From NCBI GenBank assembly GCA_963663225.1, contig OY760142.1:480001-544000 (forward strand): a stretch of DNA of 64,000 nt, written 5' to 3'. The notes beneath the pieces were generated by a model. The model was not told the origin of the DNA, made no database searches, and saw nothing but the letters and a program-made list of their open reading frames with translations. This document shows, one piece after another, positions 1-64,000 of the stretch (positions are counted from its first letter, which is position 1; each line of letters begins with the position of its first letter). The translations under genes were made by a program, and so were the position numbers. Source of the DNA: Nitrospirota bacterium. Lineage in GTDB: Bacteria > Nitrospirota > UBA9217.

Positions 1-149
1 CCTGGCTTGGTAGCGGGAGCCAGCGCCTCCATCAAATCCTTCATATGAAGGCGGATTAAGAAGTAATGTGCGCATTATAGGTCTCCAGACAAAGACATAA
101 TTAGTGTTTGAATTTCATCCAATATTCGCGTTGATGCTTTACAACTGCG

Positions 150-1154
150 TTAAAAGAAGTAACTGATGCCGCCAAGAACCACATCGGCATCGCGATCGTA
201 TGTAGTCACGATACGGTCCCAAGAAGCTCTTATCCCCCAGTGCTCGAAAAACTTATAATTACCTGATAAGGTAACGATTCCTGACAAGCATCCATCATGC
301 TCACCATCTTGTTGTCTGGCTTGATGGTTTATGCTTAAATAAACGCCGCCCCCGATGCCGATCGAAAAACGGTCATCGAAAAACGATCTCACACCCCATA
401 ATTCGGAAACGATCCCGTTTCTTCGGAGCACCTCATTCCCTCCTTCGTTCAACCAGGAAATGGTCCAATCCATATACGGGAAAAGGCGTCTGCGGTATTC
501 AATGCTTCTTGCGTTGGCAAGTTCCGACCCAAAGCTATTGACAATAGTTCTGCCCAAAAATAGAGTGATCTCATTTTTTGCCGGTTCTATCCGCCTGGAC
601 GGTGGTGAACCGCCGGTTGTCGTCAACGACTTAGAGAGAGGGTCAAACCTGTATCCAATTCCGGTAAGCAAAGATACCGTGTCGTAACTTGATATCGCCT
701 GGCTCCAGTTTGAGCGAACCAGGACATACCATCTGTCCGTCAAGTACCAAAGCGCGTCGCAGCTCATAATGATGCCCCAGGCATGTTCGTTGCTCCAATC
801 GGCATTTTCTGTGGCTCTGGTCGTGTCGTAATAAAAAAAAGGGCCGATCCCCGCTGAAAGAACTAGGCGCTTGTCAAGCAACGGCGCGCGAGCCCATACT
901 TGAACGGCATGCCCATCTCTGTGATGGCGCTCAAGATGACCCTCGTTCAGGTAAGAGATGCTGAACGCGTAATAGTCGCCGAATCCTTCGCGATATTCTA
1001 CCTGCCACGCATAGGAGCGATCATATGAATTGGTGTAGTCGTGCATAGCGCCGCCCAGAACAGACAGTTCCTGGGCTCCAACTGGACACACGCCAAGTAA
1101 AGCAATAAAGCTCCATAGCGCTGCTATTTTAATTTTTGCTATAAAATCACTCAA
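150..1154 (-). CDS. Outer-membrane beta-barrel protein with two tandem PagL/acyloxyacyl-hydrolase-like repeats
   Basis: Signal peptide, alternating beta-strand pattern, internal repeat (ISYLNEGH..HRDG vs ISWLNEGG..RRNG), C-terminal Phe. Confidence 0.6.
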   Translation of the reverse strand: MSDFIAKIKIAALWSFIALLGVCPVGAQELSVLGGAMHDYTNSYDRSYAWQVEYREGFGDYYAFSISYLNEGHLERHHRDGHAVQVWARAPLLDKRLVLSAGIGPFFYYDTTRATENADWSNEHAWGIIMSCDALWYLTDRWYVLVRSNWSQAISSYDTVSLLTGIGYRFDPLSKSLTTTGGSPPSRRIEPAKNEITLFLGRTIVNSFGSELANARSIEYRRRLFPYMDWTISWLNEGGNEVLRRNGIVSELWGVRSFFDDRFSIGIGGGVYLSINHQARQQDGEHDGCLSGIVTLSGNYKFFEHWGIRASWDRIVTTYDRDADVVLGGISYFF

Positions 1155-1182
1155 TTCTTCTAGAAATATTCCTTTATTTTTT

Positions 1183-1821
1183 TTAAAAATATTTCGCAGC
1201 TATTTTTGCTTCTTTTACCGCGCTGATCATGGTTCTTCTTAACTGTTCCGATTCAGGATGTATTCCGTCGCATTGAATAATTATTGACTCTATATTCTCA
1301 ATCCCCATGAAGTTCATAATGAAATTGAAATAGGAGACCGTAAATTTTTCATGCTTTCCGGCGTAAAAACCATTCGACGAGTGAATATGCAGACATTTCT
1401 TACCCTGATCTTTTAACAAACCTTCATGCCCTGATGCCGTAAATTTGAACGTTTTGCCCGCAACGCAGATGGAGTCAATATAAATATTGAATTGCGCGGG
1501 AAAGCCTATGTTCCACTGCGGTGTGGCAAATACGTATTTGTCTGCTTTGGCAAATTGCTCGCTCAACCGCCAAATGCGGAATATCTTATGTCTTTCATCT
1601 GCTGTTAATGCTGCTATCGCTTGATTGTGCAGCAGCTTCTCATGAGCATTTAAAACATCTTCGTCGACTCTTTGAATATAATCTCGATAAATATCAAATT
1701 GATCGATCTCATCATGACCATTCCATTTCATATATTCGGTCAAAAATTCAGAACCGACAAAAAGGCTCGGGGATTTATCCAAGGGCTTTAGGTCACAGGT
1801 GATATAAAGAAGTTTTGCCAT
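1183..1821 (-). CDS. azoR: FMN-dependent NADH-azoreductase family (flavodoxin-2)
   Basis: MAKLLYIT start, ADKYVFATPQWN, YIDSICVAGKTFKFT..EGLL motifs; AAGGAGG RBS. Confidence 0.8.
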   Translation of the reverse strand: MAKLLYITCDLKPLDKSPSLFVGSEFLTEYMKWNGHDEIDQFDIYRDYIQRVDEDVLNAHEKLLHNQAIAALTADERHKIFRIWRLSEQFAKADKYVFATPQWNIGFPAQFNIYIDSICVAGKTFKFTASGHEGLLKDQGKKCLHIHSSNGFYAGKHEKFTVSYFNFIMNFMGIENIESIIIQCDGIHPESEQLRRTMISAVKEAKIAAKYF

Positions 1822-2057
1822 GGAGGTCGCCTCCTTACTTCCATATTGTTTCTTCCCGATCTTTAATCAAGGAAGTCGTCTGGCAAAAAATTTATTGCGC
1901 TATTGTTTTCCCCGTCTATCCACCGTCCGCCACTCAGTACGATCAAGGCGTCTCCATGTTCAGGCAAATCCTGATAGATGCACGGTTCCGCATAGCGTTG
2001 AAATTTACTTTTTTTTGCTGATACGATGCACAGGAATCTGCTTTTTTGTGAAATCTA

Positions 2058-2074
2058 TAGCCATTATTGTGCCA
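2058..2074 (-). promoter_or_regulatory. Predicted sigma54 (-24/-12) promoter for the azoR operon
   Basis: Minus strand TGGCACAATAATGGCTA with correct GG/GC spacing, divergent from a sigma54 activator gene. Confidence 0.6.
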
Positions 2075-2214
2075 ATAATTAAATCAATAAAAACAGCAAT
2101 TTATAATTCTATTTTCATTTTAAATACGCTATTACGTAAAAGTATTGTTATATATAGTAAAAAGGCATACAATTACCTCATAACGTAATTTGCATTTATT
2201 ACTACTGAGGTGGA

Positions 2215-3792
2215 GTGATGAAAGAAGTAAACAGAGAGGAATTTTTCCGTGAAATAACTGTCAGAATTTGCAGCAGCCTTCAAATTAAAACTGCGTTAGA
2301 GAACGTTTTCGAATACCTAAAAAATCACATTCCTCTCGATGATCTCATCCTTGGCATCCGCGATGTTAACCTCTCGGCAATAAGAATGATCAGCGATGTT
2401 ACAACAGGAATGATTGAACCCTTCGATGAAATAATTCCTATTCCCAAAGACCTCTGGGCGCGGGTTATGTCTTGGAATAAAAGAGGCCCCGTTATTATCA
2501 ATTCACTAGAAGACAGAGGCGATATCCAGCGCGCTCTCTTCTCTCTTTTAAACAAGAAATATGTGCCGTGCTCTGAAATTACTTTGCCGATCTGGATAGA
2601 AGATGAGAATCTTGGCTTTTTGCTGCTTCGTGTAAAGGGAGAAGGAAAGTATTCGTACTACCATGCGAAGTTGATGGAAAGCGTTTCTGAACCCATAGCC
2701 ATTGCACTAGCAAACGCGCTGGCTCATGAAAAATTGCTGCATTATCGGGACATTCTCATTGATGACAACCGGTTCTTAAAAAATGAGCTTCATCCGCTAA
2801 TGGATGATGAAATCATCGGCGGTAATTCTGGGCTTAGGAACGTTCTCGAGATGGTCCGGCAGGTCGCACCGCTCAACAACTCAGTCCTGCTGTTCGGAGA
2901 AACTGGCACAGGCAAAGAAGTGATAGCCAACGCCATACATTATGCATCTCATCGTAAAGACGGGCCCTTTATCAAGGTAAACTGCGGTTCTATCCCGGAA
3001 ACACTTATTGACAGTGAGCTGTTTGGTCATGAGAAAGGATCTTTTACCGGCGCTATTGCCGAGAAACGAGGACGGTTTGAACGAGCAGACGGTGGTACAA
3101 TTTTCCTGGATGAAATAGGTGAGTTGCCGCAACAAGCGCAAGTGCGGCTTCTTCGCGTGCTTCAAACGCGGGAAATAGAACGAGTCGGCGGAAACAAGCC
3201 TATCAAAATTGATATACGGGTAATCGCCGCCACTCACCGAAATTTGGAAAGTATGGTGTCCGAGAACAGGTTCCGCGAAGATCTCTGGTTCCGCTTAAAT
3301 GTTTTCCCCATCGTGATCCCTCCACTTCGGCAACGAAAAGAAGATATTCCATCACTCGCCCGTCATTTTGCTGCCCAAAAATCAATCGAACTTGGCATTT
3401 CCAACCCTCCAGTTATTGCTCCGGGCGCGTTGCAACACCTTATGGATTATGACTGGCCGGGAAACGTTCGAGAATTGGAAAATCTAATAGAAAGAGAATT
3501 AATTCGCCTCCGCGGTGGCTTGGAGGGGTATATTACCTTCGACTCCCTGCTGCCAGTTCGAAAACAGTCACCAACAGTCACCCTACAGAAGGATACAGTT
3601 GCCCTTGCAGTGTTAAACCTTGATGATGTCAATGCTATGCACATTAGTAATGTCTTAAAAATAACCAAGGGTAAAATTCACGGCCCGGGCGGTGCGGCAG
3701 AGCTGCTGGGAATTAATGCCAATACACTAAGAGGACGAATGGATAGACTGGGTATAAAATATGGCCGCACCAGAGGAAGTTATTTTTTATGA
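2215..3792 (+). CDS. Sigma54-dependent activator (GAF + AAA+ + HTH, FhlA-like)
   Basis: GETGTGKE Walker A, ELFGHEKGSFTGA, FLDEIGE, WPGNVREL, C-terminal HTH. Confidence 0.92.
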   Translation: MMKEVNREEFFREITVRICSSLQIKTALENVFEYLKNHIPLDDLILGIRDVNLSAIRMISDVTTGMIEPFDEIIPIPKDLWARVMSWNKRGPVIINSLEDRGDIQRALFSLLNKKYVPCSEITLPIWIEDENLGFLLLRVKGEGKYSYYHAKLMESVSEPIAIALANALAHEKLLHYRDILIDDNRFLKNELHPLMDDEIIGGNSGLRNVLEMVRQVAPLNNSVLLFGETGTGKEVIANAIHYASHRKDGPFIKVNCGSIPETLIDSELFGHEKGSFTGAIAEKRGRFERADGGTIFLDEIGELPQQAQVRLLRVLQTREIERVGGNKPIKIDIRVIAATHRNLESMVSENRFREDLWFRLNVFPIVIPPLRQRKEDIPSLARHFAAQKSIELGISNPPVIAPGALQHLMDYDWPGNVRELENLIERELIRLRGGLEGYITFDSLLPVRKQSPTVTLQKDTVALAVLNLDDVNAMHISNVLKITKGKIHGPGGAAELLGINANTLRGRMDRLGIKYGRTRGSYFL

Positions 3793-4353
3793 TTTCATAA
3801 TGCCACCATTTCGTTTATAAGCGACGTACGCTATCAGGACATGTAAATTACCCTTGCAATTTTAACAATCATGATCATACGATAACTTTATTTTATTTCC
3901 TTTGAACTGGTCTTAAAATATTTCTAATTATTTATTTGTTTAGCATAATCAATGTTTACCCTTACAATGTCAGGGACGTTACGAAACATTCGAAAAATGG
4001 TAATAGCCGTTTACGGCTCGCCTTTTGGCTTGTAGCTGCTGTCGCAGCCAAGATGGCGCGTGTCTTATATGGCCTTATAAAGACTAGGCCCTTTCTGAGA
4101 TAATCTTTTCCCTTTGATAATCTGGCGAATATTTTCTTCAAAAGTATGACAGTCACATTACTTTTTATTAGCATATTTTAGCCCCTGTTTTATTGGGCTG
4201 CGGTTATTTAACAGTTTGTCCAAGACCTCGACTCTATAGAAGTATTCTGATTGTATTTCATACGTAACATAGCTTCGCGCAATATCCCATATAATAATGT
4301 TACAATTTTCACTTAAACAAAGGTGAACAAATTCTATCTATATAATAGATAGC

Positions 4354-4692
4354 TCAGAGCGCTGATGAAGATAACGATATATTCAATACACACTCTATGC
4401 AATCTTTTAAGGAGCATATTCCGCACGAATGCGACATCACGACCGGTATTTTTTTTGATTTGGCTACGCTCAGGGCTATTATTTTGGTCCCATGCGATAT
4501 CTTGTTAGTAAAAATCACAACTGCATCCTGATTTTGAATTTTTGTGTCAAGTTTTACAGCTTTCTTTGTATATACCGTCAGCTTGACTCCTGATTGCTCA
4601 GCGGCACTGACATAGTGCCTGCGCAGCCGATCTATTCCTCCGATAAGGGCGATATTGATTAAGTCTTTTTTGTCTGGCTCTGTTTTAGTCAT
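4354..4692 (-). CDS. DUF2325 family protein
   Basis: IALIGG...DAVVIFTNKISH...IPVVMSHSCG pattern. Confidence 0.7.
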   Translation of the reverse strand: MTKTEPDKKDLINIALIGGIDRLRRHYVSAAEQSGVKLTVYTKKAVKLDTKIQNQDAVVIFTNKISHGTKIIALSVAKSKKIPVVMSHSCGICSLKDCIECVLNISLSSSAL

Positions 4693-4712
4693 GGCATCAT
4701 ATTCTTGGTCAT

Positions 4713-5861
4713 TTAGTCTTTTGCGACATCCAGCGCTCTTCGTAAATCATTTTTGATGTCTTCTACATCTTCAAGACCTACTGACAATCGAATCAATCCG
4801 TCGGTAATACCCCTCTTTAAACGTTCTTGCTTCGGCATGGCAGCGTGAGACATGGTCGCTGGATAGGAAAGAATGCTTTCCACACCACCGAGACTGACTG
4901 CTACAAGAGGAATTTTCACACTACGGAGAAATGACCGGGCCGTTGCGCCGTCCTCTAGCTCAAACGAAACAACAGCACCGCCACCGATTGATTGCTTTAA
5001 ATGAATTTCCCGTCCGGGATGATGAGGAAGCGTGGGATAATAGACGCTCACTATATCAGCCTGCTCCAGGAGCCAGTGTGCCAGCTCCACCGCAGCCTTT
5101 TGCTCTGTTTCAACTCGCGGCACCAGAGTCTTTATTCCCCGCATTAAAACCCAGCTGTCAAATGGCCCGAGTACGGCGCCGAAAGCATTTTGTATTTTTT
5201 TTATCTTGTCCGCGATACCATTATCCTTCACCACGACAACACCAGCGAGAAGATCACTGTGCCCTCCGAGAAATTTTGTGGCGCTGTGTATCGAGATGTC
5301 AAACCCGATTTCGAGAGGACGCTGCAAATACGGCGTCATAAATGTGTTATCAATAATAGTCAGAAGCTTTTGTTCGCGCGCAAGCTGGACTGTTGCGTGA
5401 AGATCCGTAATCTTCAGGAGCGGATTCGACGGAGTTTCCACAAAAATCGCTTTTGTTTCTGAAATCAGGGCTTTCTTTATGTTATTTATATCAGTTGTAT
5501 CTACAAACGTGCTCTTAAGGCCCCACTGCTCAAAGAGCGTTGTCAGAACGCGGTAGGTTCCTCCATAAACATCGGAAGATACCACAAGATGATCTCCCGG
5601 TTTAAAAAGCATGAATACGGACGAGATGGCCGCCATCCCAGAAGAGAATGCAAATCCACGGCAGCCGGATTCAAGAATAGCAACCGTGTGTTCAAGCGCT
5701 TCTCTTGTCGGATTATTACCGCGGCTATATTCATATGATCCGAAATCAACCGGGTCTTTTTGTGCGAACGTCGATGCCGTATATATCGGTACACTAGATG
5801 CTCCGGTATAGGGATCGATATCCTTTCCGGTATGAAGTATCTTTGTTCGGTAATCCATCAT
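4713..5861 (-). CDS. Cystathionine beta/gamma-lyase (Cys/Met metabolism PLP enzyme)
   Basis: YSRGNNPT, FSSGMAAI, DNTF, HSATKFLGGHSD PLP-lysine motif. Confidence 0.88.
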   Translation of the reverse strand: MMDYRTKILHTGKDIDPYTGASSVPIYTASTFAQKDPVDFGSYEYSRGNNPTREALEHTVAILESGCRGFAFSSGMAAISSVFMLFKPGDHLVVSSDVYGGTYRVLTTLFEQWGLKSTFVDTTDINNIKKALISETKAIFVETPSNPLLKITDLHATVQLAREQKLLTIIDNTFMTPYLQRPLEIGFDISIHSATKFLGGHSDLLAGVVVVKDNGIADKIKKIQNAFGAVLGPFDSWVLMRGIKTLVPRVETEQKAAVELAHWLLEQADIVSVYYPTLPHHPGREIHLKQSIGGGAVVSFELEDGATARSFLRSVKIPLVAVSLGGVESILSYPATMSHAAMPKQERLKRGITDGLIRLSVGLEDVEDIKNDLRRALDVAKD

Positions 5862-7018
5862 TTTAGTCCTTGCTTCCCGGCCATTCCGCCCAATGCCTGT
5901 GCCAAATCATCGATCAGGTCATCGACATGCTCAACTCCGATTGAAAGGCGTAGTAGACGGTCATTTATTCCGAGCCGTTCGCGTGTGCCTACGGGAATGT
6001 CGGCGTGCGTCTGTACTGCGGGAAACGTAATCAAAGATTCAAGTCCTCCCAGGCTTTCCGCATAAAGGAATATCTTCACCCGTTCAAGAATCTCGGGTAT
6101 AAGTGCGGCGTTATCGACTTCGAACGATATAACGGCACCGAAACCTCTGAACTGTCTACCGAACAGATGGTGCATCGGACCGTTTTCCAGCCCGGGATAA
6201 TAGACGCGCCTGACCCTTAGTTGATCCTTTAGCCAACTTGCGATCAGCATCGCGTTTTCCTGTTGCCTCGACAGTCTGAGTGGCAGGGTCTTGAGCCCTC
6301 GCAGAACGAGCCAGGAATCCAGCGGTCCCAGCACCGCTCCTGCTGCATTCTGAAAAAAACCTATTTGCTCGGCAAATTCTGGTGATTTTACCACGATAAT
6401 TCCTGCCACAACATCGTTGTGACCCGAAAGATACTTACTGGCGCTGTAAACAACAATATCGGCACCAAGATCAAGCGGTTTCTGGAGTAGCGGCGTACAG
6501 AACGTGTTGTCTACAATTGTAAGGACGCCATGATCTCTCCCGAATGCCGCAATGGCGCGGATGTCCGCAATCTTCAGCAGAGGATTCGTCGGGCTCTCGA
6601 TAAAAATCGCCTTGACACCGGTTGCCATAGTCTGTTTCACAGTATCCGTATCTGACGTGTCAATACAGACGGATTTGATACCGAAATGAGCATACCCCTT
6701 TTCAAGAAGACGAATGGTTCCTCCGTAGGGGTCCTCGGTAATTGCGATCTTGTCACCGTGCTTGAACAACCGCAGAACACAGTCGATTGCCGCCATCCCT
6801 GACGAGAAGGCAAAGGCTTTGCTGCCATTGTCAAGCGTAGCCATGGTCTCTTCCAGCGCCTGCCGGGTAGGATTTACCGTCCTCGAATAGTCATATCCTG
6901 TGCTTTTCCCAAGGCCCGGATGTCTGAAGGTTGCCGTCTGATAGATGGGCATCGAAACCGCTCCCGTCCGCTCCTCCCACCTGCTGCCGGCCTGGGCCAG
7001 CAGTGTTTCTATCTTCAT
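5858..7018 (-). CDS. Cystathionine gamma-synthase (MetI/MetB-like)
   Basis: TGAVSMPIYQTATF, YDYSRTVNPTR, YSASKYLSGHND, AESLGG; start chosen at MKIETLL after an AAGGA RBS. Confidence 0.85.
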   Translation of the reverse strand: MKIETLLAQAGSRWEERTGAVSMPIYQTATFRHPGLGKSTGYDYSRTVNPTRQALEETMATLDNGSKAFAFSSGMAAIDCVLRLFKHGDKIAITEDPYGGTIRLLEKGYAHFGIKSVCIDTSDTDTVKQTMATGVKAIFIESPTNPLLKIADIRAIAAFGRDHGVLTIVDNTFCTPLLQKPLDLGADIVVYSASKYLSGHNDVVAGIIVVKSPEFAEQIGFFQNAAGAVLGPLDSWLVLRGLKTLPLRLSRQQENAMLIASWLKDQLRVRRVYYPGLENGPMHHLFGRQFRGFGAVISFEVDNAALIPEILERVKIFLYAESLGGLESLITFPAVQTHADIPVGTRERLGINDRLLRLSIGVEHVDDLIDDLAQALGGMAGKQGLK

Positions 7019-7142
7019 CGTGTTTACTATCCTTTCATGAATTTGTTGTTCCATTCACGAGAAATCCTCATAATGTACAGAAAAAAAACGGCGGCAATCG
7101 AATGCACAAACAGAAAATGCACGTTTAAAAAGGCGGTTATAT

Positions 7143-8072
7143 TCATAACTCCTGAAACATCGGCGTACTAAGATATCGCTCGCCGGTGTCCGGAAGCACT
7201 GCTACAATTAATTTGCCCTTGTTTTCAGGCCGTTTCGCAATCTGAAGCGCCGCGAATGTTGCGGCTCCTGATGATATTCCAACAAGCAATCCCTCGGTCC
7301 TGCTCAAAAGCCTGCCTGTTTCAATTGCTTCTTCATTCTTTACCTTGAACACTTCATCGACAATTTTTGTATTCAATACCTGTGGAACAAATCCGGCACC
7401 GATGCCTTGAATTTTATGCGGTCCCGGCTGTCCTCCAGACAATACTGGAGAATCGAACGGCTCAACAGCCACCACTTTAAATCCGGGTTTCTTTGCTTTA
7501 ATGATTTCTCCCACACCGGTAATAGTGCCACCCGTGCCCACACCGCCCACGAGAATATCGATCGCCCCATCAGTGTCTTCCCATATCTCTTGTGCGGTTG
7601 TTTCTCGGTGGATCTGGGGATTGGAAGGATTTTTGAACTGCTGCGGTACAAATGAATTAGGAGTCTGGGCAGCAAGCTCTTCGGCTTTTTCTATCGCCCC
7701 TTTCATGCCTTTTGCACCGGGAGTCAGAACAAGTTCTGCACCGTATGCCTTCAGGAGATTCCGGCGTTCCACGCTCATAGTGTCAGGCATGGTCAAAATA
7801 AGCCGATACCCGCGCGCCGCTGCGACAAACGCAAGGGCAATCCCGGTATTGCCGCTCGTCGGTTCAATAATCACCGTGTCTTTCTTAATTAATCCTTTTT
7901 CTTCCGCATCCTTAATCATGCTGAAACCGATTCTATCTTTTACACTTCCGCCAGGATTGAATGATTCAAGCTTCGCCACCACTTTTGCATCAATTCCTTT
8001 GCTTACTCGCTGCAAATGAAGCAGCGGAGTTTTGCCGATGATATCTGTCAGATTACTGTAGATCTTGCCCAT
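7143..8072 (-). CDS. cysK: Cysteine synthase A
   Basis: [42 protein letters not shown]. Confidence 0.97.
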
Positions 8073-8161
8073 TACAGTCTTCTCCTTTTTTGTTGGATTT
8101 TTGATTAAACCGTATTCTACAAAAACTGCACATTATGTATCTTTCGCTTTAGTCTTCTATT

Positions 8162-8178
8162 TAGCAAGCGCCATGCCA
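8162..8178 (-). promoter_or_regulatory. Predicted sigma54 promoter for the cysK operon
   Basis: Minus strand TGGCATGGCGCTTGCTA, about 90 nt upstream of cysK. Confidence 0.75.
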
Positions 8179-8307
8179 CAAAAAACCACAATTAAACAAT
8201 ACATTTGATAAATACCCTGACTCTAAGTTGATTGTTTTTAATACAACATATTATTCCATAAACATCACTCCTTTCAAAGGAAGCTTCTATTTCCTCTCCT
8301 GAGTCTT

Positions 8308-9192
8308 TCAAGACCGCATTCCCCATTTATAGACGGTATATCGCTCAAGAACGCGAAAAATGAAGTTCTCAAAGAGAAAACCTACAAGGATAACAGTAAA
8401 CAGCCCAGCGAACACGGAGTCTGTTTCAAGCTGGTTCTTTTTTTCATAGATAAACCAGCCCAGCCCGCCGGATCCGGAACTCACGCCAAAGACTAGTTCA
8501 GCGGCAATCAGAGTGCGCCACGCAAATGCCCAGCCGATTTTCAGACCGGTAACAATACTCGGAAATGCCGCAGGTATCAATATTTGGACAACGTAGCGCA
8601 GACCGGTGAGTCCGTAGTTTCTTCCCACCAGGCGCAGTGTGGGAGTAATGCCGGAAAAACCGGAAAGCGTATTGAGCGCTATCGGCCAGAGTACAGCATG
8701 AATAAGAACAAACACGATGCTGGGTGTACCGAGGCCGAACCACAGCAGTGCCAGCGGCAGCAAAGCAATGGCCGGCAGAGGATTGAACATGGACGTAAGC
8801 GTATCCAGCAGATCGGCGCCAATACGGGAGCAGATCGCAAATATGGAAAGTGTGGCAGCCGCAAGAATGCCGCCTGCATAACCGGTAAACAGAACTTTGA
8901 GCGATACAAAAATCCGAGATATAAGCTCTCCGCTTGCGAGCGCATCAAAAAGGGCCATTATCATTGTACTAAAACTCGGAAGCAGCAGGTCGTTGTTCAG
9001 CCAGCCAGCGTAGATTTGCCACAGAAATGCCATCAGGACAAGAAGAGCAATTTTTCTGACCAGCCCTATCTCCCAGACACGCCTTCCCAGTGACAGTGGC
9101 TGCTTCGTTTCTTCGGAGGTCGTGAATTCTTTTTCTGAAATAATATGTTCTTTCACCAAAACATCTGCTGCTATCGATTCATTTCTGCTCAC
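8308..9192 (-). CDS. ABC transporter permease (SsuC/TauC family)
   Basis: Multiple TM helices; NPLPAIALLPL, AWRTLIAAELV, GLGWFI. Confidence 0.9.
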   Translation of the reverse strand: MSRNESIAADVLVKEHIISEKEFTTSEETKQPLSLGRRVWEIGLVRKIALLVLMAFLWQIYAGWLNNDLLLPSFSTMIMALFDALASGELISRIFVSLKVLFTGYAGGILAAATLSIFAICSRIGADLLDTLTSMFNPLPAIALLPLALLWFGLGTPSIVFVLIHAVLWPIALNTLSGFSGITPTLRLVGRNYGLTGLRYVVQILIPAAFPSIVTGLKIGWAFAWRTLIAAELVFGVSSGSGGLGWFIYEKKNQLETDSVFAGLFTVILVGFLFENFIFRVLERYTVYKWGMRS

Positions 9193-9207
9193 ACCGCTCC
9201 CCCCAGC

Positions 9208-10008
9208 TCATATACTGTAGTCAAATGCATCTTTAAATAATATCTTTCGTATCCGCTCACTGATGCTATTAAAAAGTTCATTCCCTGCCCTGCCGAGATC
9301 GGATACATTTACCATAAGTTCGGCCCGAATCCTTCCCGGGTGCGGCGAGAGCAGAATAATGCGATCGCCAAGCAGGACTGCTTCCGGAATGGAATGAGTG
9401 ACAAAAAGCATTGTGAATTGTATTTCATTCCAGAGTGCCAGAAGTTCATCCTGCATCTTTTGGCGTGTCAAGGCATCGAGAGCCGCAAAAGGTTCATCCA
9501 TCAAAATTATTTCCGGTTTCATGGCCAGACAACGCGCAATGGCAACACGCTGTTTCATGCCACCCGACAATGTATGAGGGTAGGCATGAACAAATTTTTC
9601 AAGTTTCACCTTGCGCAGAAAATGCAGAGCCTGCTCTTCTGCCTCCGGTCTCTTCATCTTTCCGCTTGCGGTCAACGCGAACACCACGTTTTCCTTGACT
9701 GTTTTCCAGGGAAACAGCTGGTCGAACTCCTGAAAGACCATGACCCTGTCCGGACCGGGCCCGCTTATTATGCGGTTTTCCCGCAGGATACAACCTACAG
9801 TCGGTTTTAGATGTCCGGCGATTGCTTTTAACAAGGTCGATTTTCCGCAGCCTGAGGGCCCCAGGAGTACAAGGCGGTCCGAGCGAAATACATCAAAGCT
9901 TACATCCCGTACTGCAGTGACCAGATGATCCCGGGTCTTGTACTGCAACGTAACGTCCTTTGCGCTCAGGACCGGATCTGTCCTGTCGGATGCAATGATA
10001 TCGTTCAT
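9208..10008 (-). CDS. ABC transporter ATP-binding protein (SsuB/TauB family)
   Basis: GPSGCGKS, LSGGMKQR, MDEPFAALD, VTH. Confidence 0.93.
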   Translation of the reverse strand: MNDIIASDRTDPVLSAKDVTLQYKTRDHLVTAVRDVSFDVFRSDRLVLLGPSGCGKSTLLKAIAGHLKPTVGCILRENRIISGPGPDRVMVFQEFDQLFPWKTVKENVVFALTASGKMKRPEAEEQALHFLRKVKLEKFVHAYPHTLSGGMKQRVAIARCLAMKPEIILMDEPFAALDALTRQKMQDELLALWNEIQFTMLFVTHSIPEAVLLGDRIILLSPHPGRIRAELMVNVSDLGRAGNELFNSISERIRKILFKDAFDYSI

Positions 10009-11027
10009 CAGCTTCCTTTCTTGCCGTGAACATTGGGGAAAAAGAGGTCTTTCCAGTTCTTCGGTTTTGTTTTGATCGATCCTGTTTGGTACATGAAATC
10101 CGAAAACTTCGTGATGTTAAGAGGCGTGGTTGTATAACTGAGTGAAGGATGGTTTATCTGCGCGAACAGATCATTCGGGCTTTCCTTCGTTTTGCTCGAT
10201 TTGATATAAATATCCACCGCTGCACGTTTGTTCTTTTGAATAAACGAGATGGCCTCCTCAAGCGCAGCAAAGACAGCAGCGTATGTGTTTGGATTTGCTT
10301 CATAAAATGTCTTTGTTGTGGAAAGCACATTAAACGTGTGCGGCCCTCCTAGGACGTCGAATGAGTTCAACACGGTATGCACCCGTTTGTCATCCAGTTC
10401 CTGGAACATGAATGGAGGGCTGGTCAGATGTGCGATAACCTCCGACCTGCCGGACAGGAGAGCGGCCATTCCATCAGGATGTTTCATTGAAACAGTTAAA
10501 CGGTCTAGTCTGGCATAATTCTGATTGCCGAATGCCTTTGCAGCGGCCATCTGCAGAACGATTGCCTGGATGGATACTTTAACGGTCGGCAGCGCAATCC
10601 GGTCTTTGTCGGTAAAATCATTGATTGATTTAATCGCAGCATTATTGGTATTCAGATAGAGAGGAGAACTGTCCAAAGCAGCCACCCCCTTGACTTTACC
10701 GTTGGTCTTCGCCCAAAGTATGATCAACGGAGCTACCCCGCTTGAAACGTAATCCACACTTCCTGAGAGAAGAGCATCATTGACCGCTCCGCCTCCGCCA
10801 AGCGTAGCCCAAATTACCTTAATATCGCCCAATCCTGATGCCTTCGCATGCTTTTCTACGAGTTTCTGCTCTTCCATAACAATAAGAGGCAGGTACCCTA
10901 ATCCGTACTGCTTTGCTATGCGCACTTGTGTCACTTCTGCTGCCGCGATTGGTATCATGACTGCCAACATCATGATTGACAGCATAAGTGATCCCAATAT
11001 TCTGTAAATATGTTTTATTTTAGACAT
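10008..11027 (-). CDS. ABC transporter substrate-binding protein (NMT1/SsuA-like)
   Basis: Signal peptide, NDALLSGSVD motif, in an operon with the permease and ATPase. Confidence 0.88.
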   Translation of the reverse strand: MSKIKHIYRILGSLMLSIMMLAVMIPIAAAEVTQVRIAKQYGLGYLPLIVMEEQKLVEKHAKASGLGDIKVIWATLGGGGAVNDALLSGSVDYVSSGVAPLIILWAKTNGKVKGVAALDSSPLYLNTNNAAIKSINDFTDKDRIALPTVKVSIQAIVLQMAAAKAFGNQNYARLDRLTVSMKHPDGMAALLSGRSEVIAHLTSPPFMFQELDDKRVHTVLNSFDVLGGPHTFNVLSTTKTFYEANPNTYAAVFAALEEAISFIQKNKRAAVDIYIKSSKTKESPNDLFAQINHPSLSYTTTPLNITKFSDFMYQTGSIKTKPKNWKDLFFPNVHGKKGS

Positions 11028-11502
11028 ATTTTTTTTCCTTTCGCGTAATTTTATCGAGATGCTTGAAATAGGGCCGTGCGGTTTCTTCCTCAGACTTCCG
11101 TGCCGAGAATGTTTGATCGATCACCTCGTCTGGAGTGATGATCCAAACAGCAGCGAGGTCCGCATCCTCCAGCGTTTCCCTCACTTTTGTGTAGTATTTC
11201 CGGAACACGGGTCCGGCAACATGCGCTTTGACCGGCCGGCCTTTAATCTGATAGCTGATGTCATCCTCTCCATAAATCGACACCGCAACATTCCGGCCGA
11301 ACCAGATGCTTCTCACCATGTTTTTGTTGCTTTTTGACGATTCCAGCAGCTCAAGGCACACAAGATTTCCATCTTTATCAGCATGGATCGATTGTTTAAC
11401 AACTGCATGGGGATTACCGTTCTCATCCGAGGTGGCCAGAACTTTGACCGTGGATTTATCTTCCAACAGCTTCGCAATAGACTGAGTAATTTTTTGTGGC
11501 AT
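11020..11502 (-). CDS. Pyridoxamine 5'-phosphate oxidase-like FMN-binding split-barrel protein
   Basis: KVLATSDENGNPH, SYQIKG; start at MPQKITQ after GGAG. Confidence 0.75.
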   Translation of the reverse strand: MPQKITQSIAKLLEDKSTVKVLATSDENGNPHAVVKQSIHADKDGNLVCLELLESSKSNKNMVRSIWFGRNVAVSIYGEDDISYQIKGRPVKAHVAGPVFRKYYTKVRETLEDADLAAVWIITPDEVIDQTFSARKSEEETARPYFKHLDKITRKEKKYV

Positions 11503-11515
11503 CTTTCTCCTTTCC

Positions 11516-12769
11516 TTATAACAACCGTGCGAGATCGGAATTGGGATGATTGCCGCAACGGCGGTAATCATCGAAATCAAGGCCTACGTTGTACTTTTTC
11601 TGTTGTTCATGCAGACCTTTAGTCAACCGAATGAAATACTCCAGTGAAGGATTTTTCTGACCGGCAAAGAATGAACCGGGACGCGGTATCCATACCGTAA
11701 AAACAGTTCCAACACCACGCTCGGCAAGAGACTCGGCCTCTGCAAGCGTTGCAGCCAAGGCATCATCTTCGTTTTTAAAGCCGTGAGGCCTCGCCATTTC
11801 AGCTCCGGCCACAATACAGGTGTCCACCATGCCCCTTCCAAAAACATCAACTGCTCCTATCAAACGGTTTTTCCATTCCTGATACCCAACCCATTTCGCT
11901 TTTCCAGGGCAGATCCAGTTAAATGCTTTTTCGTCCAGGATTTCAATATCAGACGTATAGCTCAGTAAGCCCGTTTCTTGATGGAGCCGTTCGAGCTGTT
12001 TAACGGTAAAGGCCGTGGCTATCAATTGGCTCGGAAACTTGGGCACGGCAAAAGCATCTCCTACAGCCTTAAGCAAATCAATATAATATTGTACTTCAGC
12101 ATCGAATGGTTCCGGACCATGCGGATTCGATCCGGAGGTAAGGCAGACCGCGCTGAATCGACCCGGTTCTTTCAACGCTTCCCTGGTTGTTTCTGTAACA
12201 TCCGCAGGCTTTATCCGCGTGGGCAATCCTATTTCGCTTTTCTGCTTTTTTAGGTTGTTCACAATATCGCAAAATCGGCATTCTTCGCCGTCTTTCCAAA
12301 AGTGGCAAAACCGGTCCGCCATTATATAGAGGCGTTGCGGCCGTGAACTCGCCACATGCTGCATAAGCACGCCTGAACTCGTTTTTTTATCGTAGTAAAA
12401 GGGTTTTGGCCAGAACTCTACCTCTTCTATGGTTTCCTCATCATCAATCAGAACCAGTTTCCCTTCGCGGTAATCCACAATATACGGATTCTCAGCAATA
12501 GACGTAGGCGTCGATATGACCGATGTGCCGTCGCGAAGCAAAAGCGATTCAGGACGATGGGTAAGTTTGCCGTCCCTCGTGCCGAAAATATGTGTGCCGC
12601 CGGTCTGGTGAAGCGCGGGATCGACCCGGTCGAGAGCCCGGTCCGTGTAATAGACGCCCCGGCGGTGTACATCTGTCTTGATGATGATCAACCGCGGTAT
12701 TTCAGGATATTTATCCGCCACTTCCTGTAATGTCAGTTCCTGTCTTCCGAGAGACAACAGTATTGCCAT
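11516..12769 (-). CDS. Radical SAM protein with CX8CX2C motif
   Basis: CHFWKDGEECRFC, LTSGS, CPGK and C-terminal RRCGNH. Confidence 0.8.
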   Translation of the reverse strand: MAILLSLGRQELTLQEVADKYPEIPRLIIIKTDVHRRGVYYTDRALDRVDPALHQTGGTHIFGTRDGKLTHRPESLLLRDGTSVISTPTSIAENPYIVDYREGKLVLIDDEETIEEVEFWPKPFYYDKKTSSGVLMQHVASSRPQRLYIMADRFCHFWKDGEECRFCDIVNNLKKQKSEIGLPTRIKPADVTETTREALKEPGRFSAVCLTSGSNPHGPEPFDAEVQYYIDLLKAVGDAFAVPKFPSQLIATAFTVKQLERLHQETGLLSYTSDIEILDEKAFNWICPGKAKWVGYQEWKNRLIGAVDVFGRGMVDTCIVAGAEMARPHGFKNEDDALAATLAEAESLAERGVGTVFTVWIPRPGSFFAGQKNPSLEYFIRLTKGLHEQQKKYNVGLDFDDYRRCGNHPNSDLARLL

Positions 12770-12835
12770 GATGGCCTCCAGTAGTTTTTATTGTGTTCAT
12801 GATTCCTGTTTTGAATCCTATACAGCCAAGCCGAC

Positions 12836-12911
12836 AAAAATAGCTGACCGAATCAACAGAGAGCACAGGGGATTTACGTCACCCTTGTCGCCTCCAGTTG
12901 ACTGGTCAGCT
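12836..12911 (-). ncRNA. Structured leader/attenuator element, copy A
   Basis: Long hairpin GCUGACC..UCAAC..GUUGA..GGUCAGC followed by UAUUUUU; 61/68 nt identical to copy B; lies upstream of the radical SAM/ABC genes. Confidence 0.7.
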
Positions 12912-13013
12912 TCCTGAAGATGTTTATTTAAAATGCCACTTTGAGTATTACAAACGTGTATTAATAAATAATTTCCTCTTACAGAATAAATAATAAATTT
13001 CTTATTTATTATG

Positions 13014-13307
13014 TTATATGCAACCCGTAGGTTTTGGGAGTCCGGCCACTTTATAAACACCTCGAATGCAGCTACAAGAAAACAGTGCGCGAATTTCTTT
13101 AAAGGTAAAACCTGTCTCTTTACAAAGTTTTCGTGTCATAGGTGCAGAGCCAAATTTATTGAAATAATCACGCAAGTAATAAATCACTTTCCAGTGATCC
13201 GGCGTCAACAGGTAAATTTTATCGAGCGCTGCCAGGTATGCAGCAATTTCGACAGTCCAGTCATTTAACTCTATGAGAAATCCATCTTCGTCGATTTCAA
13301 TGTTCAT
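13014..13307 (-). CDS. TusE/DsrC family sulfur relay protein
   Basis: IDEDGFL..W, LTPDHWKVIYYLRDYF, C-terminal AGLPKPTGCI; GGAGGTGA RBS. Confidence 0.88.
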   Translation of the reverse strand: MNIEIDEDGFLIELNDWTVEIAAYLAALDKIYLLTPDHWKVIYYLRDYFNKFGSAPMTRKLCKETGFTFKEIRALFSCSCIRGVYKVAGLPKPTGCI

Positions 13308-13475
13308 TTTATTCACCTCCATAGCATCCACACAGAGTTATCCTCCTGACTGATTGCCTTTAAAACGTGCATAAAAGCGATGCTCATCACAAAAAAAACC
13401 CGGCTTGAACTATACAAACCGTTTCGTCAAAAAAATGATTCAGTTGGTTTAAAGGCACTATATTTAAAAGCCTCC

Positions 13476-13805
13476 TCAGACTTTCTGTATCAGCAGAACC
13501 CAATGATCTTTGATTTTTTCCCGGTTCAAGACGATGTTCCCCTGCTGCACCACCGACGCGGGAACACTTTCCGCCGGAACTCCGTCATCAAGCAAGACTT
13601 CAAGTATTTCGCCTGATTTCATGGAAGCCAAGTCGAGTTTTATTTTTACGAAGTTCATGGGACAGACAACCCCACGATAATCCTTGAACCGACCTGCGGT
13701 ATTGGTGGATTTTGCAGCTACCATCTGTTTCGTTTCAGCAGTCGCTTCCGCATTTGCCTTAACCTCGTCGGATTCATTCCTTCGCAAATTTTTAGGACCG
13801 ATCAT
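13476..13805 (-). CDS. TusA/SirA family sulfurtransferase
   Basis: DYRGVVCPMNFVK..GEILEVLLDDG. Confidence 0.85.
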   Translation of the reverse strand: MIGPKNLRRNESDEVKANAEATAETKQMVAAKSTNTAGRFKDYRGVVCPMNFVKIKLDLASMKSGEILEVLLDDGVPAESVPASVVQQGNIVLNREKIKDHWVLLIQKV

Positions 13806-14203
13806 TAATCTATTACCTCCAGGTCTTCATTCTCTACTATGCCATTTCTTATTTTGAATGCCTTCACTTGTTCCTTTCTTTCTGCAAGTGATACGATGAC
13901 ATAACTGACGCAGGGATCGACGGCAAGTTTTATATCCTCTCTAGATGGCCGAGCAGGTGTTGTCGGATGTGAGTGATATACTGCCAGGAGGGTCAAACCC
14001 CGTACACGAACTTTTTTTAAAACAGAGAACTGTTCCCGAACGTCGAACGTAAAATGTTCAAAAGAATTGTCAATATTTTTCATTTTATGATGAACACTAA
14101 TAATCCCGCCATCACCTGCGAGATAACCGCAAGCTTCAATCGGCAGTTCCTCCCGTGCATGTGCAAGAATATTTTCCAGCACGCTTCTATATATCTTGAG
14201 CAT
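13805..14203 (-). CDS. JAB/Mov34 metalloprotease (sulfur-carrier processing, HcyD/Mec-like)
   Basis: PIEACG..YHSHP..ARPSREDI JAMM motif. Confidence 0.9.
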   Translation of the reverse strand: MLKIYRSVLENILAHAREELPIEACGYLAGDGGIISVHHKMKNIDNSFEHFTFDVREQFSVLKKVRVRGLTLLAVYHSHPTTPARPSREDIKLAVDPCVSYVIVSLAERKEQVKAFKIRNGIVENEDLEVID

Positions 14204-14207
14204 CTCT

Positions 14208-15017
14208 TTATCCTTTTTTCAAGTCACAGACTGCCTGTTCTCCGTCTACAAGCTCATGTATGCTCGGTCTTTCACCGCACACCGGGCAGTGATCGTTCTT
14301 CTTCACAGCCACTTTGCGAAAATCCATTTTTTTTGCATCAAAATGAAGCAGACTGTTATAAAGCGGCATACCTGCACCCGTTATATATTTCAATGCCTCT
14401 GTAGCCTGGATTGTTCCCAGCATACCCCCAATTGCTCCTAAGACTCCGGCGGAAGAACACGTGGGCACACTGTTTGTGGGTGGCGGCTGTTCAAATATGC
14501 AGCGATAACAGGCAGTTTCGCCCGGTTTAACAGTTATGGCCTGCCCGGAAAAGCGCAGAATACCCCCATGAGAAAACGGTATTCGGTTCAATACGCAGGC
14601 ATCGTTAATAAGAAATTTCGATGCAAAATTATCCGTGCCGTCAACAACAAAATCATATTCCCGAATGATAGCTGAAATATTCGCAGCACATAAATACTCT
14701 TTATACACGTTAACCCGTACATGAGGATTTATTGCCTGTATTTTTGCGGCGGCCGAAACGGCCTTGGCAGAACCGACATCCGATGTAAAGTGAACAATCT
14801 GCCTCTGCAGATTGGATATTTCCACATTATCGGCATCCGCAATCCCAATGGTACCCACGCCAGCTGCGGCAAGATAGAGCGCAACCGGCGAGCCGAGCCC
14901 TCCAGCGCCGATAATAAGTACCCGGGCTGAGCTGATTTTTTCCTGACCATCTATCCCCACTTCTTCAAGAATAATATGCCTGCTATAGCGCTCAAGATAT
15001 TCCTCGCTGACTTCCAT
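14208..15017 (-). CDS. ThiF/MoeB family adenylyltransferase (HcyF-like)
   Basis: RYSRHI, GAGGLGS, SNLQRQ, DGTDNF, two CxxC motifs. Confidence 0.92.
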   Translation of the reverse strand: MEVSEEYLERYSRHIILEEVGIDGQEKISSARVLIIGAGGLGSPVALYLAAAGVGTIGIADADNVEISNLQRQIVHFTSDVGSAKAVSAAAKIQAINPHVRVNVYKEYLCAANISAIIREYDFVVDGTDNFASKFLINDACVLNRIPFSHGGILRFSGQAITVKPGETACYRCIFEQPPPTNSVPTCSSAGVLGAIGGMLGTIQATEALKYITGAGMPLYNSLLHFDAKKMDFRKVAVKKNDHCPVCGERPSIHELVDGEQAVCDLKKG

Positions 15018-15019
15018 TT

Positions 15020-16255
15020 CTATCCTTTCATCGCAAGAGCCTGTTCAATATCATGGATTAGGTCCTCTCTGTCTTCAATCCCCACACTCATCCTAATCAA
15101 CGAGTCACTGACGCCTGCAGATTGTTTTTCCTGCTCGCTCAATTGCGCCATGATAGTCGATCCGGCATGTATACAGAGTGTTTTATTATCATGCAGATTC
15201 GTTGATCTTCGTATAATCTGGAGAGCATTAATAAATGCAAAACAGTCACTCCGTGATTTCAACTCAAAACTGACTACACAGCCTGGAAAAAGCAGAAATT
15301 GTTTTTGTGCAATGCCATAAAACCGTGACTTCCTAAGTCCTGGGTAATGAACCGTTACGACTTCTTTTTTTCCCGCAAGGTACTCCGCGATATCCCGCGC
15401 GTTTGAACAAGCCCGTTCCATTCTTAGTGCTAGCGTTTCAAGTCCTAGAGACAACAGGTAGGCATTGTGTGGGGCCAAGCATCCGCCAAGATATCTGCTA
15501 ATTTGTTTTCTAATTTTTGCTATCAAAGCAAATGGACCAAATTTTTTTGCATACTGGGCAAGCATTCTGTTGTTGTTCCAGTCATAGCTTCCATTATCAA
15601 TAATAAGCCCTCCCAATACTGTTGCGCCGCCGGAGATGGCCTTTGTTGCCGACAGCACTTCAATATCAACTCCATAATCTTTTGAATTGAAAAGATAAGG
15701 AGGTGTCATGGTCGTATCTGCGATAAGAACCAAATTATATTTCTTTGCAAGTTCCGAAAAAGCTCCGATATCCGGCACAGTAAGAAGGGGATTTGAGATC
15801 GTCTCAACATACAGTGCTCGCGTATGATCGTCGATAAGTGCTTCGCACCCTTTCAGATCCAAGGGATCTATAAAACGTACTTCTATGCCAAGTTCTCCTA
15901 ATGTGTCCTTAAAAAAAGAATACGTATCGCCGAAGAGAAACTTGCTTGCAATCAGGTTGTCCCCCGCTCCGGCTACCGCCAAAATTGCGTTCGTAATAGC
16001 AGCCATGCCCGAAGACAATGCAGCGACTGCAGAGGACCCTGTCACATTTTTAATACGCCGTTCGAAGTCCTCAACTGTCGGATTAGTAATCCGGGTATAT
16101 GCGTGAGCATTTTTCCGTCCCAAAAAAGCCGCTTCCATTTCCTCAGCACTTTCGAGTTCGAAAGAAACACAGTCATATACCGGCATTCTGAGTGCTCCAT
16201 GCCGATCAACAGTAGAAAATGGTGAATGAATTGCCTTTGTAGTAAAACCAATCAT
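15020..16255 (-). CDS. O-acetylhomoserine sulfhydrylase-like PLP enzyme (sulfur-carrier-associated)
   Basis: YTRITNPT, SSGMAAI, SATKAISG, IRMSVGIE; adjacent to ThiS/MoeB/JAB. Confidence 0.82.
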   Translation of the reverse strand: MIGFTTKAIHSPFSTVDRHGALRMPVYDCVSFELESAEEMEAAFLGRKNAHAYTRITNPTVEDFERRIKNVTGSSAVAALSSGMAAITNAILAVAGAGDNLIASKFLFGDTYSFFKDTLGELGIEVRFIDPLDLKGCEALIDDHTRALYVETISNPLLTVPDIGAFSELAKKYNLVLIADTTMTPPYLFNSKDYGVDIEVLSATKAISGGATVLGGLIIDNGSYDWNNNRMLAQYAKKFGPFALIAKIRKQISRYLGGCLAPHNAYLLSLGLETLALRMERACSNARDIAEYLAGKKEVVTVHYPGLRKSRFYGIAQKQFLLFPGCVVSFELKSRSDCFAFINALQIIRRSTNLHDNKTLCIHAGSTIMAQLSEQEKQSAGVSDSLIRMSVGIEDREDLIHDIEQALAMKG

Positions 16256-16473
16256 ACAATCTCACTCTCCCCGCCGCCCATAAAATACACAAACTCCACC
16301 TCATCCCCATCTTTCAAAAGTGTTGCTAAAAATCGTTCCTTCTTTACAAAAGCACCGTTCACCTGTACCGCAACGGTATCGAGATTCTTAACCCGCTCAA
16401 TCACAAGCAATTCGGAAACAGGGATCTCCTTTTTCTCTATGTTTCGCTGCTGACCATTTATCTTGATATTCAA
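16252..16473 (-). CDS. ThiS-family sulfur carrier with C-terminal extension (HcyS-like)
   Basis: IKING..VAVQVNG..LKDGDEVEFVYFMGGG followed by ESEIV. Confidence 0.85.
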   Translation of the reverse strand: MNIKINGQQRNIEKKEIPVSELLVIERVKNLDTVAVQVNGAFVKKERFLATLLKDGDEVEFVYFMGGGESEIV

Positions 16474-16485
16474 TTTCTAGCCTCC

Positions 16486-16650
16486 TCAGCCTATATCTTT
16501 TGCTTCCCAATGCGGAAACCATTTTCGCACAAAAGCATTTAATTCCCGTTTAAACTCATCGCGCCGCGTTGTACTGTCCATCGGACTTCCGTCGACCGCT
16601 GCTAGTGATGCAACAATGATTCTATCGCCGGTAATCTGATGATTATCCAC
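16486..16650 (-). CDS. Small hypothetical protein, 54 aa (not in the ORF track)
   Basis: GGAGG RBS, GTG start, MDNHQITGDRIIVASL...WFPHWEAKDIG; its TGA overlaps the thiS RBS (TGAGGAGG). Confidence 0.55.
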   Translation of the reverse strand: MDNHQITGDRIIVASLAAVDGSPMDSTTRRDEFKRELNAFVRKWFPHWEAKDIG

Positions 16651-16841
16651 GATTACTCATCCTCCTGTCTTATCAAAATCACTGAACAGATCAAAGGTAA
16701 AGGATGCAGAACCTTAGCTTGCAGATAGCGATGCAACTCTCAATTACATGTTTTCCCCACATTTCTGTCTATATTAGATTCTCTTTTTTAAATATTGGGT
16801 TGTCCATCCCAAAAACTAGCACTACTTTTTCTCCTGAAAAT

Positions 16842-16915
16842 AAAAAAGCTGACCAAATCAACAATTAGCACAGGGGATTTACTACACCCTTGTAGCCTCC
16901 AGTTGACTGGTCAGC
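16842..16915 (-). ncRNA. Structured leader/attenuator element, copy B
   Basis: Same 68-nt hairpin followed by U6, 80 nt downstream of yezD and upstream of the thiS operon. Confidence 0.7.
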
Positions 16916-16995
16916 CGATAATTAGTGTTGCGTTGATATAGTATGTGGCAGTGTGTCTGCTGGTTTTTATCCTTTGCAGAAGTAAAAATTATTCT

Positions 16996-17187
16996 TCATA
17001 TTTGATAATCCCACGAGTTGTACTTGTCATATCTTATTTTTTCTGTTTTATCAATCTGCACTACCTTGGAATCGTGGATAGTTATTTCGACACTTCCATA
17101 TTGCAGACTTTTGATGGCTTTCAAAATACTCAACAGAAGCTTTTTTTCATGGTTTTCAAGACTATTTATATCAGCCGTTTTTTGCAT
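16996..17187 (-). CDS. yezD: YezD / DUF2292 family small protein
   Basis: IKSLQYGSVEITIHDSKVVQIDKTEKIR signature. Confidence 0.85.
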   Translation of the reverse strand: MQKTADINSLENHEKKLLLSILKAIKSLQYGSVEITIHDSKVVQIDKTEKIRYDKYNSWDYQI

Positions 17188-17259
17188 TTAGATACTCACT
17201 TGTAAACTTCTGTCGATATTTATTAGTCTATGTTTCGTCATAAAATTCTGCTAATTATA

Positions 17260-17276
17260 TTGCAATAGACGTGCCA
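17260..17276 (-). promoter_or_regulatory. Predicted sigma54 promoter for the yezD-thiS operon
   Basis: Minus strand TGGCACGTCTATTGCAA, matches the TGGCACG-N4-TTGC consensus. Confidence 0.85.
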
Positions 17277-17404
17277 CAAAAAAACTCTGAAATTCGGTGG
17301 TTTTCACAAGAGCACTATCTAACACTGATTAATTTATAAACAATATGTTAATAATATATACAGCTAAAACCAGTCCGTCAATAATGAGCAGGCCTCTTTT
17401 TGTT

Positions 17405-17683
17405 CTATCCACCAGATACAGCTGGGATTATTAAGAGCTCGTCTCCATCTTTTACTACCGTCTGTTCTGATTGTAAAAACCGTATGTCTTCTTCGTTTAT
17501 GTACAGACTGATAAATCTCCTGATTTTTCCATTTTCGCTAATTTTTCCCGCAAGACCGGGAAATTGTCGTTCAAGATTATCTATGATCTCTATCACGGTA
17601 CCGGGTGCGGCCAAAACTTCCTCCGTGCCGATAATACTCCGTAATGGAGCAGGTATTTTTATCTTCACAGTCATTTTAGACAC
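17405..17683 (-). CDS. MoaD/CysO-family ubiquitin-like sulfur carrier
   Basis: IKIPAPLR..YINEEDIRFL..DGDELLIIPAVSGG, free C-terminal GG. Confidence 0.88.
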   Translation of the reverse strand: MSKMTVKIKIPAPLRSIIGTEEVLAAPGTVIEIIDNLERQFPGLAGKISENGKIRRFISLYINEEDIRFLQSEQTVVKDGDELLIIPAVSGG

Positions 17684-17711
17684 CCTTACATGTCGGTCTG
17701 CATATTTTCCA

Positions 17712-18212
17712 TCAATATCGTCTTTGACGCCGTGCAGTGATGATTTCCGTGTTCATGCCTGCCCAGTGCAGTCCCCCAAGATACCGGCCATGTTCCATTT
17801 TTATACATTTATCCATGACTACGGAAAGCCCTGCGTCCAAGGCTTTCTCCGCAGCCTCGAAATTCACTATCTTTAATTGCAACCAGACGGCCTTTGCGCC
17901 AATCGCGATCGACTGCTCGACTATAGGCATCACTTCTGCTGACGGCCTGAAAATGTTCACGAGGTCAATTTTCTCAGGAACACATGTCAGGTTTGGATAA
18001 CATACTTGCTCCAAGATTTTACCTCCACGCGGACTTACGGGAATAACTCTGTAGCCTTCATACAGCAGATACGATCCTACAAAATAACTTGCTTTTTGGC
18101 GGTCTGATGAAAGACCTACTATTGCTATGGTTTTTGTAGTATTCAAGAGGCCGCAAATCGCATCGGTATTCTGATATCGTTCACGCTGTTCTGGTGTGAG
18201 CGTCGTATTCAT
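17712..18212 (-). CDS. CoA-binding protein (YccU-like)
   Basis: TIAIVGLS, DLVNIFRP, AKAVWLQL, VMDKCIKMEH. Confidence 0.88.
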   Translation of the reverse strand: MNTTLTPEQRERYQNTDAICGLLNTTKTIAIVGLSSDRQKASYFVGSYLLYEGYRVIPVSPRGGKILEQVCYPNLTCVPEKIDLVNIFRPSAEVMPIVEQSIAIGAKAVWLQLKIVNFEAAEKALDAGLSVVMDKCIKMEHGRYLGGLHWAGMNTEIITARRQRRY

Positions 18213-18214
18213 GC

Positions 18215-19510
18215 TTATATCGCATGCAGCGCCTGTTCCAAATCCCATAATAAATCCTCCACTGTTTCCAAACCGATCGACAAACGAATCAGTCCCGGAC
18301 CTATACCACCCAGTTTCAGCTCTTCATCCGAAAGCTGCTGGTGCGTCGTTGAGGCGGGGTGTATAACAAGACTGCGGGCATCACCTACATTGGCTAGATG
18401 TGAGAATAGCTGCAATGATTCAATAAACTTTTTTCCTGCCAGCCGCACGTCGCCGGAAGCAGGCTTAATATCAAAAGAAAAAACGGCCCCCGGTCCTTTC
18501 GGCAAATATTTTTTCGCACGGTCATAGTGGGGATGATCCGGCAGCCCCGCATAGTGCACCTGCGCCACCTGCGGGTGCTGTGTGAGAAAATTTGCGACTT
18601 TACGTGCGTTCGCAACGTGGCGTTCCATACGGACAGAAAGTGTTTCCAATCCCTGAAGCAGCAAAAATGAGTTCATCGGAGATATGCAGGCGCCGGTATC
18701 ACGTACTGTTTCAACACGGAGTTTCATAAGGAACCCATAATGGCCAAAAGTATCGTAAAAACGCAGGCCGTGATATGAAGGTGATGCATCCGCAATCGTC
18801 GGATACTGTGAATAATCAAAGTTTCCAGATTCTACTACAACACCTCCGATGCTCGTTCCATGTCCTCCGATGAATTTTGTCGCTGAATGGAGAACGATGG
18901 TAGCACCCCAGTCAATCGGACGACAAAGATAGGGTGTGGCAAAGGTACTATCCACGATGAGCGGAATGCAGTTGCTTTTGGCAAGCGAAGCTAGAGGTTC
19001 CAAGTCCAAAATTCCTCCGCCCGGATTTCCAATAATTTCACCGAATAGCGCCCGAGTTTTCGGCGTTATGGCTTTTTCCCAGGCATTATTATCGGAGGGA
19101 TCCGCAAAATGCACCTGTATGCAAAGTTTATTCAAGGTGTGCGTCAGTTGGGTCATGGTTCCGCCGTAAAGCTGAGAAGAAGCGACTATTTCGTCTCCCG
19201 GAGATAACAGAGTCATAAATGTTGCAAATTGCGCTGCCATACCGCTTGCTACAGCCACAGCACCGGTACCGTTATCCAATGACGCTATTCGTTCCTCAAG
19301 TGCTGCCGTCGTCGGATTGCTGATGCGTGTGTATATATTACCGTATTGCTTAAGATCAAAAAGTTGGGCTGCTTGTTCCGTATCACTAAATACATATGAT
19401 GTTGTCTGATAAATAGGAACCGCGCGGGCTCCCACAACCGGATCTGGTATATGGCCAGCATGAACCATGCGCGTCTCAAATCCAAATTTTCTTTTATCAA
19501 TGTGCGGCAT
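18215..19510 (-). CDS. metY: O-acetylhomoserine sulfhydrylase
   Basis: ARAVPIYQTTSYVF, NIYTRISNPT, HSATKFIGGHG, HLANVGDARSLVIHPASTTHQQL. Confidence 0.92.
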   Translation of the reverse strand: MPHIDKRKFGFETRMVHAGHIPDPVVGARAVPIYQTTSYVFSDTEQAAQLFDLKQYGNIYTRISNPTTAALEERIASLDNGTGAVAVASGMAAQFATFMTLLSPGDEIVASSQLYGGTMTQLTHTLNKLCIQVHFADPSDNNAWEKAITPKTRALFGEIIGNPGGGILDLEPLASLAKSNCIPLIVDSTFATPYLCRPIDWGATIVLHSATKFIGGHGTSIGGVVVESGNFDYSQYPTIADASPSYHGLRFYDTFGHYGFLMKLRVETVRDTGACISPMNSFLLLQGLETLSVRMERHVANARKVANFLTQHPQVAQVHYAGLPDHPHYDRAKKYLPKGPGAVFSFDIKPASGDVRLAGKKFIESLQLFSHLANVGDARSLVIHPASTTHQQLSDEELKLGGIGPGLIRLSIGLETVEDLLWDLEQALHAI

Positions 19511-19523
19511 ATCCCTTGTCCCT

Positions 19524-19964
19524 TCAGATTTTTATAAAACGGGCTGCTACATCATTTTTCCGTATTTCATCAAGCGCTGCCCGATCAGGCCGTTCCGGTC
19601 TGTCTCGTTCCACATTCACTATACAGAGAAAGCCAAAAGGTTTCTGCTCTATTGCCTGAAATTGGTGCCACGTATTGGGTGGTATATATACGACATCAAA
19701 CGAGTCCAATAATAATACTTCCTGACCCACAAGTGCTTTGCCTTTCCCGCGGATAATCATAACTACATGCTCATGTGTATGCCGTTCAAGCGTTGAATAT
19801 CCGCCAGACGCAATTTCAAAATACCGAAGCTGCCCGTGAAGATTTTTGGTTCCATCGAACAGTATTTGCCGGGTAACAGCCCGAAAATGTGTTCCTTCTT
19901 CCTTATAATCTAGCATCGGTACATTTTTCCAGGTGAAGTCGCCGTTGTGTTTGTTCAATGGCAT
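19524..19964 (-). CDS. Cupin, likely methylthio-xylulose-5-phosphate methylsulfurylase type
   Basis: LRYFEI..GYSTLERHTHEH..WHQF..PFGFLCIVN.ERDRP; next to an RLP. Confidence 0.75.
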   Translation of the reverse strand: MPLNKHNGDFTWKNVPMLDYKEEGTHFRAVTRQILFDGTKNLHGQLRYFEIASGGYSTLERHTHEHVVMIIRGKGKALVGQEVLLLDSFDVVYIPPNTWHQFQAIEQKPFGFLCIVNVERDRPERPDRAALDEIRKNDVAARFIKI

Positions 19965-19989
19965 GAGGCCTCTCCCATCGATACAGGTT

Positions 19990-20874
19990 TTATTTCTGCC
20001 AGCTTGCCGATTGCAGGGACTCGCTCTGCTTTGGTCCTGGTTTATTCAATAATTTGCTGTTCCCGATCCAGGTTCGCAAATACTGAAACGTTGTCCTGAA
20101 CAGTTCGCCTTCAAAAAAGGCAAAAGAATGCGGTGCGCCTTGAATAACACGCAGCGCCTTCGGCTCTCTCGACGATAAAAACAGTTCCATCGTCTGCTCG
20201 GGCAGCACCTTGGTGTCCGCACTGCCTTGAATGAGAAGTACCGGCCGTGGTGAGAGATCAGCAATATCCTGGAGAGGCCGGTGTTTGGGCAAATCAGAAA
20301 AAAAAGTGGATTTCAGTACGAATTGTTTTGCGTCATTTCTGCACAAAATCTTTTTGCCACGTTTTGCATCAAAAAAGGCTTTTCCCCCCAGGATACTTTG
20401 AAGCACGGTTAATGGACTTGAAACCGGAGCCCATCCCACAAATCCCTGGATATGAGAATCACGTGCCGCAGCGGACAACGCTACTGCACCACCCAGGCTG
20501 TAACCGATTAAAAATATCGGTGATTGTAACAGCACAGTGATAGTCCGGACGTATGCAATCGCGCTTTCAAGGTCTTCTATTTCCCGACTGACCGTCATGT
20601 CAGCAAAATCACCCTCACTATCTCCGCTGCCGGCATAATCAAAACGCAGAACTGCATACCCTTCATGCTGAGCTTGTCGAGCAAACTTTACAAAAAGCCG
20701 GTTGTCGCTCACCTTATCATCCGTAAATCCATGAGACATAATAAGCACCGGAGGACATATTATGTTTTGCGGCATATGCAAGACGCCGGACAACTGCTGA
20801 CCTCGTCTGTTCGCAAATAAAAAAGGACTTTCATAAAGCATAGGGGGTATCCTTCTGCATTCTTTTTCTATCAA
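19990..20874 (-). CDS. Alpha/beta hydrolase
   Basis: HGF, RFDYAGSGDSEG, GYSLGG nucleophile elbow, QGSAD, GAPH. Confidence 0.85.
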   Translation of the reverse strand: MIEKECRRIPPMLYESPFLFANRRGQQLSGVLHMPQNIICPPVLIMSHGFTDDKVSDNRLFVKFARQAQHEGYAVLRFDYAGSGDSEGDFADMTVSREIEDLESAIAYVRTITVLLQSPIFLIGYSLGGAVALSAAARDSHIQGFVGWAPVSSPLTVLQSILGGKAFFDAKRGKKILCRNDAKQFVLKSTFFSDLPKHRPLQDIADLSPRPVLLIQGSADTKVLPEQTMELFLSSREPKALRVIQGAPHSFAFFEGELFRTTFQYLRTWIGNSKLLNKPGPKQSESLQSASWQK

Positions 20875-21995
20875 TTCTCATACCGGTCTACCATGTGACG
20901 AAAATACCGGCAGTTTTCTAGCAAATCCGGTCCATGCGTAAACAACCCACCGCCGATCAGAAAGATCACATCGCATCCATATAAATCAAGCATCTCGGGC
21001 ACCCGTTCCAGACTCATACCCCCACCTGGTGCGGGAAAACTGGGCTGTATTGCTCCCATCCGGACCTCAGTCCCCCTGGCAATGCCGGCGCATTCCTCTT
21101 TTGTGAAGCTGAACCTTCCACCGAAGTTGGGATAAATACTTGCGTCAGCACCTGCAAGCCTGGCGATCTGACCGAACAGTGCATAATGTGAGATGCCGCT
21201 TTCAGCATTCAAAACGTACGTGCCTTGAAACGCCGGATGACTGAACACCGGAAGGCCAAGTGAATCATTCTCTGCTATTTTGCGCATGGCATCAAGCCCT
21301 GCCAAACCGGGAGATACGAGAAAACCCAGTGCGCCATGCTTCTTTGCTGTCCGGGCTCGCGCTAACATTTCATCCGGTGCAGCAGTTATATTTGCCATAT
21401 AAATGCAACGATACCCAGTTTTAATGTTCGCTTTCTCAACCGCTCTCGCGCACGCTTCCACCCTTTCCTCAAAAGAAGCAAAGCGCTGGTTGGCGATGCC
21501 ATGGTCGTCCTTGATAATGTCTATGCCGCCGCTGGCAAACTGGTAAGCGAGCGACGCAAGTTTATCCGCTGTCAGGCCCAAAGGTTTAAGCGCAGTAAAA
21601 AGCAACGGCCGTTTGCGAATACCCAAAAATTTCCGCAAGCCCTCTCGGCCGAATCGCGGTCCACTAAACAGTGTCAACAGACTGTCTGGCAGATCAAACT
21701 TCTCCACCCGAACTCCCGGTTTGATGCTGATGTTTCCGAAGAGCACGTTCAGAAACTGGCTGAAGTCTTTACCGCAAATTTCCACATCGAAACTTATTAC
21801 GACACGGCAGCCGATATCATCAATCTGTTTGAGCGATTCAATTCTTCCAACGATATGCTGTTTGATCGCCTGATCCGTTATCAGTGCGGCCGGGAACTCT
21901 ACTGTTTGTTCATAGCAGATATCCTGCGCCCTGTTCAATGCCTCTTGTTCGTTGCCTTTAATGTGGTATTCGACTGAGAAACGATCACCAAACAT
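20871..21995 (-). CDS. RubisCO-like protein (form IV), likely MTRu-1-P isomerase type
   Basis: EQTVE, GPRFG, ALKPLG, GGIDIIKDDHG (His in place of the KDDE Glu), PAPGGG, LIGGG; 374 aa. Confidence 0.88.
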   Translation of the reverse strand: MFGDRFSVEYHIKGNEQEALNRAQDICYEQTVEFPAALITDQAIKQHIVGRIESLKQIDDIGCRVVISFDVEICGKDFSQFLNVLFGNISIKPGVRVEKFDLPDSLLTLFSGPRFGREGLRKFLGIRKRPLLFTALKPLGLTADKLASLAYQFASGGIDIIKDDHGIANQRFASFEERVEACARAVEKANIKTGYRCIYMANITAAPDEMLARARTAKKHGALGFLVSPGLAGLDAMRKIAENDSLGLPVFSHPAFQGTYVLNAESGISHYALFGQIARLAGADASIYPNFGGRFSFTKEECAGIARGTEVRMGAIQPSFPAPGGGMSLERVPEMLDLYGCDVIFLIGGGLFTHGPDLLENCRYFRHMVDRYEN

Positions 21996-22117
21996 GCTTT
22001 GCCTTTATTATTTGCAATGACTGCCCACAAGACTGAACTATTGATTTTTATTCCATTGCTCGCAAAAATTACTTTCGGTACCCTACAGGTACCGCTACAC
22101 TGTTACAGGCACTTATC

Positions 22118-22134
22118 TAGCAAACCATATGCCA
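22118..22134 (-). promoter_or_regulatory. Predicted sigma54 promoter for the RLP operon
   Basis: Minus strand TGGCATATGGTTTGCTA. Confidence 0.72.
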
Positions 22135-22383
22135 TCAAAAAAAACTGCATAAACAGGCACTATGCATGGAGGGCTCTATCGACGTTGGTTATTATTTTAA
22201 CAAATTGTATATTTTATAATCATTGAATATATTAATTTTTCCAGAAACAAGTATTGCCGTTTTGACTATAGCTGTAAATAATCTGTAGTATTATACTCAA
22301 ATGGTTGCTATACTGTTATTTGAAATCGCCAAAACATCTTTGCCTAGACTGATTTTTTAGGAAATCTGAGCATTCACTCCGCC

Positions 22384-23388
22384 ATGAAACGTAAAGCAAT
22401 TGCACTCTACTCTGGGGGATTGGACAGTACCCTTGCCATCCTTCTGGTCCTCAAGCAAAACATTGAAGTAACAGCGATTACTTTTCTAACCGACTTCGGC
22501 TGTGATGCCAGTGATACTTCGTCGTGTTCAAGGAACCCGGCGCCAGCCGCTGCACAGTTTGGATTCAGCCTAAAGCTTTGCCATCTTGGTGAAAAATTTA
22601 CCGAAATCGTAAAATCTCCACGCTTCGGCCATGGCAAGAATATGAACCCGTGTATCGACTGCCGAATACTTATGCTCCGGGAAGCGGGGGAATTGATGCA
22701 AATCACCGGAGCGGACTTCATCATTACCGGTGAAGTATTAGGTCAGAGGCCCATGTCGCAAAGAAAAGACACGCTTAATATTATCGACCGTGAAAGTGGC
22801 CTGAAAGGCCACATCGTGCGGCCATTATCAGCCAAGCTTTTGCCAACAACCACTCCTGAAAAGCTTGGAATTATTCATCGTGAGCAACTTCTCGGTTTAA
22901 ATGGCCGTTCAAGAAAACCGCAGATCACTCTTGCGCACGAGTTCGGCTTAACCGATTATCCCAATCCTGCCGGCGGGTGTCTTCTCACTGATCCTATCTA
23001 CTCCCGTCGCCTCCGCGACCTCCTTCATACTGTTCGCGACCCCAACCCAGAAGACCTGGCCTTGCTTCGCATCGGACGGCACTTCCGACTATCGGACAAC
23101 TGCAGGATTATTGTCGGACGAAACGAAGGGGAAAACGACATGATCGCGCGAGTAAGAAAACCGGAGGACGTGTTAATCAGTACGTGCACAGTAGCTGGAC
23201 CTATTGTCCTGCTCCGAGGTTCAGATGCAGGAATGTTTATCGATTTTGGAGCATCGCTCTGTGCGCGTTATTCTGATGCAAGAGGATTTCCTGATGTTGA
23301 AGTTAAAATTTTAAAGAATACAGAGGAGAAGGTACTGAGTGCGGTTCCTACACCGGATCATATCATTGAACGGCACATACTTCGATGA
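22384..23388 (+). CDS. PP-loop tRNA thiolation enzyme (ThiI/MnmA-like, DUF814-type)
   Basis: SGGLDS, NPCIDCR, GEVLGQRPMSQ, PAGGCLLT, GRHFR. Confidence 0.82.
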   Translation: MKRKAIALYSGGLDSTLAILLVLKQNIEVTAITFLTDFGCDASDTSSCSRNPAPAAAQFGFSLKLCHLGEKFTEIVKSPRFGHGKNMNPCIDCRILMLREAGELMQITGADFIITGEVLGQRPMSQRKDTLNIIDRESGLKGHIVRPLSAKLLPTTTPEKLGIIHREQLLGLNGRSRKPQITLAHEFGLTDYPNPAGGCLLTDPIYSRRLRDLLHTVRDPNPEDLALLRIGRHFRLSDNCRIIVGRNEGENDMIARVRKPEDVLISTCTVAGPIVLLRGSDAGMFIDFGASLCARYSDARGFPDVEVKILKNTEEKVLSAVPTPDHIIERHILR

Positions 23389-23600
23389 CTTGGTTGTAAG
23401 CTGTAATTTCAAACATATTGTTCATTTTGAAAAGATACAGAAATTCAATGCCATGAATCCCGATCTGGGGTACAGGTCGATTTCCATTTATTCCCCAAGG
23501 GAGGTAACAACAAATGTCAGTGAAGGCAGTTGAAATGGTTCGCAAAATCAGAGATCAGCATTACTAAGAAACGAAAGATATCTCGGTTAGCCATGCTTCT
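23385..23600 (+). pseudogene. Remnant PIN-domain toxin C-terminus plus interrupted small partner gene
   Basis: DLVVSCNFKHIVHFEKIQKFNAMN..GY..IYSPREV resembles PIN C-termini; next ORF MSVKAVEMVRKIRDQHY*ETK has an RBS and an in-frame stop. Confidence 0.55.
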
Positions 23601-23872
23601 TTCTATTGTCTTACAAGAAAGGAGCGTGAATAATTAAAAAAATAAAGACAGAGCAGTCGCTCTTCTTTGAAAAGCCCGATTCTACACCCGATACAATAAC
23701 TCGAGGTGGTCAGTCTAAACCACTTAAAATCAGTTTCACATTGCAGCTCGGTTGGATATTCCGCAGCGTTTCACAAACTCTTTTGTGCAGTACTGCGGAT
23801 GCGTGTGAAACTCTTGTAAAACTGTTCGGAAAAGCTATAAAAGAGTATTCGCGAAGCTCACGTTTTTTAAAT

Positions 23873-25090
23873 TCACCCGATGACGGCACTTAACGGAACA
23901 GCCCATATTTTTTCTCCGAGCGGAACAGTTTCAGTCCCGTTATAAGCCAGGACAGCAGCAACGCAATCAGGAGTGTTCGCAAGAAACGCTTTAAGCCCGG
24001 CAATATCACGTTCCTCCCATCGCGCCGACATCTTGACTTCAATTGCTATACATCTGTTTTCTGACTCAATAACAAAATCCACCTCATAGCGGCCCTGCAC
24101 ATTCCAAAAATGGATGGATGCGTGAGGCAGCCTGGCATCGATGATACCAGTGAGGTTTTGGGCGACATAGGTCTCCAGCAATGCTCCCCTGGATGGGCCA
24201 CTACTGAGTTTTCGAACGCCAGCAAGATAACCGGCAAGACCTGCGTCGGAAAAATAGAACTTAGGAGACTTGATCAGCCTGCTTGCACGATTTTTTAGAT
24301 AGGGAGTTAAACGATACCCAATAAAAGAAACTTCCATTAAATCAAGATGCCGCGATACCGTTACTGCATTCATCTTCGCGTCCCTTCCGAGTTCACTGGG
24401 GCTTAGTAGCCGTCCTGTCCGCAAAGCGGATAACTCAAGAAGGTTTTTGAAGAGAATAAGATTGTCAAGGCGACTAAATTGCCTGATATCTCTCTCAAGA
24501 TAGGTTTGCTCATATCCCTTAAACCAGAGCGTGCGGTCTTTCACCTCCCCAAGACAAACGGATGGCATCCCCCCTGCAAGGATTTCGTCGTCCTTGATGG
24601 CAGACAATATATGCTTTCTTGGCGGTTTGCCATCGTCGAGCAACCGTTCCACGAAAGACGTGTCTTCCAACGAACCGGCAATCTCCCGCCGAGTAAACGG
24701 GTGCATCGTAAAATAGATAGCCCTTCCCGCAAGGCTCTCGGTGATTCCTTGCAAAACCGCGAAATTTGCCGAACCTGAAAGCAAAAACTGACCGGGTTTT
24801 CGATTCTGATCAACTTGTTTCTTGATTGCGGTCAGTAGCTCAGGGCATTTCTGCACCTCATCGATGGTAAGTGGCTCATCACTCTCGATAAACTGCTCTG
24901 GAGCTTCCTTGGCAGCGCTTAGTTGAACAATATCATCAAGAGTCACATACCGCCGTTTTCCCAATCCGGGTTCTTTTTGCAAAAAAGTACTTTTTCCGGT
25001 CTGCCGCATGCCGGTTACTACTACAACCGGCATATTTTTCAGTGCATTAATAATTGTCCCCGCGATATCGCGTTTTCGATATTTTGTCAT
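23873..25090 (-). CDS. AAA+ ATPase with DUF4143 domain
   Basis: GMRQTGKST, IDEVQK, ESLAGR, KSPKFYFSDAG, EVDF..IEVK. Confidence 0.88.
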   Translation of the reverse strand: MTKYRKRDIAGTIINALKNMPVVVVTGMRQTGKSTFLQKEPGLGKRRYVTLDDIVQLSAAKEAPEQFIESDEPLTIDEVQKCPELLTAIKKQVDQNRKPGQFLLSGSANFAVLQGITESLAGRAIYFTMHPFTRREIAGSLEDTSFVERLLDDGKPPRKHILSAIKDDEILAGGMPSVCLGEVKDRTLWFKGYEQTYLERDIRQFSRLDNLILFKNLLELSALRTGRLLSPSELGRDAKMNAVTVSRHLDLMEVSFIGYRLTPYLKNRASRLIKSPKFYFSDAGLAGYLAGVRKLSSGPSRGALLETYVAQNLTGIIDARLPHASIHFWNVQGRYEVDFVIESENRCIAIEVKMSARWEERDIAGLKAFLANTPDCVAAVLAYNGTETVPLGEKIWAVPLSAVIG

Positions 25091-25660
25091 AATACAACAT
25101 ATATTAGTGACAATATGACAGGATGTCAAGAGCTTATTGATGCTTAAGCAGAATACCTTTTTCCTGTCTGTTTAGCCATCACCGTACCTATCATCAAAGA
25201 TTTAAGACCGCAGAAAAGGCATATTTGGAGGATTTTTTAAACAGATTATTGCTACTAACTATTATAAGGTGTTCCGTCTGTCGAGACGAGTGGACTTGCA
25301 CTGTGTATGTCAAATACCCCTGCATCAGGCTTGGCACTGATTGATTGACATACAGGAATTTAAGGAGATAGCGGAAGCCGGTTTAAGTGAATGGCGGAAT
25401 GAGTTGGAACAGGAGGATAAATAATGATCAGCGTTTCTTGAACCGGTAAAAGGTTACGAGCAGGGCAGTATCCTGATTTGAGCGCTTTTACCACTACAGT
25501 CCTTTGTATCCCGCTAACGTCCAAAATGACACGCGCTGGTTTACCCGGGACATGTTTTATAAATTTATGCCAGTGTCTACAGCCGTTTGACATAAACTTA
25601 CTACGATTCACTTTGGGCCCACACGGCTTGCATGCACAGTGGTCTATGAAAATTCTCAAT

Positions 25661-25906
25661 CTAACAATCATTTTTCCTCTTAAAGCTTTTTTTTGCATCT
25701 TTGATGATGGCCAGCGTCTCTCGATTCTGCTCTTCTTTTGGTTTGGAAAGATACTCTTTTATGTACCTGATTGCGTCTTCTTCTGTCTCACAAGCGTTTA
25801 AATCGGCAAAGAGTGCTTCAAGAATGTGTTGCAGTTCCGCAAGGCCGCGAGGTGAGTTGTCCACAGGCTCTACTTCAAAAACCTTTGTGATTTTTTTCTT
25901 TCTCAT
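25661..25906 (-). CDS. Hypothetical protein (mobile element)
   Basis: ORF with a GGAG RBS, downstream of a stem-loop; no recognised motif. Confidence 0.45.
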   Translation of the reverse strand: MRKKKITKVFEVEPVDNSPRGLAELQHILEALFADLNACETEEDAIRYIKEYLSKPKEEQNRETLAIIKDAKKSFKRKNDC

Positions 25907-25929
25907 CCGAGTTAATCTCCATAAAAATG

Positions 25930-25978
25930 GAGAGGCGGGTAGCAATTAAAAATAAGCGGCAATGCTGCCCACCTCTCG
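25930..25978. terminator. Imperfect inverted repeat after the Cas4-like gene
   Basis: GAGAGGCGGGTAGCA ... TGCTGCCCACCTCTC. Confidence 0.45.
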
Positions 25979-25992
25979 ATTATATCCGTATG

Positions 25993-26493
25993 TTATTTAC
26001 ATTTCGCATCCGGGCATTTTGATCTAAACTCACACTTCCGGCATTTTTGAGAATAAGGGTTCCCCCGCGGTGCTGTTCTGTTTTTTAAAAGCTTTAGCAT
26101 CATAGGACTCTGTTTTATTACCTCCCTTATGTGAGATTGCATTTCTGGATTATTTTTAGATAGATTGAAGGTCTTATTAGCATATTGAAGTGCGGCGTTA
26201 TCAACACCGGTTGCCACCATAAGTGCTGCAACCTGCCGTAAGTCGCCCTTTTTGGCGCTTCCATGAACAATAGCGCTCTTATGCTCAATCACCCTGCCGC
26301 GTTCCAGGACATCGGGCCTGCCTGAAATTCTATACTGATAGTTCCGGTAAATCCTGCTCCGCATGTCATTCTGGTCGTGGTCAATGACCCAACCCTGAAG
26401 GTTGCCGGCATTTATCCGTTCTCTTTTTAACTTCTTGAATAAAAAGATCATTATTATAGTTGCGATAAAACAGCCACAGAGAATCCCAGCCAT
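25993..26493 (-). CDS. Cas4-like PD-(D/E)xK nuclease, C-terminal half with N-terminal TM helix
   Basis: ISGRPDVL..IEHKS, QVAA motif, C-terminal CRKCEFRSKC. Confidence 0.75.
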   Translation of the reverse strand: MAGILCGCFIATIIMIFLFKKLKRERINAGNLQGWVIDHDQNDMRSRIYRNYQYRISGRPDVLERGRVIEHKSAIVHGSAKKGDLRQVAALMVATGVDNAALQYANKTFNLSKNNPEMQSHIREVIKQSPMMLKLLKNRTAPRGNPYSQKCRKCEFRSKCPDAKCK

Positions 26494-26705
26494 ATTAGTC
26501 CTCCCATTATGATTATGTTTTTGAAAACGTTTTGTGTATTTATCACCCGCTGAACCTGCCTGCTTCGTTGCCGATGATAGTCCATCCCCCGCTTTACTGC
26601 ATGATTCTGGGTATTACTGCCTAAGGTCTGGCTGTAAAACCATTTTCTCGGGCAATATTCATACGTTTTAAATTCTGACGATCCGATGAAGTTTTTATTC
26701 TTCAT
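26454..26705 (-). CDS. Cas4-like N-terminal half with C-terminal TM helix
   Basis: IGSSEFKTYEYCPRKWFY...RGMDYH matches the Cas4 N-terminal CPR and G..H motifs. Confidence 0.65.
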   Translation of the reverse strand: MKNKNFIGSSEFKTYEYCPRKWFYSQTLGSNTQNHAVKRGMDYHRQRSRQVQRVINTQNVFKNIIIMGGLIWLGFSVAVLSQL

Positions 26706-27885
26706 TGTTTGCGTTTTCCTCCTTTTCTGGGTTGTTTTGCTCTTCAAGTTTCCTGTCGAGGAACCTCTCGAACGCTGAACCATCCATTCTGGTTAGGTTC
26801 GGTATGAACTTCGAATAGACCTTGAAGAGCATCTCCGTATTGGAGTGGCCCAGTTGCCGGGCCACCCACTCAGGATTCTCGCCGGAGGCGAGCCACATGG
26901 TGGCTGCCGTATGGCGTGTCTGGTATGCCGCCCGTGGAGCCAATCCTGCTTTTTTTAATGTCGGATACCAGGTCCTTTTGGTAACGTTGTTGTGGTCGAG
27001 CGGACCTCCCTTTCTTGTCCGAAATACCATCTCACCGTCACCAGTTCTCTCCTTCTGCTTTTTTAGAGCATCGAAAACAATTTTCGACATATCAATGTCA
27101 CGCACGGAACTCTCTGTCTTCGGGGAAACCCACTGCTTCCTCTGCCAGGTGTCCCGTACGAGTATTTTCTTGTTCTTGAAATCCACATATTCCCATTTAA
27201 GACCGTCTATTTCGGCGGTTCGCATGCCAGTAAAGAACCTCACGACATAGTAGTCGTGGAAATCTTCCGGCACGAGTTCGAGAAACTTAAACACTTCCTC
27301 CGGTGAAAGGGGCATGATTTGGGGCTTCCTCACCTTGAGGGGCTTCAAATTCGCGAAAGGTGTATTAAAGTCATGTTCTTCCGCAGCCTCGTTCATGATA
27401 AGCCGCATTACCTGAAGAATGTTGTTGATGCGTTTATTGCTTATTTTCCTTCCTTTTTTACCTTCCAGTTCTGCCAGATTTGTTCTAAATTCTTTAATCT
27501 GCCATTTGGTTATTCCCATAATGGCCTGGTCCTTAAAAGCCGGAATCAAGTGCCTGTCCAGTGTGGAACGAAAATCCATCTGGACAGATGGCTTCCAAGA
27601 TATCTTGTTGTTTTTATACCAAGTCTCGGCATATTCCCCGAAGGTAATGCCTTGACTTATTCTTTTCTCCCCTGCAAATTTCTTTGCATTAAAGCTATTA
27701 GGGAAGTATTTCGAATAATCAAATGTTCCAAGCCGGATTTCGCTTTCGATTTTACTTAAGGCGTCTTCCATAAGCTTTCTATTTTCCGGCGTATTTTTAA
27801 GCTCAGTATGTTCCCGGCATCGGATACCTTTATAATAGAAGTCAAAATACAAATATCCTGACCGAGTGTATCTGATCTTACCCAT
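26695..27885 (-). CDS. Tyrosine integrase with DUF3596 arm-binding domain
   Basis: LYFDFYYKGIRCRE, TGMRTAEI, YQTRHTAAT, QLGH, VYSKF catalytic residues. Confidence 0.93.
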   Translation of the reverse strand: MGKIRYTRSGYLYFDFYYKGIRCREHTELKNTPENRKLMEDALSKIESEIRLGTFDYSKYFPNSFNAKKFAGEKRISQGITFGEYAETWYKNNKISWKPSVQMDFRSTLDRHLIPAFKDQAIMGITKWQIKEFRTNLAELEGKKGRKISNKRINNILQVMRLIMNEAAEEHDFNTPFANLKPLKVRKPQIMPLSPEEVFKFLELVPEDFHDYYVVRFFTGMRTAEIDGLKWEYVDFKNKKILVRDTWQRKQWVSPKTESSVRDIDMSKIVFDALKKQKERTGDGEMVFRTRKGGPLDHNNVTKRTWYPTLKKAGLAPRAAYQTRHTAATMWLASGENPEWVARQLGHSNTEMLFKVYSKFIPNLTRMDGSAFERFLDRKLEEQNNPEKEENANNEE

Positions 27886-28114
27886 TACTATTACCTCTTC
27901 GCAGCGTTATCTTAGACATGGGATTACTCTCCTCTTCTTTATGATTAATAATTTTTTCAATCTCGTTCCAAATAAACAGAATTTTCCTGCCGCCGAAAGG
28001 TTTGATGTAATGAATCCCTTTTTTAAATATCTTGTCCTTCATGCGCTCGCGGATATACTTGGGATCGTATTTAATCCGTGTGCTGAGTTCCTCCGTAGTG
28101 AGGTATAAGCTCAT
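27878..28114 (-). CDS. Excisionase-like HTH protein
   Basis: YLTTEELSTRIKYD..GIHYIKPFGGRKILFIW; overlaps the integrase start. Confidence 0.72.
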   Translation of the reverse strand: MSLYLTTEELSTRIKYDPKYIRERMKDKIFKKGIHYIKPFGGRKILFIWNEIEKIINHKEEESNPMSKITLRRGNSNG

Positions 28115-28166
28115 TTTTCTCCTTTCTCGTTTCTTTCTCGTTTGTTTGTCGTGATACCTTTCTTAA

Positions 28167-28433
28167 TTATCTGTTAAGCTTTGTTTCTTCCCTGACCGTT
28201 TCATAAGCTCTCCTGATCATGGTTTTAGTTATGAACTTGTTATTCGGATTTTTCTGCAGTTCCTCGTATACATCATCTGGAATGATTTGGATCTTTTGAT
28301 TTTTGTTACCAATTTCCTCACCTGCCATTTTTCTTGCTAAATCTAGAAGTCTCAATTGACATGCCCTATCAAGACTTCCAATAATCTTTTCAAAATAAAG
28401 GTATTCCGTTCCTTTGATGCATATTTGGTTCAT
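28167..28433 (-). CDS. Hypothetical protein
   Basis: ORF with an AGGAG RBS, first gene of the int operon. Confidence 0.5.
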   Translation of the reverse strand: MNQICIKGTEYLYFEKIIGSLDRACQLRLLDLARKMAGEEIGNKNQKIQIIPDDVYEELQKNPNNKFITKTMIRRAYETVREETKLNR

Positions 28434-28576
28434 TTAATCACTCTCCTTTTTTCTAATGGTTCATTTTATTTGACTACTAATACTTCCTGCCGTTTAGATC
28501 CTAGTTTAGTAATTGAGAACTTTTTTTCTATATGCTACCTCCTTTTTAGTACTATACTACTTTACTACTTGATTTA

Positions 28577-28605
28577 ATTATATAGCGCCCTATTATTTAT
28601 GTCAA
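28577..28605 (-). promoter_or_regulatory. Consensus sigma70 promoter for the xis-int operon
   Basis: Minus strand TTGACA-17 nt-TATAAT. Confidence 0.75.
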
Positions 28606-28673
28606 GTAATATTTATTGACTTACTACAAGTAGTATGATAAAAAACGTCATAATATGCGTAGAGAGGTGGAGC

Positions 28674-28841
28674 ATGGCGGAAAGACGAACGTTTTCTGTG
28701 AGAGTAGATCCCGATATTTGGAAAGAAGCAAGAAAACTCGCTGTAGATAAGGAAACTACTTTGTCAGAATTGGTCGAGGAAGCGATTCAGGACGTGCTAA
28801 AGAAGAACGGTGTTGAAATCAAAAAGCAATCGAAAAAATAA
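28674..28841 (+). CDS. Ribbon-helix-helix regulator
   Basis: RTFSVRVDPDIWKEARKLAV..TLSELVEEAI; GAGGTGG RBS. Confidence 0.78.
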   Translation: MAERRTFSVRVDPDIWKEARKLAVDKETTLSELVEEAIQDVLKKNGVEIKKQSKK

Positions 28842-28873
28842 CGTTTTTTTTAAGACATAGCATAGTATTATGA

Positions 28874-29095
28874 TTCCAGAGGGGCGACATCATCGTGAGC
28901 CCGCACGACAAGGCGATGTCCGGAGATTATGTTGTTGCGAAGAATGACGAAGATGAGGCGACGTTCAAACAGTGCAAGAGGTTCAGCGACACCAGAATCC
29001 TCCATCCCCTGAACCCGAAATACCAAGACATCGTGCTTAACAAAAACCTGGAGTATCGAATTGCCGGGTGGTGATGGAGAAGAAGAGGTATAAAC
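28874..29095 (+). pseudogene. Remnant of an S24 (LexA/CI-type) peptidase domain
   Basis: FQRGDIIVSP..GDYVVAKN..EATFKQ..LHPLNPKY, with no N-terminus and a frameshift near the end. Confidence 0.7.
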
Positions 29096-29104
29096 AAGTT
29101 GCTA

Positions 29105-31687
29105 TCAAATTAAAACCATCTGCTTAGAAACAATCTCTTTCATCCAATCCGGTATACGGCCGAGAGGTAAATTTTTAAGCTCGCCTGGCTCCACTTTGTG
29201 CAGCCCTCCACCATATGCCCGCCCAACACGCAAGAATTCCTCGGATGATATCGCATTAAGAATAGCAAAAAGCTCTTTCATGCGTTGCGGCTCGGCGTTG
29301 AGCAGTGTCATGAGCGCCGGCTTCGGATAAAGATGTAAGAAGACATTCGTTGTGATTGCCTGAGAGTAATTTAATATAAAACGAATAGGAGCTTTGCTGT
29401 CTCCATTTGTACGACCCATGTATGTCACCATAAATGGCGACGGAGCTCTCTTCTCCTGAAAGTACCATACCTCTTTATTTGCACATAAGTAGTGTTCATG
29501 TATGCCTTCTTTCCGCCCCTTTTGAAAGTAAGACCATAAACCAGAAAACCGAGCACGCACCACACTAGGCGGAAGATTGCAGTCCAAGAGATATTTATAG
29601 TTTTCAATATTCGGTGATCCGTCCGGCTTCGCCTCAATGATGTCCTGAGTCAAATAACGAGGACTTGGAAGTATCGGCTTTAGAAATTGCCAGGGTATTG
29701 AATATTTTTCAATGAGATTCCGAGAGATTATGAAATATTCATTTGCTCCCGTTGCGATTCCACGCCGAACCATGAAGAAGTCGTCTATGGTAAATTGATC
29801 CTGTAGCGCTGTTTCATCCTGTTCAAAATGAAGGAGCGTCCACTTTTGGACACTATCGCGGCCACAAAGATCAACAACTTTTTCCTCCTCGGGGTGGGAG
29901 ACATTTCCGCCAAATGAAAAATTAAATAATGTTGTACCCTCCGGTCGGCTCTTCCTGTAAGTAACGATACAGGAAGACACGAGCGCATCTTCAAACTGAA
30001 CGGATTCAGGGTTAAATTGATGAATATTCAGTAAAGTAACATGCTTACTTAGATACTCTCTTAACGGCTGGCCGTAGTTTACATATAGGAATTCGGAGGG
30101 AATTAACCAGGAAGCGATAGCATCTTTAGCTAGTAGCGGATCGGAGAGCAAAATGAAATAAATATACAAGCCGGACAGGCCACTCGCATTTAATCCAAGA
30201 TTAGAGCGAACGAGTGATTGCAACTCTTGCTTTAATGCAGGATCAATATGATGGTGCCTGACGTAAGGCGGATTGGTGCAAAGTAGATTGAACCGAGTTC
30301 GGTTCTCGGTTGCTCGCGTAAATTCGAAATAATCCTGAATGAGGACATCAAGCTTCTTGTCCTTGAAAAGCTGTATGGCTATTCTTGCATAGGCTCCGTC
30401 TCGCTCTACACCGACAGCTTCGCGAAGCTGCCGATCACCAATCTCCCGCATTAAAGCCGAATAAAAAACTCCTGATCCGAGTGCTGGTTCAAGAAAGGAA
30501 ACGGGTTGAGCCTGAGGAAGTTCTGCGAGCGAACTCGATACTATTTGGCAAGCAAGAGGATACGGCGTTGAAAACTGTCCAAGAATGTTTCTTTCTTCCC
30601 GTGATTTTTTTTCATCAACGCTTAATTGAAATTTAAACCTTTCTTCTTCGGATACATCCAGCCTTGCTGATTCATGGACCGGATTGATTTCTTTTATACT
30701 GGACGTTTTTTTTTTATCCTTACTCAAAAAGCCATTCAAATCATCAAGTCGATGTTCCCATACCCAGTCTATCCCCTCCGATGCTTCATATCCAAGATAA
30801 CCAGGCTCAAAATAACCACATAAAAGAAGGATAAATTCTACATGGCGACCATAACGCTCCTTCAACTGCGCAAACTTCTGCGCTTCTTCCTTACGCCTCT
30901 TATTTGTATTTGTTGAGTCACCAGCGGATTTGGCTTCTATCAACAATGGAAGTTCTCCTTCGCTTCCATGCTGTGGTTTTACAACGCAATCAATAGGAAT
31001 GTTGACGAGCGACTTTTTCTTACCCGCTGGAACGTTGAGGCGAAAAGTGAAGGTTCCAGCTGGCATAGTGGCTATGTCACGAGCCTTTGCTGTTTCAATC
31101 TCTTTATAACCTTTTCGACGTAGCCATCTTTTAAGCGAAGCAAGCTGACGTTTCTCCTGCGCATTTCTTATGATCGGATCGGCAGTTGCGCCACAAAGTC
31201 TGTCAGCTATCACAGTAGCTGCGCGGTCTCTTTCCGAATCTGAAGGTTCTTCTCCCGAAACAAGCCATGTGAGCAAATCTCTGTCCGCGAGTTCCATTAT
31301 GATCTCGCAAATACTCTGCAGCCCCGCTGTGAGTGCAGTTTTGTCCATTCGGACAGGCAGACGAGGTACTCGTTCATCGCTACCTTCCATCGCTCCTACC
31401 ATAGCCTTATTGAGATGTGCAAGACCGATAAGACGATCTCGCGCTAAAGGCGGTGCAGTGACCATCCGTAGAATAGGAAGAATTCCAGGATTGTCTTTAA
31501 GAACGGCGGGGGTTATTTGAGAAAGGTTCAGAGTCTTCTCAAAAGTATCGAGAACTTCCTTAGTACGAATGATTCGTTGCTTGCGGTAGGTATCGGGGGC
31601 AAAACGTAGAAACCAGTCATTATAGAAGTCAATCGATTGTGCAACATCTGCCTTCCAAAGATGAGTTTTGTCAGAATTTACGGCCAT
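29105..31687 (-). CDS. Fused XamI-family restriction endonuclease and N6-adenine DNA methyltransferase
   Basis: N-terminal IEAKSAGDSTNTNKRRKEEA and GIDWVWEHR; C-terminal GQFSTP, FLEPALGSG, NPPY. Confidence 0.85.
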   Translation of the reverse strand: MAVNSDKTHLWKADVAQSIDFYNDWFLRFAPDTYRKQRIIRTKEVLDTFEKTLNLSQITPAVLKDNPGILPILRMVTAPPLARDRLIGLAHLNKAMVGAMEGSDERVPRLPVRMDKTALTAGLQSICEIIMELADRDLLTWLVSGEEPSDSERDRAATVIADRLCGATADPIIRNAQEKRQLASLKRWLRRKGYKEIETAKARDIATMPAGTFTFRLNVPAGKKKSLVNIPIDCVVKPQHGSEGELPLLIEAKSAGDSTNTNKRRKEEAQKFAQLKERYGRHVEFILLLCGYFEPGYLGYEASEGIDWVWEHRLDDLNGFLSKDKKKTSSIKEINPVHESARLDVSEEERFKFQLSVDEKKSREERNILGQFSTPYPLACQIVSSSLAELPQAQPVSFLEPALGSGVFYSALMREIGDRQLREAVGVERDGAYARIAIQLFKDKKLDVLIQDYFEFTRATENRTRFNLLCTNPPYVRHHHIDPALKQELQSLVRSNLGLNASGLSGLYIYFILLSDPLLAKDAIASWLIPSEFLYVNYGQPLREYLSKHVTLLNIHQFNPESVQFEDALVSSCIVTYRKSRPEGTTLFNFSFGGNVSHPEEEKVVDLCGRDSVQKWTLLHFEQDETALQDQFTIDDFFMVRRGIATGANEYFIISRNLIEKYSIPWQFLKPILPSPRYLTQDIIEAKPDGSPNIENYKYLLDCNLPPSVVRARFSGLWSYFQKGRKEGIHEHYLCANKEVWYFQEKRAPSPFMVTYMGRTNGDSKAPIRFILNYSQAITTNVFLHLYPKPALMTLLNAEPQRMKELFAILNAISSEEFLRVGRAYGGGLHKVEPGELKNLPLGRIPDWMKEIVSKQMVLI

Positions 31688-31814
31688 CTAGACCCCTCGT
31701 ACATTCAATCATCATGTGCTTAAACACATTGCGGCATGACCACCAATTCCTCAATTATTCTGCACTTTACTACAGGTCAGGAAAAATGTCCAGAAAAGAG
31801 ACGCGGAAACTTAA

Positions 31815-33119
31815 TCATTCGATGAAAACACCAAATTGAGTTTTGTGACTCAAGCGCTGATGTGTGTATACCTCGATGATCATAAAATGCAAGCCGCGAT
31901 AGGCTGTGTCCTCCCAATGGACAATGTTCTCATGTTCTTTCACCGTAGACACGATTTTGTCAGTAACATGATTCCCGCAGATATCTCCCGCTTTGTTACG
32001 CGCATCAACTCCATGATTTTCAACTTTGAACTTTATTGTATATGGCAGCAAAGGTAAATAGGGCAGATTCAAACTGAACTTGACACTTTTCCCTTTTGGC
32101 AAAAAACGGCTTGTAGGTGAATAGATGCCTTCAAACTGGCCACCCCGTTCGCTGTAAATTTCGGCCGTAATCCGAATACCGTCTGCATTCTTATGGTAAG
32201 TCGGATCAAATTGCGCGATCGGTGAATGTTTCAAGTATGCGTTCCAGTTAAGTTCATATTGTCGGTAGTTTATCGGGTTGCCTTGCCCATCGGTGTGATT
32301 CGGTTGAAGATACGGCACCGGAACTTTATTGCCATTCAACGTAACCGACTTTACAGAAAGTAGGTCTTCAGGAAAATCAATAAAACTTCGTATAGATTCA
32401 CCAATCATAATCTGATTCCGGCTGGCCGCATGCTGTAGTTTCGAAGCGACATCAACAAAGAAGGATGTAGCAGTGACTTCTTCCATGCCAGGATAGCCAT
32501 AGGAACTCCACAGCACATCTGCTTCTTTGCCAAAATCGACACCCACGCGAATTCCAAAAGGCTCCTTATACCCCATGGAATTCAGTTTTGGAACAACGCT
32601 CTGCTCAACAAAATAGCCGAGGACAGACGCGCAGTTCAGACCATCGACGATGCCAGATTCCGGTGCAACAGTTCGACCGCCGAAATATGCCATCACCGCA
32701 TCGCCCATGATTCTGTGCACATGGCCGTTGAATGACTTGATGATTTCCATAGCGACTCGAACGAATGCGTTCTTGATCCGGAATACATCTTCTAATGGAT
32801 AAAGAAGGCTAAGGCGTGTGGAGCTTTCAATATCCATGAATAGAGTCGTAATTTGACACTTAATCACCTGGTCTGTCCCGAGAAGGTGCTTGAAATCGGG
32901 ATGATCACCAATATCCGGCCGCTGAGGTTCACCTTTGTGATAGAGAGGGCGAAGTATCCGTTGAATTGAATATTGCGGTACAAGCACGTTAGCTGTAGAT
33001 TCGGAAAAAGTCACTGCAGAATCCATCGATTTCGATGCCAGCAAGCGGGTAGCGTTTCTTTTGCTCGCATCTTCAAGATAGCAGGAAAATGTGTTCTGAA
33101 AACTATTTCTGACTCCCAT
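31815..33119 (-). CDS. pycC: Pycsar pyrimidine cyclase (class III cyclase + AGS-C domain)
   Basis: FMDIESST, RIMGDAVMAYF, IRVGVDFG, VDVASKLQ; C-terminal KVENHG..EDTAYRGLHFM. Confidence 0.82.
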   Translation of the reverse strand: MGVRNSFQNTFSCYLEDASKRNATRLLASKSMDSAVTFSESTANVLVPQYSIQRILRPLYHKGEPQRPDIGDHPDFKHLLGTDQVIKCQITTLFMDIESSTRLSLLYPLEDVFRIKNAFVRVAMEIIKSFNGHVHRIMGDAVMAYFGGRTVAPESGIVDGLNCASVLGYFVEQSVVPKLNSMGYKEPFGIRVGVDFGKEADVLWSSYGYPGMEEVTATSFFVDVASKLQHAASRNQIMIGESIRSFIDFPEDLLSVKSVTLNGNKVPVPYLQPNHTDGQGNPINYRQYELNWNAYLKHSPIAQFDPTYHKNADGIRITAEIYSERGGQFEGIYSPTSRFLPKGKSVKFSLNLPYLPLLPYTIKFKVENHGVDARNKAGDICGNHVTDKIVSTVKEHENIVHWEDTAYRGLHFMIIEVYTHQRLSHKTQFGVFIE

Positions 33120-33135
33120 ACCGGCAATTCTCCTT

Positions 33136-33672
33136 TCAAATAAGAGCCCTGGCCACTGCCACGATCTTAACCAAAATCATCAAACCAAGTGCCGGTAGCT
33201 GAACAAAAAGAATGGCGCCTACCGCTATTTTCATTTTTCGGAACTTGTCATTGAGGCCTCGGGCCAGAACATGAGCCTGCATGCAACAATCTCGAAGCAG
33301 TTCTTCATTATTGAGTTCATTAACACATTGGTGATACTCTTCCGGAGTATCGAATTCTGCGATATGCCCAAAGAATATCTTCGAATGGTATTTCGTCGGG
33401 TCCTTTGGTGATTTCAAGAATGGATTTATGACTTGGAACACCGTCGCCAAAGAGAACAGGGATGATATCGCTGCTATAAAAAGTAGCAAGCTTACGATAG
33501 CGATCGCGACTGCCTGTTGACCAAACGTCTGAAGCAGCTCGCCCCATTTGAGAACAATGGCGCTAAAGATAAATGTATCAAAGGCCACGATCACCGTTGC
33601 CTTCGTATTTGTCGTATTAATGTAATGATCGAAACGATTAATAACTCGCCAGAGAAAATCCGTGGATGACAT
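33136..33672 (-). CDS. pycTM: Pycsar transmembrane effector (DUF5706)
   Basis: RFDHYINTTNTKA, TM helices, SKIFFGHIA, QAHVLARGLNDKF; adjacent to the cyclase. Confidence 0.82.
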   Translation of the reverse strand: MSSTDFLWRVINRFDHYINTTNTKATVIVAFDTFIFSAIVLKWGELLQTFGQQAVAIAIVSLLLFIAAISSLFSLATVFQVINPFLKSPKDPTKYHSKIFFGHIAEFDTPEEYHQCVNELNNEELLRDCCMQAHVLARGLNDKFRKMKIAVGAILFVQLPALGLMILVKIVAVARALI

Positions 33673-33753
33673 ATCGGGCTCCCTTTTTCGTCATGTGCAC
33701 TACTTGTTCTAAAACAATCGGGCGAGACTCATAGATGAGTTCGCCCTTGCAAA

Positions 33754-33927
33754 TTACTTTTCCTTCCGCACGCCCTTGAAAGGATCCTTGTCTTGTTTCT
33801 GATCGATGAAGCGACCGGTTTCCGCATCACGCTTTACCCAGCGGTCGTTGTGTGGATTGTAGGTCTGAGACCGGTCTGTTACTTGGCCATGCCTGTGACC
33901 GTCTCCTGTTGGTGGGTTTTTCGCCAT
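33754..33927 (-). CDS. Small basic hypothetical protein (57 aa)
   Basis: GGAGGTGA RBS; MAKNPPTGDGHR..WVKRDAETGRFIDQK..PFKGVRKEK. Confidence 0.7.
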   Translation of the reverse strand: MAKNPPTGDGHRHGQVTDRSQTYNPHNDRWVKRDAETGRFIDQKQDKDPFKGVRKEK

Positions 33928-33952
33928 TATGTTCACCTCCCTTCTTTTTGGA

Positions 33953-34369
33953 TTAGGCACCATCATTTGATATAACAAGAATAATAGTCGTTGCCAATAG
34001 CCCGACCATCAATACTGCTGTCTGTAGTTGTTTGCTTTCCCTTAACCCTGTAGCTACGAACCGCGCAAAATGCTCACAATTGTTGCCAAATAGATCGTAT
34101 GCATCATTTTCAAGAGCCTTTTTAATTCTTACCATTGCATAAGGCTCGTCGGTGATCTTGGTTATGAACTCCCATTTGCCCGTATCGGCTAACCAGTCGG
34201 TTCGAATGCGAGGAGGGGTCTGATGAATTACCACAGGCAAGTTGTGGTCTACTGAAAGCTCCAAACGATTCCCGATATCGAGAATCCCGTAATGGTCTAT
34301 CAGAACCCCTTTCACGGTGCACTTCTGCTTTATAAGATAAAGTCCATCACTCAGCCTATTGCGCGGCAT
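33953..34369 (-). CDS. LRAT-like (permuted NlpC/P60) protein with C-terminal TM helix
   Basis: HYGI..VVIH..YDLFGNNCEHFA catalytic motifs. Confidence 0.8.
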   Translation of the reverse strand: MPRNRLSDGLYLIKQKCTVKGVLIDHYGILDIGNRLELSVDHNLPVVIHQTPPRIRTDWLADTGKWEFITKITDEPYAMVRIKKALENDAYDLFGNNCEHFARFVATGLRESKQLQTAVLMVGLLATTIILVISNDGA

Positions 34370-34421
34370 CGTTGATACCTCCTTTACACCCTAAAACTAT
34401 TAGTTGTGGCTTGTTAGATAG

Positions 34422-34452
34422 AAGGCTTTAAATACATCCAACTTAAAGCCTT
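34422..34452. promoter_or_regulatory. Palindromic operator candidate 1
   Basis: AAGGCTTTAA-N11-TTAAAGCCTT. Confidence 0.55.
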
Positions 34453-34462
34453 GCTAAAAAAA

Positions 34463-35044
34463 TTATGTCACTGGCATATAAAGATATTGCTTGCCATGAG
34501 GGTCAATAATTTCCTTTCTTCGAATCAGCCTTGACTTGAACAACTTACCCAAGTAAGTACTTGCTGTATAAATATCTTTTTTAAAAACGAGATCTGCGAT
34601 TTCTCTTGCTGTACATTTACCTGCTGTCATAATATAATCATAAATTAGCAAATCTACAGACACTTTCTTTTTACCTTGTTTCTCTCCAAATACAATAAAT
34701 GGATGTTTTTTGTTCTTTTGCATAACCAGGCATGGAACTTTCCGATAAGATGTTACAAGTTCGAGATCATACATAGAATTGTCAGGAATATTTTTACTTA
34801 CAAGAAAAAGTTCTCTATCTTCGCTTACCAACTCTTTCATTAAAAGCACGATGACTTCATCTGCAATAGAAGAATTAAAAGACCCAATGCCCTCAAAGTC
34901 CAGATAGATTATATCTTCGTTAGATAGCAAATTCTTCGTTTGTTTCAGAATATCCTTTTTTATTTCAACGCCCCAATCTCGCGAATTTAGGTCAATTCCT
35001 TTAATGCCAAGCTGTTTCTTTATTTTTAGGATCGAAATAATCAT
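34463..35044 (-). CDS. STAS + winged-HTH repressor (CapS-like)
   Basis: YLDFEGIGSFNSSIADE STAS phosphoserine loop; C-terminal TAREIAD..ASTYLGKL..LIRR wHTH. Confidence 0.7.
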   Translation of the reverse strand: MIISILKIKKQLGIKGIDLNSRDWGVEIKKDILKQTKNLLSNEDIIYLDFEGIGSFNSSIADEVIVLLMKELVSEDRELFLVSKNIPDNSMYDLELVTSYRKVPCLVMQKNKKHPFIVFGEKQGKKKVSVDLLIYDYIMTAGKCTAREIADLVFKKDIYTASTYLGKLFKSRLIRRKEIIDPHGKQYLYMPVT

Positions 35045-35054
35045 AATGCGAAGC

Positions 35055-35085
35055 TAGCCTTTAAATGATCTATACTTAAAGGCTA
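35055..35085. promoter_or_regulatory. Palindromic operator candidate 2
   Basis: TAGCCTTTAA-N11-TTAAAGGCTA. Confidence 0.55.
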
Positions 35086-36015
35086 TAATAAACCATGTTG
35101 CTCATGTGTGTCAAGAGCAAAGTTTATCTCTCCCAAAGATAGAATGATCGCGATTCTCGTGCCTCTGCATAGTGGCATATTGATATACTCGCTCAACTTG
35201 CCATCAGGTCTACAGAGTACCGCGCCACCACCCGAATTTATCCATAGATACCCTGAAGAGTCCCAAACTATTTTTTGAACTTCGTGAAGTCCTAAACCTC
35301 TGTCACCTGCTCCTGAAACGCCAGGCTCCAATGCCTTTCTAATAAATTCTGAATCATTGGTGAAGCCGAATCTATATTTTAATGCAAGACTGTGTCTAAT
35401 ACCGATACCATCATCGACAACAGCAAGCTTTACGATCTCAGATCCAGATTTTTTATATTTATATCTCTGAATTGCAACATAGCCATCGCTTCCGCTGTGC
35501 GTATAAACATTGGTGCAAAGTTCGGTCATTACTTTAACGAAAAAATCAACATTCATCTTTTTTCGAAATGTAGACAGGATTGAGACGGCTCGTTCTCTGA
35601 ACCTTATCACGATGTCATCGACATCCCCTCTTCCATCTTCTGTTGAAGTGCTGATTTTTTGTATTTCCAGTAAACTTTTTGTCGCGCTACTCCGCGAAAA
35701 TTTGGCATCTATTGCCGGATTGTGGAACCACTGACCACCTTTTTTAAAAAAATCCATTCGTTCCAAGTATTTAATCAACTCAGATCTGTTATCTATAATA
35801 TGAATCTTGTATCGTGTACGTTCAAAGATCTGTTTGCCGATGAATAACAAACCCAACAAACCATACGGAGAAATAAACGATACATTTCGTAAATTTAAGA
35901 CAACAGAAATGCTGTGTTCAAGTTTGCATTTCTGAATCTTATCCACAACAAAACCAAACTTGTCAATATCGTCTAGTCCATCGGGAATATCTATGTTATA
36001 AAGTGAAGTTGTCAT
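35083..36015 (-). CDS. STAS-like + GHKL anti-sigma-type kinase (CapK-like)
   Basis: LNLRNVSFISPYG, YLERMDFF, ELCTNVYTHS, DDGIGI, RGLGL, RGT. Confidence 0.72.
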   Translation of the reverse strand: MTTSLYNIDIPDGLDDIDKFGFVVDKIQKCKLEHSISVVLNLRNVSFISPYGLLGLLFIGKQIFERTRYKIHIIDNRSELIKYLERMDFFKKGGQWFHNPAIDAKFSRSSATKSLLEIQKISTSTEDGRGDVDDIVIRFRERAVSILSTFRKKMNVDFFVKVMTELCTNVYTHSGSDGYVAIQRYKYKKSGSEIVKLAVVDDGIGIRHSLALKYRFGFTNDSEFIRKALEPGVSGAGDRGLGLHEVQKIVWDSSGYLWINSGGGAVLCRPDGKLSEYINMPLCRGTRIAIILSLGEINFALDTHEQHGLL

Positions 36016-36167
36016 TCGCGCAGATAATTGCTGATTCCAGCTAAAAAACTGTACTACAAGTTACCGCTAATGTCCAGATAAGAGATGAGTAAAAATATAT
36101 AAAAAGGCTCAGCATTATCATCGGCCCCTCATTATATTCTGATCTTTGTGAGCTATTTTATCTTTAT

Positions 36168-36341
36168 TTACTCCGCCATCTTCGCAAACGGCAGAATCTG
36201 AGCCCCTACCTTGATGCCGCCCATATAATCACTCCACTGCTGCATCATTTTCTTCCGCTCATCCAGATACGCGGTTCTGTTGTATGCTCGACCATTCGGA
36301 TCGCAGATCATGTGCTCGAGCTGGTGCTCGATGTATTCTGG
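36168..36341 (-). pseudogene. C-terminal remnant of a P4-type integrase
   Basis: YIEHQLEH..DPNGRAYNRTAYLDERKKMMQQWSDY. Confidence 0.78.
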
Positions 36342-36562
36342 TTAGACAAAGATGGCGAAAATTTTTGAGAGTTTTGATGAGATTGCCCGGAAATACAGCA
36401 AGCATACGATTCTGCATGGCGCGAGCCTGCCTGCAAAGCTCCAGGCCCAGCATGAGGGTGAACGGGGTGATGTTCCAATAAGAAAAAACGACTTATTTAA
36501 GGGAGAAAACAAACGGCAAAGGCTGAGACTACCTCTACTGCATATAAAAATCTAAAAGCTAT

Positions 36563-36853
36563 TTATGAGTTGAGTTCAACGATTTGTACGATTCGCGCAT
36601 AATTCTCACCAGCAGGATCTTCTATTGGCGCAAACAATACTTTATCCCCGGCTTGAAGCTCGATTTTCGTTCTCACCAATTCGCGACTGTCTATCCTGTA
36701 CTCTTCACCATTCAGAAGCGAGCGGATTCTTCCGGTGCGATCATCCATATTAAATTCCATGATGATTCCTTCTTCCTTTGCGTAAACTTCATCCCAGACT
36801 TCTTCTCTTTCATCTTCCGACATTGATGTAATCGGTTTATCTTTTTGGGACAT
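36563..36853 (-). CDS. Cold-shock-like OB-fold protein
   Basis: GIIMEFN...GRI...ELQAGDKVLF...ARIV pattern; GGGAGGG RBS. Confidence 0.5.
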   Translation of the reverse strand: MSQKDKPITSMSEDEREEVWDEVYAKEEGIIMEFNMDDRTGRIRSLLNGEEYRIDSRELVRTKIELQAGDKVLFAPIEDPAGENYARIVQIVELNS

Positions 36854-36895
36854 AGTTCCCTCCCTTTTTGGGTAGCGGGGCAGTGTTTTAATTAC

Positions 36896-36924
36896 CGTCT
36901 CACAACCGTCTCACTAGCGTCTCA
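36896..36924. repeat. Three CGTCTCA direct repeats at an 11-nt period
   Basis: Copies at 36896, 36907 and 36918, next to the tRNA 3' end; resemble integrase arm-type sites. Confidence 0.5.
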
Positions 36925-36934
36925 TTGATAAGAA

Positions 36935-36964
36935 AAGGGGCTACAGCAAATGCTGTAACCCCTT
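36935..36964 (-). terminator. Terminator hairpin downstream of tRNA-fMet
   Basis: AAGGGGTTACAGC-ATTT-GCTGTAGCCCCTT followed by TTCT. Confidence 0.7.
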
Positions 36965-36972
36965 GAATTTAT

Positions 36973-37049
<77 letters not shown>

Positions 37050-37286
37050 ATGAGGAATGCATAATAAAGCACGAGCCCGCACTTGTCAAGAAAATTATGA
37101 CCTTGACGCAAGAATAGTTAAGTTTTTCATTATTATGCCGATGAATAAAGCATAAATCACAAAAACAGCTGAGCAGGCCCGAACAGAGAATCAGCCAATA
37201 TTTAGTTGACAAAACCGCTTTTTTTTCTCTATAATTGTGAAGAATATATGATAATTTTGGCAAGATCTTATGGCATGAGGTTGCTG

Positions 37287-38042
37287 ATGAAGCGAGAATT
37301 AGCCTATATACTGGCAGTTGCGGCATTCCTGCTCGTCCCCTGCCTGCCAGCCTCGGCAGACATTTATCAGTATACTGACGAGAACGGCGTGGTGCACTTC
37401 AGCAACGTCAGCGTCGGCGGCAGCAAAAAATTCAAAAAAGTAAAGTCCGAGCCTAAATCTGATTTGAAAAAAGAAGACACTTCTGAACCCGCGTCCGGCA
37501 TCCCCGGTCCGATTAAGCAGACGTCCTCCGGCATCCCGCACTCCTACATAGAGATTATCAATTCCGCCTGCTATAGTCACGGCGTGGATCCTTCGCTTGT
37601 GCATGCCGTCATTAAGGTGGAATCAAACTTCAACCCCTACGCGATGTCAAAGAAGGGGGCCATGGGGCTCATGCAACTCATGCCGCAGACCGCCGTGGAA
37701 ATGAATGTTAAGAACACATTCAGCCCGAAAGAAAATATTTACGGCGGGGTAAAATACCTCAAGTATCTTATGGACCGCTATGAGGGAAACCTTTCTCTGG
37801 CGCTCGCGGCGTACAATGCCGGCGAGACAACGGTAAAGCGCTGGGGTACGATCCCCCCGATAAAAGAAACGCAGAACTATGTACGAAGAATCCTGTCGCT
37901 GTACAATGGTAGCGGCGGCGTATTTGCTCCCCGGCATACCATCTATGTCGGCCATAGTGAGGACGGGGCGCTGATCTTTACGGACAATCCTTCCAAACAG
38001 CAGTTGAAGAAGCTTTCGCGAAACACTACAACGGAACTTTAA
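37287..38042 (+). CDS. Lytic transglycosylase (SLT) with DUF4124 domain
   Basis: DIYQYTDENGVVHFSN, VESNFNP, GAMGLMQLMP, AAYNAG, ETQNYV. Confidence 0.9.
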   Translation: MKRELAYILAVAAFLLVPCLPASADIYQYTDENGVVHFSNVSVGGSKKFKKVKSEPKSDLKKEDTSEPASGIPGPIKQTSSGIPHSYIEIINSACYSHGVDPSLVHAVIKVESNFNPYAMSKKGAMGLMQLMPQTAVEMNVKNTFSPKENIYGGVKYLKYLMDRYEGNLSLALAAYNAGETTVKRWGTIPPIKETQNYVRRILSLYNGSGGVFAPRHTIYVGHSEDGALIFTDNPSKQQLKKLSRNTTTEL

Positions 38043-38641
38043 TCAAATCCACACTATCTTTTCGAAATCCTGCATTCCTTCCACAATGTGATTTGTTGTG
38101 CCCCGATGGCCCACCTTCAATTCTGCTTCAAGATTGTAATGTTTCAGGCAGGTGCCGCACGAATAGATCTCTACCCCCATGGTTTCCATGTCCTTCAGCA
38201 CGCCGACGGTTTCATCATTCACGGTCGTCAGTTTCACGCCCGCATTTAGAAAAATCATCGTGTGCGGAAGCTGTTTATATATTTTCATGGTATCGAAAAA
38301 ACCTTTAAACAGCTTTTTGCCCAGGTCCTCGTCCTTGCCCATGCTGTCGGTCCCGATAATGAGCAGAAGAGATTTTTTTTTGTTTCCGGTTCCGCAATCT
38401 GCGCTCCGGCGTTTGATTTCGGTTGACAGGCATATCCTTTCACGATTCTGACCTTCCAGTCGCGGTCCTCCCGGTTGATCTCGGCAAAGAGCGCGTTCTG
38501 CGCAGCGTAGCCGGAAAGATTCATGGCGGATTCTTCATTGTCGACAATGACCTCGACAATCCCCTCTTTGATTGTGGACAGGGCCTCTTCCGCCATGAGT
38601 ACCGGCACGGGGCAGGCTTTCCCTCTTGCATCGATTTGCAT
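38043..38641 (-). CDS. yedF: Selenium metabolism protein YedF (TusA + DsrE), frameshifted at an A9 run
   Basis: IDARGKACPVPV in one frame; IGTDSMGK.EDLG..FLNAGVKL..SCGTCL in another; one extra A at 38373-38381 joins them. Confidence 0.8.
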
Positions 38642-38649
38642 ACGTCTCC

Positions 38650-39426
38650 TTATTTTTCAACCGGCATTTTCGCTTCTTTCCAGTCGGCAAATTTTGTCTG
38701 CGCGATGAATGGATACGCAAGCTTGATCAGCTTCCGGTAGGCAGAATAACTGCTGCCGCCGGTATTGCAATAAACGATGATCTTTTTCTCTTTTGGCAAA
38801 ACATCCGAACGGGTCGCAAAAACATCCACGGGAATATTGAGAGCCCCGGGAATATGTCCATCTTTGTATTCTGACTCACCGCGCACGTCAACAATGATAA
38901 GATCTCGGGTCTTGCTGTCGATAAGCTTTTTGAGGTCAACAGGAGTTATAATCGCGGTTTCCACTTTTTTAGAATAATCCGGTCCCGGCACAATGTTCAG
39001 TCCCTTTTCTTCCCATACCGGAAAACCTTCATTATAGATATTGATATTTTTGTATCCGACCGAAGCAGCTTTGATCGCTGACTTTTTGCTCTTTCCGCAT
39101 TTCACACCATTGCAATAAAACACCAGCAGCTTCGTTTTGTCTGCCGGAAGCAGCGCGCGGGACTCTTCGAATTTGTTTTCGGGAATGCTGACGGCGCCGA
39201 TAATATGCGCCTCCTGATATTCCGTCGCTGTTCTCGCGTCGATCAGGAAAAAGTCCTTTTTTGCGTCAAGCATCGCCTTAAGCTGTGCCGTCGAAAGAAC
39301 CGGGAATTCCTGCTCTGCACCCGAAGCCTGAAACGCCGTTGAGATGCTGAGCGCGCACAGAAGCAGAATCATAATCATATTGGCAGCCATTTTCTTTTTG
39401 TGCATCGTGTCCTCCAAAACAGTCAT
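38650..39426 (-). CDS. Exported tandem rhodanese-domain protein
   Basis: Signal peptide; IDAR..HIIGA..FYCNGVKCGKS and VDVR..GHIPGA..YCNTG. Confidence 0.85.
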   Translation of the reverse strand: MTVLEDTMHKKKMAANMIMILLLCALSISTAFQASGAEQEFPVLSTAQLKAMLDAKKDFFLIDARTATEYQEAHIIGAVSIPENKFEESRALLPADKTKLLVFYCNGVKCGKSKKSAIKAASVGYKNINIYNEGFPVWEEKGLNIVPGPDYSKKVETAIITPVDLKKLIDSKTRDLIIVDVRGESEYKDGHIPGALNIPVDVFATRSDVLPKEKKIIVYCNTGGSSYSAYRKLIKLAYPFIAQTKFADWKEAKMPVEK

Positions 39427-39451
39427 GGTTATTTTGAATGAAAAAATCGTT

Positions 39452-40309
39452 TTAAAGCTTCATGCTTTCCGCAAGGGCCCGCGGAATCTGCTCGATAATC
39501 TCTGATACCTGGGTGGCCGGAGTGGGTTTTGCATGGAAGCCCGCGAGACGGTTTGTTTCCGCCGCTAGGACTGCTGCTGTGCCTGTTTCCATGCCTCCGG
39601 AAATCAGTGCGGCGACGATTCCGGTGACCGTATCACCGGTTCCTCCGATAGGCTCCAGTGTTTCCACAAGGGGTTCGTTTACCATTGCGAGAATGCCGTT
39701 CCGGGTCGCCACATAATCCGTCCTGCCCTTCACCAGAAGGCACCGTGAAGCGTTCTCATGGGCATACGCACGGGCAATAAGGTCGGGCACACAGTTGCCG
39801 TCATGCAGAATAAACCCCCGTGTGTAGAACGGATGCGGTGCCTCCTCATCGGCCAGAAAGGCGAGTTCTCCGGCGTCCGGAGTGAAAAGATCAAACACAG
39901 GTGCCTGGCCGCTCATCTTGGCCGCATACATAAAGCCGGCATCCGCTATAAGAAGGGGCTTGCGGGGCATGTCCTCCAGTGAAAATAAAATGCGATTGCA
40001 GTAATCCATGTCCGGCAAGATATAATGAAAGGCGACAGCGGTGAAGTCCGCCATCGGAATGTGTCGCAGCAGATGCTCGTACAGTTTCTTGCTGCCCTTC
40101 CCGATGCCGGTGTCGCCTGCCAGGAAGCAAAACGGCAACGGCAGACCGAGGGCTTCGATCGTTTTGACAGCTGCGGCCAGCAGGGCCGGCGTGCCACGGA
40201 GCACCGGGATGGCATTGCCTTCCACGGTGATGCGGCCGTCCCTCAGGACGACCGGTCCGGCAACAAGGGGAAAATTCTCATCAGGTATGGTGCCGGCTAT
40301 CGCAAGCAT
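39452..40309 (-). CDS. Ribokinase-fold (YjeF-C-like) kinase of selenium clusters
   Basis: LIADAGFMYAAKM, FTPDAGELAFLAD, IGGTGDTVTG. Confidence 0.75.
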   Translation of the reverse strand: MLAIAGTIPDENFPLVAGPVVLRDGRITVEGNAIPVLRGTPALLAAAVKTIEALGLPLPFCFLAGDTGIGKGSKKLYEHLLRHIPMADFTAVAFHYILPDMDYCNRILFSLEDMPRKPLLIADAGFMYAAKMSGQAPVFDLFTPDAGELAFLADEEAPHPFYTRGFILHDGNCVPDLIARAYAHENASRCLLVKGRTDYVATRNGILAMVNEPLVETLEPIGGTGDTVTGIVAALISGGMETGTAAVLAAETNRLAGFHAKPTPATQVSEIIEQIPRALAESMKL

Positions 40310-40854
40310 CGACGCTGCATCTCCTCATAAGCCAGTTGCAGCGCGTAGCCGCAGAGCGTGTGGCCTATTTCCCTTGGCGCCGGCGCGTCCGGCAGAGCCT
40401 GCCCAACCAGCTGCTGTGCGAGATAGGGGACATCCGGGCATCCCCCGCCCGAAATATTTACTATGAGAAGGGTTTCCTTTTCCACGGTCAGCTTCATGTT
40501 CGCTGCGCGGACCATGAGGTAGCGGCCAAAGTCTTTCACCTGAAAAAGATCGACCGGTTTGAGCAGCAGGCTGTGGACAGGAACAATCTGAAGCGGAGGG
40601 ATTTCCGCTTTTTTCAGAATACGGACGATATGCAGCTGCTCAATGAGAGGAAATTCAATAACAAGATCACAACCCGTGCGGAGTTCGGGTGGAGGCCCCA
40701 TGACCCGGATCTGCCAGCCGTCCGCCTTCAGTACGCTTTCGGCCCGGATAACCTCGCTGGTATTTTCAAAAACCAGAATTCCCAGGTCCGCGGCCGGAGC
40801 GCCGGCAGGTTCATTCTTTTTCTTTTTTAAAAAATCAAACGCCACGGCAATCAC
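40297..40854 (-). CDS. DUF3343 domain protein
   Basis: GILVFENTSEVIRAE..PPELRTGCDL, SGGGCPDVPYL, TLCGY; GTG start overlaps the tusA stop. Confidence 0.72.
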   Translation of the reverse strand: MIAVAFDFLKKKKNEPAGAPAADLGILVFENTSEVIRAESVLKADGWQIRVMGPPPELRTGCDLVIEFPLIEQLHIVRILKKAEIPPLQIVPVHSLLLKPVDLFQVKDFGRYLMVRAANMKLTVEKETLLIVNISGGGCPDVPYLAQQLVGQALPDAPAPREIGHTLCGYALQLAYEEMQRRCLR

Positions 40855-41069
40855 GCTTTTATAATGGCGATCTTGAATCCTCCGCCATCCGGTTGCATGT
40901 CCCGTACCTTCCATCCGAGTGTTTCCACTGCGCGGACCACGTTTTCCTTTGAGGTGTCCGTGTCGACAAGAATGGTAAACGCCTCCAGCGTTGTGTCGGT
41001 GAGCGCGTCGAGCGTGGCAAGAACCGGTTGGGGACAGGAAAGCCCGCGGGTATCGATCACATTGTTCAT
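40851..41069 (-). CDS. TusA/SirA family protein
   Basis: IDTRGLSCPQPVL. Confidence 0.88.
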   Translation of the reverse strand: MNNVIDTRGLSCPQPVLATLDALTDTTLEAFTILVDTDTSKENVVRAVETLGWKVRDMQPDGGGFKIAIIKA

Positions 41070-42175
41070 GCAGCACCTCCGGAGGCGATTTTCTTTCTCA
41101 TGGTAAAACCGACAAGAAGGCAGAACAGAAGGCCGATAACAACGCCCGATATGCCGAAGGGTCCGATTCCTTTTGGAGAACTCGCGAGTCCAAAGTTGTG
41201 CGCGAAGGCCGCCCCGACCATCATCCCGACGACAAACACAGCGGCATCTCCGTCCCCTTCTCCTGATAAAAACAACTGGCGTCCAGGACATCCTCCTGCC
41301 AGTGTAAACGCGAGTCCGGCAAGCATCATGCCCAGGAAATTCCAAATGCTCATGGTATGGGCGACCGGCTGGTTTTCAAATCCCGGCTTGAATTGTCCAA
41401 GGGCCAGATTGACAACAAAGGCAGTCACGGCAAGGCCCGCGACGCCGTAAAACAGATGGGACTGCCGGAACAGGATCAAATCCCTGAACGCACCCATGGT
41501 GCAAAAACGGCTCCGCTGGGCCAGAAAACCGACCGCCAGCCCCGCGCCAAGCGACAGGAGGAGCGGCGCGTGCATGGCTCCCGGTCCCTTGACACTGTAA
41601 AAAAGAACAGTGTTTTTTTCCTGCCCCTCGATCTGGGGATACACCAGCATCAGCACAAGGAAGCCCATCATGATAAGGGGCATCATCCAGCCGACCGCGG
41701 TATGAGTCGATTGCGATCTGTTCAAACTGTATCCGGCTTTCAAAAACCGCGTGCCGATCCAGATGCCGGCTACAAGACCGAGCAGGCCAAAGATTGCATT
41801 CGCATCACCTCCGGTCAACCGCAGCACTGCGCGCCAGGGACATCCCAAAAAAACCAGGGCACCGATCATCGCGAAAACCCCCAGCAGAAACCGCACGATG
41901 GGATCCGAACCGGCCCGGGGACGAAACTCTTTAAAGCTGTATGCGGCAACCATGGCCCCCAACACAAACCCGATAAGTTCAGGCCGCATGTACTGAACGA
42001 TGTCCGCGCGATGCAACCCCAAAGACCCGGCAATGTCGCGCTCAAAGCAGGCAACACAAATACCCATGTTTCCCGGGTTCCCAAAATACTGCAGCAACGG
42101 TGCAAATAAGCCGATACACGCACCGACGCCGATGATTCCCCATTTTGTCGCAAAAAAATTCTTCAAAACAGCCAT
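41066..42175 (-). CDS. yedE: YedE-family putative selenium transporter
   Basis: GNPGNMGICVACFERDIAG, FLGCPWR, QRSRFCTMG, LAGGCPGRQL. Confidence 0.9.
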   Translation of the reverse strand: MAVLKNFFATKWGIIGVGACIGLFAPLLQYFGNPGNMGICVACFERDIAGSLGLHRADIVQYMRPELIGFVLGAMVAAYSFKEFRPRAGSDPIVRFLLGVFAMIGALVFLGCPWRAVLRLTGGDANAIFGLLGLVAGIWIGTRFLKAGYSLNRSQSTHTAVGWMMPLIMMGFLVLMLVYPQIEGQEKNTVLFYSVKGPGAMHAPLLLSLGAGLAVGFLAQRSRFCTMGAFRDLILFRQSHLFYGVAGLAVTAFVVNLALGQFKPGFENQPVAHTMSIWNFLGMMLAGLAFTLAGGCPGRQLFLSGEGDGDAAVFVVGMMVGAAFAHNFGLASSPKGIGPFGISGVVIGLLFCLLVGFTMRKKIASGGAA

Positions 42176-42303
42176 GTCATCTCCTTCACTGTATTTGCTT
42201 GTTTATTGACCGGGATAAAACATGCAGCGATAACGTAATTGATATTCTCGGAACAGGATGGAGCATCAGCAACACCGCAGCAATTATTCTGTATTTCTGC
42301 GTC

Positions 42304-42449
42304 TGGAGAGAGGAAGTGGGAATCGAACCCACCACGGTTCTCAGATGCATTCCGGCGTAAATATCCGGCAGATATCTCCGCCCGACTGTTGCATCGAACC
42401 GTGATTCTGGTTTTGCAGACCAGGAGGGGCGCCAGCCCCATTACCCCTC
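42304..42449 (-). tRNA. selC*-like tRNA-Cys (GCA) on a tRNA-Sec-type scaffold with a variable arm of about 73 nt
   Basis: About 8-bp acceptor stem, GGGGC-UGGC-GCCCC D arm, CUGGU-CUGCAAA-ACCAG anticodon arm, GUGGG-UUCGAUU-CCCAC T arm, U73-CCA. Confidence 0.8.
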
Positions 42450-42459
42450 ACGGCTATTG

Positions 42460-43512
42460 TTACTGCGTAACGAATATTTTACCGGGTTCCCCGGCAACGA
42501 CCTCACCGATCACTGCCCTGGTCTCGACACCCCGTACAGCGAGGCCGGAAAGAAGTGAATCGAGTTTGTCAGCGGCAACAGCGATCAGAAGTCCTCCGGA
42601 GGTCTGTGCATCTGCGAGAATCAGCTTATCAGTTTCAGCTATTTTTTTATCCCAAACAACCTTCTCGTCCACATACCGCAGGTTTGTACGGGAGCCGCCG
42701 GGAATCCACAAGCGTGCTAGATCCCCTACCCCGTCGAAAACCGGGACCTTTGAAAGTGAAAGTCGTGCACTGACACAACTGCGATGCAGCATCTCATGCA
42801 AATGACCGAGCAAACCGAATCCGGTGATGTCCGTCGCCCCTTTTACGCCTACATCCACCATGGCTTCAGACGCCGGTCTGTTCAGTGTCTTCATGCTCTT
42901 TGTTGCTGTTTCAATCAATGAGTTTGCTGCTTTGCCCACTTTAATTGCCGTGGAAATAATGCCGATACCGAGCGGCTTGGTCAGCACGAGTAAATCACCC
43001 GCGCAGGCGCCGCCCTTCAAAACAACCTTGTCAGGATGCACAATGCCGGTCACCGCCATACCGTACTTCGGCTCTTTGTCATCAATGGAGTGGCCGCCGA
43101 TGATGCTCACCCCGGCTTCCTGCGCCTTTTCAGCGCCGCCCCGCATGATTTTGCCGAGGACATCAAGGGACGCATCCTTCGGGAAGGCAACAAGGTTCAG
43201 CGCGGTAAGCGGTTTGGCTCCCATGGCGTAAATATCGCTCAGTGCGTTCGCCGCTGCGATGGCCCCGAAATCATAGGGGTCGTCGACAATCGGGGTAAAA
43301 AAATCCACGGTCTGAACCATGGCGATTTCATCGCTCAGCTTATAAACGCCGGCGTCGTCCTCTATGCCGGTAAGGACACGGGGGTCCGTGATCGCGGGAA
43401 GCGTCTGCAGAATCCGGTCCAACAACGTTGGACCCAGTTTGCAGGCTCAGCCCGCGCCATGGCTCAAGGCCGTCAGTTTCATCTGGCCGGAAAGGTCTTT
43501 CTCTTCAGCCAC
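42460..43512 (-). CDS. selD: Selenophosphate synthetase, selenocysteine-containing
   Basis: GGAGG RBS, GTG start, HGAG-UGA-ACKLG with the UGA at 43447-43449; DDAGV, TVDFFTP, GGHS, DAQTSGGLL. Confidence 0.95.
43416..43434 (-). promoter_or_regulatory. SECIS-like hairpin in selD
   Basis: GGUCCAAC-GUU-GUUGGACC starting 12 nt after the UGA. Confidence 0.75.
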
Positions 43513-43714
43513 AAAATCCTCCTCTCCGAGCGCAGTCCTTATTCACCCGCCGCAGACTAGCACCCGATACCTGAAAGAGTCAAATTGATAATATCTATGT
43601 TTTATGGAAAAAGGATAGGAATAAACAATGCCTGCCCGCAGAAACTGCCGGGAAATATGCGAACAGAATGAAAAACAGGATAGGCCTGATACGCAGATCC
43701 GGTTTTTCCGGCCA

Positions 43715-44656
43715 TTATTTGATAATCAGCCTGGGTTCTTCGATAAATACCTTTGAACCGGGAGGGACTGAATGCGTGATCCAGACATTGCCGCCGATTA
43801 CCGAACCTGCGCCAATCACAGTATCTCCGCCCAATACGGTCACTCCGGAATACAGAATGACATCACGCTCAATGGTCGGATGGCGTTTTTCCGTCCTGAG
43901 CTGCTCGACTTCCGTCTTGGGAACAGACAGGGCCCCCAGGGTGACCCCTTGATAGATTCGGACATGATCGCCTATTACTGTGGTTTCCCCGATGACGACG
44001 CCCGTGCCATGGTCGATAAAGAAGCTTTCCCCGATCCGCGCCCCGGGGTGGATGTCGATGCCGGTCACACTGTGGGCGTATTCTGACATGATCCGCGGCA
44101 CCAGAGGCACATTCTGCCTGTACAACTGATGGGCCATCCGCTGCACAGCGACCGCAAAGAGTCCGGGATAGCTGAAAATAATTTCATCATAACTCTTGGC
44201 TGCCGGATCGCCGTCATGGGCTGCGCGTATATCATCGGCAAGAAGCATCTTGATCCGGGGAAGCTCCTTCATAAAATTGATCACAATTTCTTTTGCCTGC
44301 TCCTCGCAGGTAAAGCAGGTCATGCCCCGTCTGCGGCATTCATGGCGCAGCGCGAATGCCACCTGCTGAGACAGCGCTTCATAGAACGCAGTGGCCTCCT
44401 GGCCGTAATAATAGATGAGATTGACCTTGTCAATGCGTATGCGCGAGAAGTATCCCGGGAACAGCAGCCGGCACGCCATCTGAATGATCTCAATAATCGA
44501 CTCCTTGGAAGGCAGCGGCTCTAGATCCACGTGGTTGAAACAGGTGTCTCCGTCGCAGGTGCGCACGAGCTGTTCAACAATACCCGGGATCTCATTCCGG
44601 TATTCCTTGATTTTTTTCCTGTTACTGTCGCATTGATCAGACGTCCGCTTGTCCAT
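43715..44656 (-). CDS. cysE: Serine O-acetyltransferase
   Basis: GDPAA, SYPG, GIDIHPGA, FIDHGTGVVIGET, KRHPT. Confidence 0.93.
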   Translation of the reverse strand: MDKRTSDQCDSNRKKIKEYRNEIPGIVEQLVRTCDGDTCFNHVDLEPLPSKESIIEIIQMACRLLFPGYFSRIRIDKVNLIYYYGQEATAFYEALSQQVAFALRHECRRRGMTCFTCEEQAKEIVINFMKELPRIKMLLADDIRAAHDGDPAAKSYDEIIFSYPGLFAVAVQRMAHQLYRQNVPLVPRIMSEYAHSVTGIDIHPGARIGESFFIDHGTGVVIGETTVIGDHVRIYQGVTLGALSVPKTEVEQLRTEKRHPTIERDVILYSGVTVLGGDTVIGAGSVIGGNVWITHSVPPGSKVFIEEPRLIIK

Positions 44657-44821
44657 TCAGACCTACCTCCGAAAAAAAACCTTTTTAGTGCGATTTCTAT
44701 TGTAGCCCATCTGCTTTCTTTACACAAGGGAGAAGAATGCGCCGTCTGGACACTCCTCCGAAGTTACGTTATACTGATGACAGCGGTACCTATATCAGTT
44801 TTTGTACGAGGTTATGCACTG

Positions 44822-45409
44822 ATGGAATTTATCCAGCCTTTTTTAATGAGTTTCATACCTCTCATGGTCGCCCTGGATGCGCCGGGAACGCTTCCCATCT
44901 TCGTCGGAATGACTGAAGACATGGAAAAGCAGGAGCGGGCGCGGGTGGTCCGCCAGTCGATCGTCACGGCGCTTCTTGTGACCATGGGATTCATTCTGAT
45001 CGGGCGGGCAGTCTTTAAAGCGCTCGGAATCCTGGTCGAAGACTTCATGATCGCGGGCGGCATCGTCCTGCTGATCATTGCCATTTATGATGTTCTGCGT
45101 GCGGGAGAGCGTAAGGTGTTGCAGAGCCGGGAACTCGGCGTCGTACCGCTCGGTACGCCCCTCATCGCGGGACCGGCAACGCTCACAACCGCCCTCGTCC
45201 TCGTCGGAAGCTATGGCTATGCCCCGGTCATGCTGTCCCTGGCCGCCAACCTGATCATTGCCTGGATTATTTTTTCCCAATCAGACCTGATCATCCGGCT
45301 GATCGGCATCAGCGGTTCCCGGGGTTTTGCCAAGGTCATGGCATTGATTCTGGCTGCTTTTGCCGTGAAAATGATCAGAACCGGCCTCATGGCCTTTATG
45401 CATGGTTGA
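44822..45409 (+). CDS. MarC family membrane protein
   Basis: Hydrophobic; FMIAGGIVL, VPLGTPLIAGPA. Confidence 0.88.
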   Translation: MEFIQPFLMSFIPLMVALDAPGTLPIFVGMTEDMEKQERARVVRQSIVTALLVTMGFILIGRAVFKALGILVEDFMIAGGIVLLIIAIYDVLRAGERKVLQSRELGVVPLGTPLIAGPATLTTALVLVGSYGYAPVMLSLAANLIIAWIIFSQSDLIIRLIGISGSRGFAKVMALILAAFAVKMIRTGLMAFMHG

Positions 45410-45464
45410 GTACGATACGGAAAGCAGTACGAAAGAGGAATTTCGGAATACTGTAATGATGCGT

Positions 45465-46595
45465 TCAGCGAGACCGCTTCTGAGGTCCTTTGCGCCGTAT
45501 GTATCCGGCGACCATGAGGTCTTGTCCCACGAACCGCGATGTCACCCCGGTGAGCCCTACTGCCTGGGCCAGTTTTAATGGTGACTCCCCGCCTATCGAA
45601 CAGAGTGAGTCTTTTCCGGTCATAAGCAACGGCGCGATAAACAATACAATTTTATCAACAATACCCGACCTGAGAGCGGCTGCATTGACCTCGGCTCCGC
45701 CTTCTACCAGGAGAGACATGATGCCCTTTGCCCCCAGTTTTTTCATCAGGTTCTTTAAGTCCAGGCGGTCGCGTTCCGCCGCAACTGTGATCACTTCCGC
45801 TCCCAACTTCTGAAGTTTCAAGATTTTGCCGGGAGGCGCATTCTTCTTCGCGGCAATGATGGTGCGCGCCGTTGACTTGCCGGTCAGGACCCTTGCCCTG
45901 AGCGGAATACGCAAGTGGGTATCAACAATGACCCGGACAGGGTCGCGGCCGCCCGGTATCCTCGCGGTCAGAGCCGGATCGTCTTTCAAGACGGTATTAA
46001 TGCCCGCAAGGATCGCATCATTGATGCTGCGGAGCCGATGGCCTTCCTTACGCGCTTGCTCTCCGGTTATCCACTTCGATTCTCCGGAAGCGGTTGCAAT
46101 TTTCCCATCCAGGGTCTGGGCGATTTTCAGCGTCACAAACGGCATCCCTGTGGTGACATGCCTGATAAACGCTTCATTCAAGGTTCGTGCTTCCGCTTCG
46201 AGGACGCCCAGGGTCACGGTAATCCCGGCGGCGCGAAGAGCCCGCAGTCCCTTGCCGGAAACACGGGGATTCGGATCAATCATCGCCACCACCACGCGTT
46301 TTACCCTGCTCTGGATGACAAGCGGAGTACACGGCGGCGTGCGTTTCCCCGTATGCGAGCACGGTTCCAGCGTGACATACAGGTCGGCGCCGCGGGCTTG
46401 TTCTCCGGCCTGTTGAAGCGCGTGCACTTCCGCGTGAGGGCCGCCGGCCCTCCGGTGAAAGCCACGGCCGATAATTGCGCCGTTCTTCACCACGACCGCC
46501 CCGACCATGGGGTTCGGGCTTGTTCTGCCCCTGGCCTTTGCAGCAAGCCGCAGTGCCACGCGCATATATTGTTCGTCAAGAGCCTGTTGTTTCAT
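45465..46595 (-). CDS. ribD: Riboflavin biosynthesis deaminase/reductase
   Basis: TSPNPMVG, HAEV, TLEPCSH..PPC, LDGKIA, VEGGA. Confidence 0.95.
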   Translation of the reverse strand: MKQQALDEQYMRVALRLAAKARGRTSPNPMVGAVVVKNGAIIGRGFHRRAGGPHAEVHALQQAGEQARGADLYVTLEPCSHTGKRTPPCTPLVIQSRVKRVVVAMIDPNPRVSGKGLRALRAAGITVTLGVLEAEARTLNEAFIRHVTTGMPFVTLKIAQTLDGKIATASGESKWITGEQARKEGHRLRSINDAILAGINTVLKDDPALTARIPGGRDPVRVIVDTHLRIPLRARVLTGKSTARTIIAAKKNAPPGKILKLQKLGAEVITVAAERDRLDLKNLMKKLGAKGIMSLLVEGGAEVNAAALRSGIVDKIVLFIAPLLMTGKDSLCSIGGESPLKLAQAVGLTGVTSRFVGQDLMVAGYIRRKGPQKRSR

Positions 46596-46851
46596 AGGGA
46601 CCAATGAGAAAACGTGCAAAACAATGAAGCAACCATCCTGTCGTTGCCGTTGTTGAATTATACCAGATTGCCCGTTGTTTGCAATCTCTTACACGAAACA
46701 ATGCGCTGTCCCGGCTGAAACCATTTGTCTTTATGTTCTTTCCGGCATGCAGATAAAACCGGATATATATTGACTTATTTTATTTTTTATACTAAGGTAA
46801 CAAATATTTTTTTATTCATACTTGTAAGAATACCGCAAACGGGGGGCTGGT

Positions 46852-48867
46852 ATGCAGAACCGGGGTTTGTCTTTTTTTCTGTTCCTCATGATTTGTTCTC
46901 TGGTCCTCTCCCTTTCCGCAAGCTACGCACAATCGGAGTCCTCGCCGGCCCCTGATCCATCAGCTGAAGAAATAATGCTGTTTCAGGAAATCCCCTCAGT
47001 CTACAGCGCATCAAAATACGAACAAAAAGTGACCGAAGCGCCGTCATCGATCAGTATTGTGACCGCGGCTGAAATTAAGAAATACGGATACCGGACCCTT
47101 GCGGACATCCTTCGCAGCATTCGGAGTTTTTATGTAACGTACGACCGTAACTACAGCTATATAGGCGCGCGGGGTTTCGGCCGCCCCGGAGATTATAACA
47201 ACCGGATGCTCCTTCTTATCGACGGTCATAGAACGAACGACAACCTGTATGATATGGTTTTCATCGGCACCGATGGCATCCTTGATATAGATCTTATCGA
47301 CCGGGTCGAGGTCATCCGCGGTCCCGGTTCATCCCTGTATGGAAGCAATGCTTTATTCGCCGTTGTAAATATCATCACCAGGCGGGGTAGGGAGTTGAAA
47401 AGCGCTGAACTGTCCGCTGAAGCAGGACGGTATGATACCTACAAAGGCAGAACAACCTACGGAGACAGATACCAAAACGGCCTTGAAATACTGGCGTCCG
47501 CGACAGGATACAACAGCAGCGGACAGAGGAGTCTTTACTTCAAAGAGTTCGACCCCGCTTTTTCTGCCGATCCGAGAGCGGCAAACGGCGGTATCACGAA
47601 TCACACGGATTATGACCGATTCTATAGCTTTTTTACCAAAACATCCATCAGGGATTTCACCCTGTCGGCTGCGTATTCCACAAGGACCAAAGGTATTCCG
47701 ACCGGAGCATATGGGACTGATTTTTTTACCACGGGAAATAAAACATTCGATGACCGCGGCTACGTGGACCTGAAATATGAACACGGATTCGGAAACCAAC
47801 TGGATATGACCGCTCGGTTCTTCTATGATTCCTACAAATACACGGGGCATTACCTGTATTCGGGTGTTCTGAATATGGACCAGGGCGAGGCTGAATGGTG
47901 GGGCGGAGAAATCAAACTCTCGTCACGTCCCTTTGATTTCATGCGGCTCATACTCGGAGCCGAGTATACATATAACAACCGCCTGGATCAGCGCAATTAC
48001 AACACTGCTCCCTATACGCTCTATCTTGACGACAAACGCCGTTCACAGGTTTTTGCAGCGTATGTTCAGGGCGAGTTCAACGTCACGAAGTGGCTCAACG
48101 TTACCGCAGGCGGACGGTATGATCACTACGACACGTTCGGTTCAACCGTGAACCCGAGACTCGCTTTCATCGTGACGCCTCTTGACAAAAGCGTCATTAA
48201 AATCCTGTACGGCACTGCCTTCCGCGCTCCAAGCCCTTTTGAATTGTATTATCAAAGTTCGACAAATACACCTAATCCCGACCTGAAATCTGAAAAAATA
48301 GAAACCATTGAGCTGGCCTATGAACAGTACTTCGGAGACCATTTCCGCGCAACAACCACCTGTTTTTTTTACGACATCAATAATCTTATCAACCAAATCG
48401 ACGCGGGCGGCGGAAAAACCGTTTTCCGGAACTTGAAGCAGGCGGAGTCTCAAGGCATGGAATTCGAGCTGGAAAACAAATGGGGAAACGGCATGGAGGG
48501 AAGATTCAGCTATACCCTTCAGAAAACCGTCGACGGACAGACACATCAGCTCCTTTCCAATTCCCCCGAGCATCTGCTGAAACTGAATATCAGCGTACCG
48601 CTCTGGAAGGACAAGCTCTTCGTAAGTATTGAAGAACAATATACCAGCAAGAGAAAAACGTATCTGGGCAGCTACACATCCGATGCCGCCGTTACGAACA
48701 TTACCGTGTACGGACAACGCTTCGCAAAAGGACTTGAATTGTCAGCGAGCATCTACAACCTTTTCAACCGTACATATGCCGATCCTGTTTCTCCCGATCT
48801 AAATCCACTCAATGCCGTACAGCAGGACGGCCGTTCCTACCGGCTGAAACTGACCTATGCGTTTTAA
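46852..48867 (+). CDS. TonB-dependent receptor
   Basis: Signal peptide, plug motifs (RVEVIRGPGSSLYGSNA), NPDLKSE, C-terminal TYAF. Confidence 0.92.
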   Translation: MQNRGLSFFLFLMICSLVLSLSASYAQSESSPAPDPSAEEIMLFQEIPSVYSASKYEQKVTEAPSSISIVTAAEIKKYGYRTLADILRSIRSFYVTYDRNYSYIGARGFGRPGDYNNRMLLLIDGHRTNDNLYDMVFIGTDGILDIDLIDRVEVIRGPGSSLYGSNALFAVVNIITRRGRELKSAELSAEAGRYDTYKGRTTYGDRYQNGLEILASATGYNSSGQRSLYFKEFDPAFSADPRAANGGITNHTDYDRFYSFFTKTSIRDFTLSAAYSTRTKGIPTGAYGTDFFTTGNKTFDDRGYVDLKYEHGFGNQLDMTARFFYDSYKYTGHYLYSGVLNMDQGEAEWWGGEIKLSSRPFDFMRLILGAEYTYNNRLDQRNYNTAPYTLYLDDKRRSQVFAAYVQGEFNVTKWLNVTAGGRYDHYDTFGSTVNPRLAFIVTPLDKSVIKILYGTAFRAPSPFELYYQSSTNTPNPDLKSEKIETIELAYEQYFGDHFRATTTCFFYDINNLINQIDAGGGKTVFRNLKQAESQGMEFELENKWGNGMEGRFSYTLQKTVDGQTHQLLSNSPEHLLKLNISVPLWKDKLFVSIEEQYTSKRKTYLGSYTSDAAVTNITVYGQRFAKGLELSASIYNLFNRTYADPVSPDLNPLNAVQQDGRSYRLKLTYAF

Positions 48868-49828
48868 TATCGGGCATAACCGCATGAGAATGATCCGTAT
48901 CATTCTTTTTTTGACCGCGGCCGTGTCTACTGCGTTCTGGCCGTTTCTTGCAGGACATGCCGCAGCGGGAACGAAAATTGCCGTGCTGGTAAGTTCCTCG
49001 GAAGCGCCTTTTGACGAAGCGCTTGCCGGGTTCCAGGAATATCTCTCAAAACGAGGCCTCGATCCTGATTACGATATCTATCGCCTCGGAGGCGACGCAT
49101 CACAGACTGAACAGGACATTCAGAAAATAAAAAAAACCGGGGCGAGAGTTCTTTTCACCCTGGGTTCAGTCGCCACACATGCGGCTGCTCATGCTCAAAA
49201 AACATCTGCGGTTCCTATTGTTGCGTGTCTGGTGCTGCGTTCGGAATCACTTTCCAAAATACCGGGTGTCACCGGCGTCGGTCTCGAGTTTCCGGCGGAA
49301 ATCCAATTGCAATGGATAAAAATTATTCTTCCGGACGTTAAAACGATCGGCGTGCTCTATAACCCTGAAGAGAATAGAAACCGGATCGCCCATGCCGGAC
49401 GCATCGCCTCCCGCATGGGTCTTCGGCTTGAAGCTATCGAGGTGCACGCTCCCCGGGATGTTCCTTCCGCGCTTGCGACCCTTGCCAAAAATGTCGATGT
49501 GTTCTGGGGCCTTCCCGACTCTCTCATCCTGTCTCCTCATCTGGCAAAACACATTCTGCTTTTTGCATTTCGAAATAATATCCCCTTTATAGGCCCCTCC
49601 GACAGATGGACAAAAGCCGGAGCGCTGTATTCACTCGACTGGGATTACCGAGACCTGGGGGCACAGTGCGGAGGAATGGCTCTGCAGATACTGCAAGGTA
49701 TTTCACCGGATAAAATTCCACCCGCATTCCCGAGAAAAGTACAGTATTCCATAAATATGAAAACTGCCGAATATCTGAAGCTGTCCATTCCTGACAGTGT
49801 TCTACAAAAAGCACGCAGCGTTTACTAA
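48857..49828 (+). CDS. ABC substrate-binding-like periplasmic protein
   Basis: Signal peptide, KTIGVLYNP, GALYSL..DYRDLG, INMKTA. Confidence 0.8.
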   Translation: MRFNIGHNRMRMIRIILFLTAAVSTAFWPFLAGHAAAGTKIAVLVSSSEAPFDEALAGFQEYLSKRGLDPDYDIYRLGGDASQTEQDIQKIKKTGARVLFTLGSVATHAAAHAQKTSAVPIVACLVLRSESLSKIPGVTGVGLEFPAEIQLQWIKIILPDVKTIGVLYNPEENRNRIAHAGRIASRMGLRLEAIEVHAPRDVPSALATLAKNVDVFWGLPDSLILSPHLAKHILLFAFRNNIPFIGPSDRWTKAGALYSLDWDYRDLGAQCGGMALQILQGISPDKIPPAFPRKVQYSINMKTAEYLKLSIPDSVLQKARSVY

Positions 49829-49844
49829 AGGACGAAGGTGCGGC

Positions 49845-51410
49845 ATGCGTAGTGAAAAACGATCCGGTTTTGAAGCAATACTGAGCAGGCTGAGGCTCAG
49901 TAAACGGTTTACTCTTGCCACGAAATTCAACATTCTTACCATCAGCCTGGTCCTCATCACCTCGGCAGGAGCATGCTTGTTCATGATTCGTATGGAAATG
50001 ACGCAATCCTATCAGGAATTGCTGAACCACGGAAAAACAATTGCGGATACGACCGCCAGAAACTGCGAGCTCGGTATTTATACAGAAAACAGGGAGTTGC
50101 TGCTTCCCGTGCTTGAAGCTCTAGCCTCAGATTCAGTGATCGCCTATGTCTCTGTCATAAACCCGCACCATGCCATACTCGCATCACGCGTTTTCCAAGG
50201 CACTGATCGACTCTTCCCGAAACATTCCATCCCAATTCTCGACAATTCACCCCTGCCCCAGCGCACGGATTTCGTGGATGAAGAAAGCGACCTGAAGTTC
50301 TCACGGACAGTTGCCGATCAAATTCGGCACGCAGATTTTATCGATGAGAAAAATGGCATAAGGTACACTGAAATTTTATGCCCGCTCATGAGCGGAGAAG
50401 ACCGCAATATTTCAAGCAGTCCTTTCAAGGATGATCAGTCCTCATCTGTCGAACCTGTCGTCATAGGGTATGTACGACTTGGCCTGACGCACGAAGGCCT
50501 TCAAAAACGCATCAGACAGATGCTCTTTTCCCTTGCCATCTTTACATCCGTGCTTGTACTGCTCGGAATAGCTTTTACCTTTTTTTTGACGCGCAAGATC
50601 ACCTCTCCGCTGAAGCGTCTTCGGGAGGCAACGCAGGACATCGCGGAGGGAAAATTCGACACCCCGTTTACAATACGCACCAGTGATGAAATTTCAGATC
50701 TTGCCGGATCATTCGATCACATGCGGGACCGGCTGCAGACATACCGTGCTCAGATTGAAGAACGGCTCGCCGTAGAGCAACGGCACCTACTTGAAAAAGA
50801 AAAGCTCATGATGGACCTTCATGACGGAATCGGGGGCATCACAACAAATATCAGTATCTTGTCGGCGTTGGCCCAGAAATCAACCGATCCGGATCATATA
50901 AAAAGAACGCTGTGTACCATCTCCGAGCTTTCCGACGAGGGAGTCTCTGAGATACGCAGTTTTATGCAGAGTCTGGACAGCAAGGAACTGACCTGGCACT
51001 CGCTTGGAGTAGAAATCAGAAAACAGGGTTCCGCACTCGCGGAGCCCCATTCTCTCAGTTTTACGGCCGAAATAACCATAGAAGACCCTGCCGATCAGCC
51101 GGGCAGTCTGCTTTGGCTGAATCTCTTCCGGATTTACAAGGAATCGCTGACCAATGTTATAAAACACTCGCGGGCGTCATCGGTGACGGTCCGGCTGTAC
51201 GTCACCACGAACAGTCTGTTCCTGAGCGTTCGAGACAACGGCCTTGGATGCGCCAAAATTCCAAATCCGGGCCGTGGGCTGCCGAACATGGAAAAGCGCG
51301 CCCGGGAAGTCGGAGGAACGTTGCAGGTATCAGGTTCAGGCGAAGGCACTCTGGTGAATCTGGAAATACCCTTGCCTTTGGTCTACACGATACAGGACAG
51401 AGAAGAATAG
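49845..51410 (+). CDS. HAMP-domain sensor histidine kinase (HisKA_3 type)
   Basis: Two TM helices, HAMP, DLHDGIG, ESLTNVIKHS, DNGLG, GRGL. Confidence 0.9.
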   Translation: MRSEKRSGFEAILSRLRLSKRFTLATKFNILTISLVLITSAGACLFMIRMEMTQSYQELLNHGKTIADTTARNCELGIYTENRELLLPVLEALASDSVIAYVSVINPHHAILASRVFQGTDRLFPKHSIPILDNSPLPQRTDFVDEESDLKFSRTVADQIRHADFIDEKNGIRYTEILCPLMSGEDRNISSSPFKDDQSSSVEPVVIGYVRLGLTHEGLQKRIRQMLFSLAIFTSVLVLLGIAFTFFLTRKITSPLKRLREATQDIAEGKFDTPFTIRTSDEISDLAGSFDHMRDRLQTYRAQIEERLAVEQRHLLEKEKLMMDLHDGIGGITTNISILSALAQKSTDPDHIKRTLCTISELSDEGVSEIRSFMQSLDSKELTWHSLGVEIRKQGSALAEPHSLSFTAEITIEDPADQPGSLLWLNLFRIYKESLTNVIKHSRASSVTVRLYVTTNSLFLSVRDNGLGCAKIPNPGRGLPNMEKRAREVGGTLQVSGSGEGTLVNLEIPLPLVYTIQDREE

Positions 51411-51546
51411 ATACTGCTGTATTGCAAGGATGGCGAGCATGCGCGGAAATCCGGCCGGCTGTAATTCCTGACCAACGATAGCTGTCTGCTGTCTTTACTC
51501 GGGGGAATAAGCGCCTTCGTCACATGCTTGCGCTTTTTGCATCGCA

Positions 51547-54255
51547 TCATACGGCAAGAACTTTTCGGATTTTTTGGGACAATGCTGCCAGGGTAAACGG
51601 TTTCTGCAGAAAATTCGTATCGTTGTCCAAAACACCATGGCTTCCTATTATGTTTCCGGGATAGCCGGACATAAACAAAACCTTCAGATCAGGATAGTCG
51701 CGCTTCAGGACTTCAAATAATTCCTTGCCGTTTAATTTCGGCATAATGACGTCGGTCAAAAGCAGATTGATGCCACCTGGATACTTCTTCGCTGCTTCAA
51801 TGCACTGATCTTCATTTTCCGCCGTGACCACGCTGTACCCAAGTCCTTCAAGCATTTTGCAAACAAGTGCACGGACCGTCTTGTTGTCTTCAACAACCAG
51901 TACGACGCCGGTACCTTGTTCAATTATTGCCGACTCGGTTTGCTGCTCTTTTTTCTCCCTTTCTTCCACTGCTCTCGGCAAATAAATTCTGAATATGCTC
52001 CCCTGTCCTCTTTCCGAGTAAACGGAAATGGAACCGCTATGCTGTTTAATAATTCCATATACGGTTGAGAGGCCCAGACCTGTGCCCCGGCCCAGTTCTT
52101 TCGTGGTAAAAAACGGTTCGAAGATATGCTCCTGCGTCTGCGCGTCCATTCCGATGCCGGTATCGGTCACCGACAGCATAACATACGGTCCCGGCGTAAC
52201 TTCCAAGTGGGTGTCTACATATGACTCATCAATAATGACGTTTTGAGCTTCAATGGCCAGACTCCCCCCGGAGGGCATTGCATCCTGCGCATTGACGGCA
52301 AGATTTAGCAAAACCTGTTCCATCTGTCCCTTGTCAGCCCGCACCAGGCCCAATGACGGCTGAATGCTGATTTTTATCAGAATATTTTCGCGGATTGTCC
52401 GATGCAGGATGGGCTCGAATTCATAAACGAACTCACCCAGATTAAGCAGCCGCAACTCAAGCACCTGTTTCCGGCCGAAAGCGAGCAGGCGCCTCGTCAG
52501 TCCTCGTGCCAGCGTCGCAGCTTGCCTGATGTGATCAAGCTTCATATATCGGGGATCTTCTTTGGAAAAATTACGCATCAGAATTTCACTGTAGCCGAGT
52601 ATCGGCGTCAGCAGGTTGTTGAAGTCATGCGCCACGCCGCCCGCCAACAGCCCCACCGTTTCCATTTTTTGGGACTGGAAGAGCTGCTCCTTAAGCTTCG
52701 ACCGTTCTTCTTCCGCCTGCTTGATGTCGGTAATGTCGCGAATTGACTCTATTGCGCCGGCAATGTCGCCCTTGTTGTTAAAAAGCGGTACTGCTTTTCC
52801 CCAGAGACTCAGTCGTTTGCCGTGAATTACCGCAGTGGTTTCGGCCACGAGCGTCAGTCCGTCCCGCTTAATGTAAAGAAATTTTTCTTCCAATTCCTTA
52901 TTCGGCTCAAAGATGAGATCAAGCAGCATGGGCCGGCGGGTCCCATAAAAATACAAGGCATATTCATAGTTACCTTTTCCCAGCATTTTCTCGGCTGTGA
53001 CGCCGAATAATTCCTGAATTGCCCGATTCCAGGCTATCACCTTTCCTTCCCTGTCTATCGCAAAAGTCGCGTCCGGCAAAAAATCTATGATTTCGGACAG
53101 CCTTTTCTCTGATTCCCGCAATGCCTCTTCTGCCCGCTTGCGCCGGATAACCGCTCCTACCAGGAGCGCCACCATGGCGCAGAGGATTACCAGCACTGAA
53201 AAAATTGTGATTATAAATTTCCTATGCTCGACAAAAATCGATCTCGGTTTGTTTATGACGTTGCTACCAGGCGGAAGCTCTTTTTCAGCAATGCCGAACC
53301 GTTTCAACTGCGCAAAATCGAACATCGGGCTGATGAACGCCGTTGTCTCCACAGGTATAGCTTCCGCTTCTACTCCCGCAAGAACCCGCAAAGCGAGATC
53401 AGCGGCTCTGCGTCCATGATCCTGCCCGCTGAGTAGATAACCGCCGACGATACCGTATCCGAGTCTGGCCTCATGCACTCCATATACCGGCGATTTTGCT
53501 CCGGAGGTAAAAAGCTTCGTTGTTTCTGCGTGAGAAAAATTTTCTCCTTTGCGGTCTGTAGAATAAGACGTTATCAAAACGATCACATTTGATGGGAGCG
53601 CCTTTATCGTGGCCCGGGCTTCCTCAAACGTGCTAGGAGGCAGGAAACGGATATTTATGTGCCCGCTAAAATAAGGAATAATCCCCTCAACTTCGTGTCG
53701 TGACGAAATGCCGCTGATAGTTGTGTCGGCTATTATCAGTACTTCCTTTGTCCCCGGATGCAATCTAAGCGCCGTCTCGATGGTGTTTTTTACGGCTTGC
53801 ACTTCAACGACACCTGTCACCTGCTTACGGCCCTTCAGAAGGGATGGGTGAAAGTCATTGACGCCTGCAAAAACAACGGGTACTCCGGGAAAAAGTTCCG
53901 TTTGGTAGAGCGCAAGCATGTCGAGGGCGGGATTGTCAAGCGAGATAATCAGGTCAATATGCTCACCGCGATATTTACTCGCCAGGAAGTTCTTCATGCG
54001 GGTAAGATTCTTCTGGTCCGTACGGTGTTTCGCATCCAGGTACTCGACCATAATGTCCATGGTCGGATAAACATCCCGCACTCGTGCAACCACCCCTGCC
54101 TGCTCAGAGTCCGACCACGAATACCCCGCATGGTATGAGTTAATAATAAGAATATGCTTCTCGGTTGAAGAGTGAGCGGATGGCGTCGTCGGGACCGTAA
54201 GAAAAGACAGCAGCATAATCAGGAGCATTCGGGGCAGTTGAAAACGAGTGGTCAT
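51547..54255 (-). CDS. Hybrid sensor kinase (binding-protein-like sensor, PAS, HisKA, HATPase, REC)
   Basis: [35 protein letters not shown]. Confidence 0.93.
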
Positions 54256-54512
54256 GCAATTTCTCCCCTCTCTGATAATATTTTAGTTACTGCTGACAAT
54301 ATCTGTTTGTGAATGTTACGTTAAAAAACTGATGTTTATGACACGTTTTTTGTTCTTTTATAAAAATATAGCAAAATGTTGCACTATTTGCATGTTTTTG
54401 CAAAAAAAATGTCAAATTTCAAAGGATTCATATCATGCCATGGCATCGAAACAATGTGACGGAAGGATTAAGAAAAAATCGGCAGGTATTCCCGGTGGAA
54501 AACAGATACGAA

Positions 54513-57500
54513 TCAAGACTCAAGGACTTTTCGCACCTTTTGAGATAAAGCGGTCATGGTGAACGGCTTTTGGAGAAAATTTATGTCTTCATCCAGAATT
54601 CCATGATGCGCAATCACATTGTTGGTATAACCCGACATGAACAGGACTTTCAGACCTTGCCGGTCGCGCTTTAAAAGTTCATACAGGTCCTTTCCGTTCA
54701 GCTTGGGCATAATAACATCCGTCAGGAGCAGATCAATGGTCCCTGGATAATTTTTTGCTGTTTCAATGCAGTGGTCTACGCTTCCGGCAGACAACACGTG
54801 GTATCCCAGGCTTTCAAGCATTCCCTTGGCGAGCGTCCGTACGCTTGCGTTGTCTTCCGCCACAAGAACAGTCTCATCTCCATGCGAGGTCTCATCCTTG
54901 AGCAGCGGTTGTGCAACGGTTTCTGTCCCGTTCGCTAAAATTCTCGGCAAAAAAATCTTGAATATGCTCCCATGGCCTTTTTCCGAATACACAGAAATGG
55001 AGCCGCCATGCTGCTTCACAATGCCGTATACGGTAGACAGTCCAAGACCGGTTCCCCTGTCCAATTCCTTCGTGGTAAAGAATGGCTCAAATATGTGTTT
55101 CATGGTTTCTTCGTCCATGCCTGTTCCGGTATCGCTCACGGAAAGCATGACATAGGGCCCGGGGTCGACCTCCGGATGCGTGGACGTATATGCAGCGTCC
55201 AGTTCCACATCTCCCGCCTCGATGCACAGCACACCTCCCTCCGGCATGGCATCCTGGGCGTTAATGGCCAGATTCAGCAATACCTGCTCGATCTGTCCTT
55301 TGTCTGCATGCACCAGCCCCAGTGACGGCGGAAAATTGATTTTTATCTGAATATTTTCCCGGATCGTCCGGTGCAGCATCTGCTCAAAATCCCCAACAAG
55401 GTTTCCCAAATCGACTGCTGCAAGCTCCAGCATTTGTTTCCGTCCGAACGCGAGCAGGCGTTTTATCAGCCCCCGTGCCAGGTCCGCCGCCTGTTTTATA
55501 TATTCAAGTTTTAAACGCCTTGGATCGTCCGCTGACAGACCGCGCATCAGAATTTCACTGTAGCCGAGGACCGGTGTCAGCAGGTTGTTAAAGTCATGCG
55601 CCACGCCGCCCGCCAGCATGCCCACGGTCTCCATCTTCTGCGTTTGGAAGAGCTGTTCCCGGAGTTTTTCCTGCTCTTTTTCAGCCTGCTTGCGGGAAGT
55701 TACATCATTATACATCCTCATTGAATGGTATCCGAAAGGCCCGCCGAATACCTCGGCGATCTTGGTTGAACCGTCTTTGCAACGGATATATACCTCATAC
55801 CCCTGGATCGGTGGGCCTCCTTCCGCAACTCTCTTGATTGCTGCTGCCAGCATTTTTTTGAGATATTCCCGGTAGTCGGGGTCGGGATATGCAAGCTGAA
55901 ACCATGCATCCAGGGTAGGAACGTCCTCTTGTGAATATCCAAAGGTCTCGACGAACTTTGGATTGACATATTCGATCTCCCCCGTATCCGTTCCCGTCAC
56001 GATAGGCAGCGGTAATGCCTCTAGCATTTTTTTGAATTTTGCTTCATTCTCCCGCAATATATCATCCGCCTGTTTCCGCGCAGTGACGTCACGAGCCGCC
56101 GCGTAAATCAAATCGTTCTGGAATGGCTTCGAGCGCCACTCAATCCATCGATAGGAACCGTCGCTGCAACGGTATCGGTTGGTAAAATCAATAATATCCC
56201 GGCCGGCCGCAAGATCAGCTGTAACCTGCATGGTGGAGGAGACATCGTCGGGGTGGACGAAATCCATAAATTTCCTGCCTTCCAGCTCATTCAGTCTATA
56301 GCCGAGCGTCTGTTCCCAGGCAGGGTTTAGTTTAATCAGCCGTCCATCAAAGTTGGCAACGCACAGCAGGTCGAGCGACAGGCTGAATATGCGGTCCAGT
56401 TCTTCGGATTTTTCCCGCAGCGTCTGCTCCACCCGTTTCTGTTCAGTAATATCGACATGCTGCACGATTACATTCATCAACCGTTTATGATCATCGATGA
56501 TCGGAGACATAGTTATGTCCAGTATCAACGGTTGCGACGGATGCCTGCTTTCAATGCTCGGCATTCTGGAAGTATCATACTGCATCGTAAACCGCACTGT
56601 TTTTTGCTGTTCGAAAACCTGTTTGAGCAGAGGCATCAGCCCCTGCTCCCGGACCATCTCGTCCTGAAACACATTGTACTTGCCGAGCAGGTCTTTGTCT
56701 GCAACACGCAGGACATCGCGCAGGACCTGGTTTGATCTGATCAGGGTCCCGGTGTTGTCGGCCACCCAGGTAGAATAAGGACTGTGTTCCAGAACGCTGT
56801 CCAAAAAGGCTTTCGAAGAGCGTAATGAATCTTCCGTGCGTTTACGACGGACAATGGCCGCTATTAGCAACAGCACCAACGAAAGAAGCACAATCAATAT
56901 TGCAACAGTCCCTATCACCAGTTTCTTATGTTTGTCTAAGAATGATTCTGGAGCGTTTACCAGAGTAGTGCCACGGGGAAGATTTTCCTGCAGAATGCCG
57001 AACCGCTGGAGTTGTAAAAAATCAAACATCAGCTTGGAACTGCCTTCTTGTTCGACTGGGATCGCATCAGGTGGCACACCGGACAAAATTCTCAATGCAA
57101 GGTCCGCCGCCCTGTGCCCATGTTCTTTGCCGCTCAGCATGAATCCACCGACAATGCCATGCCCCAGCCGGGTTTCATGCGTTGCATATACAGGGACTGT
57201 TGCGGCGGAAGCAAAGAGCCGCGTACTCTCGGAAAGAGAGGCGGTATTTCCTTGACGGTCAGTGGAAAAAGAATGAATCAGAACGATCGCATCCTGGGGG
57301 AGCGCGGCTATTGCCACCCGTGCTTCTTCAAACGTGCTGGGAGGAAGAATTTTTACTTTAACACGTTCTTCGAAATGCGGAAGCAGTTTTTCCACGTCCT
57401 TGAGCGCCGCTATCCCGCTCATGGTATTGTCGTTGACCACCAGAATCTCTCGTGTTTTCGGGTGGAGTGCAAGCGCCAATTCCAGCGTGTTTTTTACATC

Positions 57501-57956
57501 TTGCTTTTCTATGATGCCTGTTATTTGTTTCTGACCCGCAAGCATGGCCCGGTCAAAGTGACTGATCCCTGCAAAAACGGCGGGAACGGTAGGGAAGAGT
57601 TCATTGCGATAGCGAATGAGCATATCCAATGCCGGGTTGTCGAGAACTATTATCAAATCGATTTTTTTGCCTCGATATTTTTCCAGCAAAAATTTTTCTG
57701 CGATCTGCAGGTCTGCCCGGACAGGATGCCGTTTTGCATCAAGAAATTCAACCGGCACATCAGCTTCAGGATAGACAGACTTCAGCCGTTCGATGAATCC
57801 GGACATTTCGGCATCGGACCAGGCAAAACCTTGATGGTAGGAATTAATGATGAGAACGTTCTTTTGAAACGGGGGAGCAGCATGCACTGTCTGTGCGGCA
57901 CAGAGAATCAGTAAAACAATTCGGGCTATCCAGTGCTGCCGAACACGAAAAAACAT
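54513..57956 (-). CDS. Hybrid sensor kinase (sensor, 3 PAS, HisKA, HATPase, REC)
   Basis: Same kinase/REC motifs; PAS motifs HPDD and YPDPDYR. Confidence 0.93.
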   Translation of the reverse strand: MFFRVRQHWIARIVLLILCAAQTVHAAPPFQKNVLIINSYHQGFAWSDAEMSGFIERLKSVYPEADVPVEFLDAKRHPVRADLQIAEKFLLEKYRGKKIDLIIVLDNPALDMLIRYRNELFPTVPAVFAGISHFDRAMLAGQKQITGIIEKQDVKNTLELALALHPKTREILVVNDNTMSGIAALKDVEKLLPHFEERVKVKILPPSTFEEARVAIAALPQDAIVLIHSFSTDRQGNTASLSESTRLFASAATVPVYATHETRLGHGIVGGFMLSGKEHGHRAADLALRILSGVPPDAIPVEQEGSSKLMFDFLQLQRFGILQENLPRGTTLVNAPESFLDKHKKLVIGTVAILIVLLSLVLLLIAAIVRRKRTEDSLRSSKAFLDSVLEHSPYSTWVADNTGTLIRSNQVLRDVLRVADKDLLGKYNVFQDEMVREQGLMPLLKQVFEQQKTVRFTMQYDTSRMPSIESRHPSQPLILDITMSPIIDDHKRLMNVIVQHVDITEQKRVEQTLREKSEELDRIFSLSLDLLCVANFDGRLIKLNPAWEQTLGYRLNELEGRKFMDFVHPDDVSSTMQVTADLAAGRDIIDFTNRYRCSDGSYRWIEWRSKPFQNDLIYAAARDVTARKQADDILRENEAKFKKMLEALPLPIVTGTDTGEIEYVNPKFVETFGYSQEDVPTLDAWFQLAYPDPDYREYLKKMLAAAIKRVAEGGPPIQGYEVYIRCKDGSTKIAEVFGGPFGYHSMRMYNDVTSRKQAEKEQEKLREQLFQTQKMETVGMLAGGVAHDFNNLLTPVLGYSEILMRGLSADDPRRLKLEYIKQAADLARGLIKRLLAFGRKQMLELAAVDLGNLVGDFEQMLHRTIRENIQIKINFPPSLGLVHADKGQIEQVLLNLAINAQDAMPEGGVLCIEAGDVELDAAYTSTHPEVDPGPYVMLSVSDTGTGMDEETMKHIFEPFFTTKELDRGTGLGLSTVYGIVKQHGGSISVYSEKGHGSIFKIFLPRILANGTETVAQPLLKDETSHGDETVLVAEDNASVRTLAKGMLESLGYHVLSAGSVDHCIETAKNYPGTIDLLLTDVIMPKLNGKDLYELLKRDRQGLKVLFMSGYTNNVIAHHGILDEDINFLQKPFTMTALSQKVRKVLES

Positions 57957-58105
57957 TGGTTGCCGTTGTCCCTTTCAATGGGGCTATGAGCGACTTTTGT
58001 TCATTCGAGGAACAGGAATATTTAAATACTATAACAAAAAAGCATGAAGTTTGTAAATATTTTTTTGTATCTATGATAACCAGAAGACGACAAAACGCCG
58101 TGGTT

Positions 58106-61100
58106 TTATGATTCCATCGCCCGTCGTATTTTGTGCGACAGATCATGTACGGTAAAGGGTTTCTGAAGAAAATTGACGTCCTCGTCCAGAACGCCGTGGT
58201 GGCTGATGACATTCGCGGTATAACCGGACATGAACAAAACCTTCAGATAAGGACGGAATCGTTTTAACTCAGCGTATAGTTCTTTTCCGTTTTTCTTCGG
58301 CATAATCACGTCTGTCAGAAGCAGGTCGATGGCTTCAGGATATTTTTCCGTCATTTCGATACAATGCTCCGTGCTTTCGGCTGTGAGAACATGATACCCA
58401 AGGCTTTCTAGCATTTTACAGGCAAGTGTCCGGACTGTTTCGTTGTCTTCCATAACGAGTATGGTCTCGCTGCCCTTCTCAAGTTTTTTTTCAGAACGCA
58501 GCGTGTGATCTTTTATGCTCTTGCCTTCTTCCGTGACCCGCGGAAGAAAAATTTTAAAAATGCTGCCTTGCTTTTTTTCTGAATACACGGAAATAGAACC
58601 CGCATGTTGTTTGACGATTCCGTATACCGTTGATAAACCGAGGCCCGTGCCTCGTCCCAATTCCTTTGTGGTAAAGAACGGTTCAAAAATATGGTCCTGG
58701 ATTTCCGCGTCCATCCCGATGCCGGTGTCGCTCACGGAAAGCATGATATAAGGACCAGGCACAATTTCCGGGTGCTCGATTGTATATGATTCATCAAGAT
58801 CAATCTCTTTCACCTCTATAGTCAGAACGCCGCCTTCGGGCATTGCATCCTGCGCATTGACTGCAAGATTCAGCAAAGCCTGTTCAATCTGTCCCTTATC
58901 TGCCTTCACCGTCCCCAACACCGGCGCGACATGCATTCTGATCTCTATATTTTCACGGATTGTGCGGTGCAGCACATGTTCAAACTCCCGGATAATTCCC
59001 CCGAGATTTACCGACTTTAACTCAAGCACCTGCTTCCGGCTGAACGCCAGCAAACGTCTGGTCAGTCCTTTTGCCAGGTCTGCCGCGTGGTTGATCTGTT
59101 CGAGCTTCTGGCGGTTTGGATCTTCAGGCGGAAGTCCCAGCATCATTATTTCACTGTATCCCAATATCGGCGTCAGAAGATTGTTGAAATCATGCGCCAC
59201 GCCGCCTGCCAGGAGGCCGACAGTCTCCATTTTCTGCGATTGGAAAAGCTGGTCTTTTAGCTTCACCCGCTCCTCTTCCGCCTGTTTGAATTCGGTAATA
59301 TCGCGAATTGACTCTATGGCTCCGGCAATATCTCCTTTGCTGTTATAAAGCGGCACTGCTTTTCCCCAGAGATTACGGCGTTTTCCCTGGAGAATGGTAG
59401 TGGCTTCGGCCATGATTGCTTTTCCTTCACGTTTTATGGCATGATAATTTTTCTCTATCTCCTCATCCGGCGCGGATACGAGATCAATCAACATCGGTCT
59501 TCGGGTTCCATATATCGGGAGTGCGTATTCATAGTTTCCTTTCCCCAGCATGCAATCCGCGGAAACGCCATAGAGCTCCTGAATCGCGCGATTCCAGGCA
59601 ATGATGGTCCCTTCCCGATCTATTGCAAATGTCGCGTCGGGCAGAAAAGCTATGATCTCCGACAGCCTCTGTTCCGATTCCCGCAAAGCCTCTTCAGCCT
59701 GTTTGTGTTCGGTGATGTCCTGGATCGTGCCGATCATATAGAGCACTGTTCCCTGTGCGTCAATTTCCAGCTCGCCGATACCGTGAACCCATCGAATTGC
59801 TCCATCACTGCGCCGGACAATCCGGTATTCCTGGTCGAAACGATTGTGTCCGGTAAACACATGCTGAAGCAGATACGAGCTCATCGTTTCACGGTCCTCG
59901 GGCAGCATCAGGGATAACCAGCCGTCCACGGTTCTTGGATGTTCGGCATCGATGCCGAACATATCATCCAGTGACGGCGAACTCACCCATAGTCCCTTTG
60001 TGACGTCCAGCCGGTAGGAACCTATACGCGCTACCTGCTGGGACTTGTTTAAGAAAAATTGGCTCTCCCGCAACGCTTCTTCTGCTCGTTTCCGTTCGGT
60101 AATATCAACAATAATTCCCTGGTAGTGAGTAATGTTTCCCTGAGTATTTCGTTCAATCACAGTGCGGTCGTCTATCCAGCGGATATCTCCATTCTTGCAG
60201 ACAATCCGGTATTCCTGCTGAAAGGAATTACAGCCTGACGAGGAAATGGACTGGACCTCGGCGGCAACTCGTTCCAAATCGGGAGCGTAGATGATCGAGA
60301 CATAGGAAATCGCGCCGGAACGAAGTTCTTCCGAAGAATACCCGTACTGGATCACATTCTTTGAAACAAATTCTACAGGCCAGTCTTCTGCCGCTCTCCA
60401 GCGGAAAAGTACAACAGGACTGTTTTCTATCACCTGATTCGCCTGCCTGAGCGATTCCTCCACGCGTTTCCGTTCGGTAATGTCCTCCATCAATGCCAGA
60501 ACATAATCCAGCGAGTGGTCTTTTTTCCTGACGCAGCCAATCGCAAGGTTCGTCCAGACAATTGTCCCATCTTTACGAATAAAACGTTTTTCCAGAATAT
60601 ACTCGTCAATCTCTCCGGTGGTCAGACGTGAAAAGAATTGCATGCTGAGAGCAACATCATCGGGGTGGGTCAGTTGTTCCCACGTCATCCGGATCAGTTC
60701 TTCCCGGGGATACCCCAGCATCTTGCATACTTTTTCATTGACCCGCAGCCACCCTTTTTCCGGCGATGTGATCGCCATTCCAATTAACTGGCGCTCAAAA
60801 AAAAGACTCGTCATTTCATCGCTTTTTTGCATTGCCTGCTCAGCCTTGCGGCGGCGTATAATGGCAATACTGAGAGAAGTCGTCAATCCGATCAAAATAA
60901 GGATCACGCTGCCTGCCGTCCAGACATACGTTTTGTGCATTTCGTAGAATGATTCTGGCTTGTTGATAATAAGCGAACCGCGGGGAACCTGTGATAATGA
61001 AATGCCAAATCTGATGAGTTCGTCGTAATCAAACATGTAACGGTTTGCATCCACTGCGTTATAAACAGGGATGGAATCAGCCTGTTCGCCGTTTAGGATG

Positions 61101-61975
61101 CGCACTGCCAGTTCCGTGGCCAGTTGTCCCTGCCGATACCCGCTTACTAATTTGCCTCCCATTATTCCATGTCCAAAAAATACATCCCATAGGGAGTAAA
61201 CGGGCACCGGGCTGTTCGTGGATATCCAGTTTGCCGTCCGCTCAATCACCATTTGCTGACCGTATTCATCCCGTATCTGACCATTCAGAAAAACAACGGC
61301 GTCATCTTTCAGTGTTTTCAACTTCGTGCTCAATTCGGTGGTCGTAAGATCGTCCCAGAAATCAACCTGTATCCGGGAGGGCAGTTTCGGCAAAGCCGCT
61401 ACGAAACCGTCCCGGTTATATTTATCCGCGGCCACTTTCGTCTGACCGATGACGATAATCTTAACTGTCCTTGGATGCAGCCGGAGAGCGATGTCGACTG
61501 TTTCCGGAATAGAAGAATCTTCCGCCACGCCGGTTATCCCCTGGTGCCCGGAAAGCATGGCTGGTCGGAAGTCATTTACACCGCAGAATACTACGGGAAT
61601 ATCAGGAAAAAGATGAGCTCGCTCTTTCAGGATAAAGTCGAAAGCGGCATTGTCAGTTACTATTACAAGGTCCGGCGCAGCTCTTTTCAGTTTTGACAGC
61701 AGGAAAGTACGGATTGCGTGTATGCCCTCCACATCAACAGTACGTCGCGCATCGAGATATTCCGCGCTTAACTGGATGTCATACGTGCTCCGGGTAAACG
61801 TATCCCGTATGCCGCTCATGATGGAATCAGTCCAGCCAAGGCCGGAATGATAGGAATGAATAATGAGGACTTCTTTTTGAACAGGGGCGGTTTTTTCCCC
61901 AGCTGCCGGCGTCGTGGTTATCAGAAGCAGCATGCATACTGCGGCAAGCATCCTGGTCAGCGGAATGATTATCAT
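58106..61975 (-). CDS. Hybrid sensor kinase (sensor, 4 PAS, HisKA, HATPase, REC)
   Basis: Same kinase/REC motifs; repeated [16 protein letters not shown] linkers. Confidence 0.93.
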   Translation of the reverse strand: MIIIPLTRMLAAVCMLLLITTTPAAGEKTAPVQKEVLIIHSYHSGLGWTDSIMSGIRDTFTRSTYDIQLSAEYLDARRTVDVEGIHAIRTFLLSKLKRAAPDLVIVTDNAAFDFILKERAHLFPDIPVVFCGVNDFRPAMLSGHQGITGVAEDSSIPETVDIALRLHPRTVKIIVIGQTKVAADKYNRDGFVAALPKLPSRIQVDFWDDLTTTELSTKLKTLKDDAVVFLNGQIRDEYGQQMVIERTANWISTNSPVPVYSLWDVFFGHGIMGGKLVSGYRQGQLATELAVRILNGEQADSIPVYNAVDANRYMFDYDELIRFGISLSQVPRGSLIINKPESFYEMHKTYVWTAGSVILILIGLTTSLSIAIIRRRKAEQAMQKSDEMTSLFFERQLIGMAITSPEKGWLRVNEKVCKMLGYPREELIRMTWEQLTHPDDVALSMQFFSRLTTGEIDEYILEKRFIRKDGTIVWTNLAIGCVRKKDHSLDYVLALMEDITERKRVEESLRQANQVIENSPVVLFRWRAAEDWPVEFVSKNVIQYGYSSEELRSGAISYVSIIYAPDLERVAAEVQSISSSGCNSFQQEYRIVCKNGDIRWIDDRTVIERNTQGNITHYQGIIVDITERKRAEEALRESQFFLNKSQQVARIGSYRLDVTKGLWVSSPSLDDMFGIDAEHPRTVDGWLSLMLPEDRETMSSYLLQHVFTGHNRFDQEYRIVRRSDGAIRWVHGIGELEIDAQGTVLYMIGTIQDITEHKQAEEALRESEQRLSEIIAFLPDATFAIDREGTIIAWNRAIQELYGVSADCMLGKGNYEYALPIYGTRRPMLIDLVSAPDEEIEKNYHAIKREGKAIMAEATTILQGKRRNLWGKAVPLYNSKGDIAGAIESIRDITEFKQAEEERVKLKDQLFQSQKMETVGLLAGGVAHDFNNLLTPILGYSEIMMLGLPPEDPNRQKLEQINHAADLAKGLTRRLLAFSRKQVLELKSVNLGGIIREFEHVLHRTIRENIEIRMHVAPVLGTVKADKGQIEQALLNLAVNAQDAMPEGGVLTIEVKEIDLDESYTIEHPEIVPGPYIMLSVSDTGIGMDAEIQDHIFEPFFTTKELGRGTGLGLSTVYGIVKQHAGSISVYSEKKQGSIFKIFLPRVTEEGKSIKDHTLRSEKKLEKGSETILVMEDNETVRTLACKMLESLGYHVLTAESTEHCIEMTEKYPEAIDLLLTDVIMPKKNGKELYAELKRFRPYLKVLFMSGYTANVISHHGVLDEDVNFLQKPFTVHDLSHKIRRAMES

Positions 61976-62157
61976 TTTTTAGCCTTTTGAAAACGCATCT
62001 TTCCTTCTATTACTTATCGAACTCCAAAACGATCTCTTTAGAGCAAAAAACTTCTCCGTTTTTAAACCGAACGTGGAGACTCCTTCCGAGGGGAGTCCGG
62101 TAATTCTCCGTCGCAGGTTTTGAAATACGATAGTGCGATTTAGCGTTTTTATGCATA

Positions 62158-64000
62158 CTACTGTTCGATGGCATCTCGAACTTTTTGCGACAATGCCGTC
62201 AGGGTAAACGGCTTCTGCAGGAAATGGACCCCTTCTTCCAGGACACCATGATGGCCGATCACATTCTGGCTGTATCCTGACATAAATAGGACTTTGAGGT
62301 CAGGGCGGCCGCGTTTGAGCAGTTCGTACAGCTCTTTTCCGTTCTTTTTGGGCATAATAACATCCGTCAAAAGCAGATCGATCCCGCCCGCATACCGCTC
62401 CAACGACGCAATGCAAGCATCCACATTTTCGGCCGACAGCACCTTGTAGCCAAGCTCTTCGAGCATCCTGCAGGCAAGTATCCGAACGGTTTCATTGTCC
62501 TCAACGACAAACACTGTTTTCCCTCCGGACGCACTCGTGGTGTTCACTGCCGGCGGATATGTGTCCGTTTTCTTTTCTTCTTCTGCAGTTCTCGGCAGAA
62601 AAACCTTAAAGGAACTTCCCCGGTCTTTTTCAGAATAAACATATATGTATCCACCGTGTTGTTTGACAATGCCGTACACAGTAGGAAGGCCAAGACCGCT
62701 TCCTTTCCCCTGTTCCTTCATGGTAAAGAACGGTTCAAAAATGTGCTGAATAGTTTCAGCTTCCATCCCCATCCCGGTATCACTTACGGACAGCATAACG
62801 TATGGTCCCGGGTTGACTTCCGGATGGGCAGATGCATACGAAGCGTCCAAGTCAGCGTTCGATGCTTCAATGCTCAAAGCCCCGCCCTCCGGCATGGCGT
62901 CCTGCGCATTGATGGCCAGATTCAGCAATACTTGTTCAATCTGGCCCTTGTCAGCACGCACCATTCCTAACGACGGCTGAATATTCATTCTAATTTCGAT
63001 ATTCTCCCGGATTGTGCGGTGGAGCATATGCTCGAATCCCAGAATAACATCTCCCAGGTTCAGCAGCTTCAATTCAAGCATTTGCTTTCGACTGAACGCA
63101 AGCAGCCGCTGTGTCACTTCTTTTGCCTTGTCAGCGGCCTGCTTGATTTGCTCAATCTTCGACCGTCGGGAATCTCCCTCCGGAAGGCCGATCATCAGCA
63201 GTTCGCTGTAACCGAGTATCGGCGTCAGCAGGTTGTTGAAGTCATGGGCCACACCTCCTGCCAGAAGCCCTACCGTCTCCATCTTCTGCGATTGAAACAG
63301 GCGGTCCTTGAGCTTCTGCTGCTCCGTTTCCGCGCGCTTTTGGTCCGTAATATCGCGGATGATTTCGATGGCTCCTGCAAGATTGCCGTGGCTGTCAAAT
63401 AATCGCGAAATTTTTCCCCAAAGAATTCGTTGTTTCCCGGACAAAGAGACAGTGCCTTCCGCTATCAGAGAGTTTCCTTCCCGCTTTACATAATCATACT
63501 TTGTCTCAGTTTGCAAATCAGGAGAAAATACAAGGTCAATCAAGGCCGGGCGACGGATTCCGTAAAACGGAATTGCGTATTCATAATTTCCCTTCCCCAG
63601 CATCTTTTCCGCGGTTGTGCCGGTCATCTCTTCAAGGGCCCGGTTCCAGGCAATGACCTTCCCTTCCCTGTCTATGGCGAAAGTCGCGTCCGGTAGAAAG
63701 TCTATAATCTCGAACAGTCTCTTTTCCGATTCTCGCAACGCTTCTTCCGCCCGTCTGCGCTCTGCGATAAATCGTGCCTGCTGTACATTCTGATATGCTT
63801 TCAGGGACAGTTCATTGACCAGCAAAAACAGCATGCGGGCGATTTTCTTAAACTGGCCGCTCGACATGGCAGGGACTTCCTGCAGCGCCGCGCGAAATTC
63901 GTTTTCTTCAACGCCGATTTCAACGGCATGTTGGATTATTTTTTCCTCATCAACCTCTTCATTTTTTACCTGCCCCATAATCCAATTGGCTACATGCTTT
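62158..64000 (-). CDS. Hybrid sensor kinase with PocR and PAS domains (5' end outside the window)
   Basis: HVANWIMGQV..EVPAMS..FKKIA PocR motif; the frame stays open to the window edge. Confidence 0.88.
   Translation of the reverse strand, partial: KHVANWIMGQVKNEEVDEEKIIQHAVEIGVEENEFRAALQEVPAMSSGQFKKIARMLFLLVNELSLKAYQNVQQARFIAERRRAEEALRESEKRLFEIIDFLPDATFAIDREGKVIAWNRALEEMTGTTAEKMLGKGNYEYAIPFYGIRRPALIDLVFSPDLQTETKYDYVKREGNSLIAEGTVSLSGKQRILWGKISRLFDSHGNLAGAIEIIRDITDQKRAETEQQKLKDRLFQSQKMETVGLLAGGVAHDFNNLLTPILGYSELLMIGLPEGDSRRSKIEQIKQAADKAKEVTQRLLAFSRKQMLELKLLNLGDVILGFEHMLHRTIRENIEIRMNIQPSLGMVRADKGQIEQVLLNLAINAQDAMPEGGALSIEASNADLDASYASAHPEVNPGPYVMLSVSDTGMGMEAETIQHIFEPFFTMKEQGKGSGLGLPTVYGIVKQHGGYIYVYSEKDRGSSFKVFLPRTAEEEKKTDTYPPAVNTTSASGGKTVFVVEDNETVRILACRMLEELGYKVLSAENVDACIASLERYAGGIDLLLTDVIMPKKNGKELYELLKRGRPDLKVLFMSGYSQNVIGHHGVLEEGVHFLQKPFTLTALSQKVRDAIEQ

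What the first reader, a model, noticed from the sequence alone, without database searches (positions are those of the whole stretch)
42304..42449. 146-nt tRNA-Sec-shaped RNA with a Cys anticodon and a giant variable arm inside a selenium operon
Seen: 10 nt after the selD stop, on the same strand, there is a full cloverleaf. It has an acceptor stem of about 8 bp with one bulge or mismatch (GAGGGGUAA/UUCCUCUC), a 5-bp T stem, a Sec-like D arm with a 4-nt UGGC loop, anticodon GCA, U73 and an encoded CCA. The variable region is about 73 nt and self-pairs (CACGGUUC/GAACCGUG, then GAUGCA/UGCAUC, then further hairpins). Known: selC* tRNA-Cys species with a Sec-type scaffold have been described in some anaerobes, and normal tRNA-Sec arms are roughly 20 nt. 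Inference: an arm this large may be incompatible with translation. The RNA could instead be a non-translational cysteinyl or selenium carrier, or a scaffold for the co-encoded SelD/YedE/TusA/DUF3343/kinase/rhodanese/YedF proteins. Standard tRNA finders would probably miss it.
Basis: partly seen in the sequence, partly recalled or inferred. Interest (0 to 1): 0.92.

Follow-up and report, generated by a model that had tools for sequence, protein, structure and literature searches.

The report
Oversized selenocysteine-like cysteine tRNA gene
This is a real gene for a known, rare kind of cysteine tRNA built on a selenocysteine-tRNA frame, but its side arm has grown to about 71 bases, making it about 45 bases longer than the longest class of tRNA described.

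Summary
On the minus strand at 42449..42304, 10 nt after selD, lies a 146-nt cloverleaf. It has an 8/5 acceptor/T domain, a Sec-type D arm, anticodon GCA, U73, an encoded CCA and a 71-nt hairpin as variable arm. Rfam tRNA-Sec scores it 48.9 bits (cut-off 47); ARAGORN misses it.

It belongs to the published selC*/tRNAReC family. These are tRNA-Cys on a tRNA-Sec scaffold, reported to be charged by CysRS, carried by SelB, and to read UGA+SECIS as Cys. The genome also has a normal tRNA-Cys, a canonical selC, selA, selB and a single cysS. Its selD carries an in-frame UGA.

The new part is the arm. I collected 42 distinct relatives: 31 are 94-102 nt, 6 are 119-131 nt and 5 are 141-148 nt. The giant form occurs in three species of one genus and in three metagenome contigs.

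The tRNA body is under strong purifying selection (0-2 changes in 91 nt against 15-25% at selD fourfold sites). The arm interior drifts at about the neutral rate with weak covariation; its base helix and length are kept.

So it is not a pseudogene or a mobile insert. It is most likely a tolerated expansion segment. No RNA data were available, and a function for the arm is not excluded.

The parts
42304..42449 (-). selC*/tRNAReC-type tRNA-Cys(GCA) gene, 146 nt, CCA encoded
   Evidence: Rfam RF01852 48.9 bits; cloverleaf MFE, z -4.37; homologues; body covariation in 42 relatives
42442..42449 (-). acceptor stem 5' strand GAGGGGUA; pairs with 42308..42315 (UUCCUCUC), with a U7-U66 mismatch
   Evidence: In 42 relatives, 6 of the 8 positions pair in 42/42; position 6 pairs in 39/42 and position 7 in 34/42 (U-U in 7)
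42426..42439 (-). Sec-type D arm: 5-bp stem GGGGC/GCCCC with the 4-nt loop UGGC
42407..42423 (-). anticodon arm CUGGU-CUGCAAA-ACCAG; anticodon GCA at 42414..42416
   Evidence: The arm matches the degenerate search pattern (CCYGGTCYGCAAAACCRG) used to collect all 42 relatives, so its conservation is partly by selection
42333..42403 (-). 71-nt variable-arm hairpin. Base helix CACGGUUC/GAACCGUG (42396..42403 with 42333..42340); fast-evolving interior at 42341..42395
   Evidence: Arm alone -34.4 kcal/mol. Variable region of 74 nt: z -5.6, 0 of 300 shuffles as stable. Single copy in the genome. Seven base-helix pairs invariant and the eighth kept in 3 of 5 giant-arm variants; interior 4/55, 19/57, 29/55 differences
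42316..42332 (-). T arm GUGGG-UUCGAUU-CCCAC (5 bp)
   Evidence: all 5 pairs kept in 42/42; pair 4 shows GC/UG/AU/UA/GU
42304..42307 (-). discriminator U73 plus encoded CCA
   Evidence: tail UCCA in 42/42 relatives
42460..43482 (-). selD, Sec type: ATG at 43482, in-frame TGA at 43447..43449 (SHGAG-U-ACKLGP), SECIS-like hairpin about 43405..43444
   Evidence: TIGR00476 348.7 bits; translation and fold; '1 TGA' inside the match
41066..42175 (-). yedE (putative selenium transporter), 128 nt downstream of the tRNA
   Evidence: TIGR04112 494.9 bits
38043..41076 (-). rest of the operon: DUF3343/Se_S_carrier protein (40297..41076), Carb_kinase-like (39452..40309), double rhodanese (38650..39426), yedF in two frames (38043..38641)

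Best explanation
A functional gene for a selC*/tRNAReC-type tRNA-Cys(GCA), transcribed with the Sec-type selD and the yedE-yedF selenium genes and cut out of that transcript.

By analogy with the one tested member of the family, it would be charged with cysteine by the cell's only CysRS, through U73 and the GCA anticodon. EF-Tu would not bind it, as reported for that member, and SelB would carry it. It would then insert Cys at UGA codons followed by a SECIS when Sec-tRNA-Sec is short. One such case is making the first SelD, whose own active-site codon is UGA.

The 71-nt hairpin is an expansion of the variable arm specific to this lineage. It grows out of the normal arm's base helix, is not mobile DNA, and is kept in length. 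Its interior sequence is free to drift. It most likely points away from the surfaces used by CysRS, SelB and the ribosome, and is tolerated rather than needed.

Shown here: the gene, its fold, its family features, selection on the body, drift in the arm, and the genomic context.

Inferred, not tested here: charging, SelB delivery, UGA reading, and the harmlessness of the arm.
For: Family features are all present.

The full Sec machinery is present:
- canonical selC with UCA and G73
- selA at 597 bits
- selB at 376 bits
- selD with an in-frame TGA and a hairpin after it
- a normal tRNA-Cys(GCA) and one cysS

Selection on the body, G000 compared with two same-genus species:
- G004: body 0/91 changes against 15.4% at selD fourfold sites (P = 2e-7).
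- G002: body 2/91 against 25.3% (P = 1.5e-9). Of these two changes, one is in the D loop and the other keeps its D-stem pair as G-U.
- The metagenome variants differ at 5/91; the two acceptor-stem changes are GC<->GU swaps.

A truly decayed copy looks different. G051 keeps only the 5' half, has no T arm and gets no Rfam hit.

The arm:
- It is single-copy in the genome.
- Giant-arm forms occur in 3 of 64 genomes of the class, all in one genus, and in 3 metagenome contigs.
- Contigs of three other metagenome studies also carry them, with no deleted form.

Context: a selD, yedF or rhodanese homologue lies within 500 nt in 16 of 46 selC* loci. Of 85 control loci, 2 have any hit. A Chloroflexota contig has the order yedE-DUF3343-kinase-selC*-yedF.

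Reported function of the family: passages in PMC11415595 and PMC13582414, both citing Vargas-Rodriguez 2018, which I could not open.
Against: - No RNA, charging or binding data exist for this or any Nitrospirota member. The tested member is clostridial and, as far as I know, has a short arm.
- Nobody has shown that a 71-nt arm fits SelB or the ribosome.
- Expanded arms recur in this family (V regions of 47-76 nt in several sequence groups), whereas tRNA-Sec, called the longest tRNA, is only 90-101 nt in all (PMC5330540). This could mean this RNA is freed from ribosomal constraints.
- Arm length (66-73 nt) is kept across variants whose interiors differ at 29/55 positions. Bacteria tend to delete useless DNA, so this hints at selection for the arm.
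- The three genus-level arms fold far better than shuffles (z -5.0 to -5.6).
- The SelD bootstrap idea gets no support from co-occurrence. About 63 of 68 relatives with selD have the UGA form, but only 13 of 101 carry the selC* anticodon-arm pattern.
Confidence: 0.6

Rival explanations
1. The RNA no longer works, or never worked, on the ribosome. The enlarged arm would be a docking module, and the cysteinyl- or uncharged tRNA would serve the co-encoded selenium/sulfur-transfer proteins (SelD, YedE, YedF, DUF3343, kinase-like, rhodanese). It might act as a carrier, as a scaffold, or as the substrate of a tRNA-bound Cys-to-Sec conversion.
For: - Tight, cross-phylum linkage of selC* genes to yedF, selD and rhodanese genes.
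- Repeated arm expansions in Nitrospirota. 13 tRNA-like genomes in a 401-genome phylum sample have a spacing of 51-79 nt from anticodon stem to T loop (V region about 48-76 nt).
- Conserved loop motifs and a compensatory change in the 52-nt arms of another family.
- Arm length is kept.
- z of -5 to -5.6 for three arms.
Against: - The anticodon loop, including G34-C35-A36, is unchanged in all five giant-arm variants; across the 42 relatives its constancy follows from the search pattern used to collect them.
- U73 and CCA are invariant in all 42 relatives and were not required by the filter.
- This is expected for decoding and for CysRS recognition. A scaffold alone would not need it, though CysRS recognition by itself would explain part of it.
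- The interior of this arm drifts at the neutral rate (19/57).
- The interior is poorly structured in the metagenome variants (z -1.3 to -2.0).
- Only 2 of 13 interior pairs covary, and 4 are broken in some sequences.
- No RNA-binding domain is recognised in the operon proteins.
Confidence: 0.17
2. The long hairpin is trimmed after transcription, as with the intervening sequences that RNase III cuts out of rRNA helices. The working molecule would then be a nicked, two-piece tRNA or a shorter one.
For: The G000, G004 and G002 arms are long, mostly paired hairpins (about 25 pairs; -27 to -34 kcal/mol). The sequence of the excised part would be free to drift, as is observed.
Against: - The metagenome variants have weak, AU-rich arms (-15 to -16 kcal/mol) that make poor double-strand substrates.
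- To my knowledge (recalled), no bacterial tRNA is known to be processed this way.
- No RNA reads were available to show ends.
Confidence: 0.08
3. SerRS charges it through the long arm and SelA converts it, so it inserts Sec at UGC/UGU codons followed by a SECIS. This would match what is reported for the Aeromonas tRNA-Sec(GCA).
For: Sec-type scaffold with 8/5 domain, D arm and long arm. A precedent is cited in PMC11415595 and PMC8124441.
Against: - U73 is in all 42 relatives, whereas this genome's true selC has G73.
- The tested GCA-type family member is reported to be a CysRS substrate.
- I did not search for UGC+SECIS genes.
Confidence: 0.07
4. It is a tRNA gene disabled by an insertion and on its way to decay.
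For: - The closest short-arm relatives show that the arm is an addition.
- ARAGORN rejects it.
- There is a U-U mismatch in the acceptor stem.
Against: - Body changes of 0/91 and 2/91 against 15-25% neutral divergence.
- The arm is shared by lineages whose adjacent selD is only about 69% identical over the 36 aa held on contig L174.
- The U-U mismatch also occurs in short-arm relatives (7 of 42).
- The real remnant in G051 looks quite different.
Confidence: 0.03

Closest known systems
selC* tRNA-Cys / tRNAReC (Mukai et al. 2017, PMC5389517; Vargas-Rodriguez et al. 2018, seen only as cited)
   Same: - tRNA-Sec-like scaffold
- U73
- GCA anticodon
- long variable arm
- coexists with a full selABCD set and a canonical selC
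- found in anaerobes including Nitrospirae and Thermodesulfovibrio
   Different: - Total length is 146 nt against 94-102 nt for most relatives I collected (31 of 42).
- The arm is a 71-nt hairpin.
- There is no selB* or cysS* paralogue next to it, unlike the deltaproteobacterial UCA type.
- It has an 8/5 arrangement, not the bulged 8/4.
- It is embedded between selD and yedE.
Canonical bacterial tRNA-Sec (selC, Rfam RF01852)
   Same: - 8/5 13-bp acceptor/T domain
- long D stem with a 4-nt loop
- long variable arm
- scores above the family's gathering threshold
   Different: - GCA instead of UCA, and U73 instead of G73.
- The genome has a separate true selC of 95 nt plus CCA.
- tRNA-Sec is called the longest tRNA, at 90-101 nt (PMC5330540).
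Other Nitrospirota selC* with expanded arms (loci L013, L143, L176, L035, L145, L014; genomes G072, G096, G141, G159, G171, G201, G237, G269, G343, G379)
   Same: Same tRNA body. The arm grows from the same base helix (CACGG/CCGUG).
   Different: - Their V regions are 47-60 nt in the six named loci and about 48-61 nt by spacing in the listed genomes, and many fold as forks with two hairpins (four of the six folded).
- Some carry a conserved UCAUAA loop motif.
- This one is a single irregular hairpin of 71 nt with an unrelated interior sequence.
Expansion segments / intervening sequences of rRNA
   Same: A lineage-specific hairpin grows out of a conserved helix. The base is fixed, and the interior varies in sequence.
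   Different: This is a functional analogy only. It occurs in a tRNA, and no processing has been shown.

Membership tests
selC* tRNA-Cys / tRNAReC | tRNA-Sec-like acceptor/T domain longer than 7/5 (8/5 or 8/4) | tested here: met
   8 + 5, with one U-U mismatch at 7:66. Covariation in 42 relatives supports 8 acceptor pairs and 5 T pairs.
selC* tRNA-Cys / tRNAReC | Discriminator U73 (Cys identity) instead of G73 | tested here: met
   UCCA tail, also in 42/42 relatives. The genome's own selC has G73.
selC* tRNA-Cys / tRNAReC | Anticodon GCA or UCA | tested here: met
   Loop CUGCAAA.
selC* tRNA-Cys / tRNAReC | Long variable arm and Sec-like D arm | tested here: met
   D arm of 5 bp with a 4-nt loop. 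The arm is present but about three times the usual length.
selC* tRNA-Cys / tRNAReC | Host also has the complete Sec machinery (selA, selB, selC, selD) | tested here: met
   selC; selA 597 bits; selB 376 bits; selD 349 bits.
selC* tRNA-Cys / tRNAReC | Charged with Cys by CysRS | not testable with these tools
   Only the sequence determinants U73 and GCA are seen. There is one cysS in the genome.
selC* tRNA-Cys / tRNAReC | Bound by SelB, not EF-Tu; reads UGA+SECIS as Cys | not testable with these tools
   Reported for a clostridial member (passages). No data exist for a giant-arm form.
Canonical tRNA-Sec | UCA (or other Sec-recoding) anticodon with G73 and SerRS/SelA identity | tested here: not met
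   It has GCA and U73. A separate canonical selC exists. It reaches the Rfam model's threshold through the scaffold only.
Deltaproteobacterial (8/4) selC* with selB*/cysS* | A1:U72, UCA anticodon, adjacent selB* and cysS* paralogues | tested here: not met
   G1:C72 and GCA. There is a single selB and a single cysS, both elsewhere in the genome.

The most novel reading that the evidence does not exclude
The enlarged variable arms of Nitrospirota selC* RNAs, with this 71-nt arm as the extreme case, would be functional modules. They would tether the cysteinyl-tRNA to the co-encoded selenium-handling proteins (YedF, DUF3343, rhodanese, kinase-like, SelD). Sulfur-to-selenium exchange, or selenium delivery, would then happen on the tRNA. 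That would be a tRNA-dependent route in selenium metabolism outside the SelA pathway, or a tRNA that has left translation.
Probability: 0.12. Interest if true: 0.85.

Novelty: new variant of a known kind. Interest (0 to 1): 0.5.

Why it matters
If the 146-nt RNA is made and charged, it would be by far the longest tRNA cloverleaf known in bacteria.

If it still works with SelB and the ribosome, it shows how much bulk the variable-arm side of a tRNA can carry. That is useful for engineering tagged or scaffolded tRNAs.

If it does not, it is a tRNA recruited to selenium metabolism.

Two wider points bear on the open question of what tRNAReC is for:
- selC* genes are repeatedly linked to yedF, selD and rhodanese genes in Nitrospirota, and once in Chloroflexota.
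- Arm expansions recur in this family.

The case is ordinary in one respect: the family itself, and its likely role as a Cys backup at UGA, are already published.

Tried and rejected
- **Mobile element or repeat.** BLAST of the 71-nt arm against the 3.26-Mb genome gave only itself. The next best hits were 12-17 nt, or 18 of 20. Rejected.
- **Promoter or terminator hidden in the arm.** The consensus scan of 41900..43700 found nothing inside the tRNA.
- **SECIS mimicry by the arm.** The selD SECIS-like hairpin (GGUCCAAC-GUU-GUUGGACC) has no resemblance to the arm's tip (GAUAUCU-GCC-GGAUAUU). Rejected by eye only.
- **Expression.** No RNA holder was listed. The four runs laid were contigs, so they show no ends or levels.
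- **SelD bootstrap tested by co-occurrence.** Not discriminating.
- **Covariation in the arm interior.** Only five sequences, and the result is weak.
- **ORF 42163..42441 (92 aa) overlapping the tRNA.** Not pursued.
- **Census of short-arm selC* across the phylum.** Left out, so the fraction of selC* with expanded arms rests on the 42 collected sequences.
- **Supplements.** Those of Mukai 2017 (Figures S1, S8-S13 and Table S1) were closed. They may already show long arms and gene neighbourhoods for Thermodesulfovibrio and Nitrospirae selC*.
- **Literature on a very long arm.** Searches found no paper whose listing or opened passages describe a variable arm of this size.

Full report
**What is there**

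The feature lies on the minus strand. Read 5' to 3' from 42449 to 42304, it is a 146-nt cloverleaf with these parts:
- an acceptor stem GAGGGGUA/UUCCUCUC (8 positions, U7-U66 mismatch)
- a D arm GGGGC-UGGC-GCCCC
- an anticodon arm CUGGU-CUGCAAA-ACCAG (anticodon GCA)
- a 71-nt hairpin as variable arm (window 42403..42333)
- a T arm GUGGG-UUCGAUU-CCCAC
- U73 and an encoded CCA

The minimum-energy fold of the whole molecule is exactly this cloverleaf: -67.6 kcal/mol, z -4.37, with 0 of 200 shuffles as stable. Rfam's tRNA-Sec model matches it end to end at 48.9 bits (gathering score 47, E 8.3e-7) and places a 55-nt insertion in the variable arm. ARAGORN does not report it, either in the window or among the genome's 47 tRNA genes.

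**Surroundings**

The gene starts 10 nt after the stop of selD (TIGR00476, 348.7 bits). It is followed after 128 nt by yedE (TIGR04112, 494.9 bits). Then come a DUF3343/Se_S_carrier protein, a Carb_kinase-like protein, a double rhodanese and yedF, all on the minus strand.

selD is a selenoprotein gene. Its frame starts at the ATG at 43482 and passes an in-frame TGA at 43447..43449 (SHGAG-U-ACKLGP). A hairpin of the SECIS kind follows.

Elsewhere, the 3.26-Mb single-contig genome has:
- a canonical selC with UCA and G73
- a normal tRNA-Cys(GCA)
- selA next to selB
- one cysS

It has no second cysS or selB. The only other strong selB-family matches are two EF-Tu-like genes.

**Which family**

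These features define the selC* tRNA-Cys of Mukai et al. 2017 (PMC5389517; I read passages and section 17). That family was found in anaerobes including Thermodesulfovibrio and Nitrospirae.

Two later papers cite Vargas-Rodriguez et al. 2018, which calls the family tRNAReC. One review states that a GCA-anticodon member from Desulfotomaculum nigrificans decodes UGA as Cys, does not bind EF-Tu, and is delivered by SelB (PMC11415595, passage). A 2026 paper repeats that both GCA and UCA types recode UGA in the presence of a SECIS (PMC13582414, passages). I could not open the 2018 paper itself.

Record titles of related contigs place the organism among Nitrospirota. The same-genus contig is titled an uncultured Nitrospiraceae bacterium.

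**Relatives and arm lengths**

A BLAST of the tRNA against 101 related genomes gave full-length matches only in G004 (97% identity) and G002 (86%), both in the same genus. A third species of the genus (G003) and members of other genera and families matched only the two tRNA halves, with short spacing between them. Rfam confirmed tRNA-Sec-like hits in 17 of the 18 loci I submitted; the exception was L020.

A second pattern scan of metagenome contigs returned 16 stretches. Five of these are tRNA-like. Three of those five (L163, L174, L177) carry a giant arm.

After filtering for a paired T arm and acceptor, I had 42 distinct selC*-GCA sequences, all ending in UCCA:

| Total length | Number of sequences |
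|---|---|
| 94-102 nt | 31 |
| 119-131 nt | 6 |
| 141-148 nt | 5 |

Further census results:
- In the genome's class, the giant form is in 3 of 64 genomes, all in one genus.
- In an even sample of 401 genomes of the phylum, 14 genomes match an arm-length pattern for 51-81 nt between the anticodon stem and the T loop.
- 13 of the 14 look tRNA-like. I did not check the fourteenth (G356).
- Only G000, G004 and G002 reach 77-79 nt. The others are 51-64 nt.

So large arms recur in Nitrospirota selC*, and this is the extreme. For comparison, tRNA-Sec is described as the longest tRNA, at 90-101 nt (PMC5330540, passage).

**Is the tRNA body alive?**

Across the 42 sequences, six of the eight acceptor positions pair in every sequence; position 6 pairs in 39/42 and position 7 in 34/42. 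All five T-stem pairs and the five inner anticodon-stem pairs are kept in 42/42, though two of those anticodon-stem pairs are allowed by the search pattern to vary only in matching form. Several positions show switches of pair type.

I compared the tRNA with selD fourfold-degenerate sites as a neutral yardstick. All differences are measured against G000.

| Compared with G000 | selD fourfold-site divergence | tRNA body differences | Arm interior differences |
|---|---|---|---|
| G004 | 15.4% | 0/91 (P = 2e-7) | 4/55 |
| G002 | 25.3% | 2/91 (P = 1.5e-9) | 19/57 |
| L163, L174 (metagenome) | not measured | 5/91 | 29/55 |

- One of the two G002 body changes is in the D loop; the other keeps its D-stem pair as G-U.
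- The G002 interior value is not lower than neutral.
- Two of the five body changes in the metagenome variants are GC<->GU swaps in the acceptor stem. One changes U55 of the T loop to C.

A genuinely decayed copy exists for contrast. G051 keeps the 5' half after selD but has no T arm and a broken yedF.

**The arm itself**

- It is single-copy in the genome and holds no promoter-like or terminator-like site.
- Seven pairs of its base helix CACGGUU/AACCGUG are invariant in all five giant variants; the eighth (C-G) is kept in three.
- Arm length is 66-73 nt in all five.
- In the consensus interior helix of 13 pairs, 4 never vary, 3 vary on one side, 2 change on both sides, and 4 are broken in some sequences. 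81.5% of cells are paired.
- The three genus-level arms are much more stable than shuffles: z -5.6, -5.0 and -5.2, with 0 of 300 shuffles as stable.
- The metagenome arms are not: z -2.0 and -1.3.

Contigs from three metagenome studies (biofilm, bioreactor, anaerobic digester) carry the arm with G004-like changes. One of them (the biofilm run, X5) also has a more divergent variant. No contig joins across a deleted arm. A fourth run holds an identical 15.6-kb contig and may be the source of the genome.

**Reading**

The gene is functional and belongs to the known family. The arm is an old, lineage-specific expansion. Its presence and length are kept, but its interior is nearly free to change.

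The most economical mechanism is the published one. Cys-tRNA is made by the single CysRS and taken by SelB to UGA+SECIS sites. The site in the neighbouring selD is an obvious client, and the arm is tolerated.

Charging, SelB binding, decoding and the fate of the arm are all inferred. No RNA run was listed.

The bootstrap idea for SelD is not backed by distribution. About 63 of 68 relatives with selD have the UGA form; all but G061, G070, G075, G078 and G094 do. Only 13 of 101 have the selC* anticodon-arm pattern, and one of those 13 (G097) is not a tRNA.

**What keeps the bolder reading open**

selC* genes sit within 500 nt of a selD, yedF or rhodanese homologue in 16 of 46 loci. Of 85 control loci from the same scan, 2 have any hit. 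All five full-length giant-arm loci and the truncated L177 are within 13-62 nt of one. A Chloroflexota contig has the order yedE-DUF3343-kinase-selC*-yedF.

That linkage, together with repeated arm growth that I saw described for no other tRNA family, and retained arm length, leaves room for an arm-dependent role with the selenium proteins. I put that at about one in eight.

**Verdict**

- It is a new variant of a known kind.

The supplements of Mukai 2017, which I could not see, may already show long-armed Nitrospirae members. That would lower the novelty further.

Noticed in passing
L052, L053, L070, L092, L094, L101 (deltaproteobacterial / Desulfobacterales-type contigs): tRNA-Sec-like genes with a UCA anticodon whose VARIABLE ARM is itself a copy of the Cys anticodon stem-loop (CCCGGU-CUGCAAA-ACCGGG). 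That is how my anticodon-arm pattern found them. They end in U-CCA and may be the UCA-type selC* of Mukai 2017. A GCA-bearing arm could serve as a decoy anticodon for CysRS.
   Followed up: partly
window 38043-38641 (-), A9 run at 38373-38381: yedF is split over two reading frames at a run of nine A. In relatives (G060, G046, L065) the two halves are in one frame. This could be a homopolymer assembly error, a real frameshift or slippage; I did not resolve which.
   Followed up: partly
window 43405-43482 (-): selD is a selenoprotein gene: in-frame TGA at 43447-43449 with a SECIS-like hairpin after it. An ORF caller would start it too late, at the TTG at 43425. About 63 of 68 related genomes with selD have the same TGA.
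   Followed up: yes
L185 / L020 (G051:C3, about 301330-301500): A decayed selC* remnant right after selD. The 5' half and anticodon arm are intact, there is no T arm and no Rfam hit, and fragments of yedF follow.
   Followed up: partly
L050 (Thermodesulfovibrionales MAG contig), two copies: One contig carries a normal 96-nt selC* and a second copy. The second copy has about 82 nt between the anticodon arm and the T stem, an imperfect T stem, a perfect 8-bp acceptor stem, U73 and no encoded CCA.
   Followed up: no
L013, L143, L176, L035, L086, L145; G141, G159, G171, G201, G237, G269, G343: In another Nitrospirota family the selC* variable arm is often forked (four of the six arms folded), with a V region of about 52-61 nt. 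It carries a conserved AAAGAC stretch and a 7-nt loop containing UCAUAA, which looks like a CAU anticodon loop. There is an A:U to G:C compensatory change between L013 and L143.
   Followed up: partly
L151 (Chloroflexota MAG contig) about 200-3620: The gene order yedE, DUF3343, kinase-like, selC*-type tRNA-Cys(GCA, U73, CCA), yedF also occurs in a different phylum.
   Followed up: partly
L163, L174, L177 (metagenome contigs): The giant-arm variants from metagenomes have C instead of the near-universal U55 in the T loop (UCCGAUU). This is seen in all three contigs.
   Followed up: no
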